From contig CAMWFQ010000017.1 in NCBI GenBank assembly GCA_947173495.1, positions 19,018-83,017 of the forward strand: DNA of 64,000 nucleotides, in the 5' to 3' direction. The position numbers were made by a program, and so were the translations under genes. This stretch comes from an uncultured Lachnospiraceae bacterium (GTDB lineage Bacteria > Bacillota > Clostridia > Lachnospirales > Lachnospiraceae). Position 1 is the first letter of the stretch. Every line of letters begins with the position of its first letter. This document shows, in pieces, positions 1 through 64,000 of this stretch. The notes below the pieces were generated by a model. That model saw nothing but the letters and a program-made list of their open reading frames with translations, ran no database searches and was not told where the DNA came from.

Positions 1-1335
1 CTTTCCCGCTCTGATTACTCTTCCCTTTTCCTCCTGCAGATCTGTCAGAAACACGATCAGCATGAATGCTGCCAGGAAGAGTAGCTGTAAAACAGGCATT
101 TCCGGCAAATTTCCGCTTAGCCTGAAGTACTCAGCCGGGGCAGTGATCCCCTGCAGGCAGTGGCCTATTACATATCCTGCTTCCCGGAGATTATCTGCCC
201 TGAAAAACACCCAAGCCAGACTGACCAGCACGAACACTGCAAGCTGTTTTATAATTCTGGGAATCCGTACTCTTATCTTTTCCGAAAGCCTTCCTTCCAG
301 CAACTGCATTCCGCCGTGCAGTCCTCCCCAGAAAACAAAAGACCAGTCAGCCCCATGCCAGAGACCGCTCAGCAAAAAAGTGATCATCACATTTCGGTCT
401 TTCTTCCAGGTCCTTACCCTGTTTCCGCCCAGAGGGATATATACATAATCGCGAAACCATGAAGTCAGAGAAATATGCCAGCGCTTCCAGAATTCTTTCA
501 CCGAATCCGCAAAATACGGCCGCATAAAATTGGGTTTTAAATAAATGCCCAGAAGTCCTGCAATTCCTGTCGCCATATCCGAATATCCCGAAAAATCACA
601 ATAGATCTCTATGGAATAAAGCACGATCACCAGCACCAGCGACAGCCCTGAATAACCTCTGACATCTGCATATACCTGATCAACATATACCGCAAGACTG
701 TCTGCAATCATGATTTTTTTCAGGCAGCCAAGTAATATTCTCTGGAAAGATATCCTGGCATTTTCATAAGAAAACGCTCTCTTTTCTTTCAATTGTACCA
801 CAAGATTCTGAATCCGTTCAATGGGACCTGAAAGCAGAATCGGAAAAAAAGCCACACTGGCGGCAAAATATCCGAAATGGTTTTCCGCATGAATCTTGCG
901 ATTATATACATCCAGGACATAACCCAGCGTCTGGAAAATATAAAAAGATATTCCCACCGGGAGCAGCAGGCTTAAAGCCGGTATCCGAAACGGAACCGAT
1001 GCCTTTTCCAGCATGCTTCCAAAGATTTCGGAAAAAAATCCCAAATATTTAAATAAAAATAAAATACTCAGCTCGAAAATAACATAGAGCCTCAATGTCC
1101 ATTTTCTGCTCTGTTCTCTCCCCTCCCGTCCATCCGTCCGCTCCAGCAGAAGAGCTGTCAAATAGGAAATCAGGGTAACCAAAAGCAGAAGCAGAGAATA
1201 CTTTATATTCCATGCCGAATAAAATACATACCCTGCTCCCAGCAAAAGAATCCATCTGTACTTGCAGGACATTGTCCAGTAGCATCCAAATATGATAATA
1301 AAAAATATGATAAATTCTGCCGATTGGAATACCAT
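1..1335 (-). CDS. MBOAT family O-acyltransferase (AlgI/DltB-like), runs off the window edge
   Basis: Not in the ORF track (open-ended). Manual translation from ATG at 1335 (RBS AGGAG upstream) gives MVFQSAEFIIFF...LPVGISFYIFQTLGYVLDVY...FFPILLSGPIER, typical MBOAT motifs. Confidence 0.85.
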   Translation of the reverse strand, partial: MVFQSAEFIIFFIIIFGCYWTMSCKYRWILLLGAGYVFYSAWNIKYSLLLLLVTLISYLTALLLERTDGREGREQSRKWTLRLYVIFELSILFLFKYLGFFSEIFGSMLEKASVPFRIPALSLLLPVGISFYIFQTLGYVLDVYNRKIHAENHFGYFAASVAFFPILLSGPIERIQNLVVQLKEKRAFSYENARISFQRILLGCLKKIMIADSLAVYVDQVYADVRGYSGLSLVLVIVLYSIEIYCDFSGYSDMATGIAGLLGIYLKPNFMRPYFADSVKEFWKRWHISLTSWFRDYVYIPLGGNRVRTWKKDRNVMITFLLSGLWHGADWSFVFWGGLHGGMQLLEGRLSEKIRVRIPRIIKQLAVFVLVSLAWVFFRADNLREAGYVIGHCLQGITAPAEYFRLSGNLPEMPVLQLLFLAAFMLIVFLTDLQEEKGRVIRAGK

Positions 1336-1356
1336 TCCTTTTCTCCTGCCGATTGA

Positions 1357-3303
1357 CTACTTGCTTACATATATGGCAAGCTTTCCGTTCTCTGTACTCA
1401 TCTCCGCTCTCTTATATTCCCTGTCGTTTAACGTGATAATTTCTTCTCCATACCTGTTTGTCAAAATACATTCAGGCACAAATTCTCTATCTGAATATTT
1501 ATCAGATACATTCTCAATGAGCACATTCTCAATTCGAACATTCCTTTCGCTCAGGGCTGCCCATAACGGATATTCATACTCGATTCCGCCTATTTTAATT
1601 CCGATATTTTTATAGTCTTTTTCCGTGATCACGTCTAACACTTCGAAAAAATTCCCCTTAATATCATAATTATTTGCAAAATATCCATTTGGCCTTCCTG
1701 CAGCCTCTTCGTGCCATATCTCCTGATGATACCTTGTTAATGAAATCAACTCTGTTAAGCAAAGGAAACAAACGACTGGAACTATCGCAGTTCTCAGACC
1801 TTCAAATCTGCACTTCCCGGTTATCTCCTGTATCTGCCACCCAATCATCGGACACAGTGCTGCCAGATACGCCAGCATATACCGATTGACATAAGGTTCC
1901 CACCTTACAACTGCACAGAAAACAAGAAACATAACCATTGCCCAGACAGAATATTTGCTGCCGGTATTCCTGCTCTTCCTCATATGTGCCACACCCCATA
2001 TAAAACAGAAAAACGCCAATATTACAACTACCGGATTCGTTGCCGTATCATGTCCGTAGGACGGTGCTCTGCGCATTATATACTCTACGCCGTCTTCCGT
2101 AATACTTCCATCATTCATATCTACCCCCAGGATTCTGGCTGTCAGAAAAACGATTTTTACCATCCACTCATTACTGCCGTACAGATAAATATTTGACCAA
2201 TTATAAGCGAAATTCTTGATCATATTAATCAGTAAATAGTCCGGACGCAATGTTCCCACCAATTGTCTTGCTCCCACCACCGGATCCGTCAGTGCGGCAA
2301 ATGTCTGATAATTTCTCGTCCATTCCGGGATAAGCGGAATAAACACCGCCGGTATTACGCATAAGATGATCTTCAGAAGGACCTGCCATCTGTCCCTTCT
2401 TCTGATACATCTGATCAGCAGAAAGCACAGCAGAACTGCCATTCCCACATTTACCGAAGGTTTGGCCAGGTATCCAAAGGACAGACAGAGCCCCATGGCG
2501 GCACACTTCCATACTGTATCTTTCGTGAATTGAATCTCCTTCTCCTCATACACATCAATATAACATAAAATAAACATCAGCAGCCAAAGTGTTGAAAACA
2601 AATCCACCTGTGTATTTAATGCCTCTCCAAATGCGATGGGCATTGTCATAAAAAGGAGCGTTGACAGAGAGGCAAGCTTTCGGCAGCACCCTATTTTCAC
2701 AGCAATTTCATAAACCAGATATGCATTGACAAGATAGGAACAGGATTGCAAAAGATTGAGCAGATAATCTTTCTGCCCGGACAGAATATATACCTGAACA
2801 TTGATGAATTCTGCCAGCACAGGACTTGCCAGCTGTCGGACATCGTTTGCCGCATAATGCGCTACGGAACGATTTTTTGCCCACTGAGCAATCCGGGGTA
2901 AATGATAAGTCATGGAATCCCAGTTATAGGGGACTGTCAATATTGAGAAGATCAATACGATTATGCCCGCCAGTACAACTGCTGCCAAAATCCATGAGCT
3001 TTCCTTCATGCATTGTTTCCATATCCTGAAATCTATTCTGAAAGCTTTCACATTCTTTCTCCTGTGAAACAGTCCCACAGCGACAAGAATCAGAAGCGCT
3101 CCATTCAGCATTCCCCAGGCTACGATTATCCCGGCCTTATTAAGCATATGTAGTTGTGATAAAATCTCTACTGCCGCAAATGACCATATGTTCCAGGCTA
3201 AAATAGCCTTAACGCATATATACGCCCTTTCTTCTTCTCCGGTCAGCCTTACACCTATCATCAATAAAATAATTGCTAACAGCATATTTTCTCCTTTGAT
3301 CAC
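1357..3303 (-). CDS. GT-C fold (ArnT/PMT-like) integral membrane glycosyltransferase
   Basis: 648 aa, many TM segments, early loop PYNWDSMTYHLPRI with acidic residue typical of polyprenyl-P-sugar transferases. Confidence 0.7.
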   Translation of the reverse strand: MIKGENMLLAIILLMIGVRLTGEEERAYICVKAILAWNIWSFAAVEILSQLHMLNKAGIIVAWGMLNGALLILVAVGLFHRRKNVKAFRIDFRIWKQCMKESSWILAAVVLAGIIVLIFSILTVPYNWDSMTYHLPRIAQWAKNRSVAHYAANDVRQLASPVLAEFINVQVYILSGQKDYLLNLLQSCSYLVNAYLVYEIAVKIGCCRKLASLSTLLFMTMPIAFGEALNTQVDLFSTLWLLMFILCYIDVYEEKEIQFTKDTVWKCAAMGLCLSFGYLAKPSVNVGMAVLLCFLLIRCIRRRDRWQVLLKIILCVIPAVFIPLIPEWTRNYQTFAALTDPVVGARQLVGTLRPDYLLINMIKNFAYNWSNIYLYGSNEWMVKIVFLTARILGVDMNDGSITEDGVEYIMRRAPSYGHDTATNPVVVILAFFCFIWGVAHMRKSRNTGSKYSVWAMVMFLVFCAVVRWEPYVNRYMLAYLAALCPMIGWQIQEITGKCRFEGLRTAIVPVVCFLCLTELISLTRYHQEIWHEEAAGRPNGYFANNYDIKGNFFEVLDVITEKDYKNIGIKIGGIEYEYPLWAALSERNVRIENVLIENVSDKYSDREFVPECILTNRYGEEIITLNDREYKRAEMSTENGKLAIYVSK

Positions 3304-3326
3304 TTATACTGAATCCGCAAGACTCA

Positions 3327-4835
3327 TTATGAATGAAAGCTGACAATGATCTTTTTCCCGTTCAAATAACAGCTGTACAATGAATTATTCAATACCGGAT
3401 CCTCCGAGGAAATGACAGACAGATCCTCCTCAGTTATCTGATCTATCTTCAGCTCGTCCTGCATATAATGATACAGCCAGACTCCTCCTATCCATGTATC
3501 ATTGGTAAAATATACAGGCACAATTTCGTTAAAAAAGGGATATTTGACACACATCATTTGAAGCTGTCTGGCTCTTGGCACGTCCCCTTCCAAAGAAAAT
3601 GTCATAAAATCTTCTTTACCGTTAAGCGTCTCCAGGTCATGTACAATACTGTATACCATATATTTTTCATATTCTTTTTGACTTTTAAGCGCATTTCCAT
3701 AGGCATACATAAGAGTATACTGGAAAAAGCAGCACAGAATCAACAAAACCGGCACAATCCTTTGTAATACCTTCTTCTCATTTGCCAGATACATCCATAA
3801 TATCCCAATGGAAAAAAGAAAGCCTCCAAACGAAAGAAACAGTCTGCTTCGCATTGCCAACGATCTTAGAACCACCAATGGAAGCCAGGATGCGGCAAAG
3901 ACAATCACCGGTGAAACCGCCAGACATATTCCGCCTGCGGCTTTCAACCAGCCATGTGTTTTGTTCTTCCTGAAATAGGTAGTCAAAACCATTCCCCAGG
4001 CAATTGCAATGGTTATTGCCAATATACCCAAATAAAGCTTTGGTGTACCTGACATATAATTTTTAATATAAGTGCAGACATTCTTCACATTTGCTATCAC
4101 AGTCTGTATTGACTCAGCGCTCAGATTTGAGATCATCTGTGACGCTTCATATCTCCACCCTTCCTTATCTACATAATGAGGGGCAATCACAAGCGCATAC
4201 ATAATAGCACCGGCCCCGATCCCTCCCATTCTGAAGAAGTCCTGTCTGATCCGGTTTCTACCATACATGATAAAAATCAGAATATTTATTATAAATAATA
4301 CGATACACATTCCGATCGCAGGCTGATAAACTGACATTATTACCACACCGGCCAAAAAGGAACATAACGCCAGCACAATTCCAGATATCTGATCCGGAAT
4401 CGCATAAATCACAAACGGTACACTGAGCGCACTTAACATAATGATACTGTCAAATCTGTATGATAAATTTGACATCGCCAACGGATTTGTAATAATAAAC
4501 AATAAAACCGGTACTTTCAAGTAATTATGCGGAAACAGATCAAAATTCTTTTCAGCATATAAAGTAAGTGCATAAGATAAAATCAATATGGCCGCTATCA
4601 GCGGCAGCGGTGCAATATCCGTAATCGGTCTCTGACCTCCATAAAGTAACAGAATAAGCCATTCTCCCAGAGGTCTTCCATCCCCTTTCCATCCGGTCAG
4701 ACCGTACAACGACCTGGCAAGATCGTCGTCATAATATCGGTCCGCCAGAATAACAGGAAAAACATACAGCAGACTCATGATCGTCAGTTCCATATATAAA
4801 ACCATATGCTTTTTATCCAGTTTACACCACTTCAT
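3327..4835 (-). CDS. GtrII-like glucosyltransferase-domain membrane protein
   Basis: 502 aa, YYDDDLAR...W...GRPL motif, multi-TM N-terminal part and soluble C-terminus. Confidence 0.75.
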   Translation of the reverse strand: MKWCKLDKKHMVLYMELTIMSLLYVFPVILADRYYDDDLARSLYGLTGWKGDGRPLGEWLILLLYGGQRPITDIAPLPLIAAILILSYALTLYAEKNFDLFPHNYLKVPVLLFIITNPLAMSNLSYRFDSIIMLSALSVPFVIYAIPDQISGIVLALCSFLAGVVIMSVYQPAIGMCIVLFIINILIFIMYGRNRIRQDFFRMGGIGAGAIMYALVIAPHYVDKEGWRYEASQMISNLSAESIQTVIANVKNVCTYIKNYMSGTPKLYLGILAITIAIAWGMVLTTYFRKNKTHGWLKAAGGICLAVSPVIVFAASWLPLVVLRSLAMRSRLFLSFGGFLFSIGILWMYLANEKKVLQRIVPVLLILCCFFQYTLMYAYGNALKSQKEYEKYMVYSIVHDLETLNGKEDFMTFSLEGDVPRARQLQMMCVKYPFFNEIVPVYFTNDTWIGGVWLYHYMQDELKIDQITEEDLSVISSEDPVLNNSLYSCYLNGKKIIVSFHS

Positions 4836-4854
4836 CCCCGTTTCAATCTCCTCC

Positions 4855-5865
4855 TCATATAATTATCTTTTTTAAAAACGGAACCTTCAGCGACAAAACT
4901 GCGCCGATAGTCGAAAACGCCGCCTTACCTGTAAACAGCAGCCCCATCTGTAAAGAAGACGGTATTTCTGCAGCCTGCAGAAAATCTAACACGTAATTCC
5001 ACGGAAACATAGATAATTCCAGTAAATGAAAGCACAATATAATCAGTGAATTTCTTCCGCAGAAGCACAATGCTGACTTCAAAATGCGGGTTTTGTAGCT
5101 GATCATATATGCAATACAGATAACCGAATAGCTTATCAGAACCGAAGATACCATATCGAAAATCCCTGCGGGATAATCATTGGCCGCCGCTACCATCACG
5201 GATTCTCTCCTGTATGCAAGGAGCAGCAGCAACATCCCCAGCAAAAAGAACCTGATATCCGGTATATGATCAAGCAGCCTGTGTTTCCTCGCCAGATAGC
5301 CTGTATATACAAATACCGCAGCCACTCCGCCGGCCTGAAGGCTGAAGGGCAGCCATATATATCGTGACGTCAGCCAGGAAACACCGGCAATGATACCTAT
5401 CATCACCGCACAGTACTTTGTTCCCAGGAAATATCTCACCGTTATCAATGCCCAGAATAATGCCGGCAGAAACCATACCGCCCCTATTTCTTTGATCTGA
5501 AAGGGTATTTTATAGTCCGCTCCCGCACCGTAGACAGACGCCAGCCCCCATCTGATCAGGTCGGGAAGCACCTGGTCCTTCATCCCCCTCACCAGATCCG
5601 CCGGCACCACCAAAATACATACTCCCGCGCAGGCAGCCAGATAGGGGACCAGCAGCCGGCCGGCCTTTTCCTGTACAAAATCCTTATATTCCTTTCGCGT
5701 CGAAAGAAAGTATCCGCTGATCAGGAAAAATATCGGTATATGGAACGGATATACCAGTCTCATTACCGTATTTATCCCTAAATGCCCCGCGATCACACAT
5801 AAAATCGCCATTCCTTTTGCGACATCCATATAGGAAAGCCTTTTTGCCGATGTCACTTCTTCCAT
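4855..5865 (-). CDS. Acyltransferase family 3 (AT3) O-acyltransferase
   Basis: RLSYMDVAKG...GH...FHIPIFFLISGY and WFLPALF motifs; start moved to ATG 5865 (RBS GGAG). Confidence 0.85.
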   Translation of the reverse strand: MEEVTSAKRLSYMDVAKGMAILCVIAGHLGINTVMRLVYPFHIPIFFLISGYFLSTRKEYKDFVQEKAGRLLVPYLAACAGVCILVVPADLVRGMKDQVLPDLIRWGLASVYGAGADYKIPFQIKEIGAVWFLPALFWALITVRYFLGTKYCAVMIGIIAGVSWLTSRYIWLPFSLQAGGVAAVFVYTGYLARKHRLLDHIPDIRFFLLGMLLLLLAYRRESVMVAAANDYPAGIFDMVSSVLISYSVICIAYMISYKTRILKSALCFCGRNSLIILCFHLLELSMFPWNYVLDFLQAAEIPSSLQMGLLFTGKAAFSTIGAVLSLKVPFLKKIII

Positions 5866-5884
5866 ACGTACTCCTACAAAAACC

Positions 5885-7579
5885 TTATTCCGCCGCCTTC
5901 TCCACCGCATAGACCGCCAGCTTCTCTGTATCCAGATCTATCTGCCGCAATCCTTCCTGCATCATCTCCTCAGAAAACAGTGCCAGGAAAACGGTATTCT
6001 CTCCACGGCTGGCAATCTCCTGTACATCTGTCTTTTCAATCACCTTATACTGCTGCTTTATATATCCATAGAAATTCCGTGGGTAACGCTCGCCATTCGT
6101 TGGGTTTACATAATAAACCAATTCATATCCCTCTTCATTTAAATAGTCTGCGATTTGTATGCCATCCTTCTGGATCGTCTTTCCTTCCGCCACAATATTA
6201 TTATAGACCGGAAGCTGAACACAATTCAGCAGCCACAGGGCAATCACCATAGCTGTCCCGCATCTCATAAACATTCCAGCTGTATCTTTATTCTTTTTCC
6301 CTCTCCTCCATAACAGCAGCAAAGCGCATCCTGCGGCGGCTGTGACGATCACATCCGCATAAGGCATAAAATATTCAGACAAATTCTCCAGCACCAGAAA
6401 AACAAAGCCATCCACGATCCCCTGGGTGGTTTTTCCCTGCGCAAAAAAGAAATACAGCAGACAGATCCCTATAACTGAGGCTGAAAAAATCCATATTTTT
6501 CTGTTCCTTAAGGACTTTTCTTTCTGGCATACCTTTACAAATAAAAGAAACACCAGCGGTACCAGCATCTGAAAGTACCGGAATAAAAATCTGTGAGGAT
6601 AAAGCTGCAGCCCTTCCTCCGGAATAGTTGCCAGAAAAACCGTCTCTAACACCATAAATCCACATGAAACCAGTGTAAAGTCCGCCAGCCATTTTTTACT
6701 GCCCTCCAATTCCTTGTGATGAAACAGAACTGCTGCTGCCGGAATAATCCCTGTGCAGAATGACGTTAATCCAACATATATCGCCGAAAGTGAAACAGCA
6801 CATGCAATGGTCATCCAGGTAACAGGAAATAAATGAGAAAACTGATCCACATACCGATTGCTTCCCTGCTCAAAACCATTCAGATATAACACCGCCAGAT
6901 ATAGTATTGCCGTAAGAACGCAGTAAACGCCATCGTAGAGCACAAGCTTTCCTATAGACCGGAGTTCTCTCTTCCTTCTGCAGATCCGGTACAGGAAAAT
7001 CAGATTCACCACCACCGGAACAAAAAACAGATGGGACTTGCAAAAGAAACAAAGTACCGAAAAAACAGATCCCAGCACGATCCATAAGTAGTTTCTTTTC
7101 TCCCCTTCCGTTTCGACTGCAAGATACAAAAAATACACTGCCCACATAAATATCGGAAAATTCAAAATCTCCTGCATTACATAGCCGCACTCAAACATAT
7201 AGGGCAGGAACATGGTAAAGCCGGAAAAGACCAGTGCCTGCTTTTCATCCTCCAGCACCCTTCTGGCCAGCAGCCAGGTTGGAAATACGGCGGAACACAT
7301 AGTGATCACGCCGATCAGGCGGACAATAAATAATATATTCTCCGGGGAATAAAAAAAGTAGGCGAAGGAAATCAGCACAGAATATAATACGCAATTATAA
7401 GTAGCCGTTTCTCCGTTAAATTCAAACCTGTGTCTGTAATGGAATGATTTCGCCATCTCCAGATACAGTTCTTCATCCGACCCTATATGAACCGTGGATG
7501 TAAAAAAAGAAATCATAATTCCATATACCACAACTGCTGCCAAAAATATTCCCGTTATTTTCCTGATCTCTTTACTCAT
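5885..7579 (-). CDS. Multi-TM membrane protein, probable GT-C glycosyltransferase
   Basis: 564 aa, GSDEELY acidic motif after TM1, many TM segments. Confidence 0.6.
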   Translation of the reverse strand: MSKEIRKITGIFLAAVVVYGIMISFFTSTVHIGSDEELYLEMAKSFHYRHRFEFNGETATYNCVLYSVLISFAYFFYSPENILFIVRLIGVITMCSAVFPTWLLARRVLEDEKQALVFSGFTMFLPYMFECGYVMQEILNFPIFMWAVYFLYLAVETEGEKRNYLWIVLGSVFSVLCFFCKSHLFFVPVVVNLIFLYRICRRKRELRSIGKLVLYDGVYCVLTAILYLAVLYLNGFEQGSNRYVDQFSHLFPVTWMTIACAVSLSAIYVGLTSFCTGIIPAAAVLFHHKELEGSKKWLADFTLVSCGFMVLETVFLATIPEEGLQLYPHRFLFRYFQMLVPLVFLLFVKVCQKEKSLRNRKIWIFSASVIGICLLYFFFAQGKTTQGIVDGFVFLVLENLSEYFMPYADVIVTAAAGCALLLLWRRGKKNKDTAGMFMRCGTAMVIALWLLNCVQLPVYNNIVAEGKTIQKDGIQIADYLNEEGYELVYYVNPTNGERYPRNFYGYIKQQYKVIEKTDVQEIASRGENTVFLALFSEEMMQEGLRQIDLDTEKLAVYAVEKAAE

Positions 7580-7639
7580 AGCACTTTCACCCGCTCTGAT
7601 TCCGTAACGCTTCTTCCCTTTGCTCTCATCGGACCTCCT

Positions 7640-9427
7640 TTACGAATCGCTGTTACTTTCAACCAATACCATATTCTCAAAAATCGGAATTCTGTCTGTA
7701 TACATCAGGTTAGAGCCCTCTATATACCAGCCTGAGCCATTTTCTTCTCCGTCTTCCAGCGCCGGTACCTCTTTCATGCATTCTCCGTCTCTGACCATGC
7801 GGGTTTCCAGAATCTCCCCGCCCGTTCGCTTAAAAACTACTGTATGCATTTCTCCTGTATAAATGCTTTCACAAGTATTCAAATCACAGGAGATCCCCCA
7901 CTGCCTGTTCAGATATTCCATTCGTTTCAAAATAAAATACTTTAAATATCTGATATAATTTTCGTATTCGGAATAAATGGTGGTATCTTTTCCCGTATGC
8001 CCCCACCTCTGCTGATCCATCCTTCTCGAGGCAGCAATCCACTGAACATATTCATCAATTCCCGACTCCAGAAGTTCCTCTGCGTAAGGCAGTAAAATCT
8101 CATACTGTCCCACCATGTTTTCTTTAAATGACCGGTCCTGATACAAATGAGAATACCAGCTGTTCATTCCGCCCAGTACGTCAATCGGATACTCATAATC
8201 TGTCCTGACCAGACCAAACGCCCGGTCAAAATCCCAGATTGGCCCTGATTTTAAAACTGTACTGCCTCTGTCCAGATAAAAAAAGGAACTGGCGCTCATA
8301 GAGTCCGCCTCCAGAACAAGAGCATCAATCAGAAACTGTTTTGCAAAGGAATCTTCATCCAGATACTTTTTAAATTCCGGATCATCCTTTATCAGCATAT
8401 TTTCCAGATTCTGGACAAAATTATAGATATATATAACCTCTTCCTTCGACGCATTTCCGGGATCCTTTATAGAAAACCACAAATTCTCTTCTGTCTTGAA
8501 GCATATATCATCCTCCGGCCGATCACGTTCCTTCTCGATCAGATAACCTCCTGAAATATCGGAAGGGCTCTTAATGTTGTAATAACTGTAGTTCTCAGCC
8601 TGCTGTATTTCAAGTTCCTCCCAGTTTATACCTTCTCCATTAGCATTTTCATTCTCCTTTTCAAGATCAAATATCTCTACCCGTCCCTTTCCCACGCCTA
8701 TGGCTTCCGTCAGTAAATACAGACCCTGATACTTCCCATTACAGTACAGGTCAACCCATGTACAGCCAGGCGTATATTTCAGCCCGAGATAATCAGCCAT
8801 ATCATAAATAATTTTTGACTGTATCTTATTCTGTTCAAAATATAACGCCAGTAAATTCCACTTTTTCACTGCCTCCAGACCGCACAAGGGCATTCTCTCT
8901 TCCAATGTAAAGGAGAATGATTTCTTTTCCACCCCAAAGGTCGAATTCCCTCTTGTCTCAATTTCAGGCACCTGCCCTTCATATTCAAGATTCCCGGCAC
9001 TTTCTACGATTTCGATAAATCCTTCTTCCCTGTTCTCTTTTGACTCACTGATGTGATCAAGGCTTCCGCTCTCTGTGTCTATAAAGACAGCCGGGAGATT
9101 TGCGGACTGCATGAAGCCGACCTTCCACTCTTTCCCCTTATACTTGATCTGGTATACCCTGTCTTCTTCCCAGCTGAGCCTGCTTCCTCCAGAAACATAA
9201 ATCGTATTTTCTTTTACGAATGCGGGAATAAAAAACCATGCTATCCCTGTGGATTCATCAAAACAGGGCTTTATCTCTTCCCTGCCGTTTTCATATTTTA
9301 TTGCCAGCATAATATTATTTTCTTCATCTGCAGAAAAACAAAGTGTATGATTCTCTTCCAACATCAACAATGCTTCAAACAATACTGCCATTATGAAAAC
9401 CAGGATTAATAATAAGTTTTTTTTCAT
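7640..9427 (-). CDS. CotH kinase family protein (paralog 1)
   Basis: N-terminal membrane anchor; RGNST..KKSF, VDLYCNGKYQGLYLLTE, GYLIEK, GPIWDFDRAFG. Confidence 0.85.
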   Translation of the reverse strand: MKKNLLLILVFIMAVLFEALLMLEENHTLCFSADEENNIMLAIKYENGREEIKPCFDESTGIAWFFIPAFVKENTIYVSGGSRLSWEEDRVYQIKYKGKEWKVGFMQSANLPAVFIDTESGSLDHISESKENREEGFIEIVESAGNLEYEGQVPEIETRGNSTFGVEKKSFSFTLEERMPLCGLEAVKKWNLLALYFEQNKIQSKIIYDMADYLGLKYTPGCTWVDLYCNGKYQGLYLLTEAIGVGKGRVEIFDLEKENENANGEGINWEELEIQQAENYSYYNIKSPSDISGGYLIEKERDRPEDDICFKTEENLWFSIKDPGNASKEEVIYIYNFVQNLENMLIKDDPEFKKYLDEDSFAKQFLIDALVLEADSMSASSFFYLDRGSTVLKSGPIWDFDRAFGLVRTDYEYPIDVLGGMNSWYSHLYQDRSFKENMVGQYEILLPYAEELLESGIDEYVQWIAASRRMDQQRWGHTGKDTTIYSEYENYIRYLKYFILKRMEYLNRQWGISCDLNTCESIYTGEMHTVVFKRTGGEILETRMVRDGECMKEVPALEDGEENGSGWYIEGSNLMYTDRIPIFENMVLVESNSDS

Positions 9428-11247
9428 TTTCGTTCAATCAACACCATATCTTCAAAAACAGGAATTTTTTCATTATATTTTAAGCTTGAATCCTCAAAAT
9501 ACCAGCCGGATTCTCTGTCATCAACGCTCAACTCCGGTAAATCATACATACATTGCCCATCTTTCAGCAAATAGATATCCGATTTACTTCCATCCGCTTT
9601 TTCAAAAGTAACCGTATGCTTTTCTTCTTGATGGAAATCATAATAGCTGCTTAAATCACAGGAAATATCCCATTGTTTATTTAAATATTCAGTGCGCTTT
9701 ATAAGAAAATACTTTAAATATCTGACATAGCTCTCATGATTCCGGTAGATCATAGTAGCTTCACCGGTATTCCCCCACTTCTGCCTGTCCATCCTTAACG
9801 ATGCAGATACCCATTCAACATATTCATCGATTCCTGTCTCCAGAATTTTTTCTATATAAGGAAGCAGCTGCCTGTAATACCCCACCACCTTACCTTGAAA
9901 CTCCGGATCTCTATACAGGCTCACATACCACTCGTTCACAGGATAATCTTCCATAGCACGCGTATAATCCGGTAAAATCAGCCCAAACGCCCGGTCATAA
10001 TCCCAGATCGGCCCCGATTTTAAAGCCACGCCCCCTTTATCCAGATAATAAAAGGCGCTCATAATCATCGCATCAGCCTCCAGAACGATTTTGTCTATCA
10101 AAAACTGCTTTGCAAACGAATCCTCATCCAGATATTCCTTATAGCCGCTGTCACCTTCCAGAATCATATCTTCCAGCTTCCGGATATAATCCGCTATATA
10201 TTCTACTTCTTCCCTTGAAGCATTATCCGGACTTTTCATGGTAAAACAAACCCCTGCCTCCGTGAAAAAGTATATATCATCTTCTGTTATTCTGTCATCA
10301 CGCTCTTTTTCGATTAAATACCCACCGGAAATGTCTGCAGGACTTTTAATGTCATAATAACTGTACGTTTCTTCCCGTATTATATCCAGGAGCTTCAGAT
10401 TCTGCTCTCCATTTACGAACTGATTTTCTTTCTCCAGATCATATATCTCTACCCGCCCTTCTCCAACTGTGACAGCTTCTGTAAGAAGGTACAGCCCTTC
10501 ATATCTTCCGTTACAATACAGATCAACCCATGTACAGCCCGGGGTATATTCCAGCCCAAGGTAGTCCGCCATCTCAAAAATAATTTTAGACTGTATCTTA
10601 TTCTGTTCAAAATATAGAGAAAGCAAATTCCACTTTTTCCCTGACTCCAACCCACATAATGGCTGTTTTTCCTTCAGTGTAAATGCAAACGATTTCTTAC
10701 TGGCTAAAAAAGTAGTATTTCCTCTCTCCGAAATTCTGGGCAGTTTCCCCTCGTATTCCTTATTACCGGTGTTTTCTATCACCTTAATATATCCCTGTTC
10801 GCTGTTTCTTTTATCTTCATTCAGATAATCAAGGCTCCCGCTTGCTGTTTTTATAAATACGGATGGCAGGTTTGCCGATCTCATGAATCTGGCATTCATA
10901 CTCCCCATTCCAGAGCTTATCTGATAGGTATTGTCTTCCTCCCACTCCAATTTATTCCCCGCCGGGTGAAGAGGCTCTCCGTCAGCCGCCCGCACAGATA
11001 TGTCATCCGCATTCCAGTAAATAGTATTTTCCTTTACAAATGCAGGGATAAAAAACCATGTTATTCCGGAGATTTCATCAAAAAAGGGATGAATCTGTTC
11101 CGTACTGCCATCGCACTTTAGAGACAGAACAATATTTTCCCCTTCGTCAAGAACGAAATAAACCATACGGCTGTCTGAATTTATCACCATAATCTCAAAG
11201 AATACTGCTGATAGTAACACAGCCAGCAATAACAATTTCTTTTTCAT
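9424..11247 (-). CDS. CotH kinase family protein (paralog 2)
   Basis: RGNTT..KKSF, VDLYCNGRYEGLYLLTE, GPIWDYDRAFG; start moved to MKKKLL (RBS AGAGG). Confidence 0.85.
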   Translation of the reverse strand: MKKKLLLLAVLLSAVFFEIMVINSDSRMVYFVLDEGENIVLSLKCDGSTEQIHPFFDEISGITWFFIPAFVKENTIYWNADDISVRAADGEPLHPAGNKLEWEEDNTYQISSGMGSMNARFMRSANLPSVFIKTASGSLDYLNEDKRNSEQGYIKVIENTGNKEYEGKLPRISERGNTTFLASKKSFAFTLKEKQPLCGLESGKKWNLLSLYFEQNKIQSKIIFEMADYLGLEYTPGCTWVDLYCNGRYEGLYLLTEAVTVGEGRVEIYDLEKENQFVNGEQNLKLLDIIREETYSYYDIKSPADISGGYLIEKERDDRITEDDIYFFTEAGVCFTMKSPDNASREEVEYIADYIRKLEDMILEGDSGYKEYLDEDSFAKQFLIDKIVLEADAMIMSAFYYLDKGGVALKSGPIWDYDRAFGLILPDYTRAMEDYPVNEWYVSLYRDPEFQGKVVGYYRQLLPYIEKILETGIDEYVEWVSASLRMDRQKWGNTGEATMIYRNHESYVRYLKYFLIKRTEYLNKQWDISCDLSSYYDFHQEEKHTVTFEKADGSKSDIYLLKDGQCMYDLPELSVDDRESGWYFEDSSLKYNEKIPVFEDMVLIERK

Positions 11248-11257
11248 TCTGTCCTCT

Positions 11258-11935
11258 TTAAATACGATATTCTCCATCATGAGCTAATAGATGTACCTGA
11301 CTTACACCCTGAATTTTTTCCAATTCCTTTACCAGCTCTTCTTTAGAGGTACTTAACTCATAAATCACCTCAGTCTCGCCTCTCTGGCTGCTTCTTGATT
11401 TCTCCTTTACATTTTTTGACATCTTCCTGATAACCGACTCTGCTTCCTCCCAGTTTACTTTATCACTTGCCGCACGTATTACCAGAACAGACGACGGTTT
11501 AAAGTTGGGTAGCATCTGCAGAACCAGGATCAGGATTGTCATCATAATACAGAGCAGTAAAGCAAGCGCCTTCAGGCCAACTCCACAAATAATTCCCGCG
11601 CTGATTGACCAGAATAAATACAGCAGATCCAGCGGATTCTTCACTGCCGTTCTGAATCTTACAATCGAAAGGGCTCCAACCATACCAAGGGAAACAATCA
11701 GATTTGACTGCATGGCAATCATCATTGTGGCAACGATGAGAGGCATTCCTGCAATTGTGATGTTCAAATCCCTGGAATAAAATGCCGCTTTGCTGGATAG
11801 TTTATACACCCAGAAAATATATACACCAATCAAAACAGCAACTACCAAAGTAAAAATAATTGACTGGGTGGACAGCTGTGTCCCCCCTCCCAGACTCTGA
11901 TATACGCTGGATTTAATTACATCTTTCACTGACAT
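11258..11935 (-). CDS. DUF4956 domain membrane protein
   Basis: SLGMVGALSIVRFRTAVKNPLDLLYLFWSISAGIICG signature; follows the VTC gene. Confidence 0.85.
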   Translation of the reverse strand: MSVKDVIKSSVYQSLGGGTQLSTQSIIFTLVVAVLIGVYIFWVYKLSSKAAFYSRDLNITIAGMPLIVATMMIAMQSNLIVSLGMVGALSIVRFRTAVKNPLDLLYLFWSISAGIICGVGLKALALLLCIMMTILILVLQMLPNFKPSSVLVIRAASDKVNWEEAESVIRKMSKNVKEKSRSSQRGETEVIYELSTSKEELVKELEKIQGVSQVHLLAHDGEYRI

Positions 11936-12624
11936 CTCTTGTACCCTCCTATGAATTCTCTGCATAATTTATATTTGGAATATGAAGTCTGATTCATATC
12001 TCCCGATTCAAGAAGTCCTGCCAGAAAACCCGGGAGGAATTCGTCATATTTTACTTCCAGGATCTGGTCTTCTCCCCTCAGATAATCAAAGCAGGGCATT
12101 CTGCCTTCTGAAAAATCCTCTATACTGCCGCTTGCCCTGATATTTCTGTCCAATGTAATTCTGACATTTCCAGGCTCATACACATATGCTTTTCTGTCAT
12201 ACTCTACAATTACTTTAGGACTCAGCTTTTTCTCGGAAATCGCCAGATTAAACAACGTGATCGGATCCTCCAACGTCAGATACCTATCTTCAACTCTTTC
12301 TTCCCGAAGAAATTTTTTCATCTGATCCATACTGATTGTTCTGGACTTCTTCAGGATTTTGTTGTCTCTCTTATACTTGATTTCCAGCTTAATCACAGAA
12401 AAAGAATGATTATAAATGCGGATACGGTATTTCATCCGGAGCCGATACCCCTGCTCAGCATCATACAGGTTACTGTTCCAATAATCGTCAAAATAGACGC
12501 TGGTAATACAATATCCATTTGCATCCGCCTGATTGTTATCCGATTTTAAAACTGTGTTAAGTTTCGACTGCAGAATCAGCATATCTCCTTCTGTGCATGT
12601 GTATTTATCTTCTACCCGGTACAT
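11926..12624 (-). CDS. VTC / polyphosphate polymerase domain protein (CYTH-like)
   Basis: RVEDKY, YCITSVYFDD, KYRIRIY, KLEIK, RITLDRNI, ILEVKY, SKY motifs. Confidence 0.85.
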   Translation of the reverse strand: MYRVEDKYTCTEGDMLILQSKLNTVLKSDNNQADANGYCITSVYFDDYWNSNLYDAEQGYRLRMKYRIRIYNHSFSVIKLEIKYKRDNKILKKSRTISMDQMKKFLREERVEDRYLTLEDPITLFNLAISEKKLSPKVIVEYDRKAYVYEPGNVRITLDRNIRASGSIEDFSEGRMPCFDYLRGEDQILEVKYDEFLPGFLAGLLESGDMNQTSYSKYKLCREFIGGYKRCQ

Positions 12625-12636
12625 CCTTGACCTCTT

Positions 12637-13752
12637 TCACTTCTGCTTTCTGCAGCTTAATATAACATCACATATCCTGTCCACTATATCCAGATCCAAA
12701 TCTGCATACAACGGCAGCGTAAGAACACGCTTGCTTACGCTCAATGCCACCGGTGTCCTGCCTGCGTCAAATTTTCCATGAAAACAATCAAATGTATTGG
12801 TCAGGGGATAGAAATACTTTCTCGCATAGATTCCCTCCGCCTCGAGTGCCGCAAACACCTCGTTTCTACTGGAGCCAAAAATCCGCTCATCAAACACAAC
12901 AGGATAGTAGGCATAGTTTGTCTTCACATCCTTTTGCGGCTGATTCAACCTGATTCCATTCACCGATGCCAGTCTCTCATTGTATCTGGTCACTACTTTT
13001 TTTCTCCTGGCAATCTCCTCATCCACATGCCGCAGATTACAGAGTCCCATTGCCGCACAAAATTCATTCATCTTGGCATTGGCTCCAACGCCATCAACTA
13101 CCTCCTGATCCCGAATGCCAAAGTTTTTTAACTGATAGATAATCTTTCCAAATTCTGCATCCTTAAAGCTGACTGCACCGCCCTCTATGGTATTAAATAC
13201 TTTGGTTGCGTGAAAGCTGAAACAGGATGCGTCTCCGTATGTACCTATTCCTTTCCCCTTATATTGCGTGCCAAAAGTATGCGCCGCATCATAAAGAACT
13301 TTTAACCCATATTTCCGGGCAATTCTGTCTATTTCCTCTATATGGCACACATTACCATAAACATGTACCGGTACTATGGCACTTGTCCTGTCTGTCACCA
13401 GACCTTCCAGCTTTTCTGTGTCTATTGTATAATCATTCGGATTGATATCACAGAAAACAGGAGTCAGTCCGTTGCGGACGATTGCATGTGTTGTGGAAGC
13501 AAAGGTAAAGGGCGTGGTTATCACTTCTCCCTGAAGCTTCATGGCCTGCAGAGAAAGTTCCAGTGCCATATGACCGTTTGTCAATAAATCAATATTTTCC
13601 ACACCCAGATATTCTTTCAGTCTGACCTGCAGCTGTCGGTGTTTGGCTCCCATATTTGTCAGCCAGTGAGACTCCCACATATCTTTAATTTCGTCTACAT
13701 ATTCCTCTAAAGCGGGCATTGACGAGCGAGTCACAAGGATTTCGTTCCTCAT
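12637..13752 (-). CDS. vioA: DegT/DnrJ/EryC1/StrS aminotransferase, VioA-like (dTDP-4-amino-4,6-dideoxyglucose)
   Basis: WLTNMG, YDAAHTFG, SFHATKVFNTIEGG (PLP lysine); adjacent VioB-like gene. Confidence 0.75.
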   Translation of the reverse strand: MRNEILVTRSSMPALEEYVDEIKDMWESHWLTNMGAKHRQLQVRLKEYLGVENIDLLTNGHMALELSLQAMKLQGEVITTPFTFASTTHAIVRNGLTPVFCDINPNDYTIDTEKLEGLVTDRTSAIVPVHVYGNVCHIEEIDRIARKYGLKVLYDAAHTFGTQYKGKGIGTYGDASCFSFHATKVFNTIEGGAVSFKDAEFGKIIYQLKNFGIRDQEVVDGVGANAKMNEFCAAMGLCNLRHVDEEIARRKKVVTRYNERLASVNGIRLNQPQKDVKTNYAYYPVVFDERIFGSSRNEVFAALEAEGIYARKYFYPLTNTFDCFHGKFDAGRTPVALSVSKRVLTLPLYADLDLDIVDRICDVILSCRKQK

Positions 13753-14342
13753 AATATTTCACCCCTTCTCTTTGAGCCACATTCCGCATTATAACTTTCT
13801 TCTAAGCGTAATATTTCTTTATTTCTATCCTTTATTCTTTTTGCAGGTATTCCCGCATATACAGACCACTCTTCCAAATCATGATTAATCAGACTCATCG
13901 CGCCAACAGATGTACCCTCTCCTATTTTTATTCCCGGCAGAATTGTGCACCCGGTACCTATTAAAGCATGTTTCCCGAAAGTTACATTTCCGCCTTTTGT
14001 ATGACGGAAACGTTCATCCCGTACAGCTCCCGCCAAGCTGATACCTGTATAATCATCACTTTCCGCATACACAGCAGTTCGTGACGAAATCGACGAAAAT
14101 CTGCCTATTTCAATCTCATATTTTCCTGCAAACAGCGCAGAATATACCGCAATGTGCACCCAGTCTCCAATGATAATCTTTCCACTCAAAACGCAAAAAT
14201 CATCTATCCTTACATGATTCCCTATTTCGATTTTTTCTGCTTCATAAAAACATGCCTTTCTGCTTATTGCGGCATTTTCTCCAATCCTTTTTATTCCCAA
14301 ATCTGACAATTCATCACAGGTATAGAAACTGGTCACTATCAA
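13749..14342 (-). CDS. vioB: Hexapeptide-repeat acyltransferase, VioB-like
   Basis: IGNHVRIDDFCVLSG..IGDWVHIAVYS...ISSRTAVY, AGIPAK. Confidence 0.7.
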   Translation of the reverse strand: MIVTSFYTCDELSDLGIKRIGENAAISRKACFYEAEKIEIGNHVRIDDFCVLSGKIIIGDWVHIAVYSALFAGKYEIEIGRFSSISSRTAVYAESDDYTGISLAGAVRDERFRHTKGGNVTFGKHALIGTGCTILPGIKIGEGTSVGAMSLINHDLEEWSVYAGIPAKRIKDRNKEILRLEESYNAECGSKRRGEIL

Positions 14343-14346
14343 CTTC

Positions 14347-15327
14347 TTAATTTTCCCCTTTCCTTAACAGGTACAATAAATATTTGATTCCCGCCTTCCA
14401 TACATATATATTGGGTATCTTAAGTAAATGCTCATGAATATATTTATTGTATTGTTCGAACTTTTCCTGATCAAAAGATATCTCAAATTCAAATCCTTCG
14501 TCTGTATCCAGCTTCCAGGCCTTGCAGGGGTCCAGCTGCTTCTTTTTCATATTTGCACCACTTCCGTCAAATCCCCAGTTTCTGGCCTTTGTAACTCTGG
14601 GCGCAACGAAATACTTATCGGCACATATCGCATATATCGTCCTTGTCGTGTCGCACAGCCTGATTGTATGATCGTCTTTCCAGAAAATAGGATTTTTGCC
14701 ACAAAGGATTCCTTCTATATACTGTTGAAAACAGGTCCGGCTCTTTTTTCGGAGGACATTAATTTTTTCAGGCTTTTTTCCAATATCATTCAACAAATAT
14801 TCTGTAATGATTCTCTCCAGCTGTTCCTCCTTCTGTCTCCAGACTCCCATACCGTAAGCCGGACAGTTCTGTTGAAAAACAGCCGTGTCCTTTTCCGCGT
14901 TCCACGGACCTTGATCCTGAAGTGCACAAATGTTTATCACCTTTTCATTCTTTTCAAACAGAGTCAGACCTTTATCCATATATTCCAAAAAATTATAAGA
15001 GAATTCATTATCATCCTCGGTCAAAATATATCGGTCAAACTTCTGCAGTACCAACTCATGCAAAAATCTGAGGTTGTTTTTCGCACCCAAATTTTCTTTC
15101 TGATAAGATATATGAACTTCCTTAAACTGTGAAAAACCCTTTTTCAAATAAGCACATATCTGCCGGTATCCCTCCTCATACTTTGCTGCAGGCGGATAGT
15201 CTACCGAGATAAACAGCTCCGTCCGATCTGCATATTTGCATTTTCCCAAAGACTCTATACACCGTTTAAAATGCTCTGTTCTATTTAAAGTAGCAATAAC
15301 AACAGGGGCAAAAACCAATTCATCCAC
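14347..15327 (-). CDS. GT-A fold glycosyltransferase (GT2-like)
   Basis: APVVIATLNR, LFISVDYP, ILTEDD motifs. Confidence 0.75.
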   Translation of the reverse strand: MDELVFAPVVIATLNRTEHFKRCIESLGKCKYADRTELFISVDYPPAAKYEEGYRQICAYLKKGFSQFKEVHISYQKENLGAKNNLRFLHELVLQKFDRYILTEDDNEFSYNFLEYMDKGLTLFEKNEKVINICALQDQGPWNAEKDTAVFQQNCPAYGMGVWRQKEEQLERIITEYLLNDIGKKPEKINVLRKKSRTCFQQYIEGILCGKNPIFWKDDHTIRLCDTTRTIYAICADKYFVAPRVTKARNWGFDGSGANMKKKQLDPCKAWKLDTDEGFEFEISFDQEKFEQYNKYIHEHLLKIPNIYVWKAGIKYLLYLLRKGEN

Positions 15328-15330
15328 TTT

Positions 15331-16461
15331 TCAATCTCCTTCAGCATCAGCCTTCTTATAGGATTTTAATATGCTGATAATTCTGTCGCAGGCATGTCCA
15401 TCTCCATATGGATTTATTGCTTTTGACATTTTACAGTATTTGTCCTGATTGAGCAGTAACTCCTTGGTATGATTATAAATCCCCTCTTCCTCGACTCCAA
15501 CCACCTCAACTGTTCCTGCTGCTACAGCCTCCGGTCTTTCTGTCTCTGACCGCATTACCAGAACCGGTTTTCCCAACGCCGGAGCCTCTTCCTGCAAACC
15601 TCCGGAATCCGTCAGAACCAGATAGCTTCTGTTCATCAAATTATGCATATCTTCCACATCGACCGGATCCGTCAGTATTATCCTCTCATGCCCTTCCAAA
15701 ATACTCTTTACTGTCTGCCGCACTCTGGGATTCATGTGAACCGGGTAAATAACAACCACCTCTGCAAATTCTTCAACGATTCTCTTAACCGCCCGACATA
15801 TGTTTTCAAGAGGCAACCCCAGATTTTCCCTCCTGTGCGCTGTCATCAGAAGATATTTCTTTTCTCCGGAAAAGCTCATTTTCTGAAGTATCGCATCTTT
15901 AAATCTATAGTCTTTCCGAATCGTCGTCGCCATTGCATCAATTACTGTATTCCCGGTAACATATATACCACTTTCAATATTTTCTCTTCTCAGGTTCTCA
16001 CAATTTCCTGTTGTCGGTGCAAAATGAAGGTCTGCTATTCTTCCTGTCAGATTTCGATTCATTTCTTCGGGAAAAGGCGAATACTTATCATATGTGCGCA
16101 ACCCGGCTTCAATATGTCCTACCGGTATTTTATGATAAAACGCTGCCAGTGCCGCCGCAAAAGATGTCGTCGTATCCCCGTGCACCAATACCATATCCGG
16201 CTTCTCCTTTAACAGCACCTCTTCTATTCCGTTCAGAATTCTGGATGTGATCATTCCCAATGTCTGAACCGGAGCCATTATTTTCAGATCATAGTCAGCA
16301 GTGACCTGAAATATCTCCAGGACCTGATACAGCATTTCCTTATGCTGTCCTGTAACACATACACTGCATTCCATTTCTTTCTCCTGCATGATCCTCTTCA
16401 CCAAAGGACACATCTTTATTGCCTCTGGTCTGGTGCCAAATACACTTAATATTTTTATCAT
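15331..16461 (-). CDS. wecB: UDP-N-acetylglucosamine 2-epimerase (non-hydrolysing)
   Basis: FGTRPEAIKM, VHGDTTT, HIEAGLR, PFPEEMNR, TDSGGLQEEAP. Confidence 0.95.
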   Translation of the reverse strand: MIKILSVFGTRPEAIKMCPLVKRIMQEKEMECSVCVTGQHKEMLYQVLEIFQVTADYDLKIMAPVQTLGMITSRILNGIEEVLLKEKPDMVLVHGDTTTSFAAALAAFYHKIPVGHIEAGLRTYDKYSPFPEEMNRNLTGRIADLHFAPTTGNCENLRRENIESGIYVTGNTVIDAMATTIRKDYRFKDAILQKMSFSGEKKYLLMTAHRRENLGLPLENICRAVKRIVEEFAEVVVIYPVHMNPRVRQTVKSILEGHERIILTDPVDVEDMHNLMNRSYLVLTDSGGLQEEAPALGKPVLVMRSETERPEAVAAGTVEVVGVEEEGIYNHTKELLLNQDKYCKMSKAINPYGDGHACDRIISILKSYKKADAEGD

Positions 16462-16465
16462 CCTT

Positions 16466-17413
16466 TTATTCCTTATACTTGCCGTCTATTCCTTTCCTGA
16501 AATCAGAAATTCCTTTCCACACAGCCAGAATCAAATCCTTTCTCCCCTTTATAAACCATATCATTATCCAACAGAAACGGTTTAACATGTAATACAGGCA
16601 GAAAAGTGAAAATCCGGCCTTCATGTGCAGTTTATTGCACATCAGCCAGTTTCTGCTGATGTAATATGCGTTCGCCGGATTTTCATTTCCTTTGGTAGAA
16701 CCATTTACCTTGTGATAGACAATTGCTTCTCCGCAATACGAAATTCCTATTCCACGTTCTTTGGCCCGCATACTGTATTCTGTATCTTCATAATAAAGAA
16801 AAAATTTTTCATTCAGCAATCCCAATTCACAAATCATTTGATCTGTTAAGAGTATACAACAGCCATTGGCAAATGTACATCTCTCATTTCGATCATATTG
16901 GCCTTTATCTTTCTCCCCCGTTCCCCGATGCTTTGGTTTCATAATAACCGACGACAATTCTCCCCCTGCGCACCATATAGTATCTCTTTCATCTGCATAT
17001 AGGATCTTCGGCACAACCACATCATCCGTTGCCCTCTGCAGAGAAATCATCTTTTCAATCGTCCATGGCTCTATTTCTGTATCATTGTTTAAAAGCATCA
17101 CATACTTATAATTCTGAGAAAGGGCCCATTTAATCCCTTCATTATTCGCCCTTGAAAAACCGTAATTATCATCCATATTAATATAATGAATAGATGCTTT
17201 GTCCGCATACACTTCTTTTAGTCTTTCAAGTGATCCATCTGTAGACGCATTATCCACTACAGCTATACACAGACTTTCCTTACAGGTACTTTTCAGCACA
17301 GATTCAATGCATGCTTCGTTATACTTCTTTCCATTGTAGTTCACCAATATAACACATATTTTATCGTTCACGCTTCTCTGTTCCCTTCCAGATCTGTCGG
17401 TTAATTTTTGCAT
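16466..17413 (-). CDS. Glycosyltransferase family 2 (rhamnosyltransferase-like)
   Basis: VILVNYNG, VDNASTDGS, LLNNDT, FFLYYEDTEYS. Confidence 0.9.
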   Translation of the reverse strand: MQKLTDRSGREQRSVNDKICVILVNYNGKKYNEACIESVLKSTCKESLCIAVVDNASTDGSLERLKEVYADKASIHYINMDDNYGFSRANNEGIKWALSQNYKYVMLLNNDTEIEPWTIEKMISLQRATDDVVVPKILYADERDTIWCAGGELSSVIMKPKHRGTGEKDKGQYDRNERCTFANGCCILLTDQMICELGLLNEKFFLYYEDTEYSMRAKERGIGISYCGEAIVYHKVNGSTKGNENPANAYYISRNWLMCNKLHMKAGFSLFCLYYMLNRFCWIMIWFIKGRKDLILAVWKGISDFRKGIDGKYKE

Positions 17414-17426
17414 TCAGCAATTCCTT

Positions 17427-20351
17427 TTATTCTTCGCCCTCACTGGGATTCCAGTATTTTCTGCTAAAATTAATGCTCCATACAATACTTAACGCATACA
17501 TATAAAGCAATGTTATAACTGCTCCTGCAAAAAATTCCTTCGGCCTGAATCTCATGACTATCTCATGCCTGCCAGGATTTACCCGTAATCCCATGAAACA
17601 ATTGTCAACCAGGCTGATTTCTGTCTCTTTTCCATCGACGAAGGCTGTCCATCCTTTATGCTTTGCCTGCAAAATAACCACATAGCCTTCCGTCGGTGCA
17701 TCCACCGTCATTTCAATATCATTAAAACTGAACCGTGAAACCTCCGTATAATTATCTCCGGACATACGTTCCGTTACAACCAGCTGTGCCTTTTGGGGAG
17801 CCGCCTTGAGTGAAACCATACGAATTTCTTCATACTTTGTTCTGATGTCCGGGAAAAATATATCCACATATTTCCCTTTCTCTTCCTGCATCACTGTATA
17901 TTCTCCACCATATACAGCTTCTCCTCCCTCTGTATCAACAAAGGTCAGTTCAAGATACAGACTGTCTGATAAATTCTCCGGTTCAAAATATATCCTCACC
18001 CGCCCTGTCCCTGTCGAAGTTGATCGCAATGCCAGAGAGGTTGATCTTATTATGGTCTGATCATTCTGAAATAATAACGTAAGCTCCTCCTCTATATCTA
18101 TTTGGGGATCAAATCTGCATGTCTCTGCATCAGTTCTCTCAAACTCTTCCTCCACATATATCTGTTCCGGACGGTTTGAACACAAACCGGACCATACCTC
18201 ATAAGAAGTATGGTTTCTGTCTATCACGTCATTCGTAAAATAGACTTCCGGATTTTCTTCCATGATACTCCGCATGTATGTTGATTTGAAGTCATCTGTA
18301 CTGCTCAGTATATATGACGAATATCCCTCTTCATCAAAGGTCTTGTTAAAAACAATCTCCCTGCTGACAGTACCGTTGACGCTTCGCAGATTCGAGGCAA
18401 AATTTGTACTGCGCACGCGATTTCTGTTATCTTCAAATTCCTTATCTATCTTATCCTTTATTTCCTGATTACTGGAATAATCCGTAGGATAATATTCCGT
18501 AATCGTGATCGGTCCCTCCGCATGTGCAAAAGTCATCACTTCTATGATAACTGCCAGAACCATACACACCGGAACGTAATTCCCTCTTATCTTCTTTTGC
18601 AAAACAGCATAGAATAATCCCAAATACAGCAATAACAGGTAAACTGAAGTAAACGCTGATTCTGAAAGCGCTTTACATGCTTCCAGATTTACCGTTGATG
18701 TATCATTTGACAGATACCCGACAAATCCTGATGTAATCGCTGTCAAAAACAACACACCTGCCAGAGCGCCGGTGATATATAAGACTTTTCTGTCAACCCT
18801 GCTCTCCATAATATCCTGAAATGCCGTGACTGCTATCAAGAGAATAAACATTACAAAAAATACTCTGTTTAGCGGAGGAAAGCGGAAATCTTCATACATA
18901 GGCAAAAAGCGATACAACAAAGAATGCACAAATGAGTTATTGCCGATGCAGAGCAGAAAACCCATGACCGCCAAAACAGCATAAATCTTTTTTCTGTCGA
19001 TTTTTCGGATCATCATCGGTATGAGAAGAATCACAATAACCCCCAAATAGTAATTTCTCATACTCCTTTCGATCCCCTGAACAAACAAAGACATTTTACT
19101 CAGCAAAACAGACAGCAATGTTATCAGCGGATACGATTTTACTACCTGACCCAGACCGGTTCCTCTGGTAATCAGACTCATATTATTTAAAAACGGAAGC
19201 AAAACTACCGCACTGCCCAATACAGTCAGGATGCAAATCAATATAAATTTACTTCCTGCCCCCCATATATTGGCAATGGGCTTCTTCTCCTTCTCATAAG
19301 AAAAGTACAGCACATATACAAACAAAAACAAAAACAAATTATAAAATATCTCAGGATATCCCCAAAACACCATGCTTCCGCAAAAGCCTGCCATCAAAGC
19401 ATGGGCCATACTTTTTTCCTTCAAAAACTTGCGTGTAAAGAAAAAAACGTGAGGAACCCACGCTGCCGAAATAATGATCATAATATGTTCCGCATTGGAA
19501 AGGAACACACCACAGCCGCTGTATAAAATCCCTGCGATTATGCCGGCAGAAAATCCGGATACGGTTAAACTTCCATTTTCCTGCCGTACCTCTTCTGATG
19601 CAAGCAGAAACATCCCAAATCCACCTATTGCTATATGAAGAACATAAGAAAAAGCCAACGTTACAGGCGTATATCCCGCCAATGCAAGGATAAGCGTAAA
19701 CGGATAAAATACAGGTGTTCCTACCGCAGAATAATAGGGAATTCCATAATGCATCAACGGATTCCACAAAGGAATCTCGTGCGCCTCCAGAGCATCAGAC
19801 ATCATAACCTGATTGGGATATTCTGCCCTCCAGATATCCCATTTCATCAGATTTTCTCCCAGCAAAAGGGACCATTTCGACAGGCTGGCCAGGAAAATAA
19901 AAAAAAGAAAGACTCCTATATGCATAAAGACTGGATACGCATTCAGACGTGACATCAGGTTTTTTTCGAATTCCCAAGCATTTTCCCTCTTTTTACATTC
20001 ATATGCTTTCCCCAATATGAAAACGGCGGGCATTTCGATCACTGCCGCCAGAAGATAAGATGTGAACCTATTCCCTCCTCCGACATTATATAATAGCAGA
20101 ACCGTACAGTTCTGTATCAGAAAATCCGGAATATAAGGGATCAGATATATAACCGATTCAATAAATGCTGTCTTTTTTTCATGATACAATCCTTCTTTTA
20201 GCATATAGTCTACCAGAAGACTAATCATGCTTCCTGCGGCAAATGCAATGTTACACTGCAAAAAGCAGGACAGAAAATATGAGATCCAGACAGTATTAAT
20301 CACTTTCAATATTCCCGACAGCACAAAATTTATATGATATTGCTTTTTCAT
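17427..20351 (-). CDS. YfhO family membrane glycosyltransferase (GT-C)
   Basis: 974 aa; IPLWNP..HYGIP...FYP and C-terminal GWTAFVDG...GLRVNPGRHEIVMRFRP. Confidence 0.75.
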   Translation of the reverse strand: MKKQYHINFVLSGILKVINTVWISYFLSCFLQCNIAFAAGSMISLLVDYMLKEGLYHEKKTAFIESVIYLIPYIPDFLIQNCTVLLLYNVGGGNRFTSYLLAAVIEMPAVFILGKAYECKKRENAWEFEKNLMSRLNAYPVFMHIGVFLFFIFLASLSKWSLLLGENLMKWDIWRAEYPNQVMMSDALEAHEIPLWNPLMHYGIPYYSAVGTPVFYPFTLILALAGYTPVTLAFSYVLHIAIGGFGMFLLASEEVRQENGSLTVSGFSAGIIAGILYSGCGVFLSNAEHIMIIISAAWVPHVFFFTRKFLKEKSMAHALMAGFCGSMVFWGYPEIFYNLFLFLFVYVLYFSYEKEKKPIANIWGAGSKFILICILTVLGSAVVLLPFLNNMSLITRGTGLGQVVKSYPLITLLSVLLSKMSLFVQGIERSMRNYYLGVIVILLIPMMIRKIDRKKIYAVLAVMGFLLCIGNNSFVHSLLYRFLPMYEDFRFPPLNRVFFVMFILLIAVTAFQDIMESRVDRKVLYITGALAGVLFLTAITSGFVGYLSNDTSTVNLEACKALSESAFTSVYLLLLYLGLFYAVLQKKIRGNYVPVCMVLAVIIEVMTFAHAEGPITITEYYPTDYSSNQEIKDKIDKEFEDNRNRVRSTNFASNLRSVNGTVSREIVFNKTFDEEGYSSYILSSTDDFKSTYMRSIMEENPEVYFTNDVIDRNHTSYEVWSGLCSNRPEQIYVEEEFERTDAETCRFDPQIDIEEELTLLFQNDQTIIRSTSLALRSTSTGTGRVRIYFEPENLSDSLYLELTFVDTEGGEAVYGGEYTVMQEEKGKYVDIFFPDIRTKYEEIRMVSLKAAPQKAQLVVTERMSGDNYTEVSRFSFNDIEMTVDAPTEGYVVILQAKHKGWTAFVDGKETEISLVDNCFMGLRVNPGRHEIVMRFRPKEFFAGAVITLLYMYALSIVWSINFSRKYWNPSEGEE

Positions 20352-20366
20352 TTTCAGATTTTCCTT

Positions 20367-21461
20367 TTATTTAAATGAATTAATTCTGTCTATCACCTGT
20401 TCCTGCTCTCTCTCTGTCATACCGTTATACAGTGGAATGGATAATACCTCATCGGCATATCGTTCTGTAATCGGAAAACTTCCCCTGGTATATCCCAGAT
20501 ACCGATATGCTTCTGATAAATGCGGCGGAATCGGATAATGAATGATGGTTCCTATTCCCGCCTCATTAAGGAAATCAATCAGCTCTTTCCTCCTCCTGCA
20601 CCTGACCACAAACTGATGCCATACGGCATCGGCTCCTTCCCTTACACGAGGCAATATGATCCATTCATTCTTCAGCTCTGCCAGGTACCTGCTGCATATT
20701 CTTATTCTTTCCTCTGTAAGATCTGTCAGATGGCGCAAACGAACCCTAAGCAACCCGGCCTGCATTTCATCCAATCTGGAATTCGCTCCTACCACTTTAT
20801 TATAATATCTTTTTTCACTTCCATAATTCCTGAATATCCTCACATCATCCGCAATTTCAGGATCATTGGTAACAATTGCCCCTGCATCACCAAATGCCCC
20901 CAGATTCTTGGACGGATAAAAAGAAAAGCACCCTACATCTCCGAAAGTTCCTGTCATCTGCTCTCCAAAGCAGGCGCCATGAGACTGCGCACAGTCTTCC
21001 ACCACTTTAAGGTTATATCGTCCGGCTATTTCCATAACCTTCTTCATATTAGATGCCTGTCCATACAGATGAACCACCAGTATCGCTCTGGTTCTGTCCG
21101 TAATTTTTTCTTCGATCCGGTCCGCATCAATGTTAAAGAACTCATCCGGTTCCACAAAAACCGGCTTTGCTCCATTTATTGTAATTCCCATAACACTGGC
21201 TATGTACGTATTTCCCTGTACAATGACTTCATCTCCGACGCCAATACCAAGTATCCTGAAGGCAATCCACAATGCATCAAGTCCACTTGCCAGTCCTACA
21301 CAGTATTTCGCTCCTATATATCCCGCAAACTCGCTCTCAAACGATGATACCTCTTTTCCCAGCACATACCAGCCTGAGCGTAACACTTCCAGCGCTTTAT
21401 TTTCGAATTCTTCCTGATACAGCTCAAAGCCTCTGTCCAACCTGTTCGGCATGATTTCCAT
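20367..21461 (-). CDS. DegT family aminotransferase, FdtB/QdtB-like (3-amino-3,6-dideoxyhexose)
   Basis: VEDCAQSHG, SFYPSKNLGAFGDAG, NSRLDEMQA; clustered with an FdtA-like gene. Confidence 0.85.
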   Translation of the reverse strand: MEIMPNRLDRGFELYQEEFENKALEVLRSGWYVLGKEVSSFESEFAGYIGAKYCVGLASGLDALWIAFRILGIGVGDEVIVQGNTYIASVMGITINGAKPVFVEPDEFFNIDADRIEEKITDRTRAILVVHLYGQASNMKKVMEIAGRYNLKVVEDCAQSHGACFGEQMTGTFGDVGCFSFYPSKNLGAFGDAGAIVTNDPEIADDVRIFRNYGSEKRYYNKVVGANSRLDEMQAGLLRVRLRHLTDLTEERIRICSRYLAELKNEWIILPRVREGADAVWHQFVVRCRRRKELIDFLNEAGIGTIIHYPIPPHLSEAYRYLGYTRGSFPITERYADEVLSIPLYNGMTEREQEQVIDRINSFK

Positions 21462-21476
21462 ATATTTCTTCTCCTG

Positions 21477-22022
21477 TCAGTTTTCAAACTCTTCTCTCAG
21501 CATACTATACCATTTTAATGACCGGTACTCGCCTCTGAAAAACAGATGTTTTCTGAATTCGCCTTCGTAAATAAAGCCGATCTTTTCATATAAGCGAATT
21601 GCCTTCTGATTTTCCGGAAGCACATTTAAATATACTCTCTCCATACCAAACTGCTCAAAAGCCAGTCTTAATAGCTCTTTCGATGCCGCCGTCCCAATTC
21701 CTCTTCCCTGAGCTTTTCTGCGAAGGCTAATGGCAAATTCAGCGTTTTTAGCCGTCATGTTAACATTTTTCAGACTCACCGTCCCTAAGTATTCATCATT
21801 TTCATCCACAACTGCATAGTGAATACTTTTTCCCTCAACGGGACGGATCTCCGCTTCCTTTATAAAATTCAGCATATCCTGCCTTGTTTTGTTTTCCGCT
21901 ATAAAACGAAAATTTTTCTGAATCTCCGGATCGAACATCCATTCCAGCATTCCGTCTGCATCTTTTTCTTCCAGCTTACGTAAGGTCATATTTTCACCGT
22001 TCCATTTCATTTTCATTCTCAA
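21477..22022 (-). CDS. GNAT family N-acyltransferase
   Basis: AQGRGIG acyl-CoA motif, NQKAIRLYEKIGF. Confidence 0.85.
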   Translation of the reverse strand: MRMKMKWNGENMTLRKLEEKDADGMLEWMFDPEIQKNFRFIAENKTRQDMLNFIKEAEIRPVEGKSIHYAVVDENDEYLGTVSLKNVNMTAKNAEFAISLRRKAQGRGIGTAASKELLRLAFEQFGMERVYLNVLPENQKAIRLYEKIGFIYEGEFRKHLFFRGEYRSLKWYSMLREEFEN

Positions 22023-22923
22023 TTATGTATGGCGGTCTGCTTCGGGATGCATCAAATGTTCGCCATAGATATTCCCCCAGTATTCCTAATGTCAGCATAA
22101 TCACCCCGAAGCTGAACAGATTAAACATAAACAGAGTTGTCCATCCGTTCACTTCAATCAAGCCGGAAAGCTTAAAGATCAAAACCAGTACAGCCCAGAT
22201 CAGTGAGCCGAAAAATGATACTGCTCCAATCACCAGGACCGCTTTTATGGGAAATGTTGAAAAGCTGAACAATGTATCGGCAACCAGCCTGATCTTTTTT
22301 CTTAAGGTCCATTTACTGGATCCGATTTCCCTGGCAAGCCTGGTATAATATACATAGTCAGTCTTGAAGCCGCTCCACAATATCTGTCCTGTCAAAGCGC
22401 TGTTTTTTTCGTCCAGGGCTGTCAACACATTAATAACCTTTCTGTCAACTAAATACACGTCAAAACCGGTTTTAGGCATTGAGGGCAGAGATGTTTTCCT
22501 TACCATCTCATAATACAGATTAGCAAACAGCGTCTGCTGCCTGCCTTCATCCCTCCCGTTGCGAACCGCCAGAACAACATTGTTTCCCTTCCTCCAGCTC
22601 TCTACCATTTCATGCAGTATCTCTGTCGGCTCCTGCAAGTCAGCCGCCTTAACTACTGCGCAGTCCCCTGTGCAGTTGCTCAGACCGCATAAAATTGCCG
22701 CATGAGAACCAAAGTTTCTGGAAAGCCTGATAATCTTTATATGACGGTCCCTCTCCGCCAGCCCCTGCATCACAGCATAACTGTCATCCCTTGAACCATC
22801 ATCCACCATTACAATCTCATATTCATAATCTATCTTCTCAATAAACTTTTCTCTGATATCGTCATACAAGGGGTTAAGATTACCTTCATTATAATAGACC
22901 GGAATTACTATTGAAACTTTCAC
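21994..22923 (-). CDS. GtrB-like polyprenyl-phosphate glycosyltransferase (GT2)
   Basis: VDDGSRD, LSRNFGSH, ADLQEP, two C-terminal TMs, GEYLWR..RPPYII. Confidence 0.85.
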   Translation of the reverse strand: MKVSIVIPVYYNEGNLNPLYDDIREKFIEKIDYEYEIVMVDDGSRDDSYAVMQGLAERDRHIKIIRLSRNFGSHAAILCGLSNCTGDCAVVKAADLQEPTEILHEMVESWRKGNNVVLAVRNGRDEGRQQTLFANLYYEMVRKTSLPSMPKTGFDVYLVDRKVINVLTALDEKNSALTGQILWSGFKTDYVYYTRLAREIGSSKWTLRKKIRLVADTLFSFSTFPIKAVLVIGAVSFFGSLIWAVLVLIFKLSGLIEVNGWTTLFMFNLFSFGVIMLTLGILGEYLWRTFDASRSRPPYIIENENEMER

Positions 22924-23339
22924 ACCTGCCCTCCTGTTATTTCTTTCACATACTCATCATAATCTCTGATATACTCTGTGGGATCATAATGCTCGCTTGC
23001 CAGACAAATTAAAATGGAGTCCTCGCTGAAATCATACATATCTTTCCACACCATCCTCGGAAGATAAATTCCCGTATGCGGCCTGTCTAACGAATAAACC
23101 GCCTCATTTCCTCTTCCATCCTTTACTTTCACTTTGCTTTTCCCGGCTATGTTGATCAAAACGAATTCTGTCTTACGATTTGCATGCTGTCCCCTGATTA
23201 CTTCCGTATTGGAATCATAGATATAAAAAATACGCTTAATATCAAATGGTATGTCCTGCATACCTTCCACCACCACCAGACGCCCTCTTTCGTCTCCCCT
23301 CTGTGGAAACTCCAGCATTCTTATATTGCGATTAATCAT
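22920..23339 (-). CDS. FdtA/QdtA cupin sugar 3,4-ketoisomerase
   Basis: GDERGRL, KRIFYIY, RGQHAN, LASEHYD..EYIRDY; start moved to MINRN (RBS GGGAG). Confidence 0.9.
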   Translation of the reverse strand: MINRNIRMLEFPQRGDERGRLVVVEGMQDIPFDIKRIFYIYDSNTEVIRGQHANRKTEFVLINIAGKSKVKVKDGRGNEAVYSLDRPHTGIYLPRMVWKDMYDFSEDSILICLASEHYDPTEYIRDYDEYVKEITGGQV

Positions 23340-23355
23340 ACCCACTCTCCCCAGA

Positions 23356-24816
23356 TTAAAAATTAAAATACAAAAACGTTGATACACCTGCAAATGATAC
23401 AATTGACCATACCATTAACCCTGCTGTCAACAATGCTTTTCTCAAGGTTGGTTTAAAATTCTCTTCCGACAGGTTTTTCAGATTCAGGCAGATAAACAAC
23501 GCTCCCAGCAGACAAAACCACATATAAATACCATAAACCTTGTCCCTTAGATTTGCAAGTGGTTTGACCAAATCAACAAGGAAATCGATTTCCGGCAATA
23601 TAAAACTGTCGCACAACTCTCTGCTGATTGTAAATGACTCCATTTTTAACATTTGCTTTAAGAGCATAACCGCCTGCTTTACATTCTCGGCCCGGAAAAG
23701 CAGCCACATTACATTTACAAAGGCAAACGTACACAGCCATTGAAATGCCTGATGACATTTTTCCCAGCTTGTTGCAAAAATCCGATTCAAAACCTGTGCC
23801 AGTCCATGGCACAGTCCCCAGATAACAAACGTCCAGTTTGCTCCATGCCAGAGCCCGCTGATCAGAAAAACAATCATTATATTGATATACGTACGAATCT
23901 TTCCCTTCCTGCTTCCACCCAAAGGGAAATATATATAGTTGCGCAGAAATCTGGTCAGCGTCATATGCCATCGTTTCCAAAATTCTATAATAGAACAGGA
24001 TTGATATGGCGAATTAAAGTTGGCCGGGAGCTCTATATGAAACATTTTCCCAATTCCCATCGCCATATCACAATAACCGCTGAAATCAAAATAAATTTGA
24101 AACGTATACGACAACATTACAATCATGATTTCCAGGGAAGTCATCATATCCGTATTGGACCAGCCCCAGGTAACTGCTTTGCCAAAAGTATCTGCAATTA
24201 TCACCTTCTTAAAAAGGCCTACTGCAAATCTGTAAATTCCGTTTGAAAAACTTTCATGATCGAAATAATGCCTCTTTTCATCTCTGAACTGCGGAATGAT
24301 TTCACTGTGCAGTACGATCGGTCCCGCCACCAGCTGCGGGAAAAAGGAGACGAAAGCCGCATATTCAATAAAACAGTAATCTTTTGTTTCTCCCCGCTCA
24401 GTATCTACCAGATAAGAAATCTGCTGAAATGTAAAAAAACTGATTCCCAGGGGCAGAATAATATTACGCAATTCGAAATCTGTTCCAAAAAGTACATTAA
24501 AGTTTCCTATAAAAAAATCAAAATATTTAAAGTAAAAGATACTTCCCACATTTAAAAGTATTCCGGAAAACAAAACAATTTTCCTGAACCTGTATTTTTT
24601 AATCCTGTTCAACAGACAGGCAATTCCCCAGTTGCACAAAATACTGATTCCCAGAAGCAATACATACGTTACATTATTATAAGCATAAAAAAGAAATGAC
24701 ATTAAAGCCAGCTCAAGCAGGGCTGCCCTATGCCATTTGTAGTGATTTAATATAAAATACCCGGACACCGATAAGGGTAAAAACAGAAATACAAATAAAT
24801 AGGAATTAAACAGCAT
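23356..24816 (-). CDS. MBOAT family O-acyltransferase
   Basis: LPLGISFFTFQQISY, FFPQLVAGPIV, DFSGY, NFNSPY, FWKRWH, SGLWHGA. Confidence 0.92.
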   Translation of the reverse strand: MLFNSYLFVFLFLPLSVSGYFILNHYKWHRAALLELALMSFLFYAYNNVTYVLLLGISILCNWGIACLLNRIKKYRFRKIVLFSGILLNVGSIFYFKYFDFFIGNFNVLFGTDFELRNIILPLGISFFTFQQISYLVDTERGETKDYCFIEYAAFVSFFPQLVAGPIVLHSEIIPQFRDEKRHYFDHESFSNGIYRFAVGLFKKVIIADTFGKAVTWGWSNTDMMTSLEIMIVMLSYTFQIYFDFSGYCDMAMGIGKMFHIELPANFNSPYQSCSIIEFWKRWHMTLTRFLRNYIYFPLGGSRKGKIRTYINIMIVFLISGLWHGANWTFVIWGLCHGLAQVLNRIFATSWEKCHQAFQWLCTFAFVNVMWLLFRAENVKQAVMLLKQMLKMESFTISRELCDSFILPEIDFLVDLVKPLANLRDKVYGIYMWFCLLGALFICLNLKNLSEENFKPTLRKALLTAGLMVWSIVSFAGVSTFLYFNF

Positions 24817-24836
24817 CTCTTTCCTCTTTCATACTT

Positions 24837-25946
24837 TCATTCACCAGTGGTTTCATAATCAAAAATACTGTCATAATCATAATGCGTATAAAACTCTCTG
24901 ATTTCCTTCAGGTATTCCCGGTAATTATTTTCCGTTATCAGATACGACTCGTCTTCTTCCGCCATCCGGCGCAGTATTCCGGAATTAACTTCCTCACTGT
25001 AGTGAACATAATCCTTATAATTATTCAAATCGCATATCATTTCATAATCATTCCAGAATGCAAATAATCGTACATTTTCATATTTCATCAGTTCTTTCAT
25101 CGCTGTCTGCATTGCCTCAATATAATAATTGATCAGGCCATTCCTCTCTGCATTATCCCACCAGCATATGCTGTATGGCGGAATAAAACAGTAAAATTCA
25201 ACATCCGGATTTTCTTTTACTGTTGCCGACACATTCTGCTTCACGTTTTCCAAAGTCATTTTCCGCTCTTCATCAGTCATTTCTCTCTGGAAATCTGCCT
25301 TTCCATCCTGCCGTCTGTAATCCGCCAATACCGCCTCTTTTCCAAATACATTCCACCCATACCAGGAATACTCCTCATCAAAAACAATTTCATTGTCTTT
25401 GGATGGCTCTTTCAGAATTTCCAAACCTTTCAACAAAATCGTTTTATTAAAGAGGTATTCCGCATCATTAAAAGGATTCTCATCAATTAAATACCATGGA
25501 TAACGGAATCCCTGATCTGCAATCCCATGAAACGGCGCATCCTTATCCGCTGCCAGAGAATTCAAATCCAATCCCCATACCACCAGTCTGATATCAGGAT
25601 TGCTTCCCAGCGCTACCGCCAGATTATCATTTATCTCCTTATAGCCCGCTCCCGAAAAAGGCACCTTAACTGCCTTTACATGAAACAGATCATTTACCTC
25701 ACTCGCCTTAAAATTTTCAGTCATAGATGTACCGGTGATCACTGCGTCATATGTAAAATTTCTCACAATTCCATTATTCTGATAACGCTCATCTGCAATC
25801 AGCCAGGAATAGGCGTAGCCTTCAAGAGGAGCATGATAATGAAAAAAAGGATCGATCACTGCAATGGTCAGCGCAAATAATGCCAGCATTATCATGGTCC
25901 CTGCTATTACAGTAATATTAAATCTTTTAGATTCTCCGCTTTTCAT
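24837..25946 (-). CDS. SGNH/GDSL-like extracytoplasmic partner of MBOAT
   Basis: N-terminal TM, ITGTSM (block I), YKDYVHY (DxxH); adjacent to MBOAT. Confidence 0.7.
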   Translation of the reverse strand: MKSGESKRFNITVIAGTMIMLALFALTIAVIDPFFHYHAPLEGYAYSWLIADERYQNNGIVRNFTYDAVITGTSMTENFKASEVNDLFHVKAVKVPFSGAGYKEINDNLAVALGSNPDIRLVVWGLDLNSLAADKDAPFHGIADQGFRYPWYLIDENPFNDAEYLFNKTILLKGLEILKEPSKDNEIVFDEEYSWYGWNVFGKEAVLADYRRQDGKADFQREMTDEERKMTLENVKQNVSATVKENPDVEFYCFIPPYSICWWDNAERNGLINYYIEAMQTAMKELMKYENVRLFAFWNDYEMICDLNNYKDYVHYSEEVNSGILRRMAEEDESYLITENNYREYLKEIREFYTHYDYDSIFDYETTGE

Positions 25947-25976
25947 ATATCTCTTTACTTTCCTTCAAAATCATAA

Positions 25977-27353
25977 TCAACTGAAAAAGATACTGTAACT
26001 GCTTTCTGAGACAAGCATATTTGACCACAGCGATATTAACAACAGCCCAATCAGAACAAAAAGAACCAATATCTTTGCATAATTTACATGTATATACTCT
26101 TTTAATTTTCCCCAGTCCGTATGATATCCAAGAACCCCTGTTGCCACTAAATACAAAGGAGCAAAAAATCTCGTTTCCACAGCTCCCGGCAATATAAACA
26201 GAACAGGGATCAACAGTGCAAAATAGTTAAGCCAGACGTTGGTAAATTTCATACATCTGTTTAGAAGTACCATGCCAAAAGAGAAAAACAATACATATGC
26301 CAGAAGTGCCGGAACCAGTTTTTGATTATCCAGATCCACCACATACTGTTCCGGCCAGCAGGGAAGCAGCATATTAACCAAATGTCTGACATAAATTCCT
26401 GCCATTTCCACAGGATGCTTCCAGATAAATCCAAAAAAATCGCTCCAGGACGAGAACTCAATGATTTCTGTTCTTTCCACCAGCGCTCTCCCTACCGCAT
26501 CTGTGAAAACTGTCTGCGGCATGGGATGCTGTTCCATTTGTTTTGTACCAATATATGTATCATATCTCTGGGTCTGAAGCCCCCAATAGAGCTGCTTGAG
26601 CATCAGACCTGATGTTGGCACTTTCATACTGAGAATTCCCAGATTATGATAATTCATATACCCCTGAGGCGCCCCCCCCAACAGGCCTCCGGCAAGCGCT
26701 CCAAGCACTGCTGTCATCTTACTGACAATACTTTTGCCCGATCGATACAAATGCCAGATAAATAACAGTACTAGATAAATACCCGGGAACAAATAAATCG
26801 TTCTGACATTATAGACCACATATACCACTGCACCAAACAAAACGCTAAGGCCGGCTCCATAAAGCCATCTGCTCTCTCCTCTGACCCTGTTTTCAAGGAG
26901 CACCGCTGTTCCACAAAGCAGCATCGCCATAAAATCTGACAAAGAATATACTTCCAGTCCCCAGAAAAAAAAGCTGAAAATCAAAAAACATAAAAAAGAG
27001 GTGATCGCTTCCCTCCATCCTTCGCCCTTTTCAGATCTTTGAAGATCGGGAAAAATAAACGTAAAAAATAACGAAACCAATAGTGCATTGACTATTTTAT
27101 AGCAGGTTTCCCCTCCTATTTTATTACAGATTCCCAAATAAAGCGGAAATACATATCCCCTGAATCCATCCTTCATATTCAACAGTGAAAACGACTGCTC
27201 CTCATCCCACAAACTGACCCCTCTGTTCCAATAATTTCCTGCATCATAGAGGCGAACCAGTTCTATCCGGCTGTAAATCAGCATCATTGCTATAAAAATC
27301 AAAATAAAGCCGAAGAATCTTTTATTCTTTTTTTCATCTTTTAGCATCTTCAT
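25977..27353 (-). CDS. Multi-TM membrane protein, possible GT-C
   Basis: About 458 aa, YDAGNYW loop after TM1; contains an in-frame G8 tract. Confidence 0.5.
   Translation of the reverse strand: MKMLKDEKKNKRFFGFILIFIAMMLIYSRIELVRLYDAGNYWNRGVSLWDEEQSFSLLNMKDGFRGYVFPLYLGICNKIGGETCYKIVNALLVSLFFTFIFPDLQRSEKGEGWREAITSFLCFLIFSFFFWGLEVYSLSDFMAMLLCGTAVLLENRVRGESRWLYGAGLSVLFGAVVYVVYNVRTIYLFPGIYLVLLFIWHLYRSGKSIVSKMTAVLGALAGGLLGGAPQGYMNYHNLGILSMKVPTSGLMLKQLYWGLQTQRYDTYIGTKQMEQHPMPQTVFTDAVGRALVERTEIIEFSSWSDFFGFIWKHPVEMAGIYVRHLVNMLLPCWPEQYVVDLDNQKLVPALLAYVLFFSFGMVLLNRCMKFTNVWLNYFALLIPVLFILPGAVETRFFAPLYLVATGVLGYHTDWGKLKEYIHVNYAKILVLFVLIGLLLISLWSNMLVSESSYSIFFS
26672..26679 (-). repeat. G8 tract (in frame) in a membrane protein gene
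   Basis: C8 on the plus strand, within codons for LGGA. Confidence 0.8.
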
Positions 27354-27354
27354 G

Positions 27355-29199
27355 TTATTTTTCCTCACATATCGGGAATCCGCTGATATCATAAATTACA
27401 ATGTTATATCCCGTACTCCCGCCCGCCAATAACTTCTCTGCCAGCTGAATATTGGAGTAAATCAGCTTAAGATCTATCCAACTGTGCTCTCTTTCTGAAA
27501 CCAATACTCCTGCTCCGCCAAACACATCCGGCACAATGCTTTCAAACGTCTTGACAACCGGACAATGTTCCTCTAATGTCAGATGCGCCTGAGAATCCCC
27601 CAACTTTGTATTGACGATCACAAAATCTGCTTCCCGTGTTTTATATATCTGATCTCTCTTTACCAGTACATCTGTCAGGTCATCTGGCTGAATTGTTCCC
27701 TTTTTGCTGATCCACCCTCCGGGAACAAACCCGGTATAATACTCTGACAGGCTGTTGTCCGGCGTGATTCCATTGGCATCGCAAAAATCTTCCTGGATCA
27801 GCCTTGTGTCCTGTCCGCTTCTTACCGCAACAATTACTTCTATCAAGCTGCCGGTACCCAGGTCCAAGGCTAAGATCAAAGTCATTAATACCCCCAGCAC
27901 CTTTACCCACAAGTACCTGCAGCGAACACAGAGCCAGACCCCCATACCTGCCAGTAACAAAAGATCCAGATAGAATTCCAGTCCCCATCTGAAAAACCCC
28001 CTGTTCATGAAACAGAGCACCAACAGCTTCAGAACTCCCAACAGGAAAATAATATATTGTCTGCAAAAATTTCTGACAAAATAAGCGCCTCCTATTATCA
28101 GCAAAATGATGAAGATCATTCCGGCAATATGAAGGAAACTCTGATCTACATACTGCTTTAACTGTAAAAAATACGGAGGTCTCTCTCCTCCATCATATAC
28201 GGCAATATTAATAAACCCGTCCACAATAGCGGTCTTAAAGTGCTGTACCATATTGGGTGCAAAAATCCCCAGATTTATCACATAGCACAGCAGGGCGAAC
28301 AGGCCTTTTCTGATCACCTCACTGATATGTTTACTGTTCAGAAGAATCACCAGCGCAATATATGCACATCCGATTGCACCATGCCATTTCTCCAGTGTTG
28401 CCAGCGCCGATGCCATGGACATAAAATAAATAAAGCACTTCCTCTTCTCTTCCATGTAGCGCAGGCTGAACAACAGCAAAAGAGTTAAAAAGAAAAATGC
28501 CGTTATATCCCCCGTGACCTGCTTGGCCATCAATATATATGTGGGATACAGCGCAGAAAGCAGGCATGCAATCACCCCCAAATGCTTCTTCAGATAATTT
28601 CCAATGAGAAACACCAGAAGAACTGATCCGAGGCCAAAGGCGGCAACGACATATCTGTTAATAAAATAAGCCTGTATCATTTCATATGTGACAGGCGTCG
28701 CTGTCAGCCTGCTGTAGACATAAGTAATGACAGCAGCAATCTTGGAAGTAAACTGATTGGGATAATAGAAAGAGGAAGAATACAGGTGACGTCCCTGTGC
28801 CATTTCAATTGCAGATCCTACCAGCTTACACTCATCAGGCTGGAAAATACTTGTCCCGCCCCAATTGCATCCGGCAAATCTCAGAACCCCGCCTGCAGCT
28901 AATATAACCATTAATAAGATGATGTCTAATCTGTTAATATGATATCTTGCATGGAATCTATGAATATACGCTCCAAGTGAATAGTCATCCGCCCATTTCC
29001 TGATGTCAGTCAGGCGGAATATCAGACAGGATATCAGCCTTGCTGCCAACATTGTTGTTCCAAAGTATAAAAGCCTCCCTTTCATTCCCTTCTCAAAACA
29101 AAAACGCCCTATGTCTGTAGAACCAAAGAAGTAGGCGAGAATCAAAAAAAGTGTTATGTCTGCCATTATAAAAACTGTTTTTTGCTTATATGACTTCAC
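27355..29199 (-). CDS. GT39/ArnT-like glycosyltransferase
   Basis: WGGTSIFQPDE motif, multi-TM; GTG start with RBS. Confidence 0.75.
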   Translation of the reverse strand: MKSYKQKTVFIMADITLFLILAYFFGSTDIGRFCFEKGMKGRLLYFGTTMLAARLISCLIFRLTDIRKWADDYSLGAYIHRFHARYHINRLDIILLMVILAAGGVLRFAGCNWGGTSIFQPDECKLVGSAIEMAQGRHLYSSSFYYPNQFTSKIAAVITYVYSRLTATPVTYEMIQAYFINRYVVAAFGLGSVLLVFLIGNYLKKHLGVIACLLSALYPTYILMAKQVTGDITAFFFLTLLLLFSLRYMEEKRKCFIYFMSMASALATLEKWHGAIGCAYIALVILLNSKHISEVIRKGLFALLCYVINLGIFAPNMVQHFKTAIVDGFINIAVYDGGERPPYFLQLKQYVDQSFLHIAGMIFIILLIIGGAYFVRNFCRQYIIFLLGVLKLLVLCFMNRGFFRWGLEFYLDLLLLAGMGVWLCVRCRYLWVKVLGVLMTLILALDLGTGSLIEVIVAVRSGQDTRLIQEDFCDANGITPDNSLSEYYTGFVPGGWISKKGTIQPDDLTDVLVKRDQIYKTREADFVIVNTKLGDSQAHLTLEEHCPVVKTFESIVPDVFGGAGVLVSEREHSWIDLKLIYSNIQLAEKLLAGGSTGYNIVIYDISGFPICEEK

Positions 29200-29401
29200 A
29201 GCTTTGTAATTCCTTCCCTCACGAAAAAGGCAGCCTTAATTGACTACCTTCTCTTTTCCTGCTTATTTAGATCTTCCCTGTAAAACCAGCCAATGTTATA
29301 TTCTGAATAATCTCTACAATAATATAAATAAAGATAGCATATACCTCTAAAAATGTAAAGAATATTTTTCCATATCCAGCGCACCCAAGTCCAAAAAAAT
29401 A

Positions 29402-29430
29402 TTGACAAAGCTTACCCTTGTGTATATCAT
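29402..29430 (+). promoter_or_regulatory. SigA-type promoter upstream of MBOAT
   Basis: TTGACA-17 nt-TATCAT, 47 nt before ATG 29478. Confidence 0.65.
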
Positions 29431-29477
29431 TATTTTGGCTATATAGTTTCTAATAAAGTTCTGTAGAGGACAAATAA

Positions 29478-30974
29478 ATGCTTTTCAACTCATTACAATT
29501 TTTATGTTTTTTTCCTATAGTGGTATTCATTTATTTTCTTATTCCCCATAAACTTAAAAATTACTGGCTGCTCCTGGCAAGTTATTATTTTTATATGTGT
29601 TGGAACGCTAAATATGTTGTACTGATTTTGTTTACAACAATCATTACATATGTAAGCGGTCTGTTGTTAGAACGGGTAAATCAGAGAGTTCATTCGGAGA
29701 GAAGGAAAGGATTGCTCAAACAATCTATTGTTTCCTTAAGTCTTCTGACAAACCTTTCACTCCTTCTATACTTTAAATACTTCAACTTCATAATAAATAT
29801 CCTTGCCAACCTGCTAAGCCGCATCCATATTCAGCTTCATTTTCAGGAATTTGACATCCTTTTGCCTGTAGGCATTTCATTTTATACATTTCAGGCCCTT
29901 TCTTATACAATGGATGTGTATCGGAAAGAAATTCCCGCGGAAAAGAATTTTTTCCAATATGCACTGTTTGTCTCCTTTTTCCCACAACTAGTCGCCGGCC
30001 CTATCGAGCGATCCAAAAACTTGTTATGTCAGTTAACTCTGCCAAAAAAATTTGATTATAAAAAGGCCAAAGAGGGGCTTTGGCTGATGTTATGGGGGTT
30101 CTTTCTTAAGCTTGTACTGGCTGACAGAATTGCATTATTCGTTGATACAGTCTATGGCAATTATACTGACTATGCCGGAGGGTATCTGATTACTGCAACC
30201 ATTCTTTTTGCTGTTCAGATTTACTGCGATTTTTATGGCTATTCCATTATTGCCATTGCAGCAGCCAAAATTCTCGGAATTGATTTAATGGAAAATTTTG
30301 ATGCGCCATACCTTTCCACTTCCGTAGCCGGCTTCTGGCGTAAATGGCATATATCCCTTACCTCATGGTTCAAAGACTATTTGTATATTCCATTGGGCGG
30401 CAGCAGAAAAGGCCGACTTCGTAAATATTTTAACAAATTATTTGTTTTCCTGCTTAGCGGTCTATGGCATGGCGCTTCATTTTCCTTTGTTATGTGGGGA
30501 GGTCTGAACGGTTTTTATCAGATTATTGGGGAAATATTGCAGCCTGTAAGAAATACGGCAACTGCCATCCTTCATCTGAACAGAAATTCTTTAGCTCACA
30601 AAATTATACATGTTATCGGAACATTTCTTCTGGTAGACTTTGCATGGATTTTCTTCCGTGCAAGCAGTTTTAAAGTATCTCTTGAAATAATTAAAAACAT
30701 GTTCAGCGTTCACAATCCATGGATATTTTTTGATGGTTCTATTTATAATTGCGGCCTGGACAGTAAAAATTTTGGTCTTCTACTGATCTGCTTATGTATC
30801 CTTTTGTTTGCAGATTACTGTAAACATAAAAATATTAAAATCCATGAAATCATTGTCCAACAGGATTACTGGTTCCAATTATTGTTTATGACTTTCTCTA
30901 TTTTCTTTATTCTCACATTTGGAATATGGGGACCGGGATATGACGAAACAAATTTTATTTATTTTCAATTTTAA
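29478..30974 (+). CDS. MBOAT family O-acyltransferase
   Basis: LPVGISFYTFQAL, FFPQLVAGPIER, DFYGY, FWRKWH, SGLWHGA, FIYFQF end. Confidence 0.92.
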   Translation: MLFNSLQFLCFFPIVVFIYFLIPHKLKNYWLLLASYYFYMCWNAKYVVLILFTTIITYVSGLLLERVNQRVHSERRKGLLKQSIVSLSLLTNLSLLLYFKYFNFIINILANLLSRIHIQLHFQEFDILLPVGISFYTFQALSYTMDVYRKEIPAEKNFFQYALFVSFFPQLVAGPIERSKNLLCQLTLPKKFDYKKAKEGLWLMLWGFFLKLVLADRIALFVDTVYGNYTDYAGGYLITATILFAVQIYCDFYGYSIIAIAAAKILGIDLMENFDAPYLSTSVAGFWRKWHISLTSWFKDYLYIPLGGSRKGRLRKYFNKLFVFLLSGLWHGASFSFVMWGGLNGFYQIIGEILQPVRNTATAILHLNRNSLAHKIIHVIGTFLLVDFAWIFFRASSFKVSLEIIKNMFSVHNPWIFFDGSIYNCGLDSKNFGLLLICLCILLFADYCKHKNIKIHEIIVQQDYWFQLLFMTFSIFFILTFGIWGPGYDETNFIYFQF

Positions 30975-30985
30975 AGAGGGATCAA

Positions 30986-31996
30986 ATGACTAGAAAACAG
31001 ACTCTAAATGCCATCATCAGTTTTGTTCTTATAATCAGTATATTGGTTTGTTTGATTTTTTATACTGGCCACCTATTCCGCCCTTTGGATCCTGACAGCT
31101 CAATTGGGGCAATTAATGCTTTCCATTCTATGCCCGAGAATTCCCTTGAGGTGATCGTATATGGTTCAAGCCATGCCTGGGTCGGTTTGAATGTTATGAA
31201 AATGTATGAAAAATACGGAATTGGTATTTATAATTATGGATGTAACCGTCAACGTCTTAACACGACAGCATTATTCTTTCATGACTCTTTGAGGTCACAA
31301 TCTCCAAAGTTAATACTGATTGAGACGTACATGGTAAATAATCTGGCATTTGATATTGATATTTGTGATGAAATTTATTACACCCGGGCCATTCGTCCTT
31401 TTGACGCCAAAAAAAGATATCTAAAGCAATGCTTTGGCGATAATCTGGAAAGATATTTATCTTATTATGTTCCCTTTACAGCCTTTCACAGCAACTGGAA
31501 CAATCTGCAAAAAGCAAGCTTTGAAGAAACGACAGATCAGTTTCAGATCAACTTCTGCCAGACAATGGGATATCTCCCCATAGAAACTGTTGTTCCAATC
31601 GAAATTGCAGATTACAGGACCTATGAGCAGCGCGATATCTCCGATGAATCAAAGGAAATTCTTGATGACATTGTACAAGTGTGTAATGAGAAAAATATCC
31701 AGATACTATTTTATACCGCGCCCTACCAGGGCAGACATCACTATTTTAACGCTATGGCAGATTATGCAGCAGAAAACGGTTGTCAATATATTAACCTCTT
31801 TGAAAAAATGGATGAAATCGGAATCGATGACCAAACAGATTTCTATAATGAAGGGCACCTGAATACCAGCGGTGCTCTCAAAACAGCTGATTATCTTGGG
31901 CAGTATATTATTGATCACTATGAACTTACGGATATGAGGCAAATAGAGGGAAATATATGGGAACAAAATCTCAGGATTCTGGCTGAAGAAGACTGA
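30986..31996 (+). CDS. SGNH/DltD-like partner of MBOAT
   Basis: N-terminal TM, VYGSSHA, FYNEGHLN. Confidence 0.7.
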   Translation: MTRKQTLNAIISFVLIISILVCLIFYTGHLFRPLDPDSSIGAINAFHSMPENSLEVIVYGSSHAWVGLNVMKMYEKYGIGIYNYGCNRQRLNTTALFFHDSLRSQSPKLILIETYMVNNLAFDIDICDEIYYTRAIRPFDAKKRYLKQCFGDNLERYLSYYVPFTAFHSNWNNLQKASFEETTDQFQINFCQTMGYLPIETVVPIEIADYRTYEQRDISDESKEILDDIVQVCNEKNIQILFYTAPYQGRHHYFNAMADYAAENGCQYINLFEKMDEIGIDDQTDFYNEGHLNTSGALKTADYLGQYIIDHYELTDMRQIEGNIWEQNLRILAEED

Positions 31997-32055
31997 TCAA
32001 GCCTTAATGAATATACCTATAAAATTAGTCATTCCTTTTAATTCAGTAGAAAGTA

Positions 32056-32084
32056 TTGTCAAAACAGCCAAAATATATTACACT
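32056..32084 (+). promoter_or_regulatory. Putative SigA promoter of the ImmA/IrrE gene
   Basis: TTGTCA-17 nt-TACACT. Confidence 0.4.
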
Positions 32085-32162
32085 AAATATAGATTTACCT
32101 CTTCTCAAAAATACTATATATAGATTCTATATTGTTTTGGAATGAATCTGGAGGAACATAAG

Positions 32163-32609
32163 ATGTCGCCATTATTATCTCAAAAGAGAAGATTGGCAAT
32201 TCAAAAAAAGGTTGATGAACTTACTAAGAAATACAAAAACGCAACTCCTTTCGAGATTGCCGCTTTTCTTGGTATAGTCTGTAAATTTAAGAATTTACCG
32301 GAAGGCATAAATGCCTATTCCATATATGAAAAATCCATTATATACATCAGCGATCGATTTAAAGAGAACAGCTATTCTGCCAAAATAGTTTGTGCTCACG
32401 AATTAGGACATTTGCTTCTTCAGGCTCATTCCGGTACTTTTGAATATAATTTTACCCTATACCGGAATTCTGCTACGAAGGACGGGATGCTGGAGTATGA
32501 AGCCAATATTTTTGCGGCGCTGCTTATGCCGCAGATCACTCAGGGGAGAGATCCTTTCAGTTATCATCCCGAAAAACTATACCGATGTCTGAATGATAAA
32601 ATTTTTTAA
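32163..32609 (+). CDS. ImmA/IrrE (M78/DUF955) zinc metallopeptidase
   Basis: CAHELGH (HExxH) and EYEANIFAALLMP; RBS GGAGG before ATG 32163. Confidence 0.88.
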   Translation: MSPLLSQKRRLAIQKKVDELTKKYKNATPFEIAAFLGIVCKFKNLPEGINAYSIYEKSIIYISDRFKENSYSAKIVCAHELGHLLLQAHSGTFEYNFTLYRNSATKDGMLEYEANIFAALLMPQITQGRDPFSYHPEKLYRCLNDKIF

Positions 32610-32625
32610 ACGGTATGAGAGAGCA

Positions 32626-35511
32626 TTACATCAATGCTCCCTCATACAGCATTTTCCTCACAGCACGGATTATTTTTTCTACTTCTTCTATAATCCGCCC
32701 CGCGTCTTTTTCCTTTTGAATGAAGCTTGCATTCATTCCGTTCTGGCGTATCTTATCTATCCACTCCAAAGTCTCTTCTTTCGCCATTCCCTTCGCCTCC
32801 GCCTCATAGTAAATATATGCCAGTTCATTTTCAACATTGGTATTGAACACAGCCGGGTCATCAGAATTAATCGTGAGCATGACATGGTAATCTGCCTTTT
32901 CATTTTGCTTCCCCAAGTAAAAGACCGGATGCTCCTTCATATTGCTGAATTCCCCGATGGTTATATTAGAGGTAGGATTTGCTTCTATGTAAATCCCTTT
33001 TCTTTGGATTTTGTGAATTAAATACTCCTGCAGATGCCGGTACAGAGCTATTTCATCTTTTGTGACAGCCACAAGTTTTATCTCTCTGTATCTTTCTTCA
33101 AAAACAGGACAGTAATGGGTTAACAGCAAAGTTTCTTCTGTCCATATGTTTTGACAATCTTTTCCGGCGTTATCCCAGCAACTGCATCTATACTCTTCAT
33201 CAGCTTTCCTCTGCGCAATCTCTCTGTGTGAGAGATCAAACTTCATCTTATATGTCTGATACAGCATCTGGATCGTTATTGTTTCCCAGCAGGGATACAG
33301 TTCATGTACGATGCCGATGATTCTGTCTTCTAATACGCCTGTTTTTACCGGCAGGTCCACATCGCCATGAATACATATTCCCCAAATCCACAGCAGATTT
33401 TCCATATGTTCCAGTACCGGAACAGCCACCACTTCATTATCTGCTGCCCATTGCTCTGCGCTGACCCCGAGCGCAAGCGCATGCCCCAGACGATCTCCTG
33501 CTTTATACCGGAATTCCTCCAGGACTTCGTCAATATGGCGCAGTCCGGAGACAATATGACGGAAGTCTTCCCCTACATGATAGGTAAATCCAATATTCTG
33601 TACTCTGCTGAATGATGTCCTTCCGTTGGTTACTTTTACAACCGGTCTGGTCACCTCCTGTGAACGTATCAGCTTATAAGCAGGTGCAAACATCCACGGC
33701 TCCATCACATTTTCATCGGAAGCGGCGTCTATCCCTACAATATATTCATCAATTCCGGGAATTGTCTGGCGTATTTCTTCTAATGCCACAGCCATATTCT
33801 GTATAAAGTACCGCCTGTGCATACGGCCTGAGACCCGTCTCTCACCGGAGAGTATTTCTTTCTTCCAGCAGTAGTCTCCCGATACATCCTCCAGGAACTC
33901 TCCCTTGATGAAATGAAAGACGATACCCAAAACAGGAATATTGGCGGATGAATTTCTTAATTCTTCCTGAATACTCTTTCGTTCTTCTGTTGAAATCCCC
34001 TTAAGCTTCTCCCTGTGTAACAGATTACGGGTTCTTCTGACTCCAATTGTATCCTCCATGATAAACCGTTTATAGGACTCAAATACCTTACAAATCTGCC
34101 CATATAACTGATATAAAATATACTTCCTACATTTATTATATTCAAAGAAACTCCATCCCACTTCGTCAATGTCAGGAGCAATTCTTATCTCCAGTTTTTT
34201 TAAGTATTCCATTCTTGCCTGGGAACGGAAGAGCTCCACCAACAGATCATTTCCTCCCAGAGCTGTTTTTTCCGCCCTTTTTGCCGCATTATATTGGGTC
34301 TGAAAATATTTTAATCCCTGCAAGGTATATTTTTCATGAATTTTGTAATAATATTCATTTTTCAGTCGAAGATACTGCAAAAACAGCCTGGCGAAGAAAG
34401 GATCGTCCATACAGCATTTCACATACTGATAGCTTTGGAACAACAGGATAAATTCTGAAGAGGTCTTATATTCCAGATATTCCTCATATACTGCACCGAG
34501 CAGATAATCCCTCTCCTCAGTCAAACCTTCCTTCAGTTTCCTGTATATTTTGTCAATCTTGTGAATACACCCTCTTTCTACCTCTCCTTCATATTCTCCG
34601 CAGTAGAGCCGCAGCATAATATCTCTTATTTCTCCCGGCACAACACGATCCAGCCATCTTCTGAACCCCGCTTTCTGCTCTTTTCCTTCAAAGTACAGTG
34701 CTGACAAACATCGAAACAAGGACATTTCAAGTCTGGTCAGATTATCTCTGCTCCAGTTCTTTTCTTCCATTTTGCTTATAAAACTCAGATCCGTATAGTA
34801 TAGCCATCCGGTTTCATAATCAAGCCCTACATTAAAATGCAGATGATTTTCCGCCACACCCCTTTGCATTACTTTTATAAGCAGTTTATCCATCAGCGCC
34901 AGATTGGGTCCCTGCTCATAAAGCGCCTCCATTCCCAGGTCATTTTCTACTGCAGCAGCAACAATATAGATATCCGGCACTGTGAAACGGCAAAGTAAAT
35001 TCCAGGTTTCCAATTTATCAAATACAGCGTCTCCATTCAGAATTTCTTCTACCTTATTTTTGCTTTTGCCCTTCCATTGCTTAATGGAGGCGACGCCGTC
35101 GCGGTATGTAATGAGAGCCTGAGAAACCCCGGATATAATCTTCAAAATGTAATAACTGCTGATGATTTCCAAATTAGAATGATTGATTCTGTTTTTACGC
35201 GTATATTCCATATACTTTTCCACCTCAGGCAGGGGGAAGAACAGGTTCCAAAGCATCTCGACTTCGTCTTCTGTTTTGATTCTCCAGTGATTTCGTTCTG
35301 TCAGATACGCGTTTAAAACTCTTTTTGCCCTTCTGAACTCTGCATTTTTGCGTCCCGCTTCTGAAGCCGATACTGACCTGTCATCACTCTTTATAAATCT
35401 ATGATATGCTCTATAACAGGAAAGAAAATAATCTGATTTTCCCTGTTCCGAATCAATTAATGGAAACAGGAGAACTTCCAATATCTGATTCAGTCTGTAT
35501 TTATTCATCAT
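32626..35511 (-). CDS. rdrB: Large adenosine deaminase-fold protein, RADAR RdrB-like
   Basis: About 960 aa; ENHLH (HxH), GIDAASDE, YHVGED, RLGHAL, EANPTSN, NSDDP; start overlaps the ATPase stop. Confidence 0.8.
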   Translation of the reverse strand: MMNKYRLNQILEVLLFPLIDSEQGKSDYFLSCYRAYHRFIKSDDRSVSASEAGRKNAEFRRAKRVLNAYLTERNHWRIKTEDEVEMLWNLFFPLPEVEKYMEYTRKNRINHSNLEIISSYYILKIISGVSQALITYRDGVASIKQWKGKSKNKVEEILNGDAVFDKLETWNLLCRFTVPDIYIVAAAVENDLGMEALYEQGPNLALMDKLLIKVMQRGVAENHLHFNVGLDYETGWLYYTDLSFISKMEEKNWSRDNLTRLEMSLFRCLSALYFEGKEQKAGFRRWLDRVVPGEIRDIMLRLYCGEYEGEVERGCIHKIDKIYRKLKEGLTEERDYLLGAVYEEYLEYKTSSEFILLFQSYQYVKCCMDDPFFARLFLQYLRLKNEYYYKIHEKYTLQGLKYFQTQYNAAKRAEKTALGGNDLLVELFRSQARMEYLKKLEIRIAPDIDEVGWSFFEYNKCRKYILYQLYGQICKVFESYKRFIMEDTIGVRRTRNLLHREKLKGISTEERKSIQEELRNSSANIPVLGIVFHFIKGEFLEDVSGDYCWKKEILSGERRVSGRMHRRYFIQNMAVALEEIRQTIPGIDEYIVGIDAASDENVMEPWMFAPAYKLIRSQEVTRPVVKVTNGRTSFSRVQNIGFTYHVGEDFRHIVSGLRHIDEVLEEFRYKAGDRLGHALALGVSAEQWAADNEVVAVPVLEHMENLLWIWGICIHGDVDLPVKTGVLEDRIIGIVHELYPCWETITIQMLYQTYKMKFDLSHREIAQRKADEEYRCSCWDNAGKDCQNIWTEETLLLTHYCPVFEERYREIKLVAVTKDEIALYRHLQEYLIHKIQRKGIYIEANPTSNITIGEFSNMKEHPVFYLGKQNEKADYHVMLTINSDDPAVFNTNVENELAYIYYEAEAKGMAKEETLEWIDKIRQNGMNASFIQKEKDAGRIIEEVEKIIRAVRKMLYEGALM

Positions 35512-38500
35512 CCTCTCCCTCAATTAACGAATTAATATAATTGATTCTCTCCATTTCGTAAGAGGATTTTATATCATCCTGAAGCATTGCCAGCTCATTA
35601 TCGGTGCCGGATAGCTTCTTTTCTTCCAAAATATCAACTGCAAGGTTAAAAAACTGATAATAATATGTCACTGTTTTCTTTCCGTTTATTTTTACTTTCT
35701 CCAGATCTTTCGATGATATGCTATTACCATTTTTATACCTGTCGCTTATAACCTGAAAAATATAAACCTTTTGCAGAAGTGTAATAAATCTAACCTGCAT
35801 TCCCAGTTTTACTGCTTTTCTTACTTCGTCACTATTTTGCAGATCAATCAGGATATCCATCGCGCCAATTACTTCTTCCACTCTGTTCTTCAACGTTACA
35901 TCTCTGTATACAGCACTATCTGCAGTCCCTCTTTGTCTGTAGATATTATTAAGATTTCTTACCAGCTCCATATACAGCCCTTTACTGATCGGTATCTCTC
36001 TCGTTGCTCCGGTAGATCTTAAATTACTGACCTGTATACGCAGTCTGTTAATCTGGGCATAATTCAATGGATAGTCGTCTGCTATTTCGTTTAGTACTTC
36101 TATTACATATTGAGGATCTCTAAGCAATGCATGATTTCCAAATGAATAAGCAGCCTGTTTTACTTTATTGATATATTCTCTGAGCAGCCCCGCTGTCTCT
36201 TCATAATTTTCATACATTCTTTCCTGTACATCCCTGATTATTTCACCAGGGCAGATTCCAAAAAATTCTTTCAATTTACCGAAATCCTGCAAATAGACCT
36301 GTGTTCTCTTGGCAACGATGTCTATGATCTGGCCCAGACCCAGATACCGCCCGGACGCAGTCCCCTGATTTCCATTGACCTTTGCTTTTTTACTGACGTT
36401 TGATTCATTTTTCCTGTCAAACGCTATTACAATTTCATTAAAAAAATTATAAAATTTATCGTCCGCCCCTCTTACATTTTTGCCGTCTATATCAATCCCT
36501 TTTTGATGATCCTCTTTTAATTTATCCCATTTATCCTGCATTTTCACCTCTGAAAAGCAGTCGCTTAGGTTATTTTTAATCTCATTGTCTATCCTTCTCT
36601 GATACTGTGTCAGGTATTCTCCAAACGGATAAACAATGCAGTCTTCCATATTCTGCCTGTTAAACAAATATACATTTCCATATACCAGAAACAATCTGCC
36701 CGCTATTTCACTAAACCATTTTGGATTCTTCCTGTAAATTGTAAGTAAATCGCTCCGAACCGGCGCTTTCCCATATGAATACTCCTTAAAATTATAAAAA
36801 TATTCCATATTGAACTGCGCATCGGAAGCCTTATCCGTAATAATCGTTCCCAGCCGATCCAGCAGATTGGAATAATGTCTGAAATACTCGTCAGCATGCA
36901 AATCATCTCTAAACACATAACGGTTTCCAAACGCTTCATCTCCAATATATTTTGTTAATGGCAATACCACATGAATCTTTTCCCTTCCCGTAACTCCCCT
37001 GTCAATCCCCTTTTCCATTATCAATAAAAGATTTTCCAGAAAAGCCATCAGGGAATAAAGCTGAAGCCCCGTCTCGATTTTCTTGTGCTTTCCCTTTTCC
37101 TTTTCATGCCCCCGGTTCTTTTTCAGAAATTCATTCAGGAATTCATAATGAAGATATAATTTCCATTGATTATATTCCAGTAAAAAAATATTATCCACAA
37201 ACTCATCAATATCTTCTATTGCCTGCGACAGATCATGATTGGCGCTAATGGTAATCCGTAAAAAATATCTGCAATGATAGTATATTTTCATCACCGGATC
37301 CTTCTTATCTGCAGTTGCTATTGCCTTCTTTAAACTATAAACCAATTCCTGCAGAGCAATGTAAACATTTCCGATCTGTCTGGAGGTATTTCCCATGAAT
37401 TTTAAATAGAAATTAATCAGTTCGGAATTCTCACCCATAAAATTATGCGGTTTCTCCCCAACCACACAGTCTATTAAGCTCTGCACCTCCTCTTTGACAC
37501 CACAGCCTAAATTTTTATTATCCTCCAGACAGAATGTCTCCTTCTGTCTGGCCGTATTAAACAGTCTCAGGTAATAACGTGTGGAGGTTGGAAGAACCTT
37601 CCCCAAATACATTCTGGCAGTACGGCTTACTACATCCTCCGCGCTCTTGTCCGGCTCATTATCTTCCTCCTCGTTTTCCCGTGGTATTCCCCAGATATAG
37701 CGGGGTTTATTATTTTTAACCAGATAATTTCTCCATTCACTTGGCAGTCTGCCGATATTTCTGTCAAGTGCATTTTCGATCACCTCCAGAAAGAGCTCTT
37801 CATCTGCTGTTGTAATCACAATGATATTGGGGTGAGATAAATACTTGATAATCACTGACAAAATCTCTTCTATTTTTTCCGGCGCCAGATCAACATCGTC
37901 AAATATAAAATAAATCATCGGACATATGGACTTCTTTTTTCCTTCCCGCAGTTCCTGATATCTCAGTATATTTTTTATCCATTCATCCCACAAATCTGCA
38001 ATTTCCTTTGCAAATTTGTAATAGTCTTCCGCCTGCAGAACGGAATTGTTAATCACTGTATAATAAGAAGATTCCACGCCGGGATTATAATTTCCTGCAT
38101 AAAAAAACTGCGTCATTCTTTCCAGCTTCCCATGCAATGACTCTTTCATATTTTCATCGGGCAGATACTTGCATTTGTTCCAGTATCCTTCCTCCCTGTC
38201 TTTTTGTTCTAACCTATGTATATGTTCCTCCAGGTTCCCTATTTCCTCCCTGATAATAGCCAGAATCCAGCCCAGAACCGTACAGTTCTCCGGTATCACT
38301 TCCGGAATAATCAACGGAAGAACCACATCATATTCATCCTTTTCATACATCTCCCTTATCTTTCTCTGTAATGAAAATGCCACCGACGTCTTTCCGGTTC
38401 CTCTGGGCCCTAAAATAGAAAAGACATTATCATACATAAAATTGTCCTGATAATATCTCTTCCTGCTTGACTTCATATTTTCCTGAAGCTCCTTATAGGC

Positions 38501-38617
38501 AACTTCCCGGCACACATTGATCTTGTGAAACAAATTTTCATACGTAGGCAATACATTTTCCAACTGAATGTCTGTTAACAGTCTGATTCCAACCTTGTGA
38601 TCATTTTTTCTTCCCAT
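35501..38617 (-). CDS. rdrA: Large P-loop ATPase, RADAR RdrA-like
   Basis: About 1040 aa; Walker A GPRGTGKT, Walker B FIFDDVD, KVLP motif; directly upstream of the deaminase (ORF-track start 38647). Confidence 0.78.
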   Translation of the reverse strand: MGRKNDHKVGIRLLTDIQLENVLPTYENLFHKINVCREVAYKELQENMKSSRKRYYQDNFMYDNVFSILGPRGTGKTSVAFSLQRKIREMYEKDEYDVVLPLIIPEVIPENCTVLGWILAIIREEIGNLEEHIHRLEQKDREEGYWNKCKYLPDENMKESLHGKLERMTQFFYAGNYNPGVESSYYTVINNSVLQAEDYYKFAKEIADLWDEWIKNILRYQELREGKKKSICPMIYFIFDDVDLAPEKIEEILSVIIKYLSHPNIIVITTADEELFLEVIENALDRNIGRLPSEWRNYLVKNNKPRYIWGIPRENEEEDNEPDKSAEDVVSRTARMYLGKVLPTSTRYYLRLFNTARQKETFCLEDNKNLGCGVKEEVQSLIDCVVGEKPHNFMGENSELINFYLKFMGNTSRQIGNVYIALQELVYSLKKAIATADKKDPVMKIYYHCRYFLRITISANHDLSQAIEDIDEFVDNIFLLEYNQWKLYLHYEFLNEFLKKNRGHEKEKGKHKKIETGLQLYSLMAFLENLLLIMEKGIDRGVTGREKIHVVLPLTKYIGDEAFGNRYVFRDDLHADEYFRHYSNLLDRLGTIITDKASDAQFNMEYFYNFKEYSYGKAPVRSDLLTIYRKNPKWFSEIAGRLFLVYGNVYLFNRQNMEDCIVYPFGEYLTQYQRRIDNEIKNNLSDCFSEVKMQDKWDKLKEDHQKGIDIDGKNVRGADDKFYNFFNEIVIAFDRKNESNVSKKAKVNGNQGTASGRYLGLGQIIDIVAKRTQVYLQDFGKLKEFFGICPGEIIRDVQERMYENYEETAGLLREYINKVKQAAYSFGNHALLRDPQYVIEVLNEIADDYPLNYAQINRLRIQVSNLRSTGATREIPISKGLYMELVRNLNNIYRQRGTADSAVYRDVTLKNRVEEVIGAMDILIDLQNSDEVRKAVKLGMQVRFITLLQKVYIFQVISDRYKNGNSISSKDLEKVKINGKKTVTYYYQFFNLAVDILEEKKLSGTDNELAMLQDDIKSSYEMERINYINSLIEGEDDE

Positions 38618-38653
38618 TTTTCTTCCGTACCCCTTTCCCCATAACACTATAGC

Positions 38654-38902
38654 CTATCTCTTATTCCCACGTCCCCGCCTTACCTGTATCGGCGGCGTTC
38701 CATATAAAAGCCACTCCCTTTCCTCCGACATAAATTTTGAATTCCGGCGCTCATACGCTTCCTTTTGACGCTTCAATTTCTCCCGGCGCTGATTTAATTC
38801 ATACTTGGTCGGAGCAGGCGCAAAATCCATCTCGATATAACGCCGCGTCTCCCTAGCGCTCAAATCTATATACTTTTCCTGCCTGCGGTTACTTTTATAC
38901 AT
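38654..38902 (-). CDS. Small basic hypothetical protein upstream of rdrA
   Basis: 82 aa, RBS AGAGGA, co-oriented with and just upstream of rdrA. Confidence 0.6.
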   Translation of the reverse strand: MYKSNRRQEKYIDLSARETRRYIEMDFAPAPTKYELNQRREKLKRQKEAYERRNSKFMSEEREWLLYGTPPIQVRRGRGNKR

Positions 38903-39171
38903 AATCCTCTGCTATTTAACCTTCTCTTTCTTTATAATATGCATTTCCGCCTTCCTGAATACTGCTTTTACGGCATAATCCTATACAATAGCCCTCATCT
39001 CTTACTACTAATAACTGCTTTTATCAATATTCTCCTATTGTCAAAGGAGATCTTTAAATGTATATTACCACATTTTTCCCAAAAATGGGCACTTAATTTA
39101 TAAATAGTAAAGCGAATACCTATGAAAAGCAGTAGTCCTTCTGTATCATTCAGCAAAATTGCTCCTACTGG

Positions 39172-39201
39172 TTCACAAAAACTGCAGATTTCTGGTATAA
39201 T
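39172..39201 (+). promoter_or_regulatory. Extended -10 promoter of the AT3 gene
   Basis: TTCACA-18 nt-TATAAT with TGn extension (TGGTATAAT). Confidence 0.5.
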
Positions 39202-39251
39202 AGGCAAATATAAATCAAAAGGAAGTTGGTGCCTTAAACGAAGCGAAAGGA

Positions 39252-40310
39252 ATGACAAAATTTATGAACACCTCAAATCATAGAATGATTGGATTAGATC
39301 TATTCAGAGTCATAGCAGCTTTTACCGTATTTCTTTTTCATTCTTCCATCCATATGGGATGTACTTATGGAATCTTTCAGGATTTTGTAAGCATGGGAGC
39401 CGTGTTTATGACCGGTTTCTTTCTTCTTTCTGGTTTTGTAATATTTAAAACCTACAGTAAAAGAGAAATAACTAAAATATCTGAGATAAAAAATTTCTAT
39501 TTAAAAAGATTAATCACATTAATTCCAGTTTATTATGTAACTGCACTTTTATACACCTTAACTTTAGATTCAAAAAACATCGTCGATAATCTTTTCTTGG
39601 CTCCCATTGAATTATTGGGGATTCAGTCGACTTTCAGTTCATTATTCAGTTATTCGCACAATGGCGGTACGTGGTTCATTTCCTGTTTGATAATTTGCTA
39701 TCTGATTTATCCCTATATTCAGGAACTTGTCCTCCAAATCTCACTGAAAGGCAGATTTATCATTTTCGTTCTATGCTGCTTCATTTTGCTGTATGCACCT
39801 GTGATTGTTATTATATTCAAGACGGCAAATATTTATTCAAATCCTTTCTATCGATGTCTTGAGTTTATAATCGGGATCCTGTCGGCTTCTATCATTGAAA
39901 ATACCTCCGACAGCCGTCAGTATCATTTGCTGCGGACATGGAAATTCTTTTGGATAGAATTGATACTCTTCATCGCCGGTATTTCTCTCGCAGTAAAATT
40001 AAATTTATTTGTTAATGATTATATGCTTTATAACTGGATTAATCTTCCGCTTTCTATTCTGATGATCTGTACGCTGTCAGGTGTATCATCAGAAAAGATG
40101 CAGAATTCCCGGATCATCTCTTATCTCGGATCAATATCTTATTGTTTCTTTTTAGCTCAATTTTTTACATGGAAATTGACGGCTTTTATCCTCAGGATAA
40201 TAAATCAGGACAGCAACTTATTCAAAATAATCACATCTCTAATTATTTGTACTATACTATCAATACTACTTTATGAACTGGTTGAAAAGCCATTTAAGAA
40301 ATTATTGTAA
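39252..40310 (+). CDS. Acyltransferase family 3 O-acyltransferase
   Basis: GLDLFR..AA..VFLFH, FFLLSGF, GTWFISCL, LGSISYCFFL, YELVEKP. Confidence 0.88.
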   Translation: MTKFMNTSNHRMIGLDLFRVIAAFTVFLFHSSIHMGCTYGIFQDFVSMGAVFMTGFFLLSGFVIFKTYSKREITKISEIKNFYLKRLITLIPVYYVTALLYTLTLDSKNIVDNLFLAPIELLGIQSTFSSLFSYSHNGGTWFISCLIICYLIYPYIQELVLQISLKGRFIIFVLCCFILLYAPVIVIIFKTANIYSNPFYRCLEFIIGILSASIIENTSDSRQYHLLRTWKFFWIELILFIAGISLAVKLNLFVNDYMLYNWINLPLSILMICTLSGVSSEKMQNSRIISYLGSISYCFFLAQFFTWKLTAFILRIINQDSNLFKIITSLIICTILSILLYELVEKPFKKLL

Positions 40311-40314
40311 TAAA

Positions 40315-40461
40315 GCTGGATGCTTTCTGAGAGTGAACCTAGGGGTAGTCACCCAAAAAGAGACGCACTTGGAAAAGGCGGTGAACTATGCCCAAAACCA
40401 CAAAGAACAGTTCATGACATACCCTGAGGACAGCAGGTGCAGTTTTTCCAGTAACTTAAGC
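40315..40461 (+). mobile_element. IS66-family transposase remnant
   Basis: LDAF*...LEKAVNYAQNHKEQFMTYPEDSRCSFSSNLS resembles the IS66 TnpC segment KAVNYA..Q....YLEDGR....NN; disrupted. Confidence 0.65.
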
Positions 40462-40624
40462 TTATGCTATCTTTATCTTTTTTCAAATAAGCGCTTAATT
40501 ATGAGGGCACTGAAAAGTTATAATGGAGCAAAGCGGAGCGGAGGGACTAGAAATGCGAGAGTATGAAAGTTGAGGTATTTCTAGCTCATTCGCAGATTCT
40601 AATACAATGTTATGGAAGAAAGCG

Positions 40625-40652
40625 AAACTCCCGCAAAAGAACGGGAGTTTTT
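40625..40652. terminator. Intrinsic terminator between convergent genes
   Basis: Stem AAACTCCCG/CGGGAGTTT, 8-nt loop, T-run after it and A-run before it. Confidence 0.65.
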
Positions 40653-40868
40653 CAGTTCCCTCATTACTATATAAGGTTTTTTTGAAAATTATATGTAACC
40701 GGTAAATAGCGGGTACTTCCCAATTTTAAGAACCTCTCTCGCTATCTCTTAAAATACAATCAATAGTAAGAGCAACTGCATATTTTAGTCTCTGTGTCAA
40801 CCTCTTTTCTAAAATTTACTGTTAAATTCGAGTTAGACCATAGGATGAGATCTTTTCAATCAGCTAAA

Positions 40869-42989
40869 CTAAATGACCTTGGTTCCTCTCTTTCTGTAAA
40901 AGATTATTTTGTTCACTCCATATCCACCTTCCTCTGGCGTAATCCGGGAAAAATTATCGCTATTGTTGATATAATCCCAAAAGGGTAACAAAGAATAATC
41001 GTGATAATCCAGACCGTTTTCAGGTAATAATATGGCGCCTATATTCAGTTTTTCAATCGCCATTTCTATCTCTTCGCTTGTCTTAGCCTGTATAAGATCT
41101 TCTGCATAGGGATGGTATAACAATTTAGGAGTTCCTTTTAAATAGAATAAGAGCACCTGATCATGAGTAAAAACATCACCATCCGTGACAGATGAAATAA
41201 TATCGGCCATTCTCTCATATTCATGGCGGGTATTTATACAAGCCTCAACATACGCCTTATTATATGTATTGCAACGTATTACTTCAGCACGAATAAAAAA
41301 CATAAGCATCACTATGCAAATAGCAAATGACATTCCAGTCAGAATCTTGGTGTTGTACCTTCTCGTTAAAAGCCATGAACCTGTTACCGCAAGCAATAAT
41401 AAAAAATACATCCTATATCGAAGTTGTTCTGCAAACCATAATGATACCTCCCACCCTATCCAATCCATAATTCCGGTCATTGGAAGCAGCATACCTATAA
41501 CCAGCAAGGAAAAAGACAAATTCTTCTTATTTTTCTCTCTCCATGCTGTTATTATCATTAGAATCAGTCCGATAATTCCGAGAAGCATCATAAATCTTAC
41601 AGACCATGTATATGTTGACCATATGGTTGATCTATCTGCTCTGTTACTATTTATAGCTGCAATTTGTTCAATCACAGGAGTGTCATGAAACGGCAAAAGC
41701 GTCCAACTTTTCATTCTACCCGTTGTAAGATAGATCGAGAGTGTTTTTGTTATCCCCAACAATGTACCAGCTAAGACTGATATACCACAAGATATTAGAT
41801 GTCTAATTGGTGTTTTCATTATCAGTAGTAATATCCCCACCACTATAAACATCCCGAGCATGATATAAACATTACCCTCATGGCCATTCATAGATAAATA
41901 GCAGAACAAAAACATGGCAACGTATTCAAACCATTTTCCACCGCCCATAGTGATATTTTCGATTTGATTTACTACGAAAATAACGAGTAGCATTAGTGAC
42001 GCAAACCTGAACGCATCCCTGGATCCAACCACCATTAGCATAGAATATGTGTATATATGGAATAAGACAAGAGACAAAACTCCTGCACGATATGTACCTC
42101 CGCCATATGACGCCAATATAAACAAAAAAATATCAAAGCAAAAATATACCCAAAATATTGTGATATTAACACATCTTAAGGAATCATCAATGCCTACTGT
42201 ATCGGCCACTATATTAGCATCTGCAAGATACATAATCCACAAAGGACCATGGTCATCAGGCATAGAAGAACCATATTTATCATCCGTATAGTTATCTACT
42301 TCCCAAGAATTCTTGTCCTCTAGGAAATATCTCGCATTAAGTTCATAATGTGCTCCGTCTGAATCTATTCCTGGTCTTCCAGTCATGGAGAGAGCATGTG
42401 CTGTTGCTGTACCGATTATAATCAGCAGAATCGTCAAATACGCATTTCTCTGAAGCGTTCCAACCTTTATCATCTTCAAGATCAGAAATATAACACCTAT
42501 AGCACATATGCATCCCCACAAACTAACTATTATTAATCCTACAGTATTCAATGAATGGTATATTTCTAATATATATATCTTCAGATTAATTCCATTATAT
42601 ATAAGCGAAAAGAGTAAAGTCACTCCAGTAGCAATAAATGCGTCAAAAATAAAGCAAAACCCTATTTTTCTAACGTATCCTATACAATACCTGAGTATTG
42701 ACCTGCAGGCTTCTATTGTAATAAGGTAATTTTTTTCTATAAATATATAAATCATCGCCCAAAAAATTGGCATAAAAGAATAGAACCAGCTATCCCAACC
42801 GATGAAAACTAGTCCAAGCAAATAATCTTCCAGACTCACCACCATTGGTGCAGATGCCACACCTATAATCATAGTTTGCCCATCCGTTAATTTCTTAAAC
42901 AGGCTCAATTTTATAAAAATTGTCCCGATTGCAAGCCCTAGGATCAACATTCTCATAAAATATAGAATCATTGTTAATATTTCTATCAT
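40869..42989 (-). CDS. Large multi-TM protein, probable GT-C glycosyltransferase
   Basis: 706 aa, DSDGAHY and DDHGPL loops, many TMs, soluble C-terminus. Confidence 0.55.
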   Translation of the reverse strand: MIEILTMILYFMRMLILGLAIGTIFIKLSLFKKLTDGQTMIIGVASAPMVVSLEDYLLGLVFIGWDSWFYSFMPIFWAMIYIFIEKNYLITIEACRSILRYCIGYVRKIGFCFIFDAFIATGVTLLFSLIYNGINLKIYILEIYHSLNTVGLIIVSLWGCICAIGVIFLILKMIKVGTLQRNAYLTILLIIIGTATAHALSMTGRPGIDSDGAHYELNARYFLEDKNSWEVDNYTDDKYGSSMPDDHGPLWIMYLADANIVADTVGIDDSLRCVNITIFWVYFCFDIFLFILASYGGGTYRAGVLSLVLFHIYTYSMLMVVGSRDAFRFASLMLLVIFVVNQIENITMGGGKWFEYVAMFLFCYLSMNGHEGNVYIMLGMFIVVGILLLIMKTPIRHLISCGISVLAGTLLGITKTLSIYLTTGRMKSWTLLPFHDTPVIEQIAAINSNRADRSTIWSTYTWSVRFMMLLGIIGLILMIITAWREKNKKNLSFSLLVIGMLLPMTGIMDWIGWEVSLWFAEQLRYRMYFLLLLAVTGSWLLTRRYNTKILTGMSFAICIVMLMFFIRAEVIRCNTYNKAYVEACINTRHEYERMADIISSVTDGDVFTHDQVLLFYLKGTPKLLYHPYAEDLIQAKTSEEIEMAIEKLNIGAILLPENGLDYHDYSLLPFWDYINNSDNFSRITPEEGGYGVNKIIFYRKRGTKVI

Positions 42990-43089
42990 TTCACATCACC
43001 TCCTTTATAATATTCTGTTTATAAATTAATTTAACTACCTACATTTTTAAAATTAGACTCTCTAATATTACTATATAGATAAAATATTA

Positions 43090-44934
43090 TCATTCTTGAC
43101 TCCACGATTTATAATACATTGATATCCTTCCGTCAAAATAGACATCATTTATGATAGAGAATTGGATGATATTCTTCAGCAATTTGACGGCAGCATTATC
43201 TCCGTTTCTAGCCAAGCTTATGATATTGTCCACAGTGCCATATTTATCAAGATTAAATATTCCGTTTTCCGATATATCATCACTATAGACTATATTGGGC
43301 AGGGAAGGATTCTCCAGCATTGCGTCATCCGCAAATTGGAATATATTGGTATATTTGGTTTTATGACCACCTAATTTCCCCCTGATAAAATTTAATACTG
43401 TCACGAAATCCGTAGTCACACAATGTGATTCCCTGACAGGTCTTCCTGTTTCTGAATGAGGACACGCTGCAGCTTTAGGATAATAGTCCTGTATCAAGCG
43501 TATATACAGACGCTGCCCATATCTATACGTTTGTGGAAGCGAATTAAAAAAGTTCACAACCCGATAATCATATACTGGGAGCCTGACCGGAATAAACTGA
43601 TCTGTAATCGCCATAGAAGGCATTGTGATTCTCCGCTCTATGGATCTAAGCTTCAGCCGCATTGTATAATTCCCAAATGTGATCCCTTTTTCAGCTTCGT
43701 TAATTGCTTTATTATAATCCTTTTTTAGTTCCTCCCAGGAATTTGTTATTATTGGACCATAATATTTCGTGTCATATGCAGGCTGTCTTCCTCGTGTAAT
43801 ATCTTTTAAGAGTCTTTTCTTATGTTTTTCTTTCCTTCTTTTGGTCATCTTAGCACTCATAAAGGGTATCAAGCCTGTGAAATTGCTCTTTTGTCCTGAA
43901 ATAGCATCTCCTCCGATCCCAGCCAATTCAACACTCTGCGCAATCTTGTACTTCTCCTTGGCGGCAGCTAACTGATAAAATTCTTCATGATGGCACTGCC
44001 CGCCCGTACGAATTACAGTTTCTCTTGCAATATCAGTATAGTCTAGTCCAGCAAAGTTCAAATAGTGATGGTCTGTGTTGTACGCTTTCGCAAGAGCACT
44101 TGCACCTACAACGTCACCGCTGTTAGGGCACCCAAAATTAAACGAAGAAACATTTTCCCCATCAAGAATCGCCAAAATGAGCCTCGAGTCAAACCCACCG
44201 CTTAAACCAATAATATTTGCCCTGGTGCTCTTTCTACATAGTACCGCATCTCTATATAAATCATTGAGTTCTCCCAGATAGTCCTTCTTCGATTTATTCT
44301 TTTTACCGTTGCATCTAGGCAATTCCCAATATGTATCCGTGCTAATCCCATTTTTGTTCACAATTATTCTCTGTGCTGGCAAAATATAATTCACATTCTT
44401 AAAAAAAGTTCTGTCTTCCAAGCAATAATCAAATGATAAGTATTCTGAAATCCCGATATAATCCGGCTCAAAGTCTTTCACCTGCCTTAACAACATTGGA
44501 TCCTGCGAAAAATAAAAACCCCTGTCATTTATTATTGTATAAAACACAGGATATATGCCAAATCTGTCATTATAAATCTTTAATTCTGAATTTTTTTTAT
44601 CATATATTGCAACGACAAATGCTCCGTTAAGGCTTTCTATTGCCTTCTCGCCTTTATCCGTCAGCAGTTTCCCTAATTCACTACCTGTTCTGACTGGATA
44701 ATCTTCTATTGAATTTGTATCATCATCGACGATGCCATACCCTTCACCAAAGAAAGCTATGACAAATTCCTCTGTTTCAAATATTGCATTTCCCCGCCAT
44801 GCAAGATCATAACATCCTATCTGACATTTGTCCCCATTCCATTCGTATCCGACATATTGCTCAGAAAACGCAGTCTCCGCGTGGTTAATGCGAATCTTTT
44901 TATTCATTGAAAAACAACCATATAGTCCTTGCAT
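43090..44934 (-). CDS. Asparagine synthetase B-like amidotransferase
   Basis: LNGAFVVAIYD..NDRFG..PVFY, GLSGGFDSR, LAGIGGD; no N-terminal Cys. Confidence 0.8.
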   Translation of the reverse strand: MQGLYGCFSMNKKIRINHAETAFSEQYVGYEWNGDKCQIGCYDLAWRGNAIFETEEFVIAFFGEGYGIVDDDTNSIEDYPVRTGSELGKLLTDKGEKAIESLNGAFVVAIYDKKNSELKIYNDRFGIYPVFYTIINDRGFYFSQDPMLLRQVKDFEPDYIGISEYLSFDYCLEDRTFFKNVNYILPAQRIIVNKNGISTDTYWELPRCNGKKNKSKKDYLGELNDLYRDAVLCRKSTRANIIGLSGGFDSRLILAILDGENVSSFNFGCPNSGDVVGASALAKAYNTDHHYLNFAGLDYTDIARETVIRTGGQCHHEEFYQLAAAKEKYKIAQSVELAGIGGDAISGQKSNFTGLIPFMSAKMTKRRKEKHKKRLLKDITRGRQPAYDTKYYGPIITNSWEELKKDYNKAINEAEKGITFGNYTMRLKLRSIERRITMPSMAITDQFIPVRLPVYDYRVVNFFNSLPQTYRYGQRLYIRLIQDYYPKAAACPHSETGRPVRESHCVTTDFVTVLNFIRGKLGGHKTKYTNIFQFADDAMLENPSLPNIVYSDDISENGIFNLDKYGTVDNIISLARNGDNAAVKLLKNIIQFSIINDVYFDGRISMYYKSWSQE

Positions 44935-44990
44935 TTGTTATTCCTCCCTTCAAAAACTCTCACTTAATATTGATTCTATCTCGTCATTTA

Positions 44991-46469
44991 TTAGTATTCG
45001 ACACTTAACTGCAAATTCTGTCCACCACATTTTGCATCAACTACTAAAATTCCGTGCTCACCGATTGGCAAATCAAAGGATTTGTTCTCATCATATTCCT
45101 GAATCACTTCAGAATATTTTTCTACCTCTGTTTTCTCGTCGATTACTGTTCTAATAATTCTATACTCCATATCATTTCTGTTAGAAGCGACAGAATAATG
45201 TCTGGCGGAATAAATCGGACTGCCATCTGTATTAATATTGCTCGTAGGGCCTATATCCCTGTAATATAGTCCATATATTTCAGGTTCCTCGCTGGACAAT
45301 TTTCCTTCATAAGATTCAAAAAACCTGACGCTATTTTCTTCTTTTGTTCCACTCAACACATTCCATAATACCGGCGTGAACAATTCTTGGCCTCTACCAT
45401 TAAGATGACCAATATCCATAAACAGATCCCCGTCTTTTATGTCAAGATAATCATCCTTAATCAGATTAAAATCATATATTTCAATTCTATACTCATCTGC
45501 TATATTTTTAAGCTCACAAATATATTTGTCATAATCCTCTGTACTTATTAGCTGCAAATCATAAACAGGTGAAATATACATCTTTGTATTTATCCCCTTC
45601 TCCTGCAACATTTCAAGGGGTTTCCTTATATATTTTTCGCTATTATTTCCTATCCCATATCTGTTAAAATTCCTGTCAGCCTCTAATAATTTTTCCTGAT
45701 CCAATAATCTCAAATTTTCAGAAAACCAAATTCCTTTCTCGTAATATTCTACAAACCCAGCCGTGCCATCCACATCTACCAAGTTTTCATGATATGTACC
45801 GTCATTAAACTCATCACTGTTCTTTATCTCAATATTAGTTTTTATTTGCTCCCAGTTAAAGATATTTTGCCTATACCGTACAAATGGAAAAATTGTTTCC
45901 AGCATATGTTCCTCATCAGATGAATTCAACAACATAATAAAGGAATTATAGGATGGTTTCATTTCATACGTAATAAGCCATGGTCTTGAAAAATTATCCG
46001 GGGAATCCATCCAATCCACGACTTGATATTCTTCAATTTCCTTATCCCAAATCTCATATTCCGTACTCATCCTATGATAACATTCCAGATATACACTTTT
46101 TATATCATATCTCTCTATCGCATCCTTTAATAAATAATAAGTGTTATCCCATCTCTGTCCAGGAGTAGCCAGATTAAAATTATTCTCTCCATTAATATTA
46201 TCAAGTATGCGGGGGTCAATATCACAATATACATGAGATGACCCCAGAAAAATATTATCAATATTGTCTTGATCATAGTATGATTTGAACAATATTCTAT
46301 GATAAGGGTCATATGTCACATACATATAGTTCAGCCTATTGCATATTGATAGCAAGATAATAATTCCTAGCAAAGTCTCTACTACAGGTTTTATTATTCG
46401 AACCAGTATGCTTCTAAAATTGAAAGTAGATAAAGTTTTGTGTATCATACTCTGTTCCATAACATCCAA
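44991..46469 (-). CDS. SGNH-like partner of MBOAT with C-terminal extension
   Basis: FLGSSHV, NLATPGQ, FMDIGHLN; start uncertain, overlaps the MBOAT 3' end. Confidence 0.7.
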   Translation of the reverse strand: MDVMEQSMIHKTLSTFNFRSILVRIIKPVVETLLGIIILLSICNRLNYMYVTYDPYHRILFKSYYDQDNIDNIFLGSSHVYCDIDPRILDNINGENNFNLATPGQRWDNTYYLLKDAIERYDIKSVYLECYHRMSTEYEIWDKEIEEYQVVDWMDSPDNFSRPWLITYEMKPSYNSFIMLLNSSDEEHMLETIFPFVRYRQNIFNWEQIKTNIEIKNSDEFNDGTYHENLVDVDGTAGFVEYYEKGIWFSENLRLLDQEKLLEADRNFNRYGIGNNSEKYIRKPLEMLQEKGINTKMYISPVYDLQLISTEDYDKYICELKNIADEYRIEIYDFNLIKDDYLDIKDGDLFMDIGHLNGRGQELFTPVLWNVLSGTKEENSVRFFESYEGKLSSEEPEIYGLYYRDIGPTSNINTDGSPIYSARHYSVASNRNDMEYRIIRTVIDEKTEVEKYSEVIQEYDENKSFDLPIGEHGILVVDAKCGGQNLQLSVEY

Positions 46470-47891
46470 ATAAAATAATATATAATAATAATCCGATTAT
46501 AGAAATGGTTCTGAACCACCAGTGCTGATTAAAAAAAGCCTCTATTACATCTTTCCCCATATATTTTTGATAATCCACAATTCCAAGGATCATGATTGCA
46601 ATTATGACAACATTACAATACTCTCTTGTAATTTCCATATCAAATAAAGATCCATCAAGTAAAACCAGCCAATCCCCGTGACTTATCTTCCCCTTTAAAA
46701 TTATTCTTAATAATGGCAAATTGCCTGCTCTGAAAAGTAGCCATGCAAAACATACCATGACAAACGTAAGAATCACTTTCAGAACTCTATCCGAAAAAGT
46801 GACCCCTGTTTCGCCAAGATCAAAAATCCTACGCACCTTACAACAAATCCCGCTTATAAAAAACTCAAGGATCTGATATATCCCATGCAGTCCTCCCCAT
46901 ACCACAAATGCAAGGCTGGCACCATGCCATAATCCGCTTATGGCAAATACCACCATTAGGTTCACATATTTTCTGATAATGCCATTTCTATTGCCTCCCA
47001 ACGGGATATATAAGTAGTCCCTGAACCATGTTGAAAGGGAAATATGCCATCTTCTCCAAAACTCCTTAATGCTCTTAGAATAATAGGGAGCGTTGAAATT
47101 ATCCATCAATTTAATTCCCATCGTAAGTGCGGTGCCTCTTGCTATAGTTGAATATCCGTAAAAATCGCAATATATCTGTATGGAGAAAAGAACGGTTGCA
47201 ATTACAATATAGACTCCCTGATATTTATCCGGCTTGTCAAACACCATATCTACAAATACGGCAATCCTGTCAGCTATTACGACCTTAAGGAAAAAACCAT
47301 AAAGCATTATGAGAAGACCTCTCCTTAAATTCTCATAGCTGAACCTGCCTGGCATAGCAAGCTGTTTTAGAAGATTTTTTGAACGCTCAATAGGTCCTGC
47401 TACGAGCTGTGGAAAAAACGCTATAAAAAGAGCATACCTGAAAAAATTTCGTTCTGCATATATCTCCTCCCTGTAAACGTCAATTAAATAGCCTATAGCT
47501 TGCAACGTAAAAAAAGATATTCCTACAGGAAGGATAATCAAATTTTCCCACGGTATTTCTTTTTTCCCCACTAAAGCCATAATTTTATTCAAATACTCTA
47601 TAAGCATATTGGCATATTTGAAATACCCTAATACAGCCAGATTTACGAATATTATAAAATACAGGCATATTTTCCTTTCTCTTACTTCATGTATTTTATT
47701 TAAAAGCAATCCGCCTATATATGTAACAACTGTAGAAAAAAACAAAAGTAATACATACTGTGGATTCCATTGCATATAAAAGTAATAGCTTACTCCCAAA
47801 AGCCATAAATATCGATATTTCGAGGGGATAATGTAATACCCCCCCATGCTATCGGAAAAAAAATTAAAAACTGGCTTGAATTAAATAGCAT
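46414..47891 (-). pseudogene. MBOAT O-acyltransferase frameshifted near its 5' end (G7/T8 tracts)
   Basis: RBS-preceded ATG at 47891 encodes MLFNSSQFLIFFPIA but is 1 nt out of frame with the 47847-46414 ORF, which carries all MBOAT motifs. Confidence 0.75.
47839..47863 (-). repeat. Homopolymer tracts G7 (47839-47845) and T8 (47856-47863) on the coding strand
   Basis: Counted directly; both lie at the frameshift site. Confidence 0.85.
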
Positions 47892-47958
47892 TTTGCATCT
47901 CCATAATATACGCCTTTAGCCATTTTTATCTATCTACGTTTGATAACAACAAAATTGC

Positions 47959-49068
47959 TCATCCCACAAAATATCCTCCATCACTATAAAGATATTTTTC
48001 TCTTCGCTTACCTCTTGGATCCAAAGCTGTCAAATCGCTGTTTTCCATTAATACACTCTCTTTATTTCTTATGGCATAAATCCTATAAATGACAACGTTC
48101 ATTTCTTCTCCAATAGTAACAGCGCGTCTCTCCATAGATCTATGTGTTATAAGTTCAGTTCCATTAACATCAATCTTAAGTTCCAGATGATTTCCTCTAA
48201 ACATGATGTCTTTTATTACACCTCTCTGTGCATAAGGAATGATATCTTTAAAATGTATATTGTCATTTTTAAATGCCTCTACAAACTCAGGTCTGACTAT
48301 TGCATAATCAAAATCAGCCTTGTCAAATCCCCGCAATCTTTCAAAATCTCTTACCACCACAGGTTCGCCTACAAATTCTGACACAAAAGCTGTTTTTGGC
48401 CTCTTATAAATCTCATATGGCGTACCACTCTGTTCTATACGCCCCTTATTGGTGACAATAATTTGGTCGGCGACCTCTACAGCTTCGTCCTGATCATGTG
48501 TAACAAAAATACTTGTAATCTCGACTTTGTGAATCATATCCCGAAGCCACTGCCTCAATTCCTTCCTTACCTTAGCATCGATGGCTGCAAATGGCTCATC
48601 CAGAAGCAGCAATTCTGGTTCAGGCGCTATTGCTCTCGCAAATGCTACCCTTTGTTTCTGACCACCTGACAGCTCGTTTGGAAATCTTTTTTCTAATCCT
48701 TCTAATTCTGTCAGTTTCAAAAGCTCATGGACTCGCTCTTTTATCTTTTTCCTCGGCTCTTTCTTTACATCCAGCCCAAATGCTATATTATCATATACAT
48801 TCATATAACGGAACAAGGCATAATTCTGAAAGACAAACCCGACCCCCCTGTGAGCCGGTGGTAAATTGTTTACTTCTTTCCCGTCAATACAAATCTCTCC
48901 GGAATCTGCCGACTCAAGTCCTGCAATCATACGCAGTATGGTCGTCTTTCCACTTCCACTTGGTCCCAGTAATGCTACAAGCTTCCCTTTCTCGATCCCA
49001 AAGCATATGTCCTTAGAGGCCTGAAAGTTGCCAAAGGTTTTATTTACATTTTTTAACTCGACGTGCAT
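47959..49068 (-). CDS. cysA: Sulfate ABC transporter ATP-binding subunit
   Basis: GPSGSGKT, LSGGQKQR, LLDEPF, FVTHDQDEA; follows cysT/cysW. Confidence 0.9.
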   Translation of the reverse strand: MHVELKNVNKTFGNFQASKDICFGIEKGKLVALLGPSGSGKTTILRMIAGLESADSGEICIDGKEVNNLPPAHRGVGFVFQNYALFRYMNVYDNIAFGLDVKKEPRKKIKERVHELLKLTELEGLEKRFPNELSGGQKQRVAFARAIAPEPELLLLDEPFAAIDAKVRKELRQWLRDMIHKVEITSIFVTHDQDEAVEVADQIIVTNKGRIEQSGTPYEIYKRPKTAFVSEFVGEPVVVRDFERLRGFDKADFDYAIVRPEFVEAFKNDNIHFKDIIPYAQRGVIKDIMFRGNHLELKIDVNGTELITHRSMERRAVTIGEEMNVVIYRIYAIRNKESVLMENSDLTALDPRGKRREKYLYSDGGYFVG

Positions 49069-49072
49069 AGGT

Positions 49073-49936
49073 TCAGTCCTTTACATTTTTCTCCTTCAAC
49101 AAAGAGTTTACATGGTTTGTCTTATATTCCAACACATTTCTCGCAATTAAAAGTATCACTGCAAAAATAACCAGAACGGATGATGCAGCATAGGCCTCCA
49201 CAATAGAATCAGCAGACCCCGCCATATACAGCGCATCTATCTCCAATGGCAACGTGAAGGTCTTTCCCCGCGTCTTGGAAAGTGCATTTACCGCTCCGAA
49301 TTCGCCAATCGCCCTGGCAGTACAAAGCACAACTCCATATGCCAAAGCCCATCTAATATGTGGGAAAGTAATCTTCTTGAATATCTTAAACCCACCAGCC
49401 CCCATCAATGCTGCCGCCTCTTCTTCGTCTGTTCCAACGGAATTAAGCACAGGTATTATCTCCCTTGAAACAAACGGAAATGTGACAAATATTGTAGCCA
49501 GCACAACTCCCGGTATGGCAAAGACTATCTTGATATTCCATCCCGTTATACTATTGACTGCATCTACTATTGGTGCAGCCCATCCCATTCTTCCAAACAT
49601 CATGATAAAAGCCAATCCTGCAATGACAGGTGAAATGGAAAAAGGTATATCGATAAGCGTTGCGAGAACCTGCTTCCCTTTGAAAGAATACCTTGTCAGA
49701 AGCCATGCCGCAGCCAGACCAAAAACTGTATTCACACCTACAGTAATCAATGTAACAAATAGTGTAAGTCTGATAGCAGACATTACATTCGTCGTTGATA
49801 TAGATTTCACATAAAACTCCCACCCTTTGCTCAGAGAATTTACAATTACAGACAAGAGCGGCAGTATAAGCATAAGGGAGACAAACAAGGTGCTTATAAT
49901 TATCATGGGCTTTCGAAAGCTTTTCTTGCTATACAT
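49073..49936 (-). CDS. cysW: Sulfate ABC transporter permease
   Basis: LIDIPFSISPVIAG, FVTFPFVSRE, ARAIGEFG. Confidence 0.9.
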   Translation of the reverse strand: MYSKKSFRKPMIIISTLFVSLMLILPLLSVIVNSLSKGWEFYVKSISTTNVMSAIRLTLFVTLITVGVNTVFGLAAAWLLTRYSFKGKQVLATLIDIPFSISPVIAGLAFIMMFGRMGWAAPIVDAVNSITGWNIKIVFAIPGVVLATIFVTFPFVSREIIPVLNSVGTDEEEAAALMGAGGFKIFKKITFPHIRWALAYGVVLCTARAIGEFGAVNALSKTRGKTFTLPLEIDALYMAGSADSIVEAYAASSVLVIFAVILLIARNVLEYKTNHVNSLLKEKNVKD

Positions 49937-50792
49937 TGTTTGTCCTCCTAGACTGCTGCATTTGCATAATATTCATAGAGAGCAGGATAATAAATGATAC
50001 AATAAGCATCACAAGCGCCACAGCAGTTGCTCCTGCATAATCCATATAATTTAGTTTCTGCATGATTACATAAGAAATTACCTGTGTGTGCTCCTTTGCA
50101 CTGTTTCCCGATATGTAGATGACACTTCCGTATTCCCCTATTCCCCTCGCAAAAGCCAACCCGAACCCTGTCAAAAGTGCGGGAGTCAGCTCTGGTAGAA
50201 TAACACGTCTAAATGTGTACAGTCGTCCTGCGCCAAGCACATGTGCCGCTTCCTCATATTGATAGTCTAACTTTTCCAGAACAGGCTGCACCGTCCTGAC
50301 GACAAACGGTATGCCTACGAATATAAGTGCTGTAATAATCCCAAGATATGTATAGGAAACATCCAGCCCTATCGCCGAAAGATATTTCCCTGGGAATCCT
50401 GTGTTTGAATACATTTTAGACAAGGTAATTCCTGCTACTGCTGTCGGCAGGGCAAAAGGAAGCTCGATCAGCCCGTCTATCAGTCTCCTGTGCACAAATT
50501 TATATCTTACCAACGTCCAAGCAAGTATCACACCAAAGATACAGTTAATAAGCGCGGCTACAAAAGAACAGACAATACTCGTTAGAAAGGCAAATTTCAC
50601 GCTTTCGGAAGTCATTATCTGCCAGAATTCTGTTAGGGATAGAGAAAAGCTATATACCAGTATTGATGCAACAGGAATCAATATAAACAGCGAAAGCATA
50701 GTGACAGTAATCCCCATCGTAAGTCCAAATCCCGGGATTATGTGCCCTGCATGCATCATTCTTCTGTCTTGCTTAGCTTTATATCCTCTCAA
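49929..50792 (-). CDS. cysT: Sulfate ABC transporter permease
   Basis: IPGFGL, LPFALPTAVAG, PFVVRTVQPV, ARGIGEYGSV; exact start uncertain. Confidence 0.9.
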   Translation of the reverse strand: MRGYKAKQDRRMMHAGHIIPGFGLTMGITVTMLSLFILIPVASILVYSFSLSLTEFWQIMTSESVKFAFLTSIVCSFVAALINCIFGVILAWTLVRYKFVHRRLIDGLIELPFALPTAVAGITLSKMYSNTGFPGKYLSAIGLDVSYTYLGIITALIFVGIPFVVRTVQPVLEKLDYQYEEAAHVLGAGRLYTFRRVILPELTPALLTGFGLAFARGIGEYGSVIYISGNSAKEHTQVISYVIMQKLNYMDYAGATAVALVMLIVSFIILLSMNIMQMQQSRRTNNV

Positions 50793-50796
50793 AATC

Positions 50797-51846
50797 CTAC
50801 CTCGCATAAATTTCGTCAAAGACGCCTCCATCCATGAAGAACTTGTTATATGCGGCATCCCACCCACCAAAATCATTTATTGTACACAGTTCCATATCAA
50901 GGTCAAATTTATCAGCATATTCCTTCAAAATCTCTTCGTCCGATGGTCTGTAACCATATTCTCCTATGAGCATCTGTGCTTCCTCAGAGTACAGATATAA
51001 AAGATAATCATGTGCTATTTCCTGTGTTCCATTCTTGTTTGCGTTTTCATCTACAATGGCTACGCTCGGCTGTGCCAGTATGCTTATGGACGGCGATACT
51101 ATCTCATATTCATTCGGGTACTCTGCAACTGTTGCTATTGCCTCATTCTCCCATGAGACAAGCACATCTCCCTGTCCGTTCTCTACAAATGTAGTGGTGG
51201 ATCCCCTTGCCCCCGAATCCATAACAAGAACATTACCATACAGTTTAGCCATAAATTCCTTCATCTGATTCTCATCATTCCCATACATCTGTCCTGCATA
51301 ATACCATGCCGCCAGGAAATTCCAACAGGCCGCACCGCTGCTTTTCGGATCTGGAGAAATAACTCCTATACCCTCTTTAATAAGATCGTCCCAACCTTGT
51401 ATTCCTTTTGGATTCCCGGAACGCACCAAAAATACAATCGTAGATGTATATGGGGAAGAATCCCTGTCAAACTCATCCATCCATCCTGCTTCAATCAACC
51501 CTGCCTGTTCCACAAGCGTAATGTCATGTGCCAAGGCAAGCGTAACAACATCTGCATCCGCACCCTCCACAACGCTCCTTGCCTGACCGCCGCTGCCGCC
51601 ATGAGACTGCACTATTTCCACATCCGTTCCGGTTTCTGACTTATAGTAATCACTGAAAAGCTCATTATAGGTTGCATACAACTCCCTTGTTGGATCATAG
51701 GAGACATTAGTAATCGTGATCTTTCCTGTTTTACTGCCCAATGAATTGTCAGTCACTTTCTTTTCTTCTCCCCCACACCCCGTAACCATCAGAGTAGATA
51801 CTATACATATTGTCGCTGCTGATAAAGTCCAGCTTCTTTTTTTCAT
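50797..51846 (-). CDS. sbp: Sulfate-binding lipoprotein
   Basis: Lipobox VTGC; NVSYDPTRELY, QSHGGSGGQAR, SPYTSTIVFLVR, ARGSTTTF, WENEA. Confidence 0.93.
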   Translation of the reverse strand: MKKRSWTLSAATICIVSTLMVTGCGGEEKKVTDNSLGSKTGKITITNVSYDPTRELYATYNELFSDYYKSETGTDVEIVQSHGGSGGQARSVVEGADADVVTLALAHDITLVEQAGLIEAGWMDEFDRDSSPYTSTIVFLVRSGNPKGIQGWDDLIKEGIGVISPDPKSSGAACWNFLAAWYYAGQMYGNDENQMKEFMAKLYGNVLVMDSGARGSTTTFVENGQGDVLVSWENEAIATVAEYPNEYEIVSPSISILAQPSVAIVDENANKNGTQEIAHDYLLYLYSEEAQMLIGEYGYRPSDEEILKEYADKFDLDMELCTINDFGGWDAAYNKFFMDGGVFDEIYAR

Positions 51847-51875
51847 ATTCCTCCTCCTGTGACAAAATTTGCATA

Positions 51876-52658
51876 TTAATAAAGCCGGTTTTCGGGCTTG
51901 TTGATGGCATAAAAACCTTTTTCATTCAATGAATTAACCCTGTTATAGGTCATTTCACTATCGTCCAACTGGCGAAAAATTCCTCCTGCCTCTTCCACGA
52001 TGCACTGCATTGCCGCAGTATCCCACTCCATCGTAGGATTGTGGCGGAAATAGATGTCTGCATCCCCTTTTGCCACAAGACACCCTTTAAGAGAGCTTCC
52101 TATACTTATCAAGTCTTTTATCTCATACTTCTCTATCATTTGCTCCATTTTCTCACAGGAGTGAGAACTACTGGCAACAGCTTTAATCTTACCATGATCC
52201 GTATTATCCGAAACATGCAGTCGTTCTTCCGTACCATCGGCATTAAGCAGGAATGCTCCTCCACCTTTGGAGGCATAGTACAAATCTCCCGTTACCGGTA
52301 CATAAATGACCCCCATAACTGTCCTGTGTTCATATGCCAAAGCTATATTTACTGTAAACTGTCCATTCCGTTTTATAAATTCCTTCGTTCCATCCAAAGG
52401 ATCTATGATAAAGCATAGTGGATTCACCAATCTCTTCCTGTCATCATTTTCTTCTTCTGAAAGAATGGCATAGGAAGAAAATGAATCTCTTAACATAGTG
52501 ACAATAAGATCATTTGACACTTTATCCGCATTTGTGAGTGGAGAATGATCCGTCTTATATTCCACGGTATCTATGAAGTTTGTCTCATAGACCTTCATAA
52601 TCTCCGTTCCGGCTTTTTTTGCGACTTCCTTTGCTATAGCAAGTTCTTTATTCCACAT
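51876..52658 (-). CDS. cysQ: 3'(2'),5'-bisphosphate nucleotidase
   Basis: LSEE, IIDPLDGTKEF, SSSH, GSSLK, EWDTAA. Confidence 0.93.
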   Translation of the reverse strand: MWNKELAIAKEVAKKAGTEIMKVYETNFIDTVEYKTDHSPLTNADKVSNDLIVTMLRDSFSSYAILSEEENDDRKRLVNPLCFIIDPLDGTKEFIKRNGQFTVNIALAYEHRTVMGVIYVPVTGDLYYASKGGGAFLLNADGTEERLHVSDNTDHGKIKAVASSSHSCEKMEQMIEKYEIKDLISIGSSLKGCLVAKGDADIYFRHNPTMEWDTAAMQCIVEEAGGIFRQLDDSEMTYNRVNSLNEKGFYAINKPENRLY

Positions 52659-54480
52659 ACAGATACTTCTCCAATTCCTTCATTACATATTCCGTTGCTT
52701 CATCAAGTGTACACTTGCTCGTATTGATTATAATATCGGGATTTTCCGGAGACTCATATGGGCTATTGATACCCGTAAAGTTCGGAATTCTGCCCTCTCT
52801 TGCTTTCTTATAGAGCCCTTTGACATCCCTCTTCTCACACTCTTCCAGAGGCGTACTGACATATATCTCCACAAAGTTCTCTTTTCCTATAATCTCAGCT
52901 GCATTCCTACGATCGCTTCGGAAAGGCGAGATAAATGATGCCAGTACAATAAGCCCCGCATCGTTCATAAGCTTAGATACCTCTGCTACCCTTCTTATAT
53001 TTTCAATACGATCGCCCTCTTCAAACCCTAGGTTCTTATTAAGCCCCATACGAACGTTATCGCCATCCAAGAGCATCGTAAAATTTCCCCGCATTGACAA
53101 TGTCTTTTCTATCACACTTGCAAGAGCAGACTTCCCTGCTCCAGACAGTCCCGTAAACCACAGGGTCATAGGCCTCTGGTTCATTTTAGCCGAACGGATA
53201 GTGCGGTCAATCTCTGTCTGTTGCCATGTGAGATTATCCGATCTTCGAAGCGGATGCTCAATAACACCACAGGCAGAGGTCATATTTGTAAGCCTGTCCA
53301 TCATTATAAATTCTCCCATCGTTCTGTGGGATGAAAATTCATCAAAGACAGCTTTCCTGGACAACGCTATATCACAAACAGCAATCTCATTCTTATATAG
53401 GTTGCGAACTGGAACATGTTCCCCCGTATTAACATCTACCTTATATTTTACTCGCATTACTGTGGCTGGCATTTTCTGCGTGGCGAGTTTTAATAGAAAA
53501 CTTTTTCCCTCCACCAGCTTCTCATCATCCATCCAAAGAATCAAAGCCGTAAACATAGATGAAACATACAACTCCGTGCCTTTTACAAATACACACCCTC
53601 TTGAAACATCAATTTCACGATCAAGTTGGATTGTAACAGGCATTCCAGCAAATATACTATTCACAGCCTTATCTGTATGAAAAATAGATTTTACATTTGC
53701 CTTCTCTCCGCTGGGTAAAACCGTAAGCTCGTCTCCCACAGATATAAAACCATTTTCCACCTGTCCCTCGAATCCCCTATAGGTATGATCCGGACGGCAG
53801 ACCCTCTGAATGGGCATAATAAAGCCGGACTCATCATTATCGAAAATGTTCACGCCCTCCAGATACTCCAGAAGCGTTTCTCCTCTGTACCAGATCATAT
53901 TAGAAGAATGCTGCGTAACATTATCCCCTTCCGTTGCAGAAACTGGAATTATTTTGACATTAACGAGATCAAGTTCAACCGCAAGCTTTCGGATGTCTTT
54001 TTCGAGCCTTGCATACTTTTCCCTGTTATAGTGGATGAGATCCATCTTGTTAAGTGCAAATACAAAGTAACGGATCCCCATCAGGGCACATATTCTCGCA
54101 TGGCGTCTTGTCTGTAACAATATACCTTGGGACGCATCAACCAGTATGACAGCAAGATCCGCAAATGAAGCTCCTACAGCCATATTGCGAGTATATTCCT
54201 CATGTCCAGGAGTATCTGCCACGATGAAAGAACGCTTTTCCGTGGTAAAATATCGGTATGCCACATCTATCGTAATTCCCTGCTCCCTCTCCGCAATAAG
54301 TCCGTCTAGCAACAGGGAATAATCAATCTCTCCACCACGGTTTCCAACCTTGCTATCAGTTTTTAATGCCTGTTCCTGATCGACAAAAAGGAGTTTTGCA
54401 TCATAGAGCATATGACCGATTAATGTAGATTTTCCATCATCCACGCTTCCGCAGGTTATAAATTTAAGTAAACTCTTCAT
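52648..54480 (-). CDS. cysNC: Fused sulfate adenylyltransferase subunit 1 / APS kinase
   Basis: CGSVDDGKSTL, EREQGITIDVAY, DTPGHEEY, NKMD; C-terminal WFTGLSGAGKS, LDGDNVR. Confidence 0.95.
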   Translation of the reverse strand: MKSLLKFITCGSVDDGKSTLIGHMLYDAKLLFVDQEQALKTDSKVGNRGGEIDYSLLLDGLIAEREQGITIDVAYRYFTTEKRSFIVADTPGHEEYTRNMAVGASFADLAVILVDASQGILLQTRRHARICALMGIRYFVFALNKMDLIHYNREKYARLEKDIRKLAVELDLVNVKIIPVSATEGDNVTQHSSNMIWYRGETLLEYLEGVNIFDNDESGFIMPIQRVCRPDHTYRGFEGQVENGFISVGDELTVLPSGEKANVKSIFHTDKAVNSIFAGMPVTIQLDREIDVSRGCVFVKGTELYVSSMFTALILWMDDEKLVEGKSFLLKLATQKMPATVMRVKYKVDVNTGEHVPVRNLYKNEIAVCDIALSRKAVFDEFSSHRTMGEFIMMDRLTNMTSACGVIEHPLRRSDNLTWQQTEIDRTIRSAKMNQRPMTLWFTGLSGAGKSALASVIEKTLSMRGNFTMLLDGDNVRMGLNKNLGFEEGDRIENIRRVAEVSKLMNDAGLIVLASFISPFRSDRRNAAEIIGKENFVEIYVSTPLEECEKRDVKGLYKKAREGRIPNFTGINSPYESPENPDIIINTSKCTLDEATEYVMKELEKYLYVE

Positions 54481-54481
54481 C

Positions 54482-55387
54482 TTAGAAATACCCCTCCCGC
54501 TTTCGCTTCTCCATGCTGGCGGAACCGCCGTCCTTATCTATTACACGGCTGGCACGTTCTGACTCCGCTGCTGAAAGTGTCTCTTCTATGACTTCATCTA
54601 TTGTGGTGGCATTAGACTCCACTCCACCAGATAAGGGATAGCATCCAAGCGTCCGGAATCTGACCATCTTTATCTGTGCTTCTTCCCCCGGATTCAGTCT
54701 CATTCTATCATCATCCACCATGATAAGATTGCCGTCTCGCTCCACTACAGGCCTTCTGGCAGCAAAATACAGCGGTACAATCGGTATGTTCTCTCGTTTG
54801 ATATACTGCCATATATCAGTCTCCGTCCAATTGGATATGGGAAATACACGGATGCTCTCCCCCTTCTTGATCTCTGCATTAAAACACTTCCACATCTCAG
54901 GACGCTGATTTTTGGGTTCCCAAGCCTGGGATGTATTGCGGAAAGAGAATATACGCTCCTTTGCCCGACTTTTCTCTTCATCACGTCTACCGCCGCCAAA
55001 GGCAACCGTGAAACCATACTTGTCCAATGCCTGCCTTAAAGCCTGTGTCTTCATAATATCGGTATAAGCCGCTCCATGATCAAAAGGATTAATTCCTTGC
55101 TCAACCCCCGTTTCATTGATATACTCTATCATTTCTATACCAAGTTCTTTTGTCCTTCTATCTCTAAATTCTATCATCTCTTTAAACTTCCATGTTGTGT
55201 TCACATGCAAGAAAGGAAACGGTGGTTTTTCTGGATAAAATGCTTTTAAAGCTAAATGAAGCATAACCGAAGAATCTTTGCCGATAGAGTATAGCATAAC
55301 AGGCTTTTCACATTCTGAAACAACTTCCCTCATAATATAAATGGACTCCGCCTCAAGTATGTCTAAGTGATTCAACTTATTAATCAA
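54482..55387 (-). CDS. cysD: Sulfate adenylyltransferase subunit 2
   Basis: [39 protein letters not shown]. Confidence 0.96.
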
Positions 55388-56856
55388 AACAATCCTCCTA
55401 TATATAATTTCATAATCTTTTTTTCATTTTCCTCACAAACCAGGAAATATGCCATAATGCCAAAAGTCAGGCAAAAAAGTAATACACATGTAGTTACAGT
55501 AATTATAGGACTTTTATTCCATATGTTATGGATGAGGGCTGTAGGAATAAATGCGAAAACAAATGCAATTATAATGCCTAAATATTTCAATGTATATGGC
55601 TGTATCCTTAAATGTTTATACATTAAAATAAATAGAAGCGTGTTACTAATAATCACAGCTGTTGCAGAAGCTATAGCTGCTCCCTCGATTCCATATATCG
55701 GAATCATTTGTCTATTAAGAAAAACGTTGACAGATACTGCAATTAGATTTGCAGCCAAAAAATGTGATGCTTTGCCAGTCATAGAATTGAGATATCCAAC
55801 TGACCCAACCAAGGAGTTAACTGTTTCTCCTATCAATATAATAACAAGAACCCTATAGCCCACGATATATTCATCTCCTATTAGTGATAATACATCTCTA
55901 CCGCATATGGATACAGTTCCCATAACTACTGCATTAAAACATACCACCCATTTTGTCGTTCGGCTATATAAATGCCTTAGATTTTCAATATTGTCCGAGT
56001 AATAATATTCTGAAATCAATGGAGCAAATATGCTATTAACCGCAACTAATGCAAAACTTGCAATCTTTCCAATGTTCAAAGCCATCGAATAAATCGCCAA
56101 TTTAGCATCATTAAGATAATACCCAATCATAAATTGATCAATCTCAGAATTGATGACTGTTATCGCACTGGATAACAATAATGGAATGGATAATGAAAAC
56201 AGAAATGATATGGATTCTTTCTCCTTGTCTCCCTTGAAAAGATGCATATCGTGCAGAAAAAGCAAAGCCATAAATATCATGAGAATACAGCTTATATAAT
56301 AACTTATAATAAGAGAATATATGGTCTTTATTTCGAATGCATACCATAGAATAACAAAAGAAAGCAACCTTATGCCATATTGCATATGCATGTAAACAAT
56401 ATAATATTTGAACGTTTCCTTAGTCCCTCTTAAAACTGATGCAAAAAGAAGACCCACTGTTTCAAGAATTATGATCGGCGACATTTCCCTCAATATACGA
56501 TAGTTGCCACCTCCAGATCCCATTATTGTTACAAATGTTGGTTTAAAAATATTAATAACAAAAATCATAATAACTGATAAAGTCAGCGATACACTTATAC
56601 AGAATAAGACAATCCACCTTTTCTTCTCAATTGTGATATCTTTTCGTGCCATTAAAGACACAATGCTGTTTTCAAATCCAAACTTTGTAGCAATCATGCA
56701 AATAGAAAGAATTGTATAAACATATAAAACAATTCCATATCCCTTAGCCCCTAACAGCTGTCCGGCTAAAACCATTATGATAAACTCATATAACAGCCCC
56801 AATGCTTGACATACAAAAGCAACACCTGTTTTCTTTATAAAAGAATTATTTATCAT
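55384..56856 (-). CDS. Polysaccharide flippase (Wzx/MOP family)
   Basis: 490 aa, about 12-14 TMs, [26 protein letters not shown]. Confidence 0.85.
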
Positions 56857-56857
56857 T

Positions 56858-57667
56858 TTACTTCTTATCTTTTCTTATATAATCTAATAGCAATCCAAGT
56901 TCATCGGCATATCCGAGCATTTTAAAATCATCGGCATATCGCTTATATACTTTATATGCTGTATTTTCATCATAATAATCACGCCAATCTATTTTTTGTG
57001 AATTAGCTTGATTCGCGTGTCGTATTTCATCCAGATTACTCCTCTCTTGAATTGCTGAAAAATCCTCTTTAATGTTTTCAATCTTACCAATAAAATCAAC
57101 AAGAGACCTGTCGTTTTCGTATAAAATGCTCACTTGAGATATGAATGTTTGGTCAGAACGGCTGTCTGGTGTCTTGCATACCCTGTTCGCAAATTCCTTA
57201 AATCCCTTATCTTTTTTAAAACTCCCCCACATATATGAATCATATTCACGTACACGTCTTCCGTTGACGTAAACGTCCTTGTGGTACCTGTATTCATAGC
57301 AGCTAACAAGTCTCGAAAAAGGATTTCTTACTATTGAAAATTTATAATAATCTTCCGTATCTAACGGTGGCTTTCCATAATGAATCAATCCTCGTTTTTC
57401 CATCTCTATATGAATGTCGTTTTCATTATCCGGTTTATATGATATAAAACTTTCTTGTATTGAAGAGCATGCAACTTTGGGATTTATCATATATATAACC
57501 TTCCTGTCATCATCCCTTATATACTGCCTCCGTCTCATAGTGCCAAATACAAATAAATTAACGGTATCATATAAATTCACGGCAATGAATCGTAACAGTT
57601 TGGAACGGCTAAGAATATTGTGCAACACTACTATTATTTTCCTATTCTCAATCATTCTATCCTTCAT
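56858..57667 (-). CDS. Sulfotransferase family 2 (carbohydrate sulfotransferase-like)
   Basis: 5'-PSB motif NPKVACSSI, 3'-PB motif FSIVRNPFSRLVSCY, DFIGKIE, YADDF..LGY. Confidence 0.85.
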   Translation of the reverse strand: MKDRMIENRKIIVVLHNILSRSKLLRFIAVNLYDTVNLFVFGTMRRRQYIRDDDRKVIYMINPKVACSSIQESFISYKPDNENDIHIEMEKRGLIHYGKPPLDTEDYYKFSIVRNPFSRLVSCYEYRYHKDVYVNGRRVREYDSYMWGSFKKDKGFKEFANRVCKTPDSRSDQTFISQVSILYENDRSLVDFIGKIENIKEDFSAIQERSNLDEIRHANQANSQKIDWRDYYDENTAYKVYKRYADDFKMLGYADELGLLLDYIRKDKK

Positions 57668-58223
57668 TTATAATCTCCAATATTAGCGTATGCCCAAGTC
57701 TCGGATATTTTCTAAACAAACACTCAAAGGGCAAAAACCTGATTTCCCCCGTCACTTTTCCATATTTTTCAAGATCATCCACGTTAAACAGCCACTTTAC
57801 ATTTTTCAAATCGCCCCAAGTATCTAAACCAATTGCTTTCTTTATTATATCCCACGGGGATTTACCGTTCGGAACAAGAATAACGATACGCCCCCCCCGA
57901 ACGCATATTCGTTTCATCTCCAATATAAACTCGTCAAGTGAACAATCTAAATATTCCGCCACAGCGCATGCCCATATACAATCAAAAGTATCATCATCAA
58001 AAGATGTTTTTGCAGCATCACCAAGAACCTTATTATCATAATTAAGATTCTCCAAGGTCTCCTTGTCCACATCCAGTATGGTTACATCGTCAGATGCAAA
58101 ATAGGGTAGATAACATCCCAAACCGCCTCCAACATCTAAAATCCTACCAGACATTTTATTCGCACATTCAATTCTATACTTTGTAATTTCTGTCTTATGT
58201 AGGCTCTCATTATAATTGCTCAT
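57657..58223 (-). CDS. Class I SAM-dependent methyltransferase
   Basis: ILDVGGGLG, DDTFD, GGRIVILVPN. Confidence 0.85.
   Translation of the reverse strand: MSNYNESLHKTEITKYRIECANKMSGRILDVGGGLGCYLPYFASDDVTILDVDKETLENLNYDNKVLGDAAKTSFDDDTFDCIWACAVAEYLDCSLDEFILEMKRICVRGGRIVILVPNGKSPWDIIKKAIGLDTWGDLKNVKWLFNVDDLEKYGKVTGEIRFLPFECLFRKYPRLGHTLILEIINEG
57891..57898 (-). repeat. G8 tract (in frame) in the methyltransferase gene
   Basis: C8 on the plus strand, within codons for RGG. Confidence 0.8.
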
Positions 58224-59016
58224 CCAGCCACTCTCCAGCTTCTTTTACATTCATTATCCACGCTCCGTCATTTTTTGCTTTAGCAAGAAACTTTGTATAT
58301 ATGCTGACATTATCAGGATACTCAATCTCATTGAAATGACATTGGTGAAAATTCAGCATAATAATTCCACCATCCTTGGCAACCTGGCAACACTCTTTAT
58401 ACATATCCTCTGTAAAATTGACTGTATCCATTAAAGTGATCGGGATTTCAACAATACCCTCAACGGTCCTTAGCGGCTGCTCCATTCCCACCTTTGTAGA
58501 ATATCCTAAAGTAGAATCATACTTAATGCCTATCTTTTTATGAATCTGCCATGTTGTCTTGTCATCAAAATTCAAATGATGCTGCCTAGTGCTTACCACC
58601 TGATGTCCCAATATACCCTCCAGAACTCTCTTTTCAGACGCAAGGATCTCCTCGCTATTAAACGAATAATACGATCCATGTAACCCTATCTCAAATCCTC
58701 TCCTGTCGAGCTCCCTAATAATACTTTGCAAAGCCATCGACTTAATATCATACCTGCCCATAAAATTAGCAGACATTTCCTTATGGCTCTCATTCAGGAA
58801 AAAAAATGTTGATTTGACATCATACATTTCTTCTAATTCTACAAGCTTTTGAAAATTCCAATATGGCTCATTTCCCTCCATTTTGGAGAGCAGACTTCTA
58901 AACTGTACTGCTGGCCTTTTTAATCCATAAACTAAATAATGGTACCACTGTTTTTTTACTCTATCGACATCGTGGGATAAGCACACGGCATATGGAGCAT
59001 CATTCTTCCATTTCAT
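58210..59016 (-). CDS. Polysaccharide deacetylase family protein
   Basis: LSHDVD, STFFFL, EIGLHGS, RQHHL, YDSTLG. Confidence 0.8.
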   Translation of the reverse strand: MKWKNDAPYAVCLSHDVDRVKKQWYHYLVYGLKRPAVQFRSLLSKMEGNEPYWNFQKLVELEEMYDVKSTFFFLNESHKEMSANFMGRYDIKSMALQSIIRELDRRGFEIGLHGSYYSFNSEEILASEKRVLEGILGHQVVSTRQHHLNFDDKTTWQIHKKIGIKYDSTLGYSTKVGMEQPLRTVEGIVEIPITLMDTVNFTEDMYKECCQVAKDGGIIMLNFHQCHFNEIEYPDNVSIYTKFLAKAKNDGAWIMNVKEAGEWLDEQL

Positions 59017-60055
59017 GTCTGCCCACTACCTCCTCAAGCTTTTTCATAAACAGATCATTAGGGTCTGGCATTTCATCCAGTATTTTCTTCCTTTTTTCTT
59101 TTCCTATTTCCCATATATTAGGAGTATTCATTAATTCTTTGGTTTCTGCAAGTGCAATATCATACCTCGTAGCCGGGTCATGAAGTACTCTTAGCAAATG
59201 GTACTTCTTTTCCTGCTCTTCCGTTGTACCAGAAGCTATCTCGTTCAAATAAAAAGAATGTGTACCTAATATCGCCGCCTCGCTTGCCATACTCGCCCCC
59301 TCGCTGATCACCACTGTCGCATAAAAAAGGACATGATGGATATCTTCAAAAGGTATCCGTAATTCATATGGCTGAAGCTGCCGTGGCAGACTCGCCTCAG
59401 ATGATATGTATACCCTGCCTAATTTACTAAGCTCTTCCACAAATGCCATTTTTTTCTTGCCCGAAATTCCTCCCTTTCCCACATCATGGCTTGCATTCCA
59501 CGATACAAACCTTAATACTATATAATGAATAGAATCATCTATGCCATGCTTCCACAATCTCTTTTTATCTGGTAAAAATTCCTTTTTGTGCAGATAAAAC
59601 AATTCCTTGTAAATCGGTTTCCTAATCTGTTTTTCACCCAAATCTGTCAAAAAATTCTCCGGCGTTATTATGCATGAAGAAAACCTTTTGCAGAGTCTTA
59701 AGGAGAATTTTGATACTTCAGTGTCCTCAAACAATATATGTGGTTTTCCTATAAGCTTTGCTGCAACAGCCATCATTGGGGATGCCCGCCCTATTAAAAC
59801 ATTGGGTTCAAACTTTCTTACAGCCTTAAAATATGAAAAACAGAGTTTTATAAACAAAAATCCCTTTTCAACAATGTTATTTCCTGTAGAATCTGCAAGT
59901 TTAAGATACTTTATTCCAAATGAATCCAATAATTTCAGATCCCCATCCTTATCAACAGCAATGACAAGCACTTCGCCATCTTTGTTAATCTCATCTATAA
60001 TGTAACGAAACTGGTGAGCCCATGCCGGATGCTCTATGCTTATTACAACCCTCAT
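59000..60055 (-). CDS. DUF354 family protein (GT-B-like)
   Basis: ISIEHPAWAHQF, FEDTE, YKELFYL, SEGASMASEAAILG. Confidence 0.75.
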   Translation of the reverse strand: MRVVISIEHPAWAHQFRYIIDEINKDGEVLVIAVDKDGDLKLLDSFGIKYLKLADSTGNNIVEKGFLFIKLCFSYFKAVRKFEPNVLIGRASPMMAVAAKLIGKPHILFEDTEVSKFSLRLCKRFSSCIITPENFLTDLGEKQIRKPIYKELFYLHKKEFLPDKKRLWKHGIDDSIHYIVLRFVSWNASHDVGKGGISGKKKMAFVEELSKLGRVYISSEASLPRQLQPYELRIPFEDIHHVLFYATVVISEGASMASEAAILGTHSFYLNEIASGTTEEQEKKYHLLRVLHDPATRYDIALAETKELMNTPNIWEIGKEKRKKILDEMPDPNDLFMKKLEEVVGRHEMEE

Positions 60056-61155
60056 TTATTTGTCTTCTCCAGCTTATCATTATCCTGCATATCCATCCAC
60101 ATCCCAAAACCTATGCTTTGGAATGAGAACAGCGTCAGCAAAAGGAATGTAATATACCACCCCACATTAACGTGACCGCCTAGTATCAATACTTCTATCA
60201 CAAGTTTTATAGTTACAGGAATATTTATTATTCCCATTATGATTCCCAAAAAATACATCAAGAACAACGGATGAAAGCTATCAACGAGATATTTATCCCA
60301 AAGTCTCTTGAAGAAGCTCTTAATTAGTAGCCCTGATATCCTAGGTACTACTTTTAATATCTTCATTTTTGACTTTTCACCAACATTGTAAACAGGCTTA
60401 GTCGGAACCTCAATCAAAGTACAGTTTGCAATGTTAAGCTTCACCAAAATATCATTCGGACAGCCATAAGAATGGTAAATATTGTAAAGTGGTATCCTGT
60501 TAAGGGCGGAAAGAGAAATAGCCGTATATCCTGTCTGGGTATCCGAAACAGACCAGTAGCCAGATGCAATTTTCGTCATAAGACTCAAAACGTTATTTCC
60601 AAAGTATCTTATCTGTGGCACAATGACACTTGCAGCTGGATGTGACAGCCTGTTCCCTTTAACATAATCTATCCCACGCTCCACAACAGGCTTAACTATA
60701 TCTAAAAGTTCATTCGGGTCCATCTGCCCATCACCTGCCATAACAGCAGTACAATCAATAGCATGGTCACGACACCATTTATATCCCACTGCTATCGCCG
60801 ATCCCACGCCAGAATTTTTCTCCGTGATAAGCACTATCCTGTCCGTGCTGTTGTCGTTATAAATTTCGTGCTCCGGGTATCTCGATTCTTCTTCCATCCG
60901 CAGTTCATAAAGCACAATATCAGCACGATTATATGCCGTCTCTTCTAATTCTACTTTGGGCTTCTTTATCTCAATCGTCTCGGTCTTATCATTTTCTATA
61001 TACTTCTTTACCACTGCTGCAGTATTGTCCTCTGAACCGTCATTTACTATAACGATGCGATCCACAAAATCCGGCATAGACTCTATGACCGTACCAATCT
61101 GATTTTCTTCATTATAAGCAGGTACAGTTACCGCTATCGTCTTCCCTGATACCAT
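60052..61155 (-). CDS. Glycosyltransferase family 2 with C-terminal TMs
   Basis: VPAYNEE, NDGSED, AGDGQMDP, VKGNRL, DTQTGY. Confidence 0.88.
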   Translation of the reverse strand: MVSGKTIAVTVPAYNEENQIGTVIESMPDFVDRIVIVNDGSEDNTAAVVKKYIENDKTETIEIKKPKVELEETAYNRADIVLYELRMEEESRYPEHEIYNDNSTDRIVLITEKNSGVGSAIAVGYKWCRDHAIDCTAVMAGDGQMDPNELLDIVKPVVERGIDYVKGNRLSHPAASVIVPQIRYFGNNVLSLMTKIASGYWSVSDTQTGYTAISLSALNRIPLYNIYHSYGCPNDILVKLNIANCTLIEVPTKPVYNVGEKSKMKILKVVPRISGLLIKSFFKRLWDKYLVDSFHPLFLMYFLGIIMGIINIPVTIKLVIEVLILGGHVNVGWYITFLLLTLFSFQSIGFGMWMDMQDNDKLEKTNK

Positions 61156-61165
61156 TCTTTATATC

Positions 61166-62287
61166 CTACCTGTCAGCATATAGCTTTGGCATTTTATTTA
61201 CCGCATCCAAAGCTTTTTTCATATTTACGTTAATAGTTTTAAAATACCATTTCAAGGATTGCGGCCTAACTTTATTTTCCATAGCAATCTTCTTAAGTGC
61301 CTCTTCTCTTGTTATATCGCCCTCTCGAATTTGGTTGCTTCTTAATGTGTCATTTTCTGTAAATCCTGCCACTTTATAATAAATGTAATTGTAGAAAGCA
61401 GCTGTGCCATCGCCTATTCGCCACGTTGTTGGTGTTTCCTCATCCAACTCCCACTGATATTCATTAATTAGCGTCTCATTTACCACATTCTCATCCCACC
61501 TTACATAGTGATATAAATCCACCTGCTCCTGCTTAATGTTATAAAATGAGAAGAACGCCTTGATCGTATCTATCAGCGAACTATTTATATATGCCGGATT
61601 GGTTATATAATGCCGGAGGTAATACTCTATAAGCTGATGCTTCCCTGATTTTTTCAGATGATGTATCTGCTCTGCCCCAAAGTTTGGTCTGACCCCACAG
61701 AAGCCTGTCTTAAAGTCCGTTTTTTCAAGAGGATTCGTCCCGATAAAAACCGTGTTTATGCCACGCTCTTTTGAAAGCTTATTTACCTCTGCAAAAAAAG
61801 CTTTATCGCCCGCTGTGAGCAATGGAATCATCCCCAAATCAGGCTTCCTGCACCACGCCCTTACATTTTTCGCAATGTATTCTCTCTTCTTTTTCTTATA
61901 CCTGTCGTTTACAATCCGCTCCACTCCAAGGGAATCACACATCCTCTTCGCATTTTTCTCTCCGATCAAAGTGCTCATCCCCCAATCATACGTGAATACA
62001 AGAGGGTGTAGATTAAGCTCTCGCACAACATAATGCAACAAATAACTTGAATCCCTACCACCGCTGAACATAACCATGCAGTCCTGGCTACCATCACAGC
62101 TTCTGATACGATTCGCTATTGCGAGAAGCTCGTCCATTGGTTTGAACTTCATTTTTTTATAGTTTCTGCAATAATTGCACACTCCCTCTGAGTCAAACTC
62201 AATAAAAGGCATCGTATCAGGAAGAAGGCACCTAGAGCACCTATGTAGATTATTTATCTTTTCAACGTCTATCATATATTTATTCAT
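61166..62287 (-). CDS. N-type ATP pyrophosphatase / N-acetyl-sugar amidotransferase (WbpG-like)
   Basis: RCSRCLLP..EFDSEGVCNYC, FSGGRDSS, TWRIGDGT, RSNQIREG; RBS GGAGG before ATG 62287. Confidence 0.75.
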   Translation of the reverse strand: MNKYMIDVEKINNLHRCSRCLLPDTMPFIEFDSEGVCNYCRNYKKMKFKPMDELLAIANRIRSCDGSQDCMVMFSGGRDSSYLLHYVVRELNLHPLVFTYDWGMSTLIGEKNAKRMCDSLGVERIVNDRYKKKKREYIAKNVRAWCRKPDLGMIPLLTAGDKAFFAEVNKLSKERGINTVFIGTNPLEKTDFKTGFCGVRPNFGAEQIHHLKKSGKHQLIEYYLRHYITNPAYINSSLIDTIKAFFSFYNIKQEQVDLYHYVRWDENVVNETLINEYQWELDEETPTTWRIGDGTAAFYNYIYYKVAGFTENDTLRSNQIREGDITREEALKKIAMENKVRPQSLKWYFKTINVNMKKALDAVNKMPKLYADR

Positions 62288-63079
62288 AGTTATTATATCC
62301 TCCAATATCTTTTGATCATTTTGCAAATCTGGTTCCACCAGTTAGCACTTTAGATCCACTTTTGCGACAATTCACAGAAGGGATCCACCCTCATTATCTT
62401 TTTCTGCAAAATAGCAGTGGGAATCTCTCCCACATTTTACAGAAAAGGAGGACGTTCTATATCTACCTTGGGCTTCATCAAGACACTCATCCTCCAAGGC
62501 TTTGTCGGCTCAGGAAATATATATCTTGCCTGTGCGCCGGACAAACAGGCCTGCCTGCACCAGATCCGCAACACACTATAAGCTTGCTCCCGGATCTTTT
62601 GAGGGAATATAGTGATGCCGCCTTTGTACCCAGGAAACAGAAACAACTACTAGACTGATATGGAAAACTTCCCTGTCTTGTCATGAATGAATGGTTAGTT
62701 TTCGACATCTCAGATAGTAATTTGAGCTCATGGGGCGGCGTTCATACTCCACCTACCTCATCTTTCTGTACCCAGTACCGAAAAAAGGACTGAATTAGCG
62801 TCTGGGAGAAGGGATACGGGCGGAGGCAGTTGTAGACTGATATGCCTATACTGCATTCTGGATAAAAACCGGTAGCACAAATATGCGGGAATAATTTACT
62901 AAAGCATGAAATAACCTGTTGGCGGACGAAGCACAGAGGCGAACCGTTGGTTCACAAAAGAGATTCAATGGAGCGGGACAAAGTTCCACTCCGGATCCCT
63001 TGCCGCGAAATAATCACCTTTTATGGTACTATTCCTATAATACTCACGTTTTTCAAGATAAATCCCCCTCCATTTGTCT

Positions 63080-63965
63080 TAATACATCGAATAATTAATG
63101 ACTAGCTTGATTGTGCATGTATGTTATAATAAATCATCTGATAAAGAGAGGAGTGTTGATTATGGCACATGCAAGTATATTAGATATTAAACAGGAAGAT
63201 TATGAATATCTTCAGTCTTTGTGTAAATGCAGAACAATACAAGCTCAGATTGTTGATCGTGCCAAACTATTAATATACAAAGCACAAGGTGAATCAAATG
63301 CCGCAATAGTAACGCGCATAGATGTTAATATGAATACTGTTTAAGCTATTTCTAAAAAATTTAAAGAAGGCGGGGCTGTCCATACAGTTTCCTGCGGTAA
63401 AAAAACGTCATATAGAGGCAATCTCAACGGCAGGGATAACCTACCTCCAACAACGGATACAGGGTGTATTATCGTGACGCAGAATATAAACGTTTAGGAA
63501 CCCTTTCCTCGCTAGCAGGAATCGGCCTGCTGACAGGGGAAACAATTCCGCTAGTCAGCGAGAGCCATAAAATTTCGAATTTTATTAACTTACTAAAAAC
63601 TGAACAGCCGATATCCAGAAAGGGATGTGATACGCATCATATGCGATAACCATTCTGCCTACAAGTCCAAGGAAACGAAAAACTATCTCGTAACATGTCC
63701 GAAGGGGACGGTTTGTCTTTACAACCACACATGAATCCTAGTTAAATATATATAGAAAGTTTCTTCAATAAGATGACAAAGCAGATGCTAAAAAGAATCC
63801 ATGTCAAGTCAAAGGAGGAACTTGCTAAGCGTATATATCTATATTCAAAGAGGTCAACAAGGAACCGGTTGTTTATCACTGGACCTATATAGTGAATGAA
63901 ATCCGTCAGGATGAAGCTGTAAAATCAACTGTAATTAGGCTAGTTATTAATTATTCGATGTACTA
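63080..63965 (+). mobile_element. Degenerate, internally deleted IS630-family element
   Basis: 27-bp inverted repeats at 63080-63106 and 63939-63965 (25/27 match, TA at the outer ends); fragments HTH (63162-63344), RDAEYKRLGTLS, DNHSAYKS, IESFF..MTKQML, EPVVYHWTY with stops and frameshifts. Confidence 0.88.
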
Positions 63966-64000
63966 TACAATAATGATATAGCCACAAGGACTATAGCGTT

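Follow-up and report, generated by a model that had tools for sequence, protein, structure and literature searches.

A short M78 metallopeptidase gene convergent on rdrB is probably a separately acquired module rather than a RADAR component

Is a short ImmA/IrrE-like metallopeptidase gene that ends next to the rdrB gene of a RADAR locus a part of this defence system, or a passenger beside it? The question is raised by a stretch of 64,000 nucleotides from an uncultured Lachnospiraceae bacterium (the window), where the gene adjoins an rdrAB-like pair (Table 1). Membership in RADAR would make the locus a new multi-gene subtype and hint at control by proteolysis. Other defence operons are controlled by M78 peptidases, as in CapH/CapP (10.1101/2022.04.27.489752, PMC13228613); a literature search returned no paper linking RADAR to a peptidase accessory.

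Table 1. Features of the peptidase locus, in positions of the window.
Feature	Position	Strand	Evidence
Junction lacking about 717 bp found in sister strains	31998..32003	.	blastn of the window against L091, L092 and L095
Non-coding upstream region with a weak sigma-70-like site (32056-32084) and AT-rich dyads, without HTH-like ORF	31997..32162	+	
Ribosome-binding site GGAGG	32150..32154	+	Read from the sequence; 8 nt 5' of ATG 32163
M78 (ImmA/IrrE-like) single-domain zinc metallopeptidase gene	32163..32609	+	Pfam, padloc, structure profiles, AF2/Foldseek
HELGH catalytic and zinc-binding motif (H86, E87, H90; 155-aa numbering)	32397..32411	+	Sequence; 48-homolog alignment
EYEAN motif with third zinc ligand E118	32493..32507	+	Sequence; 48-homolog alignment
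Hairpin with 15-nt arms and 5-nt loop, between the peptidase stop and the rdrB end	32613..32647	.	Repeat search, folding, shuffles
rdrB-like adenosine deaminase gene	32626..35523	-	NCBIfam RdrB 6.9e-59 (below equivalog cutoff), padloc RdrB 1.1e-39, Pfam A_deaminase
rdrA-like ATPase gene	35501..38647	-	Weak RdrA matches; adjoins RdrB in 75 loci

The longest open reading frame of the peptidase gene runs from ATG 32142 to 32609 on the forward strand and encodes 155 aa. The probable start is ATG 32163, which was the choice of the gene callers, agrees with the N-termini of homologs and yields 148 aa. The first-pass annotation had read the product as a HELGH/EYEAN M78 peptidase, and this was borne out by a match to Pfam Peptidase_M78 (PF06114; E 4e-8, 33.5 bits vs a cutoff of 22) and by the motifs, since H86, E87, H90, E118, A121, N122 and F124 were invariant across 48 homologs. 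The frame was full length against all homologs with every catalytic residue kept, and the protein was the only PF06114 match of its own genome. Its best padloc match was capP (2.3e-11), with RmrA peptidase-domain matches of up to 7e-9, and it also matched PHROG 87 'metallo-protease' (4.9e-12) and NCBIfam antitox_spr1629 (1e-6). Among solved structures the profile hit CapP best (7t5t, 1e-8) and IrrE with 1.3e-7 (3dte). The AF2 model had a pLDDT of 88.6 and a pTM of 0.84; its top Foldseek matches were selecase 4QHF, IrrE 3DTE and PprI 8SLN, with a probability of 0.99 and E-values of only 0.009-0.02. Taken together, the gene is real and intact, and by domain, motifs and predicted fold its product is a single-domain member of the M78 family (ImmA/IrrE, PF06114 / COG2856).

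Peptidase gene and rdrB are arranged tail-to-tail. The stop codon of the former ends at 32609 and that of the latter occupies 32626-28, so the annotated 16-bp spacing holds. The annotation was also right in that no HTH gene is adjacent: inspection of the open reading frames in 31960-32180 and 38640-39260 disclosed none of HTH-like character, and Pfam detected no HTH domain in the neighbours of the peptidase. The neighbours that were searched also contained no recombinase or integrase domain, and the locus holds neither a co-directional partner gene nor a co-transcribed toxin gene for the peptidase.

A further claim, that no obvious terminator separates the two genes, was wrong. The inverted repeat 32613-32627/32633-32647, with arms that are 93% complementary, folded with -18.9 kcal/mol on the forward and -24.2 kcal/mol on the reverse strand (z about -5.5), and none of 200 shuffled sequences folded as stably. 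The hairpin includes the last rdrB codons, is flanked by short T runs on both sides and was identical in the sister-strain contig L091. It was missed by a simple terminator consensus scan because a run with 5 T in 8 bases is absent. From its sequence it looks like a candidate bidirectional terminator. The annotated promoter fared less well: the site exists (TTGTCA-17-TACACT, 32056-32084), but its match to 9 of 12 consensus positions is no commoner than in shuffles, with six sites of this level found vs 5.5 expected. An alignment of the upstream regions of homologs in search of a shared operator 5' of the peptidase revealed only AT-richness in common. In the present strain MBOAT/SGNH-like genes lie 167 bp upstream and point in the same direction; the islet with the peptidase and rdrAB is embedded in a surface-glycan locus.

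Co-conservation of the peptidase with RdrB was examined in 160 RdrB loci, 80 genomic and 80 metagenomic, by tblastn (E 1e-5) and with an HMM derived from 121 M78 homologs. In 137 loci the sequence extended 700 bp or more downstream of rdrB, an RdrA homolog was present in 75 and both applied to 69. Neither method found a homolog of the peptidase beside any other RdrB (0/160 loci), the closest relatives at 47-53% identity included. The sole M78 protein near an RdrB, in locus L043, is a 290-aa protein paired with an HTH_3 gene and followed by two co-directional genes; we rejected it as a counterpart, being CapP-sized, with an HTH partner of its own and at the head of the next operon. The conserved third gene of the present RdrB clade is Csx27, which directly follows rdrB in 16 loci (padloc 5e-8). 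Nor would the peptidase be expected to share a transcription unit with rdrAB: it is encoded on the other strand, and a hairpin lies between the two stops. Thus the neighbourhood analysis suggested by the first-pass annotation showed no co-conserved M78 gene next to close rdrAB homologs, and because of this absence the proposal of a new RADAR accessory or multi-gene subtype is not supported.

A narrower form of that proposal is a lineage-specific regulator, a post-translational switch that would cleave the 82-aa leader protein, RdrA or RdrB upon infection and act like CapP without CapH. It draws on the control of other defence operons by M78 peptidases, together with the capP match, and on the same-species contigs: the peptidase adjoined rdrB in all that were recovered (8 listed of 16 RdrB-bearing contigs, plus L010), and therefore the two were never seen apart within the species. 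In sister strains, furthermore, the peptidase lies between rdrB and a member of a RADAR-associated membrane-protein family. We nevertheless regard such a regulator as quite improbable in view of its absence from the 160 other loci, the convergent orientation with a candidate terminator in between, and a protein that has neither the second domain of CapP nor an HTH partner. In addition, the 82-aa protein of the RADAR locus is conserved in L011, where the peptidase is absent.

The sister strains differ from the window at one junction upstream of the peptidase. With 98-99% blastn identity on both sides, they contain 721 bp where the window has 4 bp. The additional 717 bp hold a gene, divergent from that of the peptidase, for a 201-aa membrane protein with four helices. 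Hence in these strains the two genes stand back-to-back over a shared 304-bp region, and the peptidase is bracketed by rdrB and the membrane-protein gene. To judge from the alignment, the present strain has lost the 717-bp gene. The membrane-protein family occurs in phage moron positions, in defence islands and in RADAR loci, where it flanks RADAR in three other, unrelated cases. The 201-aa protein had no padloc match, only Pfam 8xMP matches below cutoff (0.004 and 0.0004), and an AF2 model (pLDDT 84) without a fold match in the PDB. A relation to Csx27/RdrC was rejected, since hhalign against the Csx27-like accessory of the clade gave a probability of 6%. A 112-bp indel adds to the 717-bp one, and the locus is thus in flux between strains. 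The peptidase gene itself differed by 1-2 substitutions in 447 bp, less than its neighbour genes and too few to test selection.

Do peptidase and membrane protein form a module of the RosmerTA-like or exclusion type, with control between the two divergent genes, a partner deleted in the present strain and the peptidase orphaned? The back-to-back arrangement and the RmrA matches fit such a module, as do related cassettes in which this M78 clade is again joined to a small membrane protein (see below). Yet the genes are divergent and not an operon, the peptidase has no HTH domain like that of RmrA, and no M78 gene was found near members of the membrane-protein family in the other contexts surveyed. 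The 161-aa membrane protein of the related cassettes is moreover unrelated to the 201-aa protein (hhalign probability 0.1%). We consider the module improbable. A 209-aa gene beside the membrane protein in phage contig L099 proved unrelated to the gene of the same length that follows the closest M78 homolog.

Where, then, did the peptidase come from? No ortholog was present in 400 Lachnospiraceae genera, where the best match was 38% identical, and 18 congeners had no homolog and no RdrB (0/18) either. A search of the congeners for an empty site gave as best flank match G418 with 66% identity and a different gene order. GenBank phages yielded no match, plasmids only a Bacillus ImmA at 37%, and a profile of the clade retrieved from IMG/VR only generic prophage ImmA of at most 43% identity. 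The nearest relatives (45-48% identity) are the first genes of an operon in which the M78 gene precedes genes for 209, 186 and 249 aa; PHROGs, Pfam and padloc gave only sub-threshold matches for these three genes (DUF4942 0.001, PDC-M21B 0.015). In the next relatives (37-41%) two consecutive M78 genes precede a gene for a 161-aa membrane protein, and one such cassette, in locus L107, adjoins relaxase and T4SS coupling-protein genes. No HTH open reading frame was found in the 700-880 bp upstream of these cassettes; for the closest homologs the search covered only 27-326 bp upstream, so that an HTH gene farther off is possible. In the tree the peptidase grouped with the operon and cassette relatives (support 95/96). 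Homologs that are directly preceded by a cI/Xre gene fell into other clades, and the sister clades are canonical pairs, in which a cI/Xre repressor gene is followed by ImmA and then by an integrase. For the ImmA homologs L113-L120 the Xre-type HTH character of the upstream open reading frame was judged from translations, for L299-L302 Pfam HTH matches are on record. The clade of the peptidase thus consists of short M78 proteins without an HTH neighbour in all three types of context seen.

In a bolder reading, the peptidase and its 12 nearest relatives would constitute a class of their own, hitherto undescribed, of short M78 proteins that lack an HTH, occur in mobile elements and defence islands and have a substrate other than a neighbouring repressor. 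The present member would have been captured between rdrB and the RADAR-associated membrane protein, where it would serve the islet as a post-translational switch or guard it against proteins of phages. We hold this to be very unlikely. More generally, an ImmA-like clade without a repressor neighbour means that the substrates may not be transcription factors.

We favor the view, with a probability of roughly 0.65, that the peptidase was acquired separately, either as a module of a single gene or as part of a small mobile cassette of which only the head gene survives, and that it lies in a defence islet without belonging to RADAR. This is the most likely reading because none of the 160 related RADAR loci carries the peptidase. 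Presumably the gene was acquired horizontally and its presumed substrate is encoded in trans. Transcription would be driven by its own weak promoter and, in the strain without the 717-bp gene, may also arise by read-through from the MBOAT/SGNH-like genes. It would end at the shared hairpin, and the peptidase would therefore be insulated from rdrAB. By analogy with other ImmA/IrrE enzymes the protein may cleave a partner protein at a specific site; the partner could be encoded in trans, for instance by a phage or another mobile element as a repressor-like protein, or may have been lost. Against the passenger reading, the bracketing by rdrB and a RADAR-associated membrane protein in sister strains could mean recruitment, and in the recovered contigs of the species the peptidase always stands beside rdrB.

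The alternative offered by the first-pass annotation, a relic of a separate element, is the better reading if it is widened to a relic or passenger, with relatives at the head of unrelated cassettes, one type of them beside conjugation genes. The low divergence and the intact frame argue against a relic in decay. A related explanation is a functionless hitch-hiker, a piece of a mobile cassette that was stranded recently and, though neither expressed nor needed any more, is still free of disabling mutations. The missing partner genes, a promoter match at chance level, related genomes without an ortholog and the indels around the gene would all suit it, and the divergence between strains is too low to reveal purifying selection. 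But a full-length frame with intact catalytic residues, a good ribosome-binding site and a dedicated hairpin after the stop are at odds with a dead gene, and we deem this explanation unlikely.

The comparative evidence speaks against RADAR membership, and therefore the present data give no cause to amend the RADAR catalogue of rdrAB with or without Csx27 or SLATT. The locus instead illustrates gain and loss of small modules at the strain level in a defence islet within a surface-glycan locus. It also draws attention to a family of small four-helix membrane proteins that occurs as a solo gene in defence islands and phage moron positions, yet lies directly beside RADAR in the sister strains and in three unrelated loci.

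Among known systems the peptidase resembles ImmA of ICEBs1 and prophages in its single M78 domain, the HExxH...E...ANxFA motifs and its size (148-155 aa vs 141-175 aa of ImmA-type homologs). Unlike in ImmA-ImmR or cI pairs, there is no repressor gene upstream or elsewhere in the vicinity, and in the tree the protein stands in a clade apart. With CapP (PDB 7T5T) it shares the position of an M78 peptidase next to a defence system. CapP has about 290 aa, a second domain that forms an ssDNA-binding groove, and a cysteine-switch loop (PMC13228613), whereas the window protein is a peptidase domain only, which aligned to positions 20-115 of 242 of the capP profile and to residues 79-155 of 291 of 7T5T. 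In further contrast to CapH/CapP there is no CapH, and the gene converges on the defence operon from its downstream side, while that of CapP is upstream. The peptidase-domain fold and the motifs are those of IrrE/PprI of Deinococcus (3DTE, 8SLN), but here nothing corresponds to the additional HTH-like and GAF-like domains of IrrE or to DdrO, its dedicated substrate. RmrA of RosmerTA and the spr1629 family, whose profiles are matched by the peptidase domain, are proteins of about 380 aa that carry an HTH at the N-terminus and share an operon with a toxin; the window protein covers about positions 168-255 of 380 of the RmrA profile, without the HTH. Finally, the place right after rdrB is that of the RADAR accessories rdrC (Csx27) and rdrD (SLATT), and of Csx27 in the 16 related loci. 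These accessories are small membrane proteins, co-oriented and co-conserved with rdrAB (PMC7699616), while the peptidase is soluble, encoded on the opposite strand and confined to one species.

The M78 peptidase gene that converges on rdrB carries both the HELGH and the EYEAN motif, as the first-pass annotation had read, and its product matched Pfam Peptidase_M78 (E 4e-8) with 33.5 bits, above the curated cutoff of 22. It also matched the padloc capP profile (2.3e-11), several RmrA profiles and PHROG 87 'metallo-protease'; the match to NCBIfam antitox_spr1629 (1e-6) was far below the cutoff. An alignment of 48 homologs showed no variation at H86, E87, H90 and E118, and the profile of this alignment matched the solved structures of CapP (7T5T, 1e-8) and IrrE (3DTE). 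An AlphaFold2 model with a pLDDT of 88.6 was most similar to selecase, IrrE and PprI. The true start is probably the ATG at 32163, yielding 148 aa, because a GGAGG lies 8 nt upstream, the N-termini of the homologs begin there and gene callers chose it. The 4.6-Mb genome that encodes the peptidase gave no other PF06114 match, and the gene differed by only 1-2 substitutions between strains.

Coordinates of the features discussed (window positions unless an L-number denotes a locus retrieved from another genome or metagenome)
Feature	Location	Strand or orientation	Remark
M78 peptidase, longest open frame	32142-32609	+	155-aa translation
HELGH motif of peptidase	32397-32411	+	from sequence
EYEAN motif of peptidase	32493-32507	+	from sequence
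Inverted repeat	32613-32647	both	15-nt arms; spans spacer and last rdrB codons
82-aa basic protein gene	38654-38902		upstream of rdrA
201-aa membrane protein gene	L091:11650-12255	divergent from peptidase, on rdrAB strand	sister-strain contig; four long hydrophobic helices
M78, 209-, 186-, 249-aa operons	L002-L009, e.g. L004:175-2687		headed by closest homologs of peptidase
M78 (166-174 aa), M78 (196-218 aa), 161-aa membrane protein	L107:5001-6743; L110:1629-3293; L112:1375-3036		cassette
Csx27 homologs at RADAR loci	L012-L016, L018, L021, L023, L024, L030, L041, L042, L057, L132, L136, L150		

The stop codons of the peptidase gene and rdrB are 16 bp apart, as noted before, yet the accompanying statement that no obvious terminator separates them was wrong. 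The inverted repeat located there folds into a stable hairpin of -18.9 kcal/mol on the plus and -24.2 kcal/mol on the minus strand, with a z-score near -5.5; all of 200 shuffled versions were less stable. With a short T run downstream of it on each strand, the hairpin is a plausible candidate for a bidirectional terminator; a scan for the terminator consensus overlooked it owing to its T-run rule. The candidate promoter proposed for the peptidase is present upstream with 9/12 matches, but in this AT-rich region such a site is not above chance.

The proposal that the peptidase is a new accessory of RADAR was examined in the neighbourhoods of RdrB homologs. A search with an alignment of 18 RdrB homologs yielded 160 loci, of which 80 came from species-representative genomes, with 10 kb on either side, and 80 from metagenomes, with 5 kb on either side; the 3' end of rdrB was complete with at least 700 bp downstream in 137 of the 160, and 75 also held a recognisable homolog of the window RdrA. 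Six-frame ORFs of all loci were scanned with an HMM from 121 peptidase homologs and by tblastn. No homolog of the window peptidase was found in any of the 160 loci, and the proposal was not borne out. The sole HMM match was a CapP-sized M78 protein of 290 aa in Marinisporobacter, which follows its own HTH_3 gene and precedes two co-directional genes; this pair is the regulator of a neighbouring system, not of RADAR. In this Marinisporobacter region (L043:4935-16417) a Ham1-SIR2 fusion gene comes before the RADAR locus and the HTH_3-M78 pair after it, and the two co-directional genes encode unknown proteins of 201 and 556 aa. The whole resembles a defence island in which a CapH/CapP-type switch would control uncharacterised cargo. 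A peptidase role in RADAR confined to this lineage would fit the observation that the two always occurred together in the contigs of this species; given the 160 loci we consider it unlikely.

In the closest RdrB relatives, rdrB is followed by sugar-nucleotide, glycosyltransferase, sulfatase or DUF2726 genes. Clustering of flanking ORFs revealed that 16 loci encode a membrane protein of 205-229 aa immediately behind rdrB or ahead of rdrA; this protein gave a full-length match to padloc Csx27 (5e-8). RADAR with Csx27 is the known rdrC type (PMC7699616), thus the Clostridia RdrB clade is largely of the rdrABC type; the window locus is without Csx27. A homolog of the 82-aa protein (50% over residues 23-68) was found only in the locus of the closest RdrB relative (L011, 6709-6846), at the same position, which is occupied by an unrelated 74-aa protein in six other loci (L027-29, L037, L040, L045). 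RADAR loci may thus recurrently encode a small leader protein ahead of rdrA.

Contigs of the same species were 98-99% identical over window positions 29000-40306 and shared the rdrAB-peptidase arrangement. Sister strains had 717 extra bp at 31998/32003 encoding the 201-aa membrane protein, so that their islet reads 82-aa gene, rdrA, rdrB, peptidase (reversed) and membrane gene. The window has lost the membrane gene, which leaves the peptidase gene with co-directional MBOAT and 336-aa genes 167 bp upstream of it. A second strain indel, 112 extra bp in sister strains, is located at 39224-39225, with the region upstream of the 82-aa gene on one side and an AT3 acyltransferase gene on the other. 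Close homologs of the 201-aa protein (60-72% identity) are solo genes on their own strand. Some occupy moron positions, interspersed with the structural genes of SPbeta-like phages; others are found at the margin of integrated elements adjoining polysaccharide loci (L102-L105), with a VapBC-like pair on one side and AbiH on the other, or adjoining a methylase/MutH pair. No M78 gene was near them in any of these places. A functional pairing of the peptidase with the deleted membrane protein, neighbours in the sister strains, is therefore not conserved and appears unlikely. In three loci a distant family member is the immediate neighbour of RADAR, either just after rdrB (L067, L180) or as the first gene, overlapping rdrA (L078), and the family may represent a third type of membrane protein associated with RADAR. 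The 201-aa protein matched no Pfam family significantly and no fold in the PDB, and relatedness to Csx27 was not demonstrable by hhalign. In the closest relatives rdrAB adjoins mannose-1-phosphate guanylyltransferase or GT4 glycosyltransferase genes (L011:13043-14410, L022:13489-14592); rdrAB and the 201-aa family may repeatedly land in surface-glycan loci.

A peptidase ortholog was absent from 400 Lachnospiraceae genera represented by one genome each (best match 38% identical), and RdrB from all 18 congeners. A collection of 5.8 billion proteins held one near-identical peptidase cluster. The next relatives, 48% and 45% identical, are the first genes of the conserved four-gene operon, which lacks RADAR; its other three proteins matched no database family, and the start of the 249-aa protein, judged by eye from its sequence, may resemble a PIN-type domain. 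Relatives with 37-41% identity head the conserved M78-M78-membrane protein cassette, one copy of which (L107) adjoins relaxase and T4SS coupling-protein genes. A maximum-likelihood tree united the window protein with these 12 proteins (support 95/96). As noted initially, no HTH-like ORF was found in the flanks of the window peptidase, nor was there one in the 700-880 bp upstream of the cassettes. More distant homologs form other clades with a repressor-type gene directly upstream of the ImmA gene, either an ORF judged Xre-like by sequence (L113-L120) or a cI-like gene with Pfam HTH matches followed by ImmA and integrase (L299-L302). Thus the missing HTH partner is a trait of the small peptidase clade rather than an accident of this locus, with only 27-326 bp upstream of the closest operons to judge from.

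Taken together, the peptidase is co-conserved with neither RADAR nor the 201-aa protein, its gene converges on rdrB with a hairpin in between, and its clade resides in unrelated cassettes. The best-supported reading is therefore that a one-gene module was acquired separately and lodged in a defence islet, or that the head gene of a cassette was left stranded there; this is close to the earlier alternative, the relic of a separate element. Such an islet would gain and lose small modules. If it acts like ImmA, IrrE and CapP, the peptidase would cleave a specific partner protein and, because no partner is present in cis, this substrate would be encoded in trans or lost.

In the literature searched no paper linked RADAR with a peptidase, and the present data give no reason to do so. 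The M78 peptidase family is well known, and there is nothing remarkable about a solo member in a defence island. We regard the HTH-less M78 clade and the RADAR-flanking membrane family as minor new observations, not as a new system.

What the first reader, a model, noticed from the sequence alone, without database searches (positions are those of the whole stretch)
32626..38647. RADAR-like ATPase plus adenosine deaminase defence pair inside a glycan locus
Seen: a roughly 1040-aa ATPase (GPRGTGKT / FIFDDVD) translationally coupled to a roughly 960-aa deaminase with all metal and catalytic motifs intact (HLH, HVGED, RLGH, SDDP). Established: this architecture matches RADAR (RdrA/RdrB), which deaminates adenosine substrates during phage infection and also occurs in Firmicutes. 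The core is therefore probably a known system. Both proteins are long and could form a divergent subtype, and no integrase or flanking repeat explains how the pair arrived.
Basis: partly seen in the sequence, partly recalled or inferred. Interest (0 to 1): 0.75.

Follow-up and report, generated by a model that had tools for sequence, protein, structure and literature searches.

The report
Divergent RADAR anti-phage gene pair
These two large overlapping genes are an intact but sequence-divergent copy of RADAR, a known bacterial anti-phage system in which an ATPase controls an ATP-deaminating enzyme. It is a new member of a known kind, with a small conserved upstream gene as the only possibly new feature.

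Summary
A 1038-aa P-loop ATPase (35501-38617, minus strand) overlaps by 8 nt a 960-aa adenosine deaminase (32626-35508). All reported motifs are present and invariant across both protein families.

The RADAR interpretation is supported.
- The deaminase model matches E. coli RdrB over its full length (Foldseek E 6.5e-25, TM 0.69).
- The ATPase model's top 20 PDB hits are all RdrA (E 1e-7 to 2e-4; next hit E 0.35).
- Walker A, Walker B and sensor-1 residues align one-to-one with E. coli RdrA.
- About 12 of 30 family loci carry the known RADAR accessory Csx27-like membrane gene.
- The pair is 29-30% identical (E 3e-32 and 3e-102) to a Bacillus cereus pair whose 1178/907-aa sizes match a B. cereus RADAR entry in the published census.

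Curated RdrA/RdrB models score far below cutoff (30/600 and 200/800 bits), and databases call these proteins hypothetical. The B. cereus pair scores equally low, so low scores are typical of this Firmicutes branch.

Additional features: a recombining, hypervariable ATPase C-terminal module; a conserved small ORF (82 aa) immediately upstream; patchy distribution (absent from all 24 same-genus genomes searched) inside a strain-variable surface-glycan locus, with no mobility genes. Verdict: new member of a known kind, of moderate-to-low interest.

The parts
38654..38902 (-). Small 82-aa charged ORF (pI ~10) directly upstream of the ATPase; candidate third gene of this clade, function unknown
   Evidence: It has a GAGGA RBS 4 nt upstream of its ATG. 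Gene callers also call it in four conspecific contigs. Its core motif (T-K-x-E-L...K-L-R-x-Q-K-x-x-Y-E-R-x-N-x-x-F-x-S-E-E-R) recurs immediately upstream of the ATPase in L006, L008, L011, L017, L058-L061 and L069. Differences show a third-codon-position excess. There is no Pfam or PADLOC match. A second, unrelated 74-aa family occupies the same position in the short sub-clade.
35501..38617 (-). rdrA-like AAA+ ATPase, 1038 aa (ORF open back to GTG 38647)
   Evidence: AF2 model: pLDDT 75, pTM 0.65. The top 20 Foldseek PDB hits are all RdrA, E 1.3e-7 to 2e-4, ~600-650 aligned columns; the next hit is at E 0.35. phmmer against the PDB hits only E. coli RdrA (E 0.004, residues 73-299). It is 30% identical over residues 18-375 to the B. 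cereus plasmid gene A, E 3e-32. hhalign against RdrA-recognisable Lachnospiraceae ATPases gives 98.3% probability, E 2.5e-14.
38384..38410 (-). Walker A, GPRGTGKTS (G85/K86/T87 align to E. coli RdrA G81/K82/T83)
   Evidence: E. coli residue numbers from PMC9994260.
37889..37909 (-). Walker B, FIFDDVD (D250/D251 align to E. coli RdrA D221/D222)
37802..37804 (-). Candidate sensor-1 Asp D282 (aligns to E. coli RdrA D253)
   Evidence: phmmer alignment. At least 90% conserved, next to invariant T280 and A281.
35609..36569 (-). Hypervariable, recombining C-terminal module of the ATPase (about residues 693-1013 in GTG numbering); putative phage-sensing lobe
   Evidence: Within the family, identity to the window's protein is 12-21% for residues ~700-950, against 35-84% elsewhere. 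Compared with a 98.9%-identical conspecific contig, 42 of the 48 differing ATPase codons (27 synonymous, 15 non-synonymous) lie in this segment and only 6 lie in the first 682 codons. Many homologues match only the first ~65% of the protein. The model is nevertheless confident here (pLDDT 80-94).
32626..35508 (-). rdrB-like adenosine deaminase, 960 aa
   Evidence: AF2 model: pLDDT 84, pTM 0.85. Foldseek against E. coli RdrB 8fnv_A: E 6.5e-25, TM 0.69 (target-normalised), 916 columns; ordinary deaminases and Cad1 score only E ~1e-3. PADLOC RdrB E 1e-39. NCBIfam RdrB 200 bits. hhalign against annotated Aliivibrio RdrB gives 99.9% probability.
34837..34845 (-). HxH metal site (H227/H229; counterpart of E. 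coli RdrB H152/H154)
   Evidence: Invariant in the family; coordinates verified.
33565..33579 (-). HVGED: metal His H649 and catalytic Glu E652 (align to E. coli RdrB H498/E501)
33481..33492 (-). RLGH: H681 (aligns to E. coli RdrB H530)
32854..32865 (-). SDDP: metal-binding Asp D888
35501..35508 (-). 8-nt overlap (ATGAATAA) between the rdrA-like stop and the rdrB-like start
   Evidence: Overlaps of 8-26 nt recur in the long sub-clade.

Best explanation
This is a standalone (rdrAB-type) RADAR anti-phage system of a Firmicutes long-RdrA branch. The inferred mechanism follows the E. coli, C. rodentium and S. suis systems. The RdrA-like AAA+ ATPase forms a ring and detects a phage cue, probably through its variable alpha-helical C-terminal module. 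It docks on the RdrB-like deaminase shell through the helical insertion between Walker A and Walker B. RdrB then converts ATP/dATP to ITP/dITP, which blocks phage replication at the cost of host growth. What is shown here: intact, conserved catalytic motifs; RdrA- and RdrB-specific predicted folds; overlapping genes; purifying selection; patchy distribution; defence-island neighbours in relatives; and association with the RADAR accessory Csx27-like gene. What is inferred: oligomeric state, substrate, trigger and phage protection. The 82-aa upstream gene is probably co-expressed, and its role (regulator, brake or adaptor) is unknown.
For: Folds: the top 20 PDB hits of the ATPase model are all RdrA, and the deaminase matches RdrB over its full length with TM 0.69.
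Residues: K86, D250/D251 and D282 align to RdrA K82, D221/D222 and D253. H649, E652 and H681 align to RdrB H498, E501 and H530. All are invariant or nearly so.
Sequence chain: P0001 matches the B. cereus gene A at E 3e-32. P0002 matches the B. cereus gene B at E 3e-102 over 93% of its length. The B. cereus sizes, 1178/907 aa, equal a B. cereus RADAR entry in Table S1 of PMC9994260. A1 vs A3 gives 98.3% probability, and the A3 members hit PADLOC RdrA at E 1e-9 to 1e-15. A2 vs annotated Aliivibrio RdrB gives 99.9%.
Tree: the window's deaminase shares a 100/99-supported branch with the B. cereus deaminase.
Accessory gene: a Csx27-like membrane protein (PADLOC E 2.5e-8 to 4.5e-9) adjoins the pair in ~12 of ~30 family loci. 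Csx27-associated RADAR is a described subtype (PMC7699616).
Context in relatives: TIR, patatin, SIR2, HD and transposase genes.
Distribution: absent from all 40 related genomes searched; RdrB-like genes occur in 13 of 401 genera of the host family.
Selection: against the conspecific contig, the deaminase has 13 synonymous vs 4 non-synonymous differing codons and the ATPase core has 5 vs 1.
Against: Curated models are not met: NCBIfam RdrA 29.7 bits (cutoff 600), RdrB 200 bits (cutoff 800), and PADLOC RdrA only 20 bits. A profile of the ATPase family did not retrieve RdrA from the PDB at E<=1. Global TM-scores of the ATPase model to RdrA are low (~0.2), and part of that model is low-confidence (residues 286-360). 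The window's locus has no other defence gene nearby and sits among glycan genes. Equating the B. cereus plasmid pair with the census entry rests on species and identical lengths only.
Confidence: 0.87

Rival explanations
1. A three-gene variant of RADAR. In this reading the small upstream protein (82 aa here) is an obligatory component specific to this Lachnospiraceae clade, for example a stoichiometric brake or antitoxin-like inhibitor of the ATPase ring, or an adaptor that couples it to a trigger. The system would then work differently from two-gene RADAR at the sensing or regulation step.
For: A small ORF with a strong RBS lies directly upstream of the ATPase in most loci of the family. Two sequence families of it persist across deep divergence with coding-type substitution patterns. 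It is absent from the more distant Lachnospiraceae pairs and from the B. cereus locus. Independent gene callers also call it.
Against: Several close family members have no recognisable small ORF in that position (L009, L013, L015) or have a different gene there: a TIR gene in L001 and an unrelated gene in L007. The small ORFs fall into unrelated sequence families (hhalign probability 0.2%). They match no known domain. No structure prediction or interaction test was possible. The ORF could instead be a leader or regulatory ORF, or a dispensable gene.
Confidence: 0.25
2. A nucleotide-signal generator rather than a direct ATP-poisoning effector. In this reading the pair makes (d)ITP as a messenger for a separate effector, as in Kongming, where KomBC (HAM1 plus SIR2) responds to dITP. 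RADAR-like modules have been seen next to KomBC.
For: The Kongming preprint reports RADAR-like systems associated with KomBC (10.1101/2024.12.20.629578). In L003/L004 a SIR2_2 protein lies two genes downstream of the deaminase.
Against: The window and its conspecific contigs have no SIR2 or HAM1 gene near the pair. Most family loci lack one. The SIR2 neighbour in L003 scores as LmuA/ThsA-like and may belong to another system.
Confidence: 0.05
3. An RNA-editing defence. The deaminase would edit adenosines in RNA, as in the original RADAR proposal, rather than deaminating free nucleotides.
For: This was the original interpretation by Gao et al. 2020, as summarised in PMC7699616.
Against: Work on E. 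coli and C. rodentium RADAR found ATP/dATP deamination and no RNA editing in vitro (PMC9994260). The active-site fold here is closest to RdrB and to mononucleotide deaminases. Nothing in this sequence favours RNA as a substrate.
Confidence: 0.04
4. A housekeeping or glycan-locus-linked enzyme pair. In this reading a regulated purine-salvage deaminase is functionally tied to the surrounding surface-polysaccharide genes and has no defence role.
For: The pair is embedded among glycan-modifying genes. The neighbouring M78, MBOAT and acyltransferase genes are retained in conspecific strains.
Against: It is absent from all 24 same-genus genomes searched. Relatives sit in quite different, defence-rich contexts. 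The giant RdrB-type architecture with three insertions is not that of metabolic deaminases. The flanking glycan genes are themselves variable.
Confidence: 0.03

Closest known systems
RADAR of Escherichia coli P0304799.3 and Citrobacter rodentium (RdrA/RdrB; PDB 8fnt, 8fnv, 8fnw, 8hr7-8hrc; Duncan-Lowey et al. 2023, PMC9994260)
   Same: Tandem ATPase-then-deaminase genes. RdrA-specific and RdrB-specific folds. Walker A, Walker B and sensor-1 residues and the H/H/H/E/D deaminase residues aligned one-to-one. A helical insertion between Walker A and Walker B, and a second insertion after sensor 1. A large N-terminal extension and two further insertions around the deaminase core. A variable alpha-helical ATPase C-terminus.
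   Different: Only 12-13% (ATPase) and 16-17% (deaminase) structure-based identity. Both proteins are ~100-160 aa longer. The genes overlap. A small upstream ORF is present. The curated HMM cutoffs are missed by a wide margin.
Bacillus cereus long-RdrA RADAR type (plasmid NZ_CP125990.1, 1178 + 907 aa; same sizes as B. cereus CTMA-B01 in Table S1 of PMC9994260)
   Same: Closest named relative. The ATPase is 30% identical over residues 18-375 and the deaminase 29% over 93% of its length. Both fall in the same strongly supported deaminase branch. Both have similarly low PADLOC scores and are annotated 'hypothetical protein'.
   Different: The ATPase C-terminal two-thirds are unrelated in sequence. 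The B. cereus locus has no small charged upstream ORF, and its genes do not overlap (11-nt gap). Its defence activity has, to my knowledge, not been tested.
Streptococcus suis SS993 RADAR (RdrA structure 8fnu)
   Same: An experimentally validated Firmicutes RADAR. The ATPase model matches 8fnu_A (E 2e-4).
   Different: It is no closer to the window's ATPase than the E. coli RdrA, and phmmer does not detect it.
Csx27-associated RADAR (rdrABC subtype of Gao et al. 2020)
   Same: About 12 of 30 loci of the window's family carry a Csx27-like membrane gene next to the pair.
   Different: The window's own locus lacks it. A conspecific strain has an unrelated 201-aa membrane protein nearby instead.
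Cad1 (CARF-adenosine deaminase, type III CRISPR) and Kongming KomA
   Same: Defence deaminases that produce ITP or dITP-pathway products. There are weak fold and HMM similarities in the C-terminal deaminase core.
   Different: No CARF domain and no KomBC partner. The architecture and partner ATPase are those of RADAR.

Membership tests
RADAR (RdrA/RdrB) | Two adjacent, co-oriented genes, ATPase first and adenosine deaminase second | tested here: met
   The genes overlap by 8 nt in the window. The same order is seen in every related locus examined.
RADAR (RdrA/RdrB) | RdrA: AAA+ core with Walker A (GKT), Walker B (DD) and sensor-1 Asp | tested here: met
   G85/K86/T87, D250/D251 and D282 align to E. 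coli G81/K82/T83, D221/D222 and D253. They are invariant or at least 90% conserved.
RADAR (RdrA/RdrB) | RdrA: sensor-2 arginine (E. coli R377) | tested here: inconclusive
   An invariant R357 in the conserved YLGKVLPTSTRYYL motif aligns to conserved arginines in the Lachnospiraceae RdrA-like clade and to Aliivibrio RdrA. Its equivalence to R377 was not established.
RADAR (RdrA/RdrB) | RdrA-specific fold: helical 'crown' insertion between beta2 and beta3, insertion after sensor 1, and an alpha-helical C-terminal lobe | tested here: met
   The top 20 Foldseek PDB hits are all RdrA over ~600-650 columns, and nothing else scores below E 0.3. The model has helices 124-235 between Walker A and Walker B and helices 283-347 after sensor 1. 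Global TM is low (~0.2), so domain arrangement is not confirmed.
RADAR (RdrA/RdrB) | RdrB: adenosine-deaminase catalytic set (HxH, H, E, H, D) | tested here: met
   H227, H229, H649, E652, H681 and D888 are invariant. H649, E652 and H681 align to E. coli H498, E501 and H530.
RADAR (RdrA/RdrB) | RdrB-specific architecture: N-terminal extension plus two large insertions around the deaminase core | tested here: met
   Full-length Foldseek match to 8fnv/8hr7 RdrB chains: TM 0.62-0.71 (target-normalised), 916-990 columns, E down to 6.5e-25. Ordinary deaminases score only E ~1e-3.
RADAR (RdrA/RdrB) | Scores above curated family thresholds (NCBIfam NF041743 and NF041744 equivalogs) | tested here: not met
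   RdrA 29.7 bits against a 600-bit cutoff; RdrB 200 bits against 800. None of 401 genomes of the host family reaches the RdrB cutoff. The B. cereus pair that matches the census entry by size also scores low in PADLOC. These equivalog models therefore cover only part of RADAR diversity.
RADAR (RdrA/RdrB) | RdrA heptamer, RdrB dodecamer and their supramolecular complex | not testable with these tools
   Only monomer models were made.
RADAR (RdrA/RdrB) | Phage protection requiring both active sites; ATP/dATP to ITP/dITP conversion on infection | not testable with these tools
   Requires experiments.
Csx27-associated RADAR (rdrABC) | Csx27-family membrane protein gene adjacent to rdrAB | tested here: not met
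   It is absent from the window. It is present in ~12 of 30 related loci.
Kongming (KomABC) | Adenosine deaminase with HAM1-like and SIR2-like partners | tested here: not met
   No HAM1 or SIR2 gene lies near the pair.

The most novel reading that the evidence does not exclude
The small charged protein encoded immediately upstream of the ATPase (82 aa here) is a required third component of this Lachnospiraceae RADAR clade. It would be a brake or adaptor acting on the RdrA-like ring, evolving and being replaced as fast as the ring's recombining C-terminal sensor module. That would make this a three-component RADAR variant with a regulatory logic not described for RADAR.
Probability: 0.2. Interest if true: 0.55.

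Novelty: new member of a known kind. Interest (0 to 1): 0.35.

Why it matters
RADAR is rare: it was reported in fewer than 1% of genomes. How RdrA senses phage is still unknown. This clade is common enough in gut Lachnospiraceae and related Clostridia to matter for phage-bacterium dynamics in the gut: about 3% of genera in the host family carry an RdrB-like gene, and the ATPase family has 249 representative clusters at E<=1e-30. Yet databases annotate these proteins as hypothetical. The NCBIfam models miss the pair outright, and PADLOC's RdrA model matches it only marginally (whether PADLOC or DefenseFinder would call the system was not run). Adding profiles for this branch would improve defence-system censuses.

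The natural swapping of the ATPase C-terminal module between near-identical strains gives a ready-made set of variants for mapping what RdrA senses. The conserved small upstream gene is a cheap, testable candidate regulator.

Tried and rejected
1. Profile of the ATPase family against PDB sequences. It gave only compositional hits to designed helical repeats and no RdrA, so the fold search and intermediate sequences were needed.
2. Search for an empty site. The ATPase and both flanking glycan genes are absent from the same-genus genomes searched, so insertion borders cannot be defined from species representatives.
3. Flanking repeats. Only short, chance-level pairs were found. The 20-nt inverted pair at 32019-32038 / 39246-39265 coincides with RBS/ATG contexts and was not taken as an element end.
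4. Promoter and terminator scan. The number of sites was no higher than in shuffled sequence. No clear operon promoter or terminator was found.
5. ImmA/IrrE-like M78 peptidase (32142-32609; PADLOC capP E 2e-11) as a CapP-type regulator of the system. No HTH partner is present, and no M78 gene lies near any other family locus. Rejected as a component.
6. Homology between the two small-ORF families: none.
7. Phage records: no homologue of the deaminase.
9. Whether the published census already holds this exact clade. Lachnospiraceae bacterium A4 and 3-1 are listed, but with shorter genes (937/903 aa). Eubacterium sp. 14-2, which carries this family (L021), is not in the held text of Table S1. This is suggestive only.
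Full report
OBSERVATION. The ATPase frame is open from GTG 38647. The likely start is ATG 38617 (MGRKNDHK..., 1038 aa), preceded by a purine-rich RBS. The deaminase frame is open from TTG 35523, and the likely start is ATG 35508 (MNKYRL..., 960 aa). Independent gene callers on conspecific metagenome contigs chose the same two starts. With these starts the genes overlap by 8 nt (ATGAATAA), with GAGGGAGAGG just upstream. All quoted motifs were verified at their coordinates. They are invariant in alignments of 31 ATPase and 29 deaminase homologues.

WHAT THE PROTEINS ARE: THE DEAMINASE. Sequence evidence alone is already clear.
- PADLOC RdrB scores E 1e-39, and NCBIfam RdrB scores 200 bits.
- phmmer against the PDB gives E 1.6e-25 to E. 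coli RdrB over residues 574-930, with the FTYHVGEDF, GDRLGH and SDDP blocks aligned.
- The AlphaFold model (pLDDT 84, pTM 0.85) matches E. coli RdrB over its full length: 916-990 columns, TM 0.62-0.71 normalised to RdrB, E down to 6.5e-25.
- Ordinary adenosine/adenine deaminases and Cad1 reach only E ~1e-3.
The protein therefore has the RdrB architecture described in PMC9994260, not merely a deaminase core. That architecture is an N-terminal extension, an insertion that splits the catalytic core (H229 to H649 here), and an insertion after the last catalytic His.

WHAT THE PROTEINS ARE: THE ATPASE. Here the sequence signal is marginal.
- There is no Pfam hit. NCBIfam RdrA gives 29.7 bits against a 600-bit cutoff, and PADLOC RdrA gives 20 bits.
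- phmmer against the PDB gives E 0.004, although its only hits are E. coli RdrA chains.
- A family profile did not recover RdrA at all.
The fold search decided the question. The model (pLDDT 75, pTM 0.65) has RdrA chains from E. coli and S. suis as its top 20 PDB hits (E 1.3e-7 to 2e-4, ~600-650 columns, 11-13% identity), and nothing else scores below E 0.35. In the phmmer alignment, G85/K86/T87, D250/D251 and D282 fall on the RdrA Walker A, Walker B and sensor-1 residues named in PMC9994260. An LPxIxPxxxP stretch after beta2 is also shared. The model has a helical bundle between Walker A and Walker B (residues ~124-235) and helices after sensor 1 (283-347). These are the positions of RdrA's 'crown' and second insertion.

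SEQUENCE BRIDGES TO RADAR. Lachnospiraceae hold a graded series of ATPase-deaminase pairs.
- A clade with GERGEGKS Walker A motifs hits PADLOC RdrA at E 1e-9 to 1e-15 across the ATPase domain. It aligns to the window's family at 98.3% probability (E 2.5e-14, 289 columns).
- A Bacillus cereus megaplasmid pair of 1178 + 907 aa has exactly the sizes listed for a B. cereus RADAR in the published census (Table S1 of PMC9994260). It is 30% identical to the window's ATPase over residues 18-375 (E 3e-32) and 29% identical to the deaminase over 93% of its length (E 3e-102).
- Against PGAP-annotated Aliivibrio RdrA and RdrB, the family profiles give 82% and 99.9% probability.
- In a deaminase tree, the window's clade, a shorter sub-clade, intermediate Lachnospiraceae pairs and the B. 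cereus protein form one branch (100/99 support). The GERGEGKS-partnered clade groups with Aliivibrio RdrB.
- The B. cereus pair scores as poorly in PADLOC (40 and 121 bits) as the window's pair, whereas Aliivibrio scores 775 and 965 bits. None of 401 genomes of the host family passes the NCBIfam RdrB cutoff.
Low profile scores therefore characterise the whole Firmicutes branch. This fits the report that validated RADAR systems share only 22-28% identity in limited regions.

CONTEXT AND DISTRIBUTION.
- The ATPase has 173 and the deaminase 589 cluster-level relatives in the word-indexed search. All are unnamed or 'hypothetical', and they come mostly from Lachnospiraceae and gut metagenomes.
- A full scan finds 708, 532 and 249 representative ATPase clusters at E<=1e-3, 1e-10 and 1e-30.
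- The pair is absent from all 24 same-genus and 16 same-order genomes searched.
- In relatives it sits beside TIR, patatin, SIR2, HD-domain and transposase genes, which is typical defence-island company.
- A ~226-aa membrane protein that matches PADLOC Csx27 nearly full length (E 2.5e-8 to 4.5e-9) adjoins the pair in about 12 of 30 non-redundant family loci. Csx27-associated RADAR is one of the three subtypes described by Gao et al. 2020 (PMC7699616). The window's locus lacks this gene, so it is of the standalone rdrAB type.
- In the window the pair lies in a surface-glycan region: PMT_2, three MBOAT, Acyl_transf_3, YfhO, DegT and Asn synthase. The flanking genes tested there are themselves absent from 30 congeners. 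Beyond window position 40306 the region differs even between conspecific strains.
- No integrase, transposase, tRNA-type border or convincing repeat was found. The pair seems simply to sit in a hypervariable region.

ADDITIONAL FEATURES.
(1) The ATPase C-terminal module. Within the family, residues ~700-950 are only 12-21% identical to the window's protein, against 35-84% elsewhere. Many homologues match only the first ~65% of the protein. Compared with a conspecific contig that is 98.9% identical over 7.2 kb, 42 of the 48 differing ATPase codons lie in codons 683-1003 (ATG numbering): 27 synonymous and 15 non-synonymous. Only 6 lie in the first 682 codons, and the deaminase has 13 synonymous and 4 non-synonymous differences. 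Because synonymous divergence is also elevated, the pattern indicates recombinational import of a diverged module rather than point-wise positive selection. PMC9994260 proposes the RdrA C-terminal lobe as the phage sensor. Earlier notes of this scan report similar tail swapping in other RADAR-like pairs.
(2) A small upstream gene. An 82-aa charged ORF (38654-38902) with a good RBS ends 36 nt before the ATPase start. Its conserved core recurs in the same position in at least eight other non-redundant loci. An unrelated 74-aa family occupies the same position in the shorter sub-clade. Both families show a third-codon-position and synonymous excess. No such ORF precedes the more distant Lachnospiraceae pairs or the B. 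cereus pair. Some close relatives also lack it or have another gene there. It has no known domain. I treat it as a probable co-expressed gene of unknown role, not as an established component.

MECHANISM. The best-supported reading (confidence ~0.87) is a RADAR-type abortive-infection system. An RdrA-like ring senses infection and activates an RdrB-like shell, which deaminates ATP/dATP to ITP/dITP. Only the sequence, fold and context features are shown here. Oligomeric state, substrate, trigger and protection are inferred from the E. coli, C. rodentium and S. suis systems. The rival readings are set out in the Rival explanations section.

NOVELTY AND SCORE. This is a new member of a known kind. 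The system type, its presence in Firmicutes including Lachnospiraceae, its extreme sequence divergence, its Csx27 association and the variable RdrA tail are all documented or anticipated. Three things are new: this abundant gut clade is unannotated and falls below the curated model thresholds; strain-level module exchange in the ATPase tail is documented here; and a clade-specific small upstream gene is present. Interest 0.35.

LIMITS. DefenseFinder was not available.

Noticed in passing
window 32142-32609 (+): A 155-aa ImmA/IrrE-type M78 peptidase lies convergent with the deaminase. It hits PADLOC capP (E 2e-11) and RmrA models. It has no adjacent HTH partner. Conspecific strains retain it, but no other locus of the family has one nearby.
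   Followed up: partly
window 31998/32003 junction; L119:16616-17336: A conspecific contig carries an extra 721 nt here, encoding a 201-aa multi-TM protein with no family match (weak 8xMP hit, E 0.004). The window lacks this segment. A second indel of 112 nt lies at window 39224/39225.
   Followed up: partly
window 40306 onward vs L119:1-8200: The glycan genes beyond the Acyl_transf_3 gene differ completely between the window (706-aa protein, Asn synthase and others) and the conspecific contig (GtrA, 680-aa protein, epimerase, GT2, two DegT, acetyltransferase). This indicates strain-level replacement of a surface-polysaccharide module right next to the defence pair.
   Followed up: partly
L016, L017, L019, L062, L064 (small ORFs upstream of the ATPase): Several otherwise dissimilar small upstream ORFs end in a shared C-terminal motif, (E/K)-x-I-S-R-N/S/E-W/L-G. 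This hints at a conserved C-terminal contact peptide.
   Followed up: no
L003:14438-16834 and L004: Downstream of one family member lie a 358-aa membrane protein and a SIR2_2 protein (PADLOC LmuA/ThsA-like, weak). This may be a separate system or an effector coupled to the deaminase, as proposed for RADAR-like modules near KomBC.
   Followed up: no
L001:6986-7942: In one family member a 318-aa TIR-domain protein occupies the position directly upstream of the ATPase, where other loci have the small ORF.
   Followed up: no
L092-L099, L114 (distant relatives, 25-28% identity in the ATPase core): A conserved 37-codon ORF lies ~85-110 nt upstream of the ATPase in a distant metagenomic clade. These loci are close relatives of one another, so the conservation may be trivial.
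   Followed up: no
window 32019-32038 and 39246-39265: A 20-nt, 90%-complementary inverted pair brackets the M78-deaminase-ATPase-small ORF block, near the two strain indel junctions. Both arms look like RBS-plus-ATG contexts, so this is probably coincidental.
   Followed up: partly
L014:6900-7170: The ATPase N-terminus in 'Bacterium D16-36' appears split. A 60-aa ORF carries the conserved HKVGIKIL start, followed by the main ORF in another frame. This suggests a frameshift or a sequencing error.
   Followed up: no

Follow-up and report, generated by a model that had tools for sequence, protein, structure and literature searches.

The minus strand of the 64,000-nt stretch of DNA analysed here (the window, to which all positions refer unless a contig is named) carries an operon that encodes a sulfate ABC transporter, CysD, CysNC, CysQ, a sulfotransferase, a flippase and methyltransferases. 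The distal part of this operon contains a pair of genes for an MBOAT acyltransferase and an SGNH-fold partner protein, and no terminator-like site was found between cysA and the MBOAT gene. Genes for CysA, an AsnB-like amidotransferase, a 706-aa membrane protein and an AT3 protein are neighbours of the MBOAT gene, and the substrate of the pair is likely to be a sulfated surface polysaccharide. Downstream of the pair, at 40869-44934, the AsnB-like amidotransferase (614 aa) and the 706-aa protein, which is a multi-pass membrane protein with no family match, probably provide further glycan-modifying functions.

The MBOAT gene is broken near its start. A Shine-Dalgarno sequence, GGAG, at 47902-47899 is spaced 7 nt from an ATG at 47891-47889, and the frame that opens there (47891-47790, minus strand) spans 33 codons, reading MLFNSSQFLIFFPIAWGGITLSPRNIDIYGFWE before a TAA that ends at 47790. 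The gene body itself is intact and runs for 477 codons from a second ATG at 47847 to 46414, where the G of this ATG is the first base of a run of seven Gs (47839-47845; C7 on the plus strand). An earlier note on this DNA had observed that the first ATG has a ribosome-binding site and that the second lies 44 nt downstream, and this spacing indeed places the two frames one base out of register. The note's proposal that G8 would repair the gene was also borne out: the addition of one G in silico gave a 492-aa MBOAT protein beginning MLFNSSQFLIFFPIAWGGYYIIP / MLFNSSQFLIFFPIAWGGYYIIPSKYRYLW, and the restored MLFNSSQFLIFFPIAWGGYYIIP can be aligned gap-free with the paralogue at 29478 (MLFNSLQFLCFFPIVVFIYFLIP). 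ATG 47891 yields MLFNS, which comparison with orthologues identified as the conserved N-terminus of the MBOAT family. The tract therefore lies within the 5' coding region, at codons 16-18 of the full-length gene (TGG GGG GGG in the sense reading, W-G-G), and its length toggles the frame between a 33-aa stub with G7 (OFF) and a 492-aa protein with G8 (ON).

A T8 run at 47856-47863 had been put forward as a second site at which a one-base change would repair the frame. Lengthening it to T9 does restore the frame, but a role as the switch was ruled out: the run encodes I-F-F and is coding-constrained, T9 converts P-I-A-W to S-D-S-M with loss of the nearly invariant Pro13, and the run was T8 in every assembly seen. 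Similar T7-T8 runs are present in a few MBOAT orthologues.

The MBOAT body matched the Pfam family MBOAT (PF03062) with 107.7 bits against a cut-off of 27, along with MBOAT_2, and it matched the DltB structures 6bug and 8jem with E-values of about 1e-24. Residues H283 and H323 (492-aa numbering), in WHxSLSxW and GxWHG motifs, are invariant in 32 sequences and are aligned with DltB 6bug. Identity as DltB itself, the D-alanylation protein of DltABCD systems, was rejected, as the DltB equivalog model TIGR04091 scored 158 bits against a cut-off of 375 and neither dltA nor dltC was present among the neighbouring genes inspected at the locus.

The partner gene (44991-46448, minus strand, 485 aa) overlaps the 3' end of the MBOAT gene by 35 nt, and its product comprises an N-terminal membrane helix, a DltD-like SGNH domain and a C-terminal beta-sandwich. 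Sequence searches of Pfam, NCBIfam and the PDB gave no match for this protein, and a fold search alone identified it: the AF2 model has a pLDDT of 94, and the top Foldseek matches were DltD structures from three species (6pfx, 3bma and 6o93), followed by SGNH esterases and PatB. Its invariant residues G69, S71, H348 and N350 fall in Gly-Ser and His-x-Asn motifs, and a homologue is named 'SGNH/GDSL hydrolase family protein' by NCBI. From the predicted fold, the protein that adjoins the MBOAT is a probable extracytoplasmic acyl transferase. MBOAT family membership, the two conserved His residues and the DltD-like partner together point to an AlgI/PatA-type two-component O-acylation module, whose acyl group and glycan target are guessed at from the protein family.

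Tract length in public assemblies

A census of tract length was taken across independent public assemblies by pattern counting of the G run in the DNA that surrounds the 477-aa and 492-aa products and in that next to cysA, a neighbouring gene; the look-up through cysA is independent of the state of the MBOAT gene and therefore provides an unbiased census. By exact-sequence look-up, the protein collection contains the 477-aa product as well as the 492-aa product predicted for G8. This comparison, which the earlier note had asked for, showed G7 in 11 of the 12 assemblies checked by DNA, namely this genome and 10 other samples (SRR13528211/212, SRR14811561/571/620, ERZ13632040/41, ERZ12802723, SRR20792813 and SRR12398546), and G8 in the remaining one, SRR20792820, which encodes exactly the predicted 492-aa protein. 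G7 is thus the commonest state among public assemblies. A 453-aa product also found in the collection is an alternative start call on G7 DNA, and from their products (477 aa or 453 aa), not from DNA, we infer that six further contigs are G7.

The SRR20792820 contig aligned to this genome with a BLAST score of 23069 bits over 12,802 bases, where a perfect contig would score 23088, and this difference corresponds to two one-base indels and about 1 SNP over 12.8 kb. One indel is the additional G in the MBOAT tract and the other is the loss of one base in the tract of a methyltransferase gene of the same operon (G8 to G7). These two tracts are the sole G/C runs of at least 7 in the 12.8 kb, and none of the nine A/T runs of at least 7 in the same interval was changed. 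A platform artefact is unlikely given that the two indels are opposite in direction and the A/T runs are unaltered. Invariance of the tract across populations, which the earlier note had named as grounds for abandoning its proposal, was rejected by this G8 on otherwise near-identical DNA, and judging from these contigs the MBOAT tract is a mutational hot spot.

An orthologous MBOAT locus was not found by DNA search of 40 related genomes, and a pattern scan of JGI metagenomes for the tract at any length gave no match. Several of the assemblies are of low coverage, and single assembly calls are fallible. For example, an Acyl_transf_3 gene (39252-40310) is split in ERZ13632040 (5.4x) by two T>G changes 11 nt apart (TAT to TAG). 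We rejected this as a homopolymer event, and the two clustered changes in this low-coverage contig are probably errors.

Poly-G tracts in the genome and its relatives

Around 50 MBOAT orthologues in which the gene start is readable, extending to roughly 40% identity, were inspected, and none has a G run of at least 5 in its first 90 nt. Where this MBOAT has A-W-G-G, the orthologues have hydrophobic residues (VVLI, VILG, VVAG), which indicates that the tract is a lineage-specific novelty in a conserved segment.

A homopolymer scan of the genome (4.58 Mb, 46.7% GC) located 59 G/C runs of at least 7, which divide into 39 G7 runs and 20 of at least 8. The chance that a G/C run is one base longer stays at 0.12-0.13 as far as length 7 and climbs to 0.34-0.35 beyond it; 20 runs of at least 8 were observed against 7.4 expected (P = 1e-4) and seven of at least 9 against 0.93 expected (P = 5e-5). 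A/T runs show the opposite trend, with an extension probability that drops steadily from 0.31 to 0.08. Since the MBOAT tract is one of only 59 such runs in 4.58 Mb and its length varies among otherwise identical assemblies, its coincidence with the frame break is beyond chance. On the G strand, five of the 20 runs of at least 8 (25%) are followed by TATT, an arrangement (Gn-TATT) seen after one of the 39 G7 runs, the MBOAT tract alone, and after 0.56% of background G4-G6 runs (P = 1e-6). The reading frame across Gn-TATT differs from gene to gene, which marks it as a DNA-level signature.

The G/C runs of at least 8 are located in genes for three Acyl_transf_3 acyltransferases, three methyltransferases, a PlsC-type acyltransferase, an N-acetyltransferase-DUF4910-MaoC fusion, a weakly Wzy-like membrane protein, a GH3 glycosidase, a solute-binding lipoprotein, a long sortase-type coiled-coil surface protein and a secreted protein. 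Going by these annotations, long G/C runs in this genome are mainly found in genes for glycan decoration or surface proteins. At G8-G9 tracts, a further six genes are frameshifted here: an Acyl_transf_3 gene (C4:207082, given as contig and position), a methyltransferase (C8:146154), the solute-binding lipoprotein (C8:23195), the GH3 glycosidase (C3:66118), the sortase-type coiled-coil surface protein (C18:59174) and the secreted protein (C17:13906). For the first four of these, the exact predicted in-frame product is present in other assemblies beside broken forms. The acyltransferase tract has ON and OFF forms within each of two SNP-defined lineages as well as a G10-type form, while the methyltransferase is ON and OFF across several SNP backgrounds. 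Read across these lineages, the pattern at the sister tracts is one of recurrent switching and not of a single old mutation.

The methyltransferase of the MBOAT operon (188 aa, gene 57657-58223, minus strand) carries its G8 tract at 57891-57898 and is ON here. The tract is G8 in this genome and in four other assemblies checked by DNA, and G7 in SRR20792820, where the gene is split into products of 125 and 82 aa (OFF). It is G9 in at least four assemblies, including a 15.6x SPAdes contig, and products that match both the G9 and the G7 OFF forms are found in the protein collection. This tract appears to be a more active switch than that of the MBOAT gene.

MutS and MutL genes are intact in this genome, meaning that the poly-G system does not require a mismatch repair defect. 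Of 25 genomes of this genus, 20 contain tracts of G9 or longer, with up to about 13 per genome, but such tracts are present in few genomes from the order's other families. The use of poly-G switches may be characteristic of the genus.

A candidate slipped-strand switch and its alternatives

We consider it likely that the tract is a slipped-strand poly-G switch in an MBOAT O-acyltransferase gene that is OFF in this genome. The earlier note had proposed a phase-variable MBOAT in its OFF state, and the proposal is now supported by the existence of the G8 form, by the polymorphism of the tract and by sister glycan genes that occur ON and OFF in public assemblies. As far as genome and assembly comparisons can tell, the locus is a real and naturally polymorphic poly-G locus of the contingency type, OFF here, and one of a genome-wide set. 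In the proposed mechanism, the MBOAT (AlgI/PatA/DltB type) and its DltD-like SGNH partner would O-acylate, and probably O-acetylate, the surface polysaccharide of the surrounding sulfated-glycan operon, with the lineage-specific G run at codons 16-18 serving as the slipped-strand switch. With G8, the 492-aa enzyme would be made. With G7, ribosomes starting from the only ATG served by a ribosome-binding site would halt after 33 codons, leaving no enzyme, and the overlapping partner gene would probably lose translational coupling too. The switch is presumed to be reversible within a clone; the acyl donor and target are inferred, and a selective benefit, such as escape from phage or antibody, is conceivable. 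Because G7 and G8 are short as tracts for efficient slippage go and MutS/MutL are intact, switching is expected to be less rapid than in Campylobacter.

One competing account is that of a sequencing or assembly artefact, in which the true tract is G8 and G7 was miscalled, or in which SRR20792820 holds the reverse error. Homopolymers are classic error sites and the low-coverage assemblies used here contain probable errors, yet 11 assemblies, which span at least six accession series and different assemblers, agree on G7, the tract changes in SRR20792820 are opposite in direction with no A/T run of at least 7 altered, and the sister methyltransferase tract is G9 in the 15.6x SPAdes contig and three further assemblies. 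We judge an artefact to be highly improbable. The earlier concern that a homopolymer assembly error could explain the frame break was dismissed on the strength of G7 in this genome and 10 independently assembled samples from several studies; as judged by these assemblies, G7 at the MBOAT gene is the true sequence. Somewhat better placed, although still unlikely in our view, is a fixed frameshift or young pseudogene: the gene would have been lost by a G8-to-G7 deletion, the tract would be a mere hot spot and the single G8 a relic of the ancestral state, an uncommon revertant or an error, with no adaptive switching. The predominance of G7 (11 of 12 assemblies) and the intact mismatch repair genes are in keeping with such a loss, as is the intact paralogous MBOAT-SGNH pair at 29478-31996, which could cover the function. 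With one ON assembly in 12, a single mutation event followed by drift could still account for the MBOAT tract. However, a decaying gene does not readily explain the lack of a second lesion in the 477-codon body, the nature of AWGG/poly-G as a derived insertion into a conserved hydrophobic helix or the Gn-TATT signature that the tract shares with the other variable tracts of the genome. The recurrent ON/OFF changes of sister tracts in separate SNP lineages and the second, opposite tract change on the G8 contig also argue for switching.

It is also conceivable, but quite improbable, that the OFF state is leaky and that the tract tunes expression instead of switching it. Working enzyme would then be made in the G7 state by initiation at ATG 47847 or ATG 47775, by slippage during transcription or by a ribosomal frameshift at the G7 or T8 run. 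ATG 47847 is in frame and is the start chosen by gene callers, and homopolymer slippage by RNA polymerase is established in other bacteria; against this, the transcriptional slippage that is known mostly requires A/T runs of 9 or more. The bases that precede ATG 47847, TTCCGATAGC, contain no Shine-Dalgarno sequence, and the 477-aa product would begin at residue 17, without residues 1-16 and hence without most of predicted helix 1 (residues 5-21), the invariant residues F3, N4 and F11 and the near-invariant P13. A usable, slightly shortened protein from the internal ATG, which the earlier note had allowed for, is therefore unlikely. Returning to the slipped-strand reading, the locus is most likely a pathogen-style slippage switch that has been caught OFF in a gut commensal, and the MBOAT gene should be recorded in annotation as an intact gene in OFF phase.

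Relation to known switches

Slippage-driven surface variation is textbook knowledge for mucosal pathogens. Campylobacter jejuni, which lacks MutS/MutL mismatch repair, carries poly-G contingency genes in its capsule, LOS and flagellar-glycosylation loci. The system proposed here resembles that of C. jejuni in that intragenic poly-G frameshifts would toggle glycan-decorating methyl-, acyl- and amino-transferases at many loci per genome, concentrated in low-GC glycan islands, and differs from it in the intact MutS/MutL, the Gram-positive-type gut commensal host and the shorter tract (7/8). We know of no phase-variable MBOAT in Campylobacter. The wciZ and icaC genes encode AT3-type membrane acyltransferases. 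Slipped-strand switching of polysaccharide acyltransferases has been described for these genes, in Streptococcus pneumoniae (wciZ, serotype 15B/15C) and Staphylococcus aureus (icaC) (PMC4432689, PMC4117637). As in these cases, repeat slippage inside an O-acyltransferase gene, reversible there and presumed so here, would toggle a decoration while polymer synthesis continues. Unlike wciZ and icaC, in which the repeats are TA or tetranucleotide units, the repeat here is a G homopolymer and the enzyme is an MBOAT whose SGNH partner is a separate protein.

Two-component O-acylation is represented by AlgI-AlgJ/AlgX for alginate, PatA-PatB for peptidoglycan and DltB-DltD for teichoic acid D-alanylation (PMC4432689; PDB 6bug, 6pfx). 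The pair described here shares with these systems the succession of an MBOAT and an extracytoplasmic SGNH-fold protein, both MBOAT His residues and the invariant Ser and His of the partner, but is set apart from DltB-DltD by the sub-threshold DltB score (158 versus 375 bits) and the lack of dltA and dltC in the locus. In comparison with the three systems together, its partner has an additional C-terminal beta-sandwich and no Pfam match, and the target is probably a sulfated heteropolysaccharide.

Among gut commensals, a poly-G switch of sortase-dependent pili has been reported in Bifidobacterium breve (PMC9187656). Both cases feature poly-G replication slippage with ON and OFF states in a gut commensal, in B. 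breve with apparent selection in vivo, but the B. breve switch governs pilus genes and not a glycan acyltransferase, and its host is an actinobacterium. Mycobacteria lack MutS/MutL. Homopolymer-tract phase variation is documented in Mycobacterium tuberculosis, for example at the 7C tract of glpK (PMC10334774). The glpK tract is likewise a 7-to-8 base G/C homopolymer in coding sequence with frameshift polymorphism across genomes, which in M. tuberculosis is reversible and recurrent, but glpK is a metabolic gene linked to drug tolerance. A full-text literature search returned nothing on poly-G phase variation in Lachnospiraceae or gut Clostridia, or on a phase-variable MBOAT.

More tentatively, and with slightly less than even confidence, we suggest that the species, and perhaps the whole genus, possesses a poly-G 'phasome' of the Campylobacter kind even though its mismatch repair is intact. 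About a dozen tracts, many of them with the Gn-TATT flank, would independently toggle O-acylation, O-methylation, other glycan decorations and several surface proteins, with the MBOAT and the operon methyltransferase as two of these, and the resulting combinatorial variants in the gut would hedge against phage and host antibody. If commensal Lachnospiraceae do toggle acylation, methylation and surface proteins in this way, it would be wrong to write off 'frameshifted' genes of their genomes and MAGs as pseudogenes or errors, tract lengths would be worth tracking in strain-level metagenomics, and stochastic ON/OFF populations may shape the interactions of IgA and phage with these bacteria.

The sole MBOAT-ON sample, SRR20792820, has its operon methyltransferase OFF, a single case that may be coincidence or may mean that the two decorations are alternatives. 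Elsewhere in the window, a 471-aa multi-pass membrane protein with a weak Wzy_C match (25977-27392) contains a G8 tract at nt 713 (C8 at 26672-26679) and is in frame here. The cluster of this protein includes fragments of 231-236 aa, which could be either OFF forms or truncations at contig ends.
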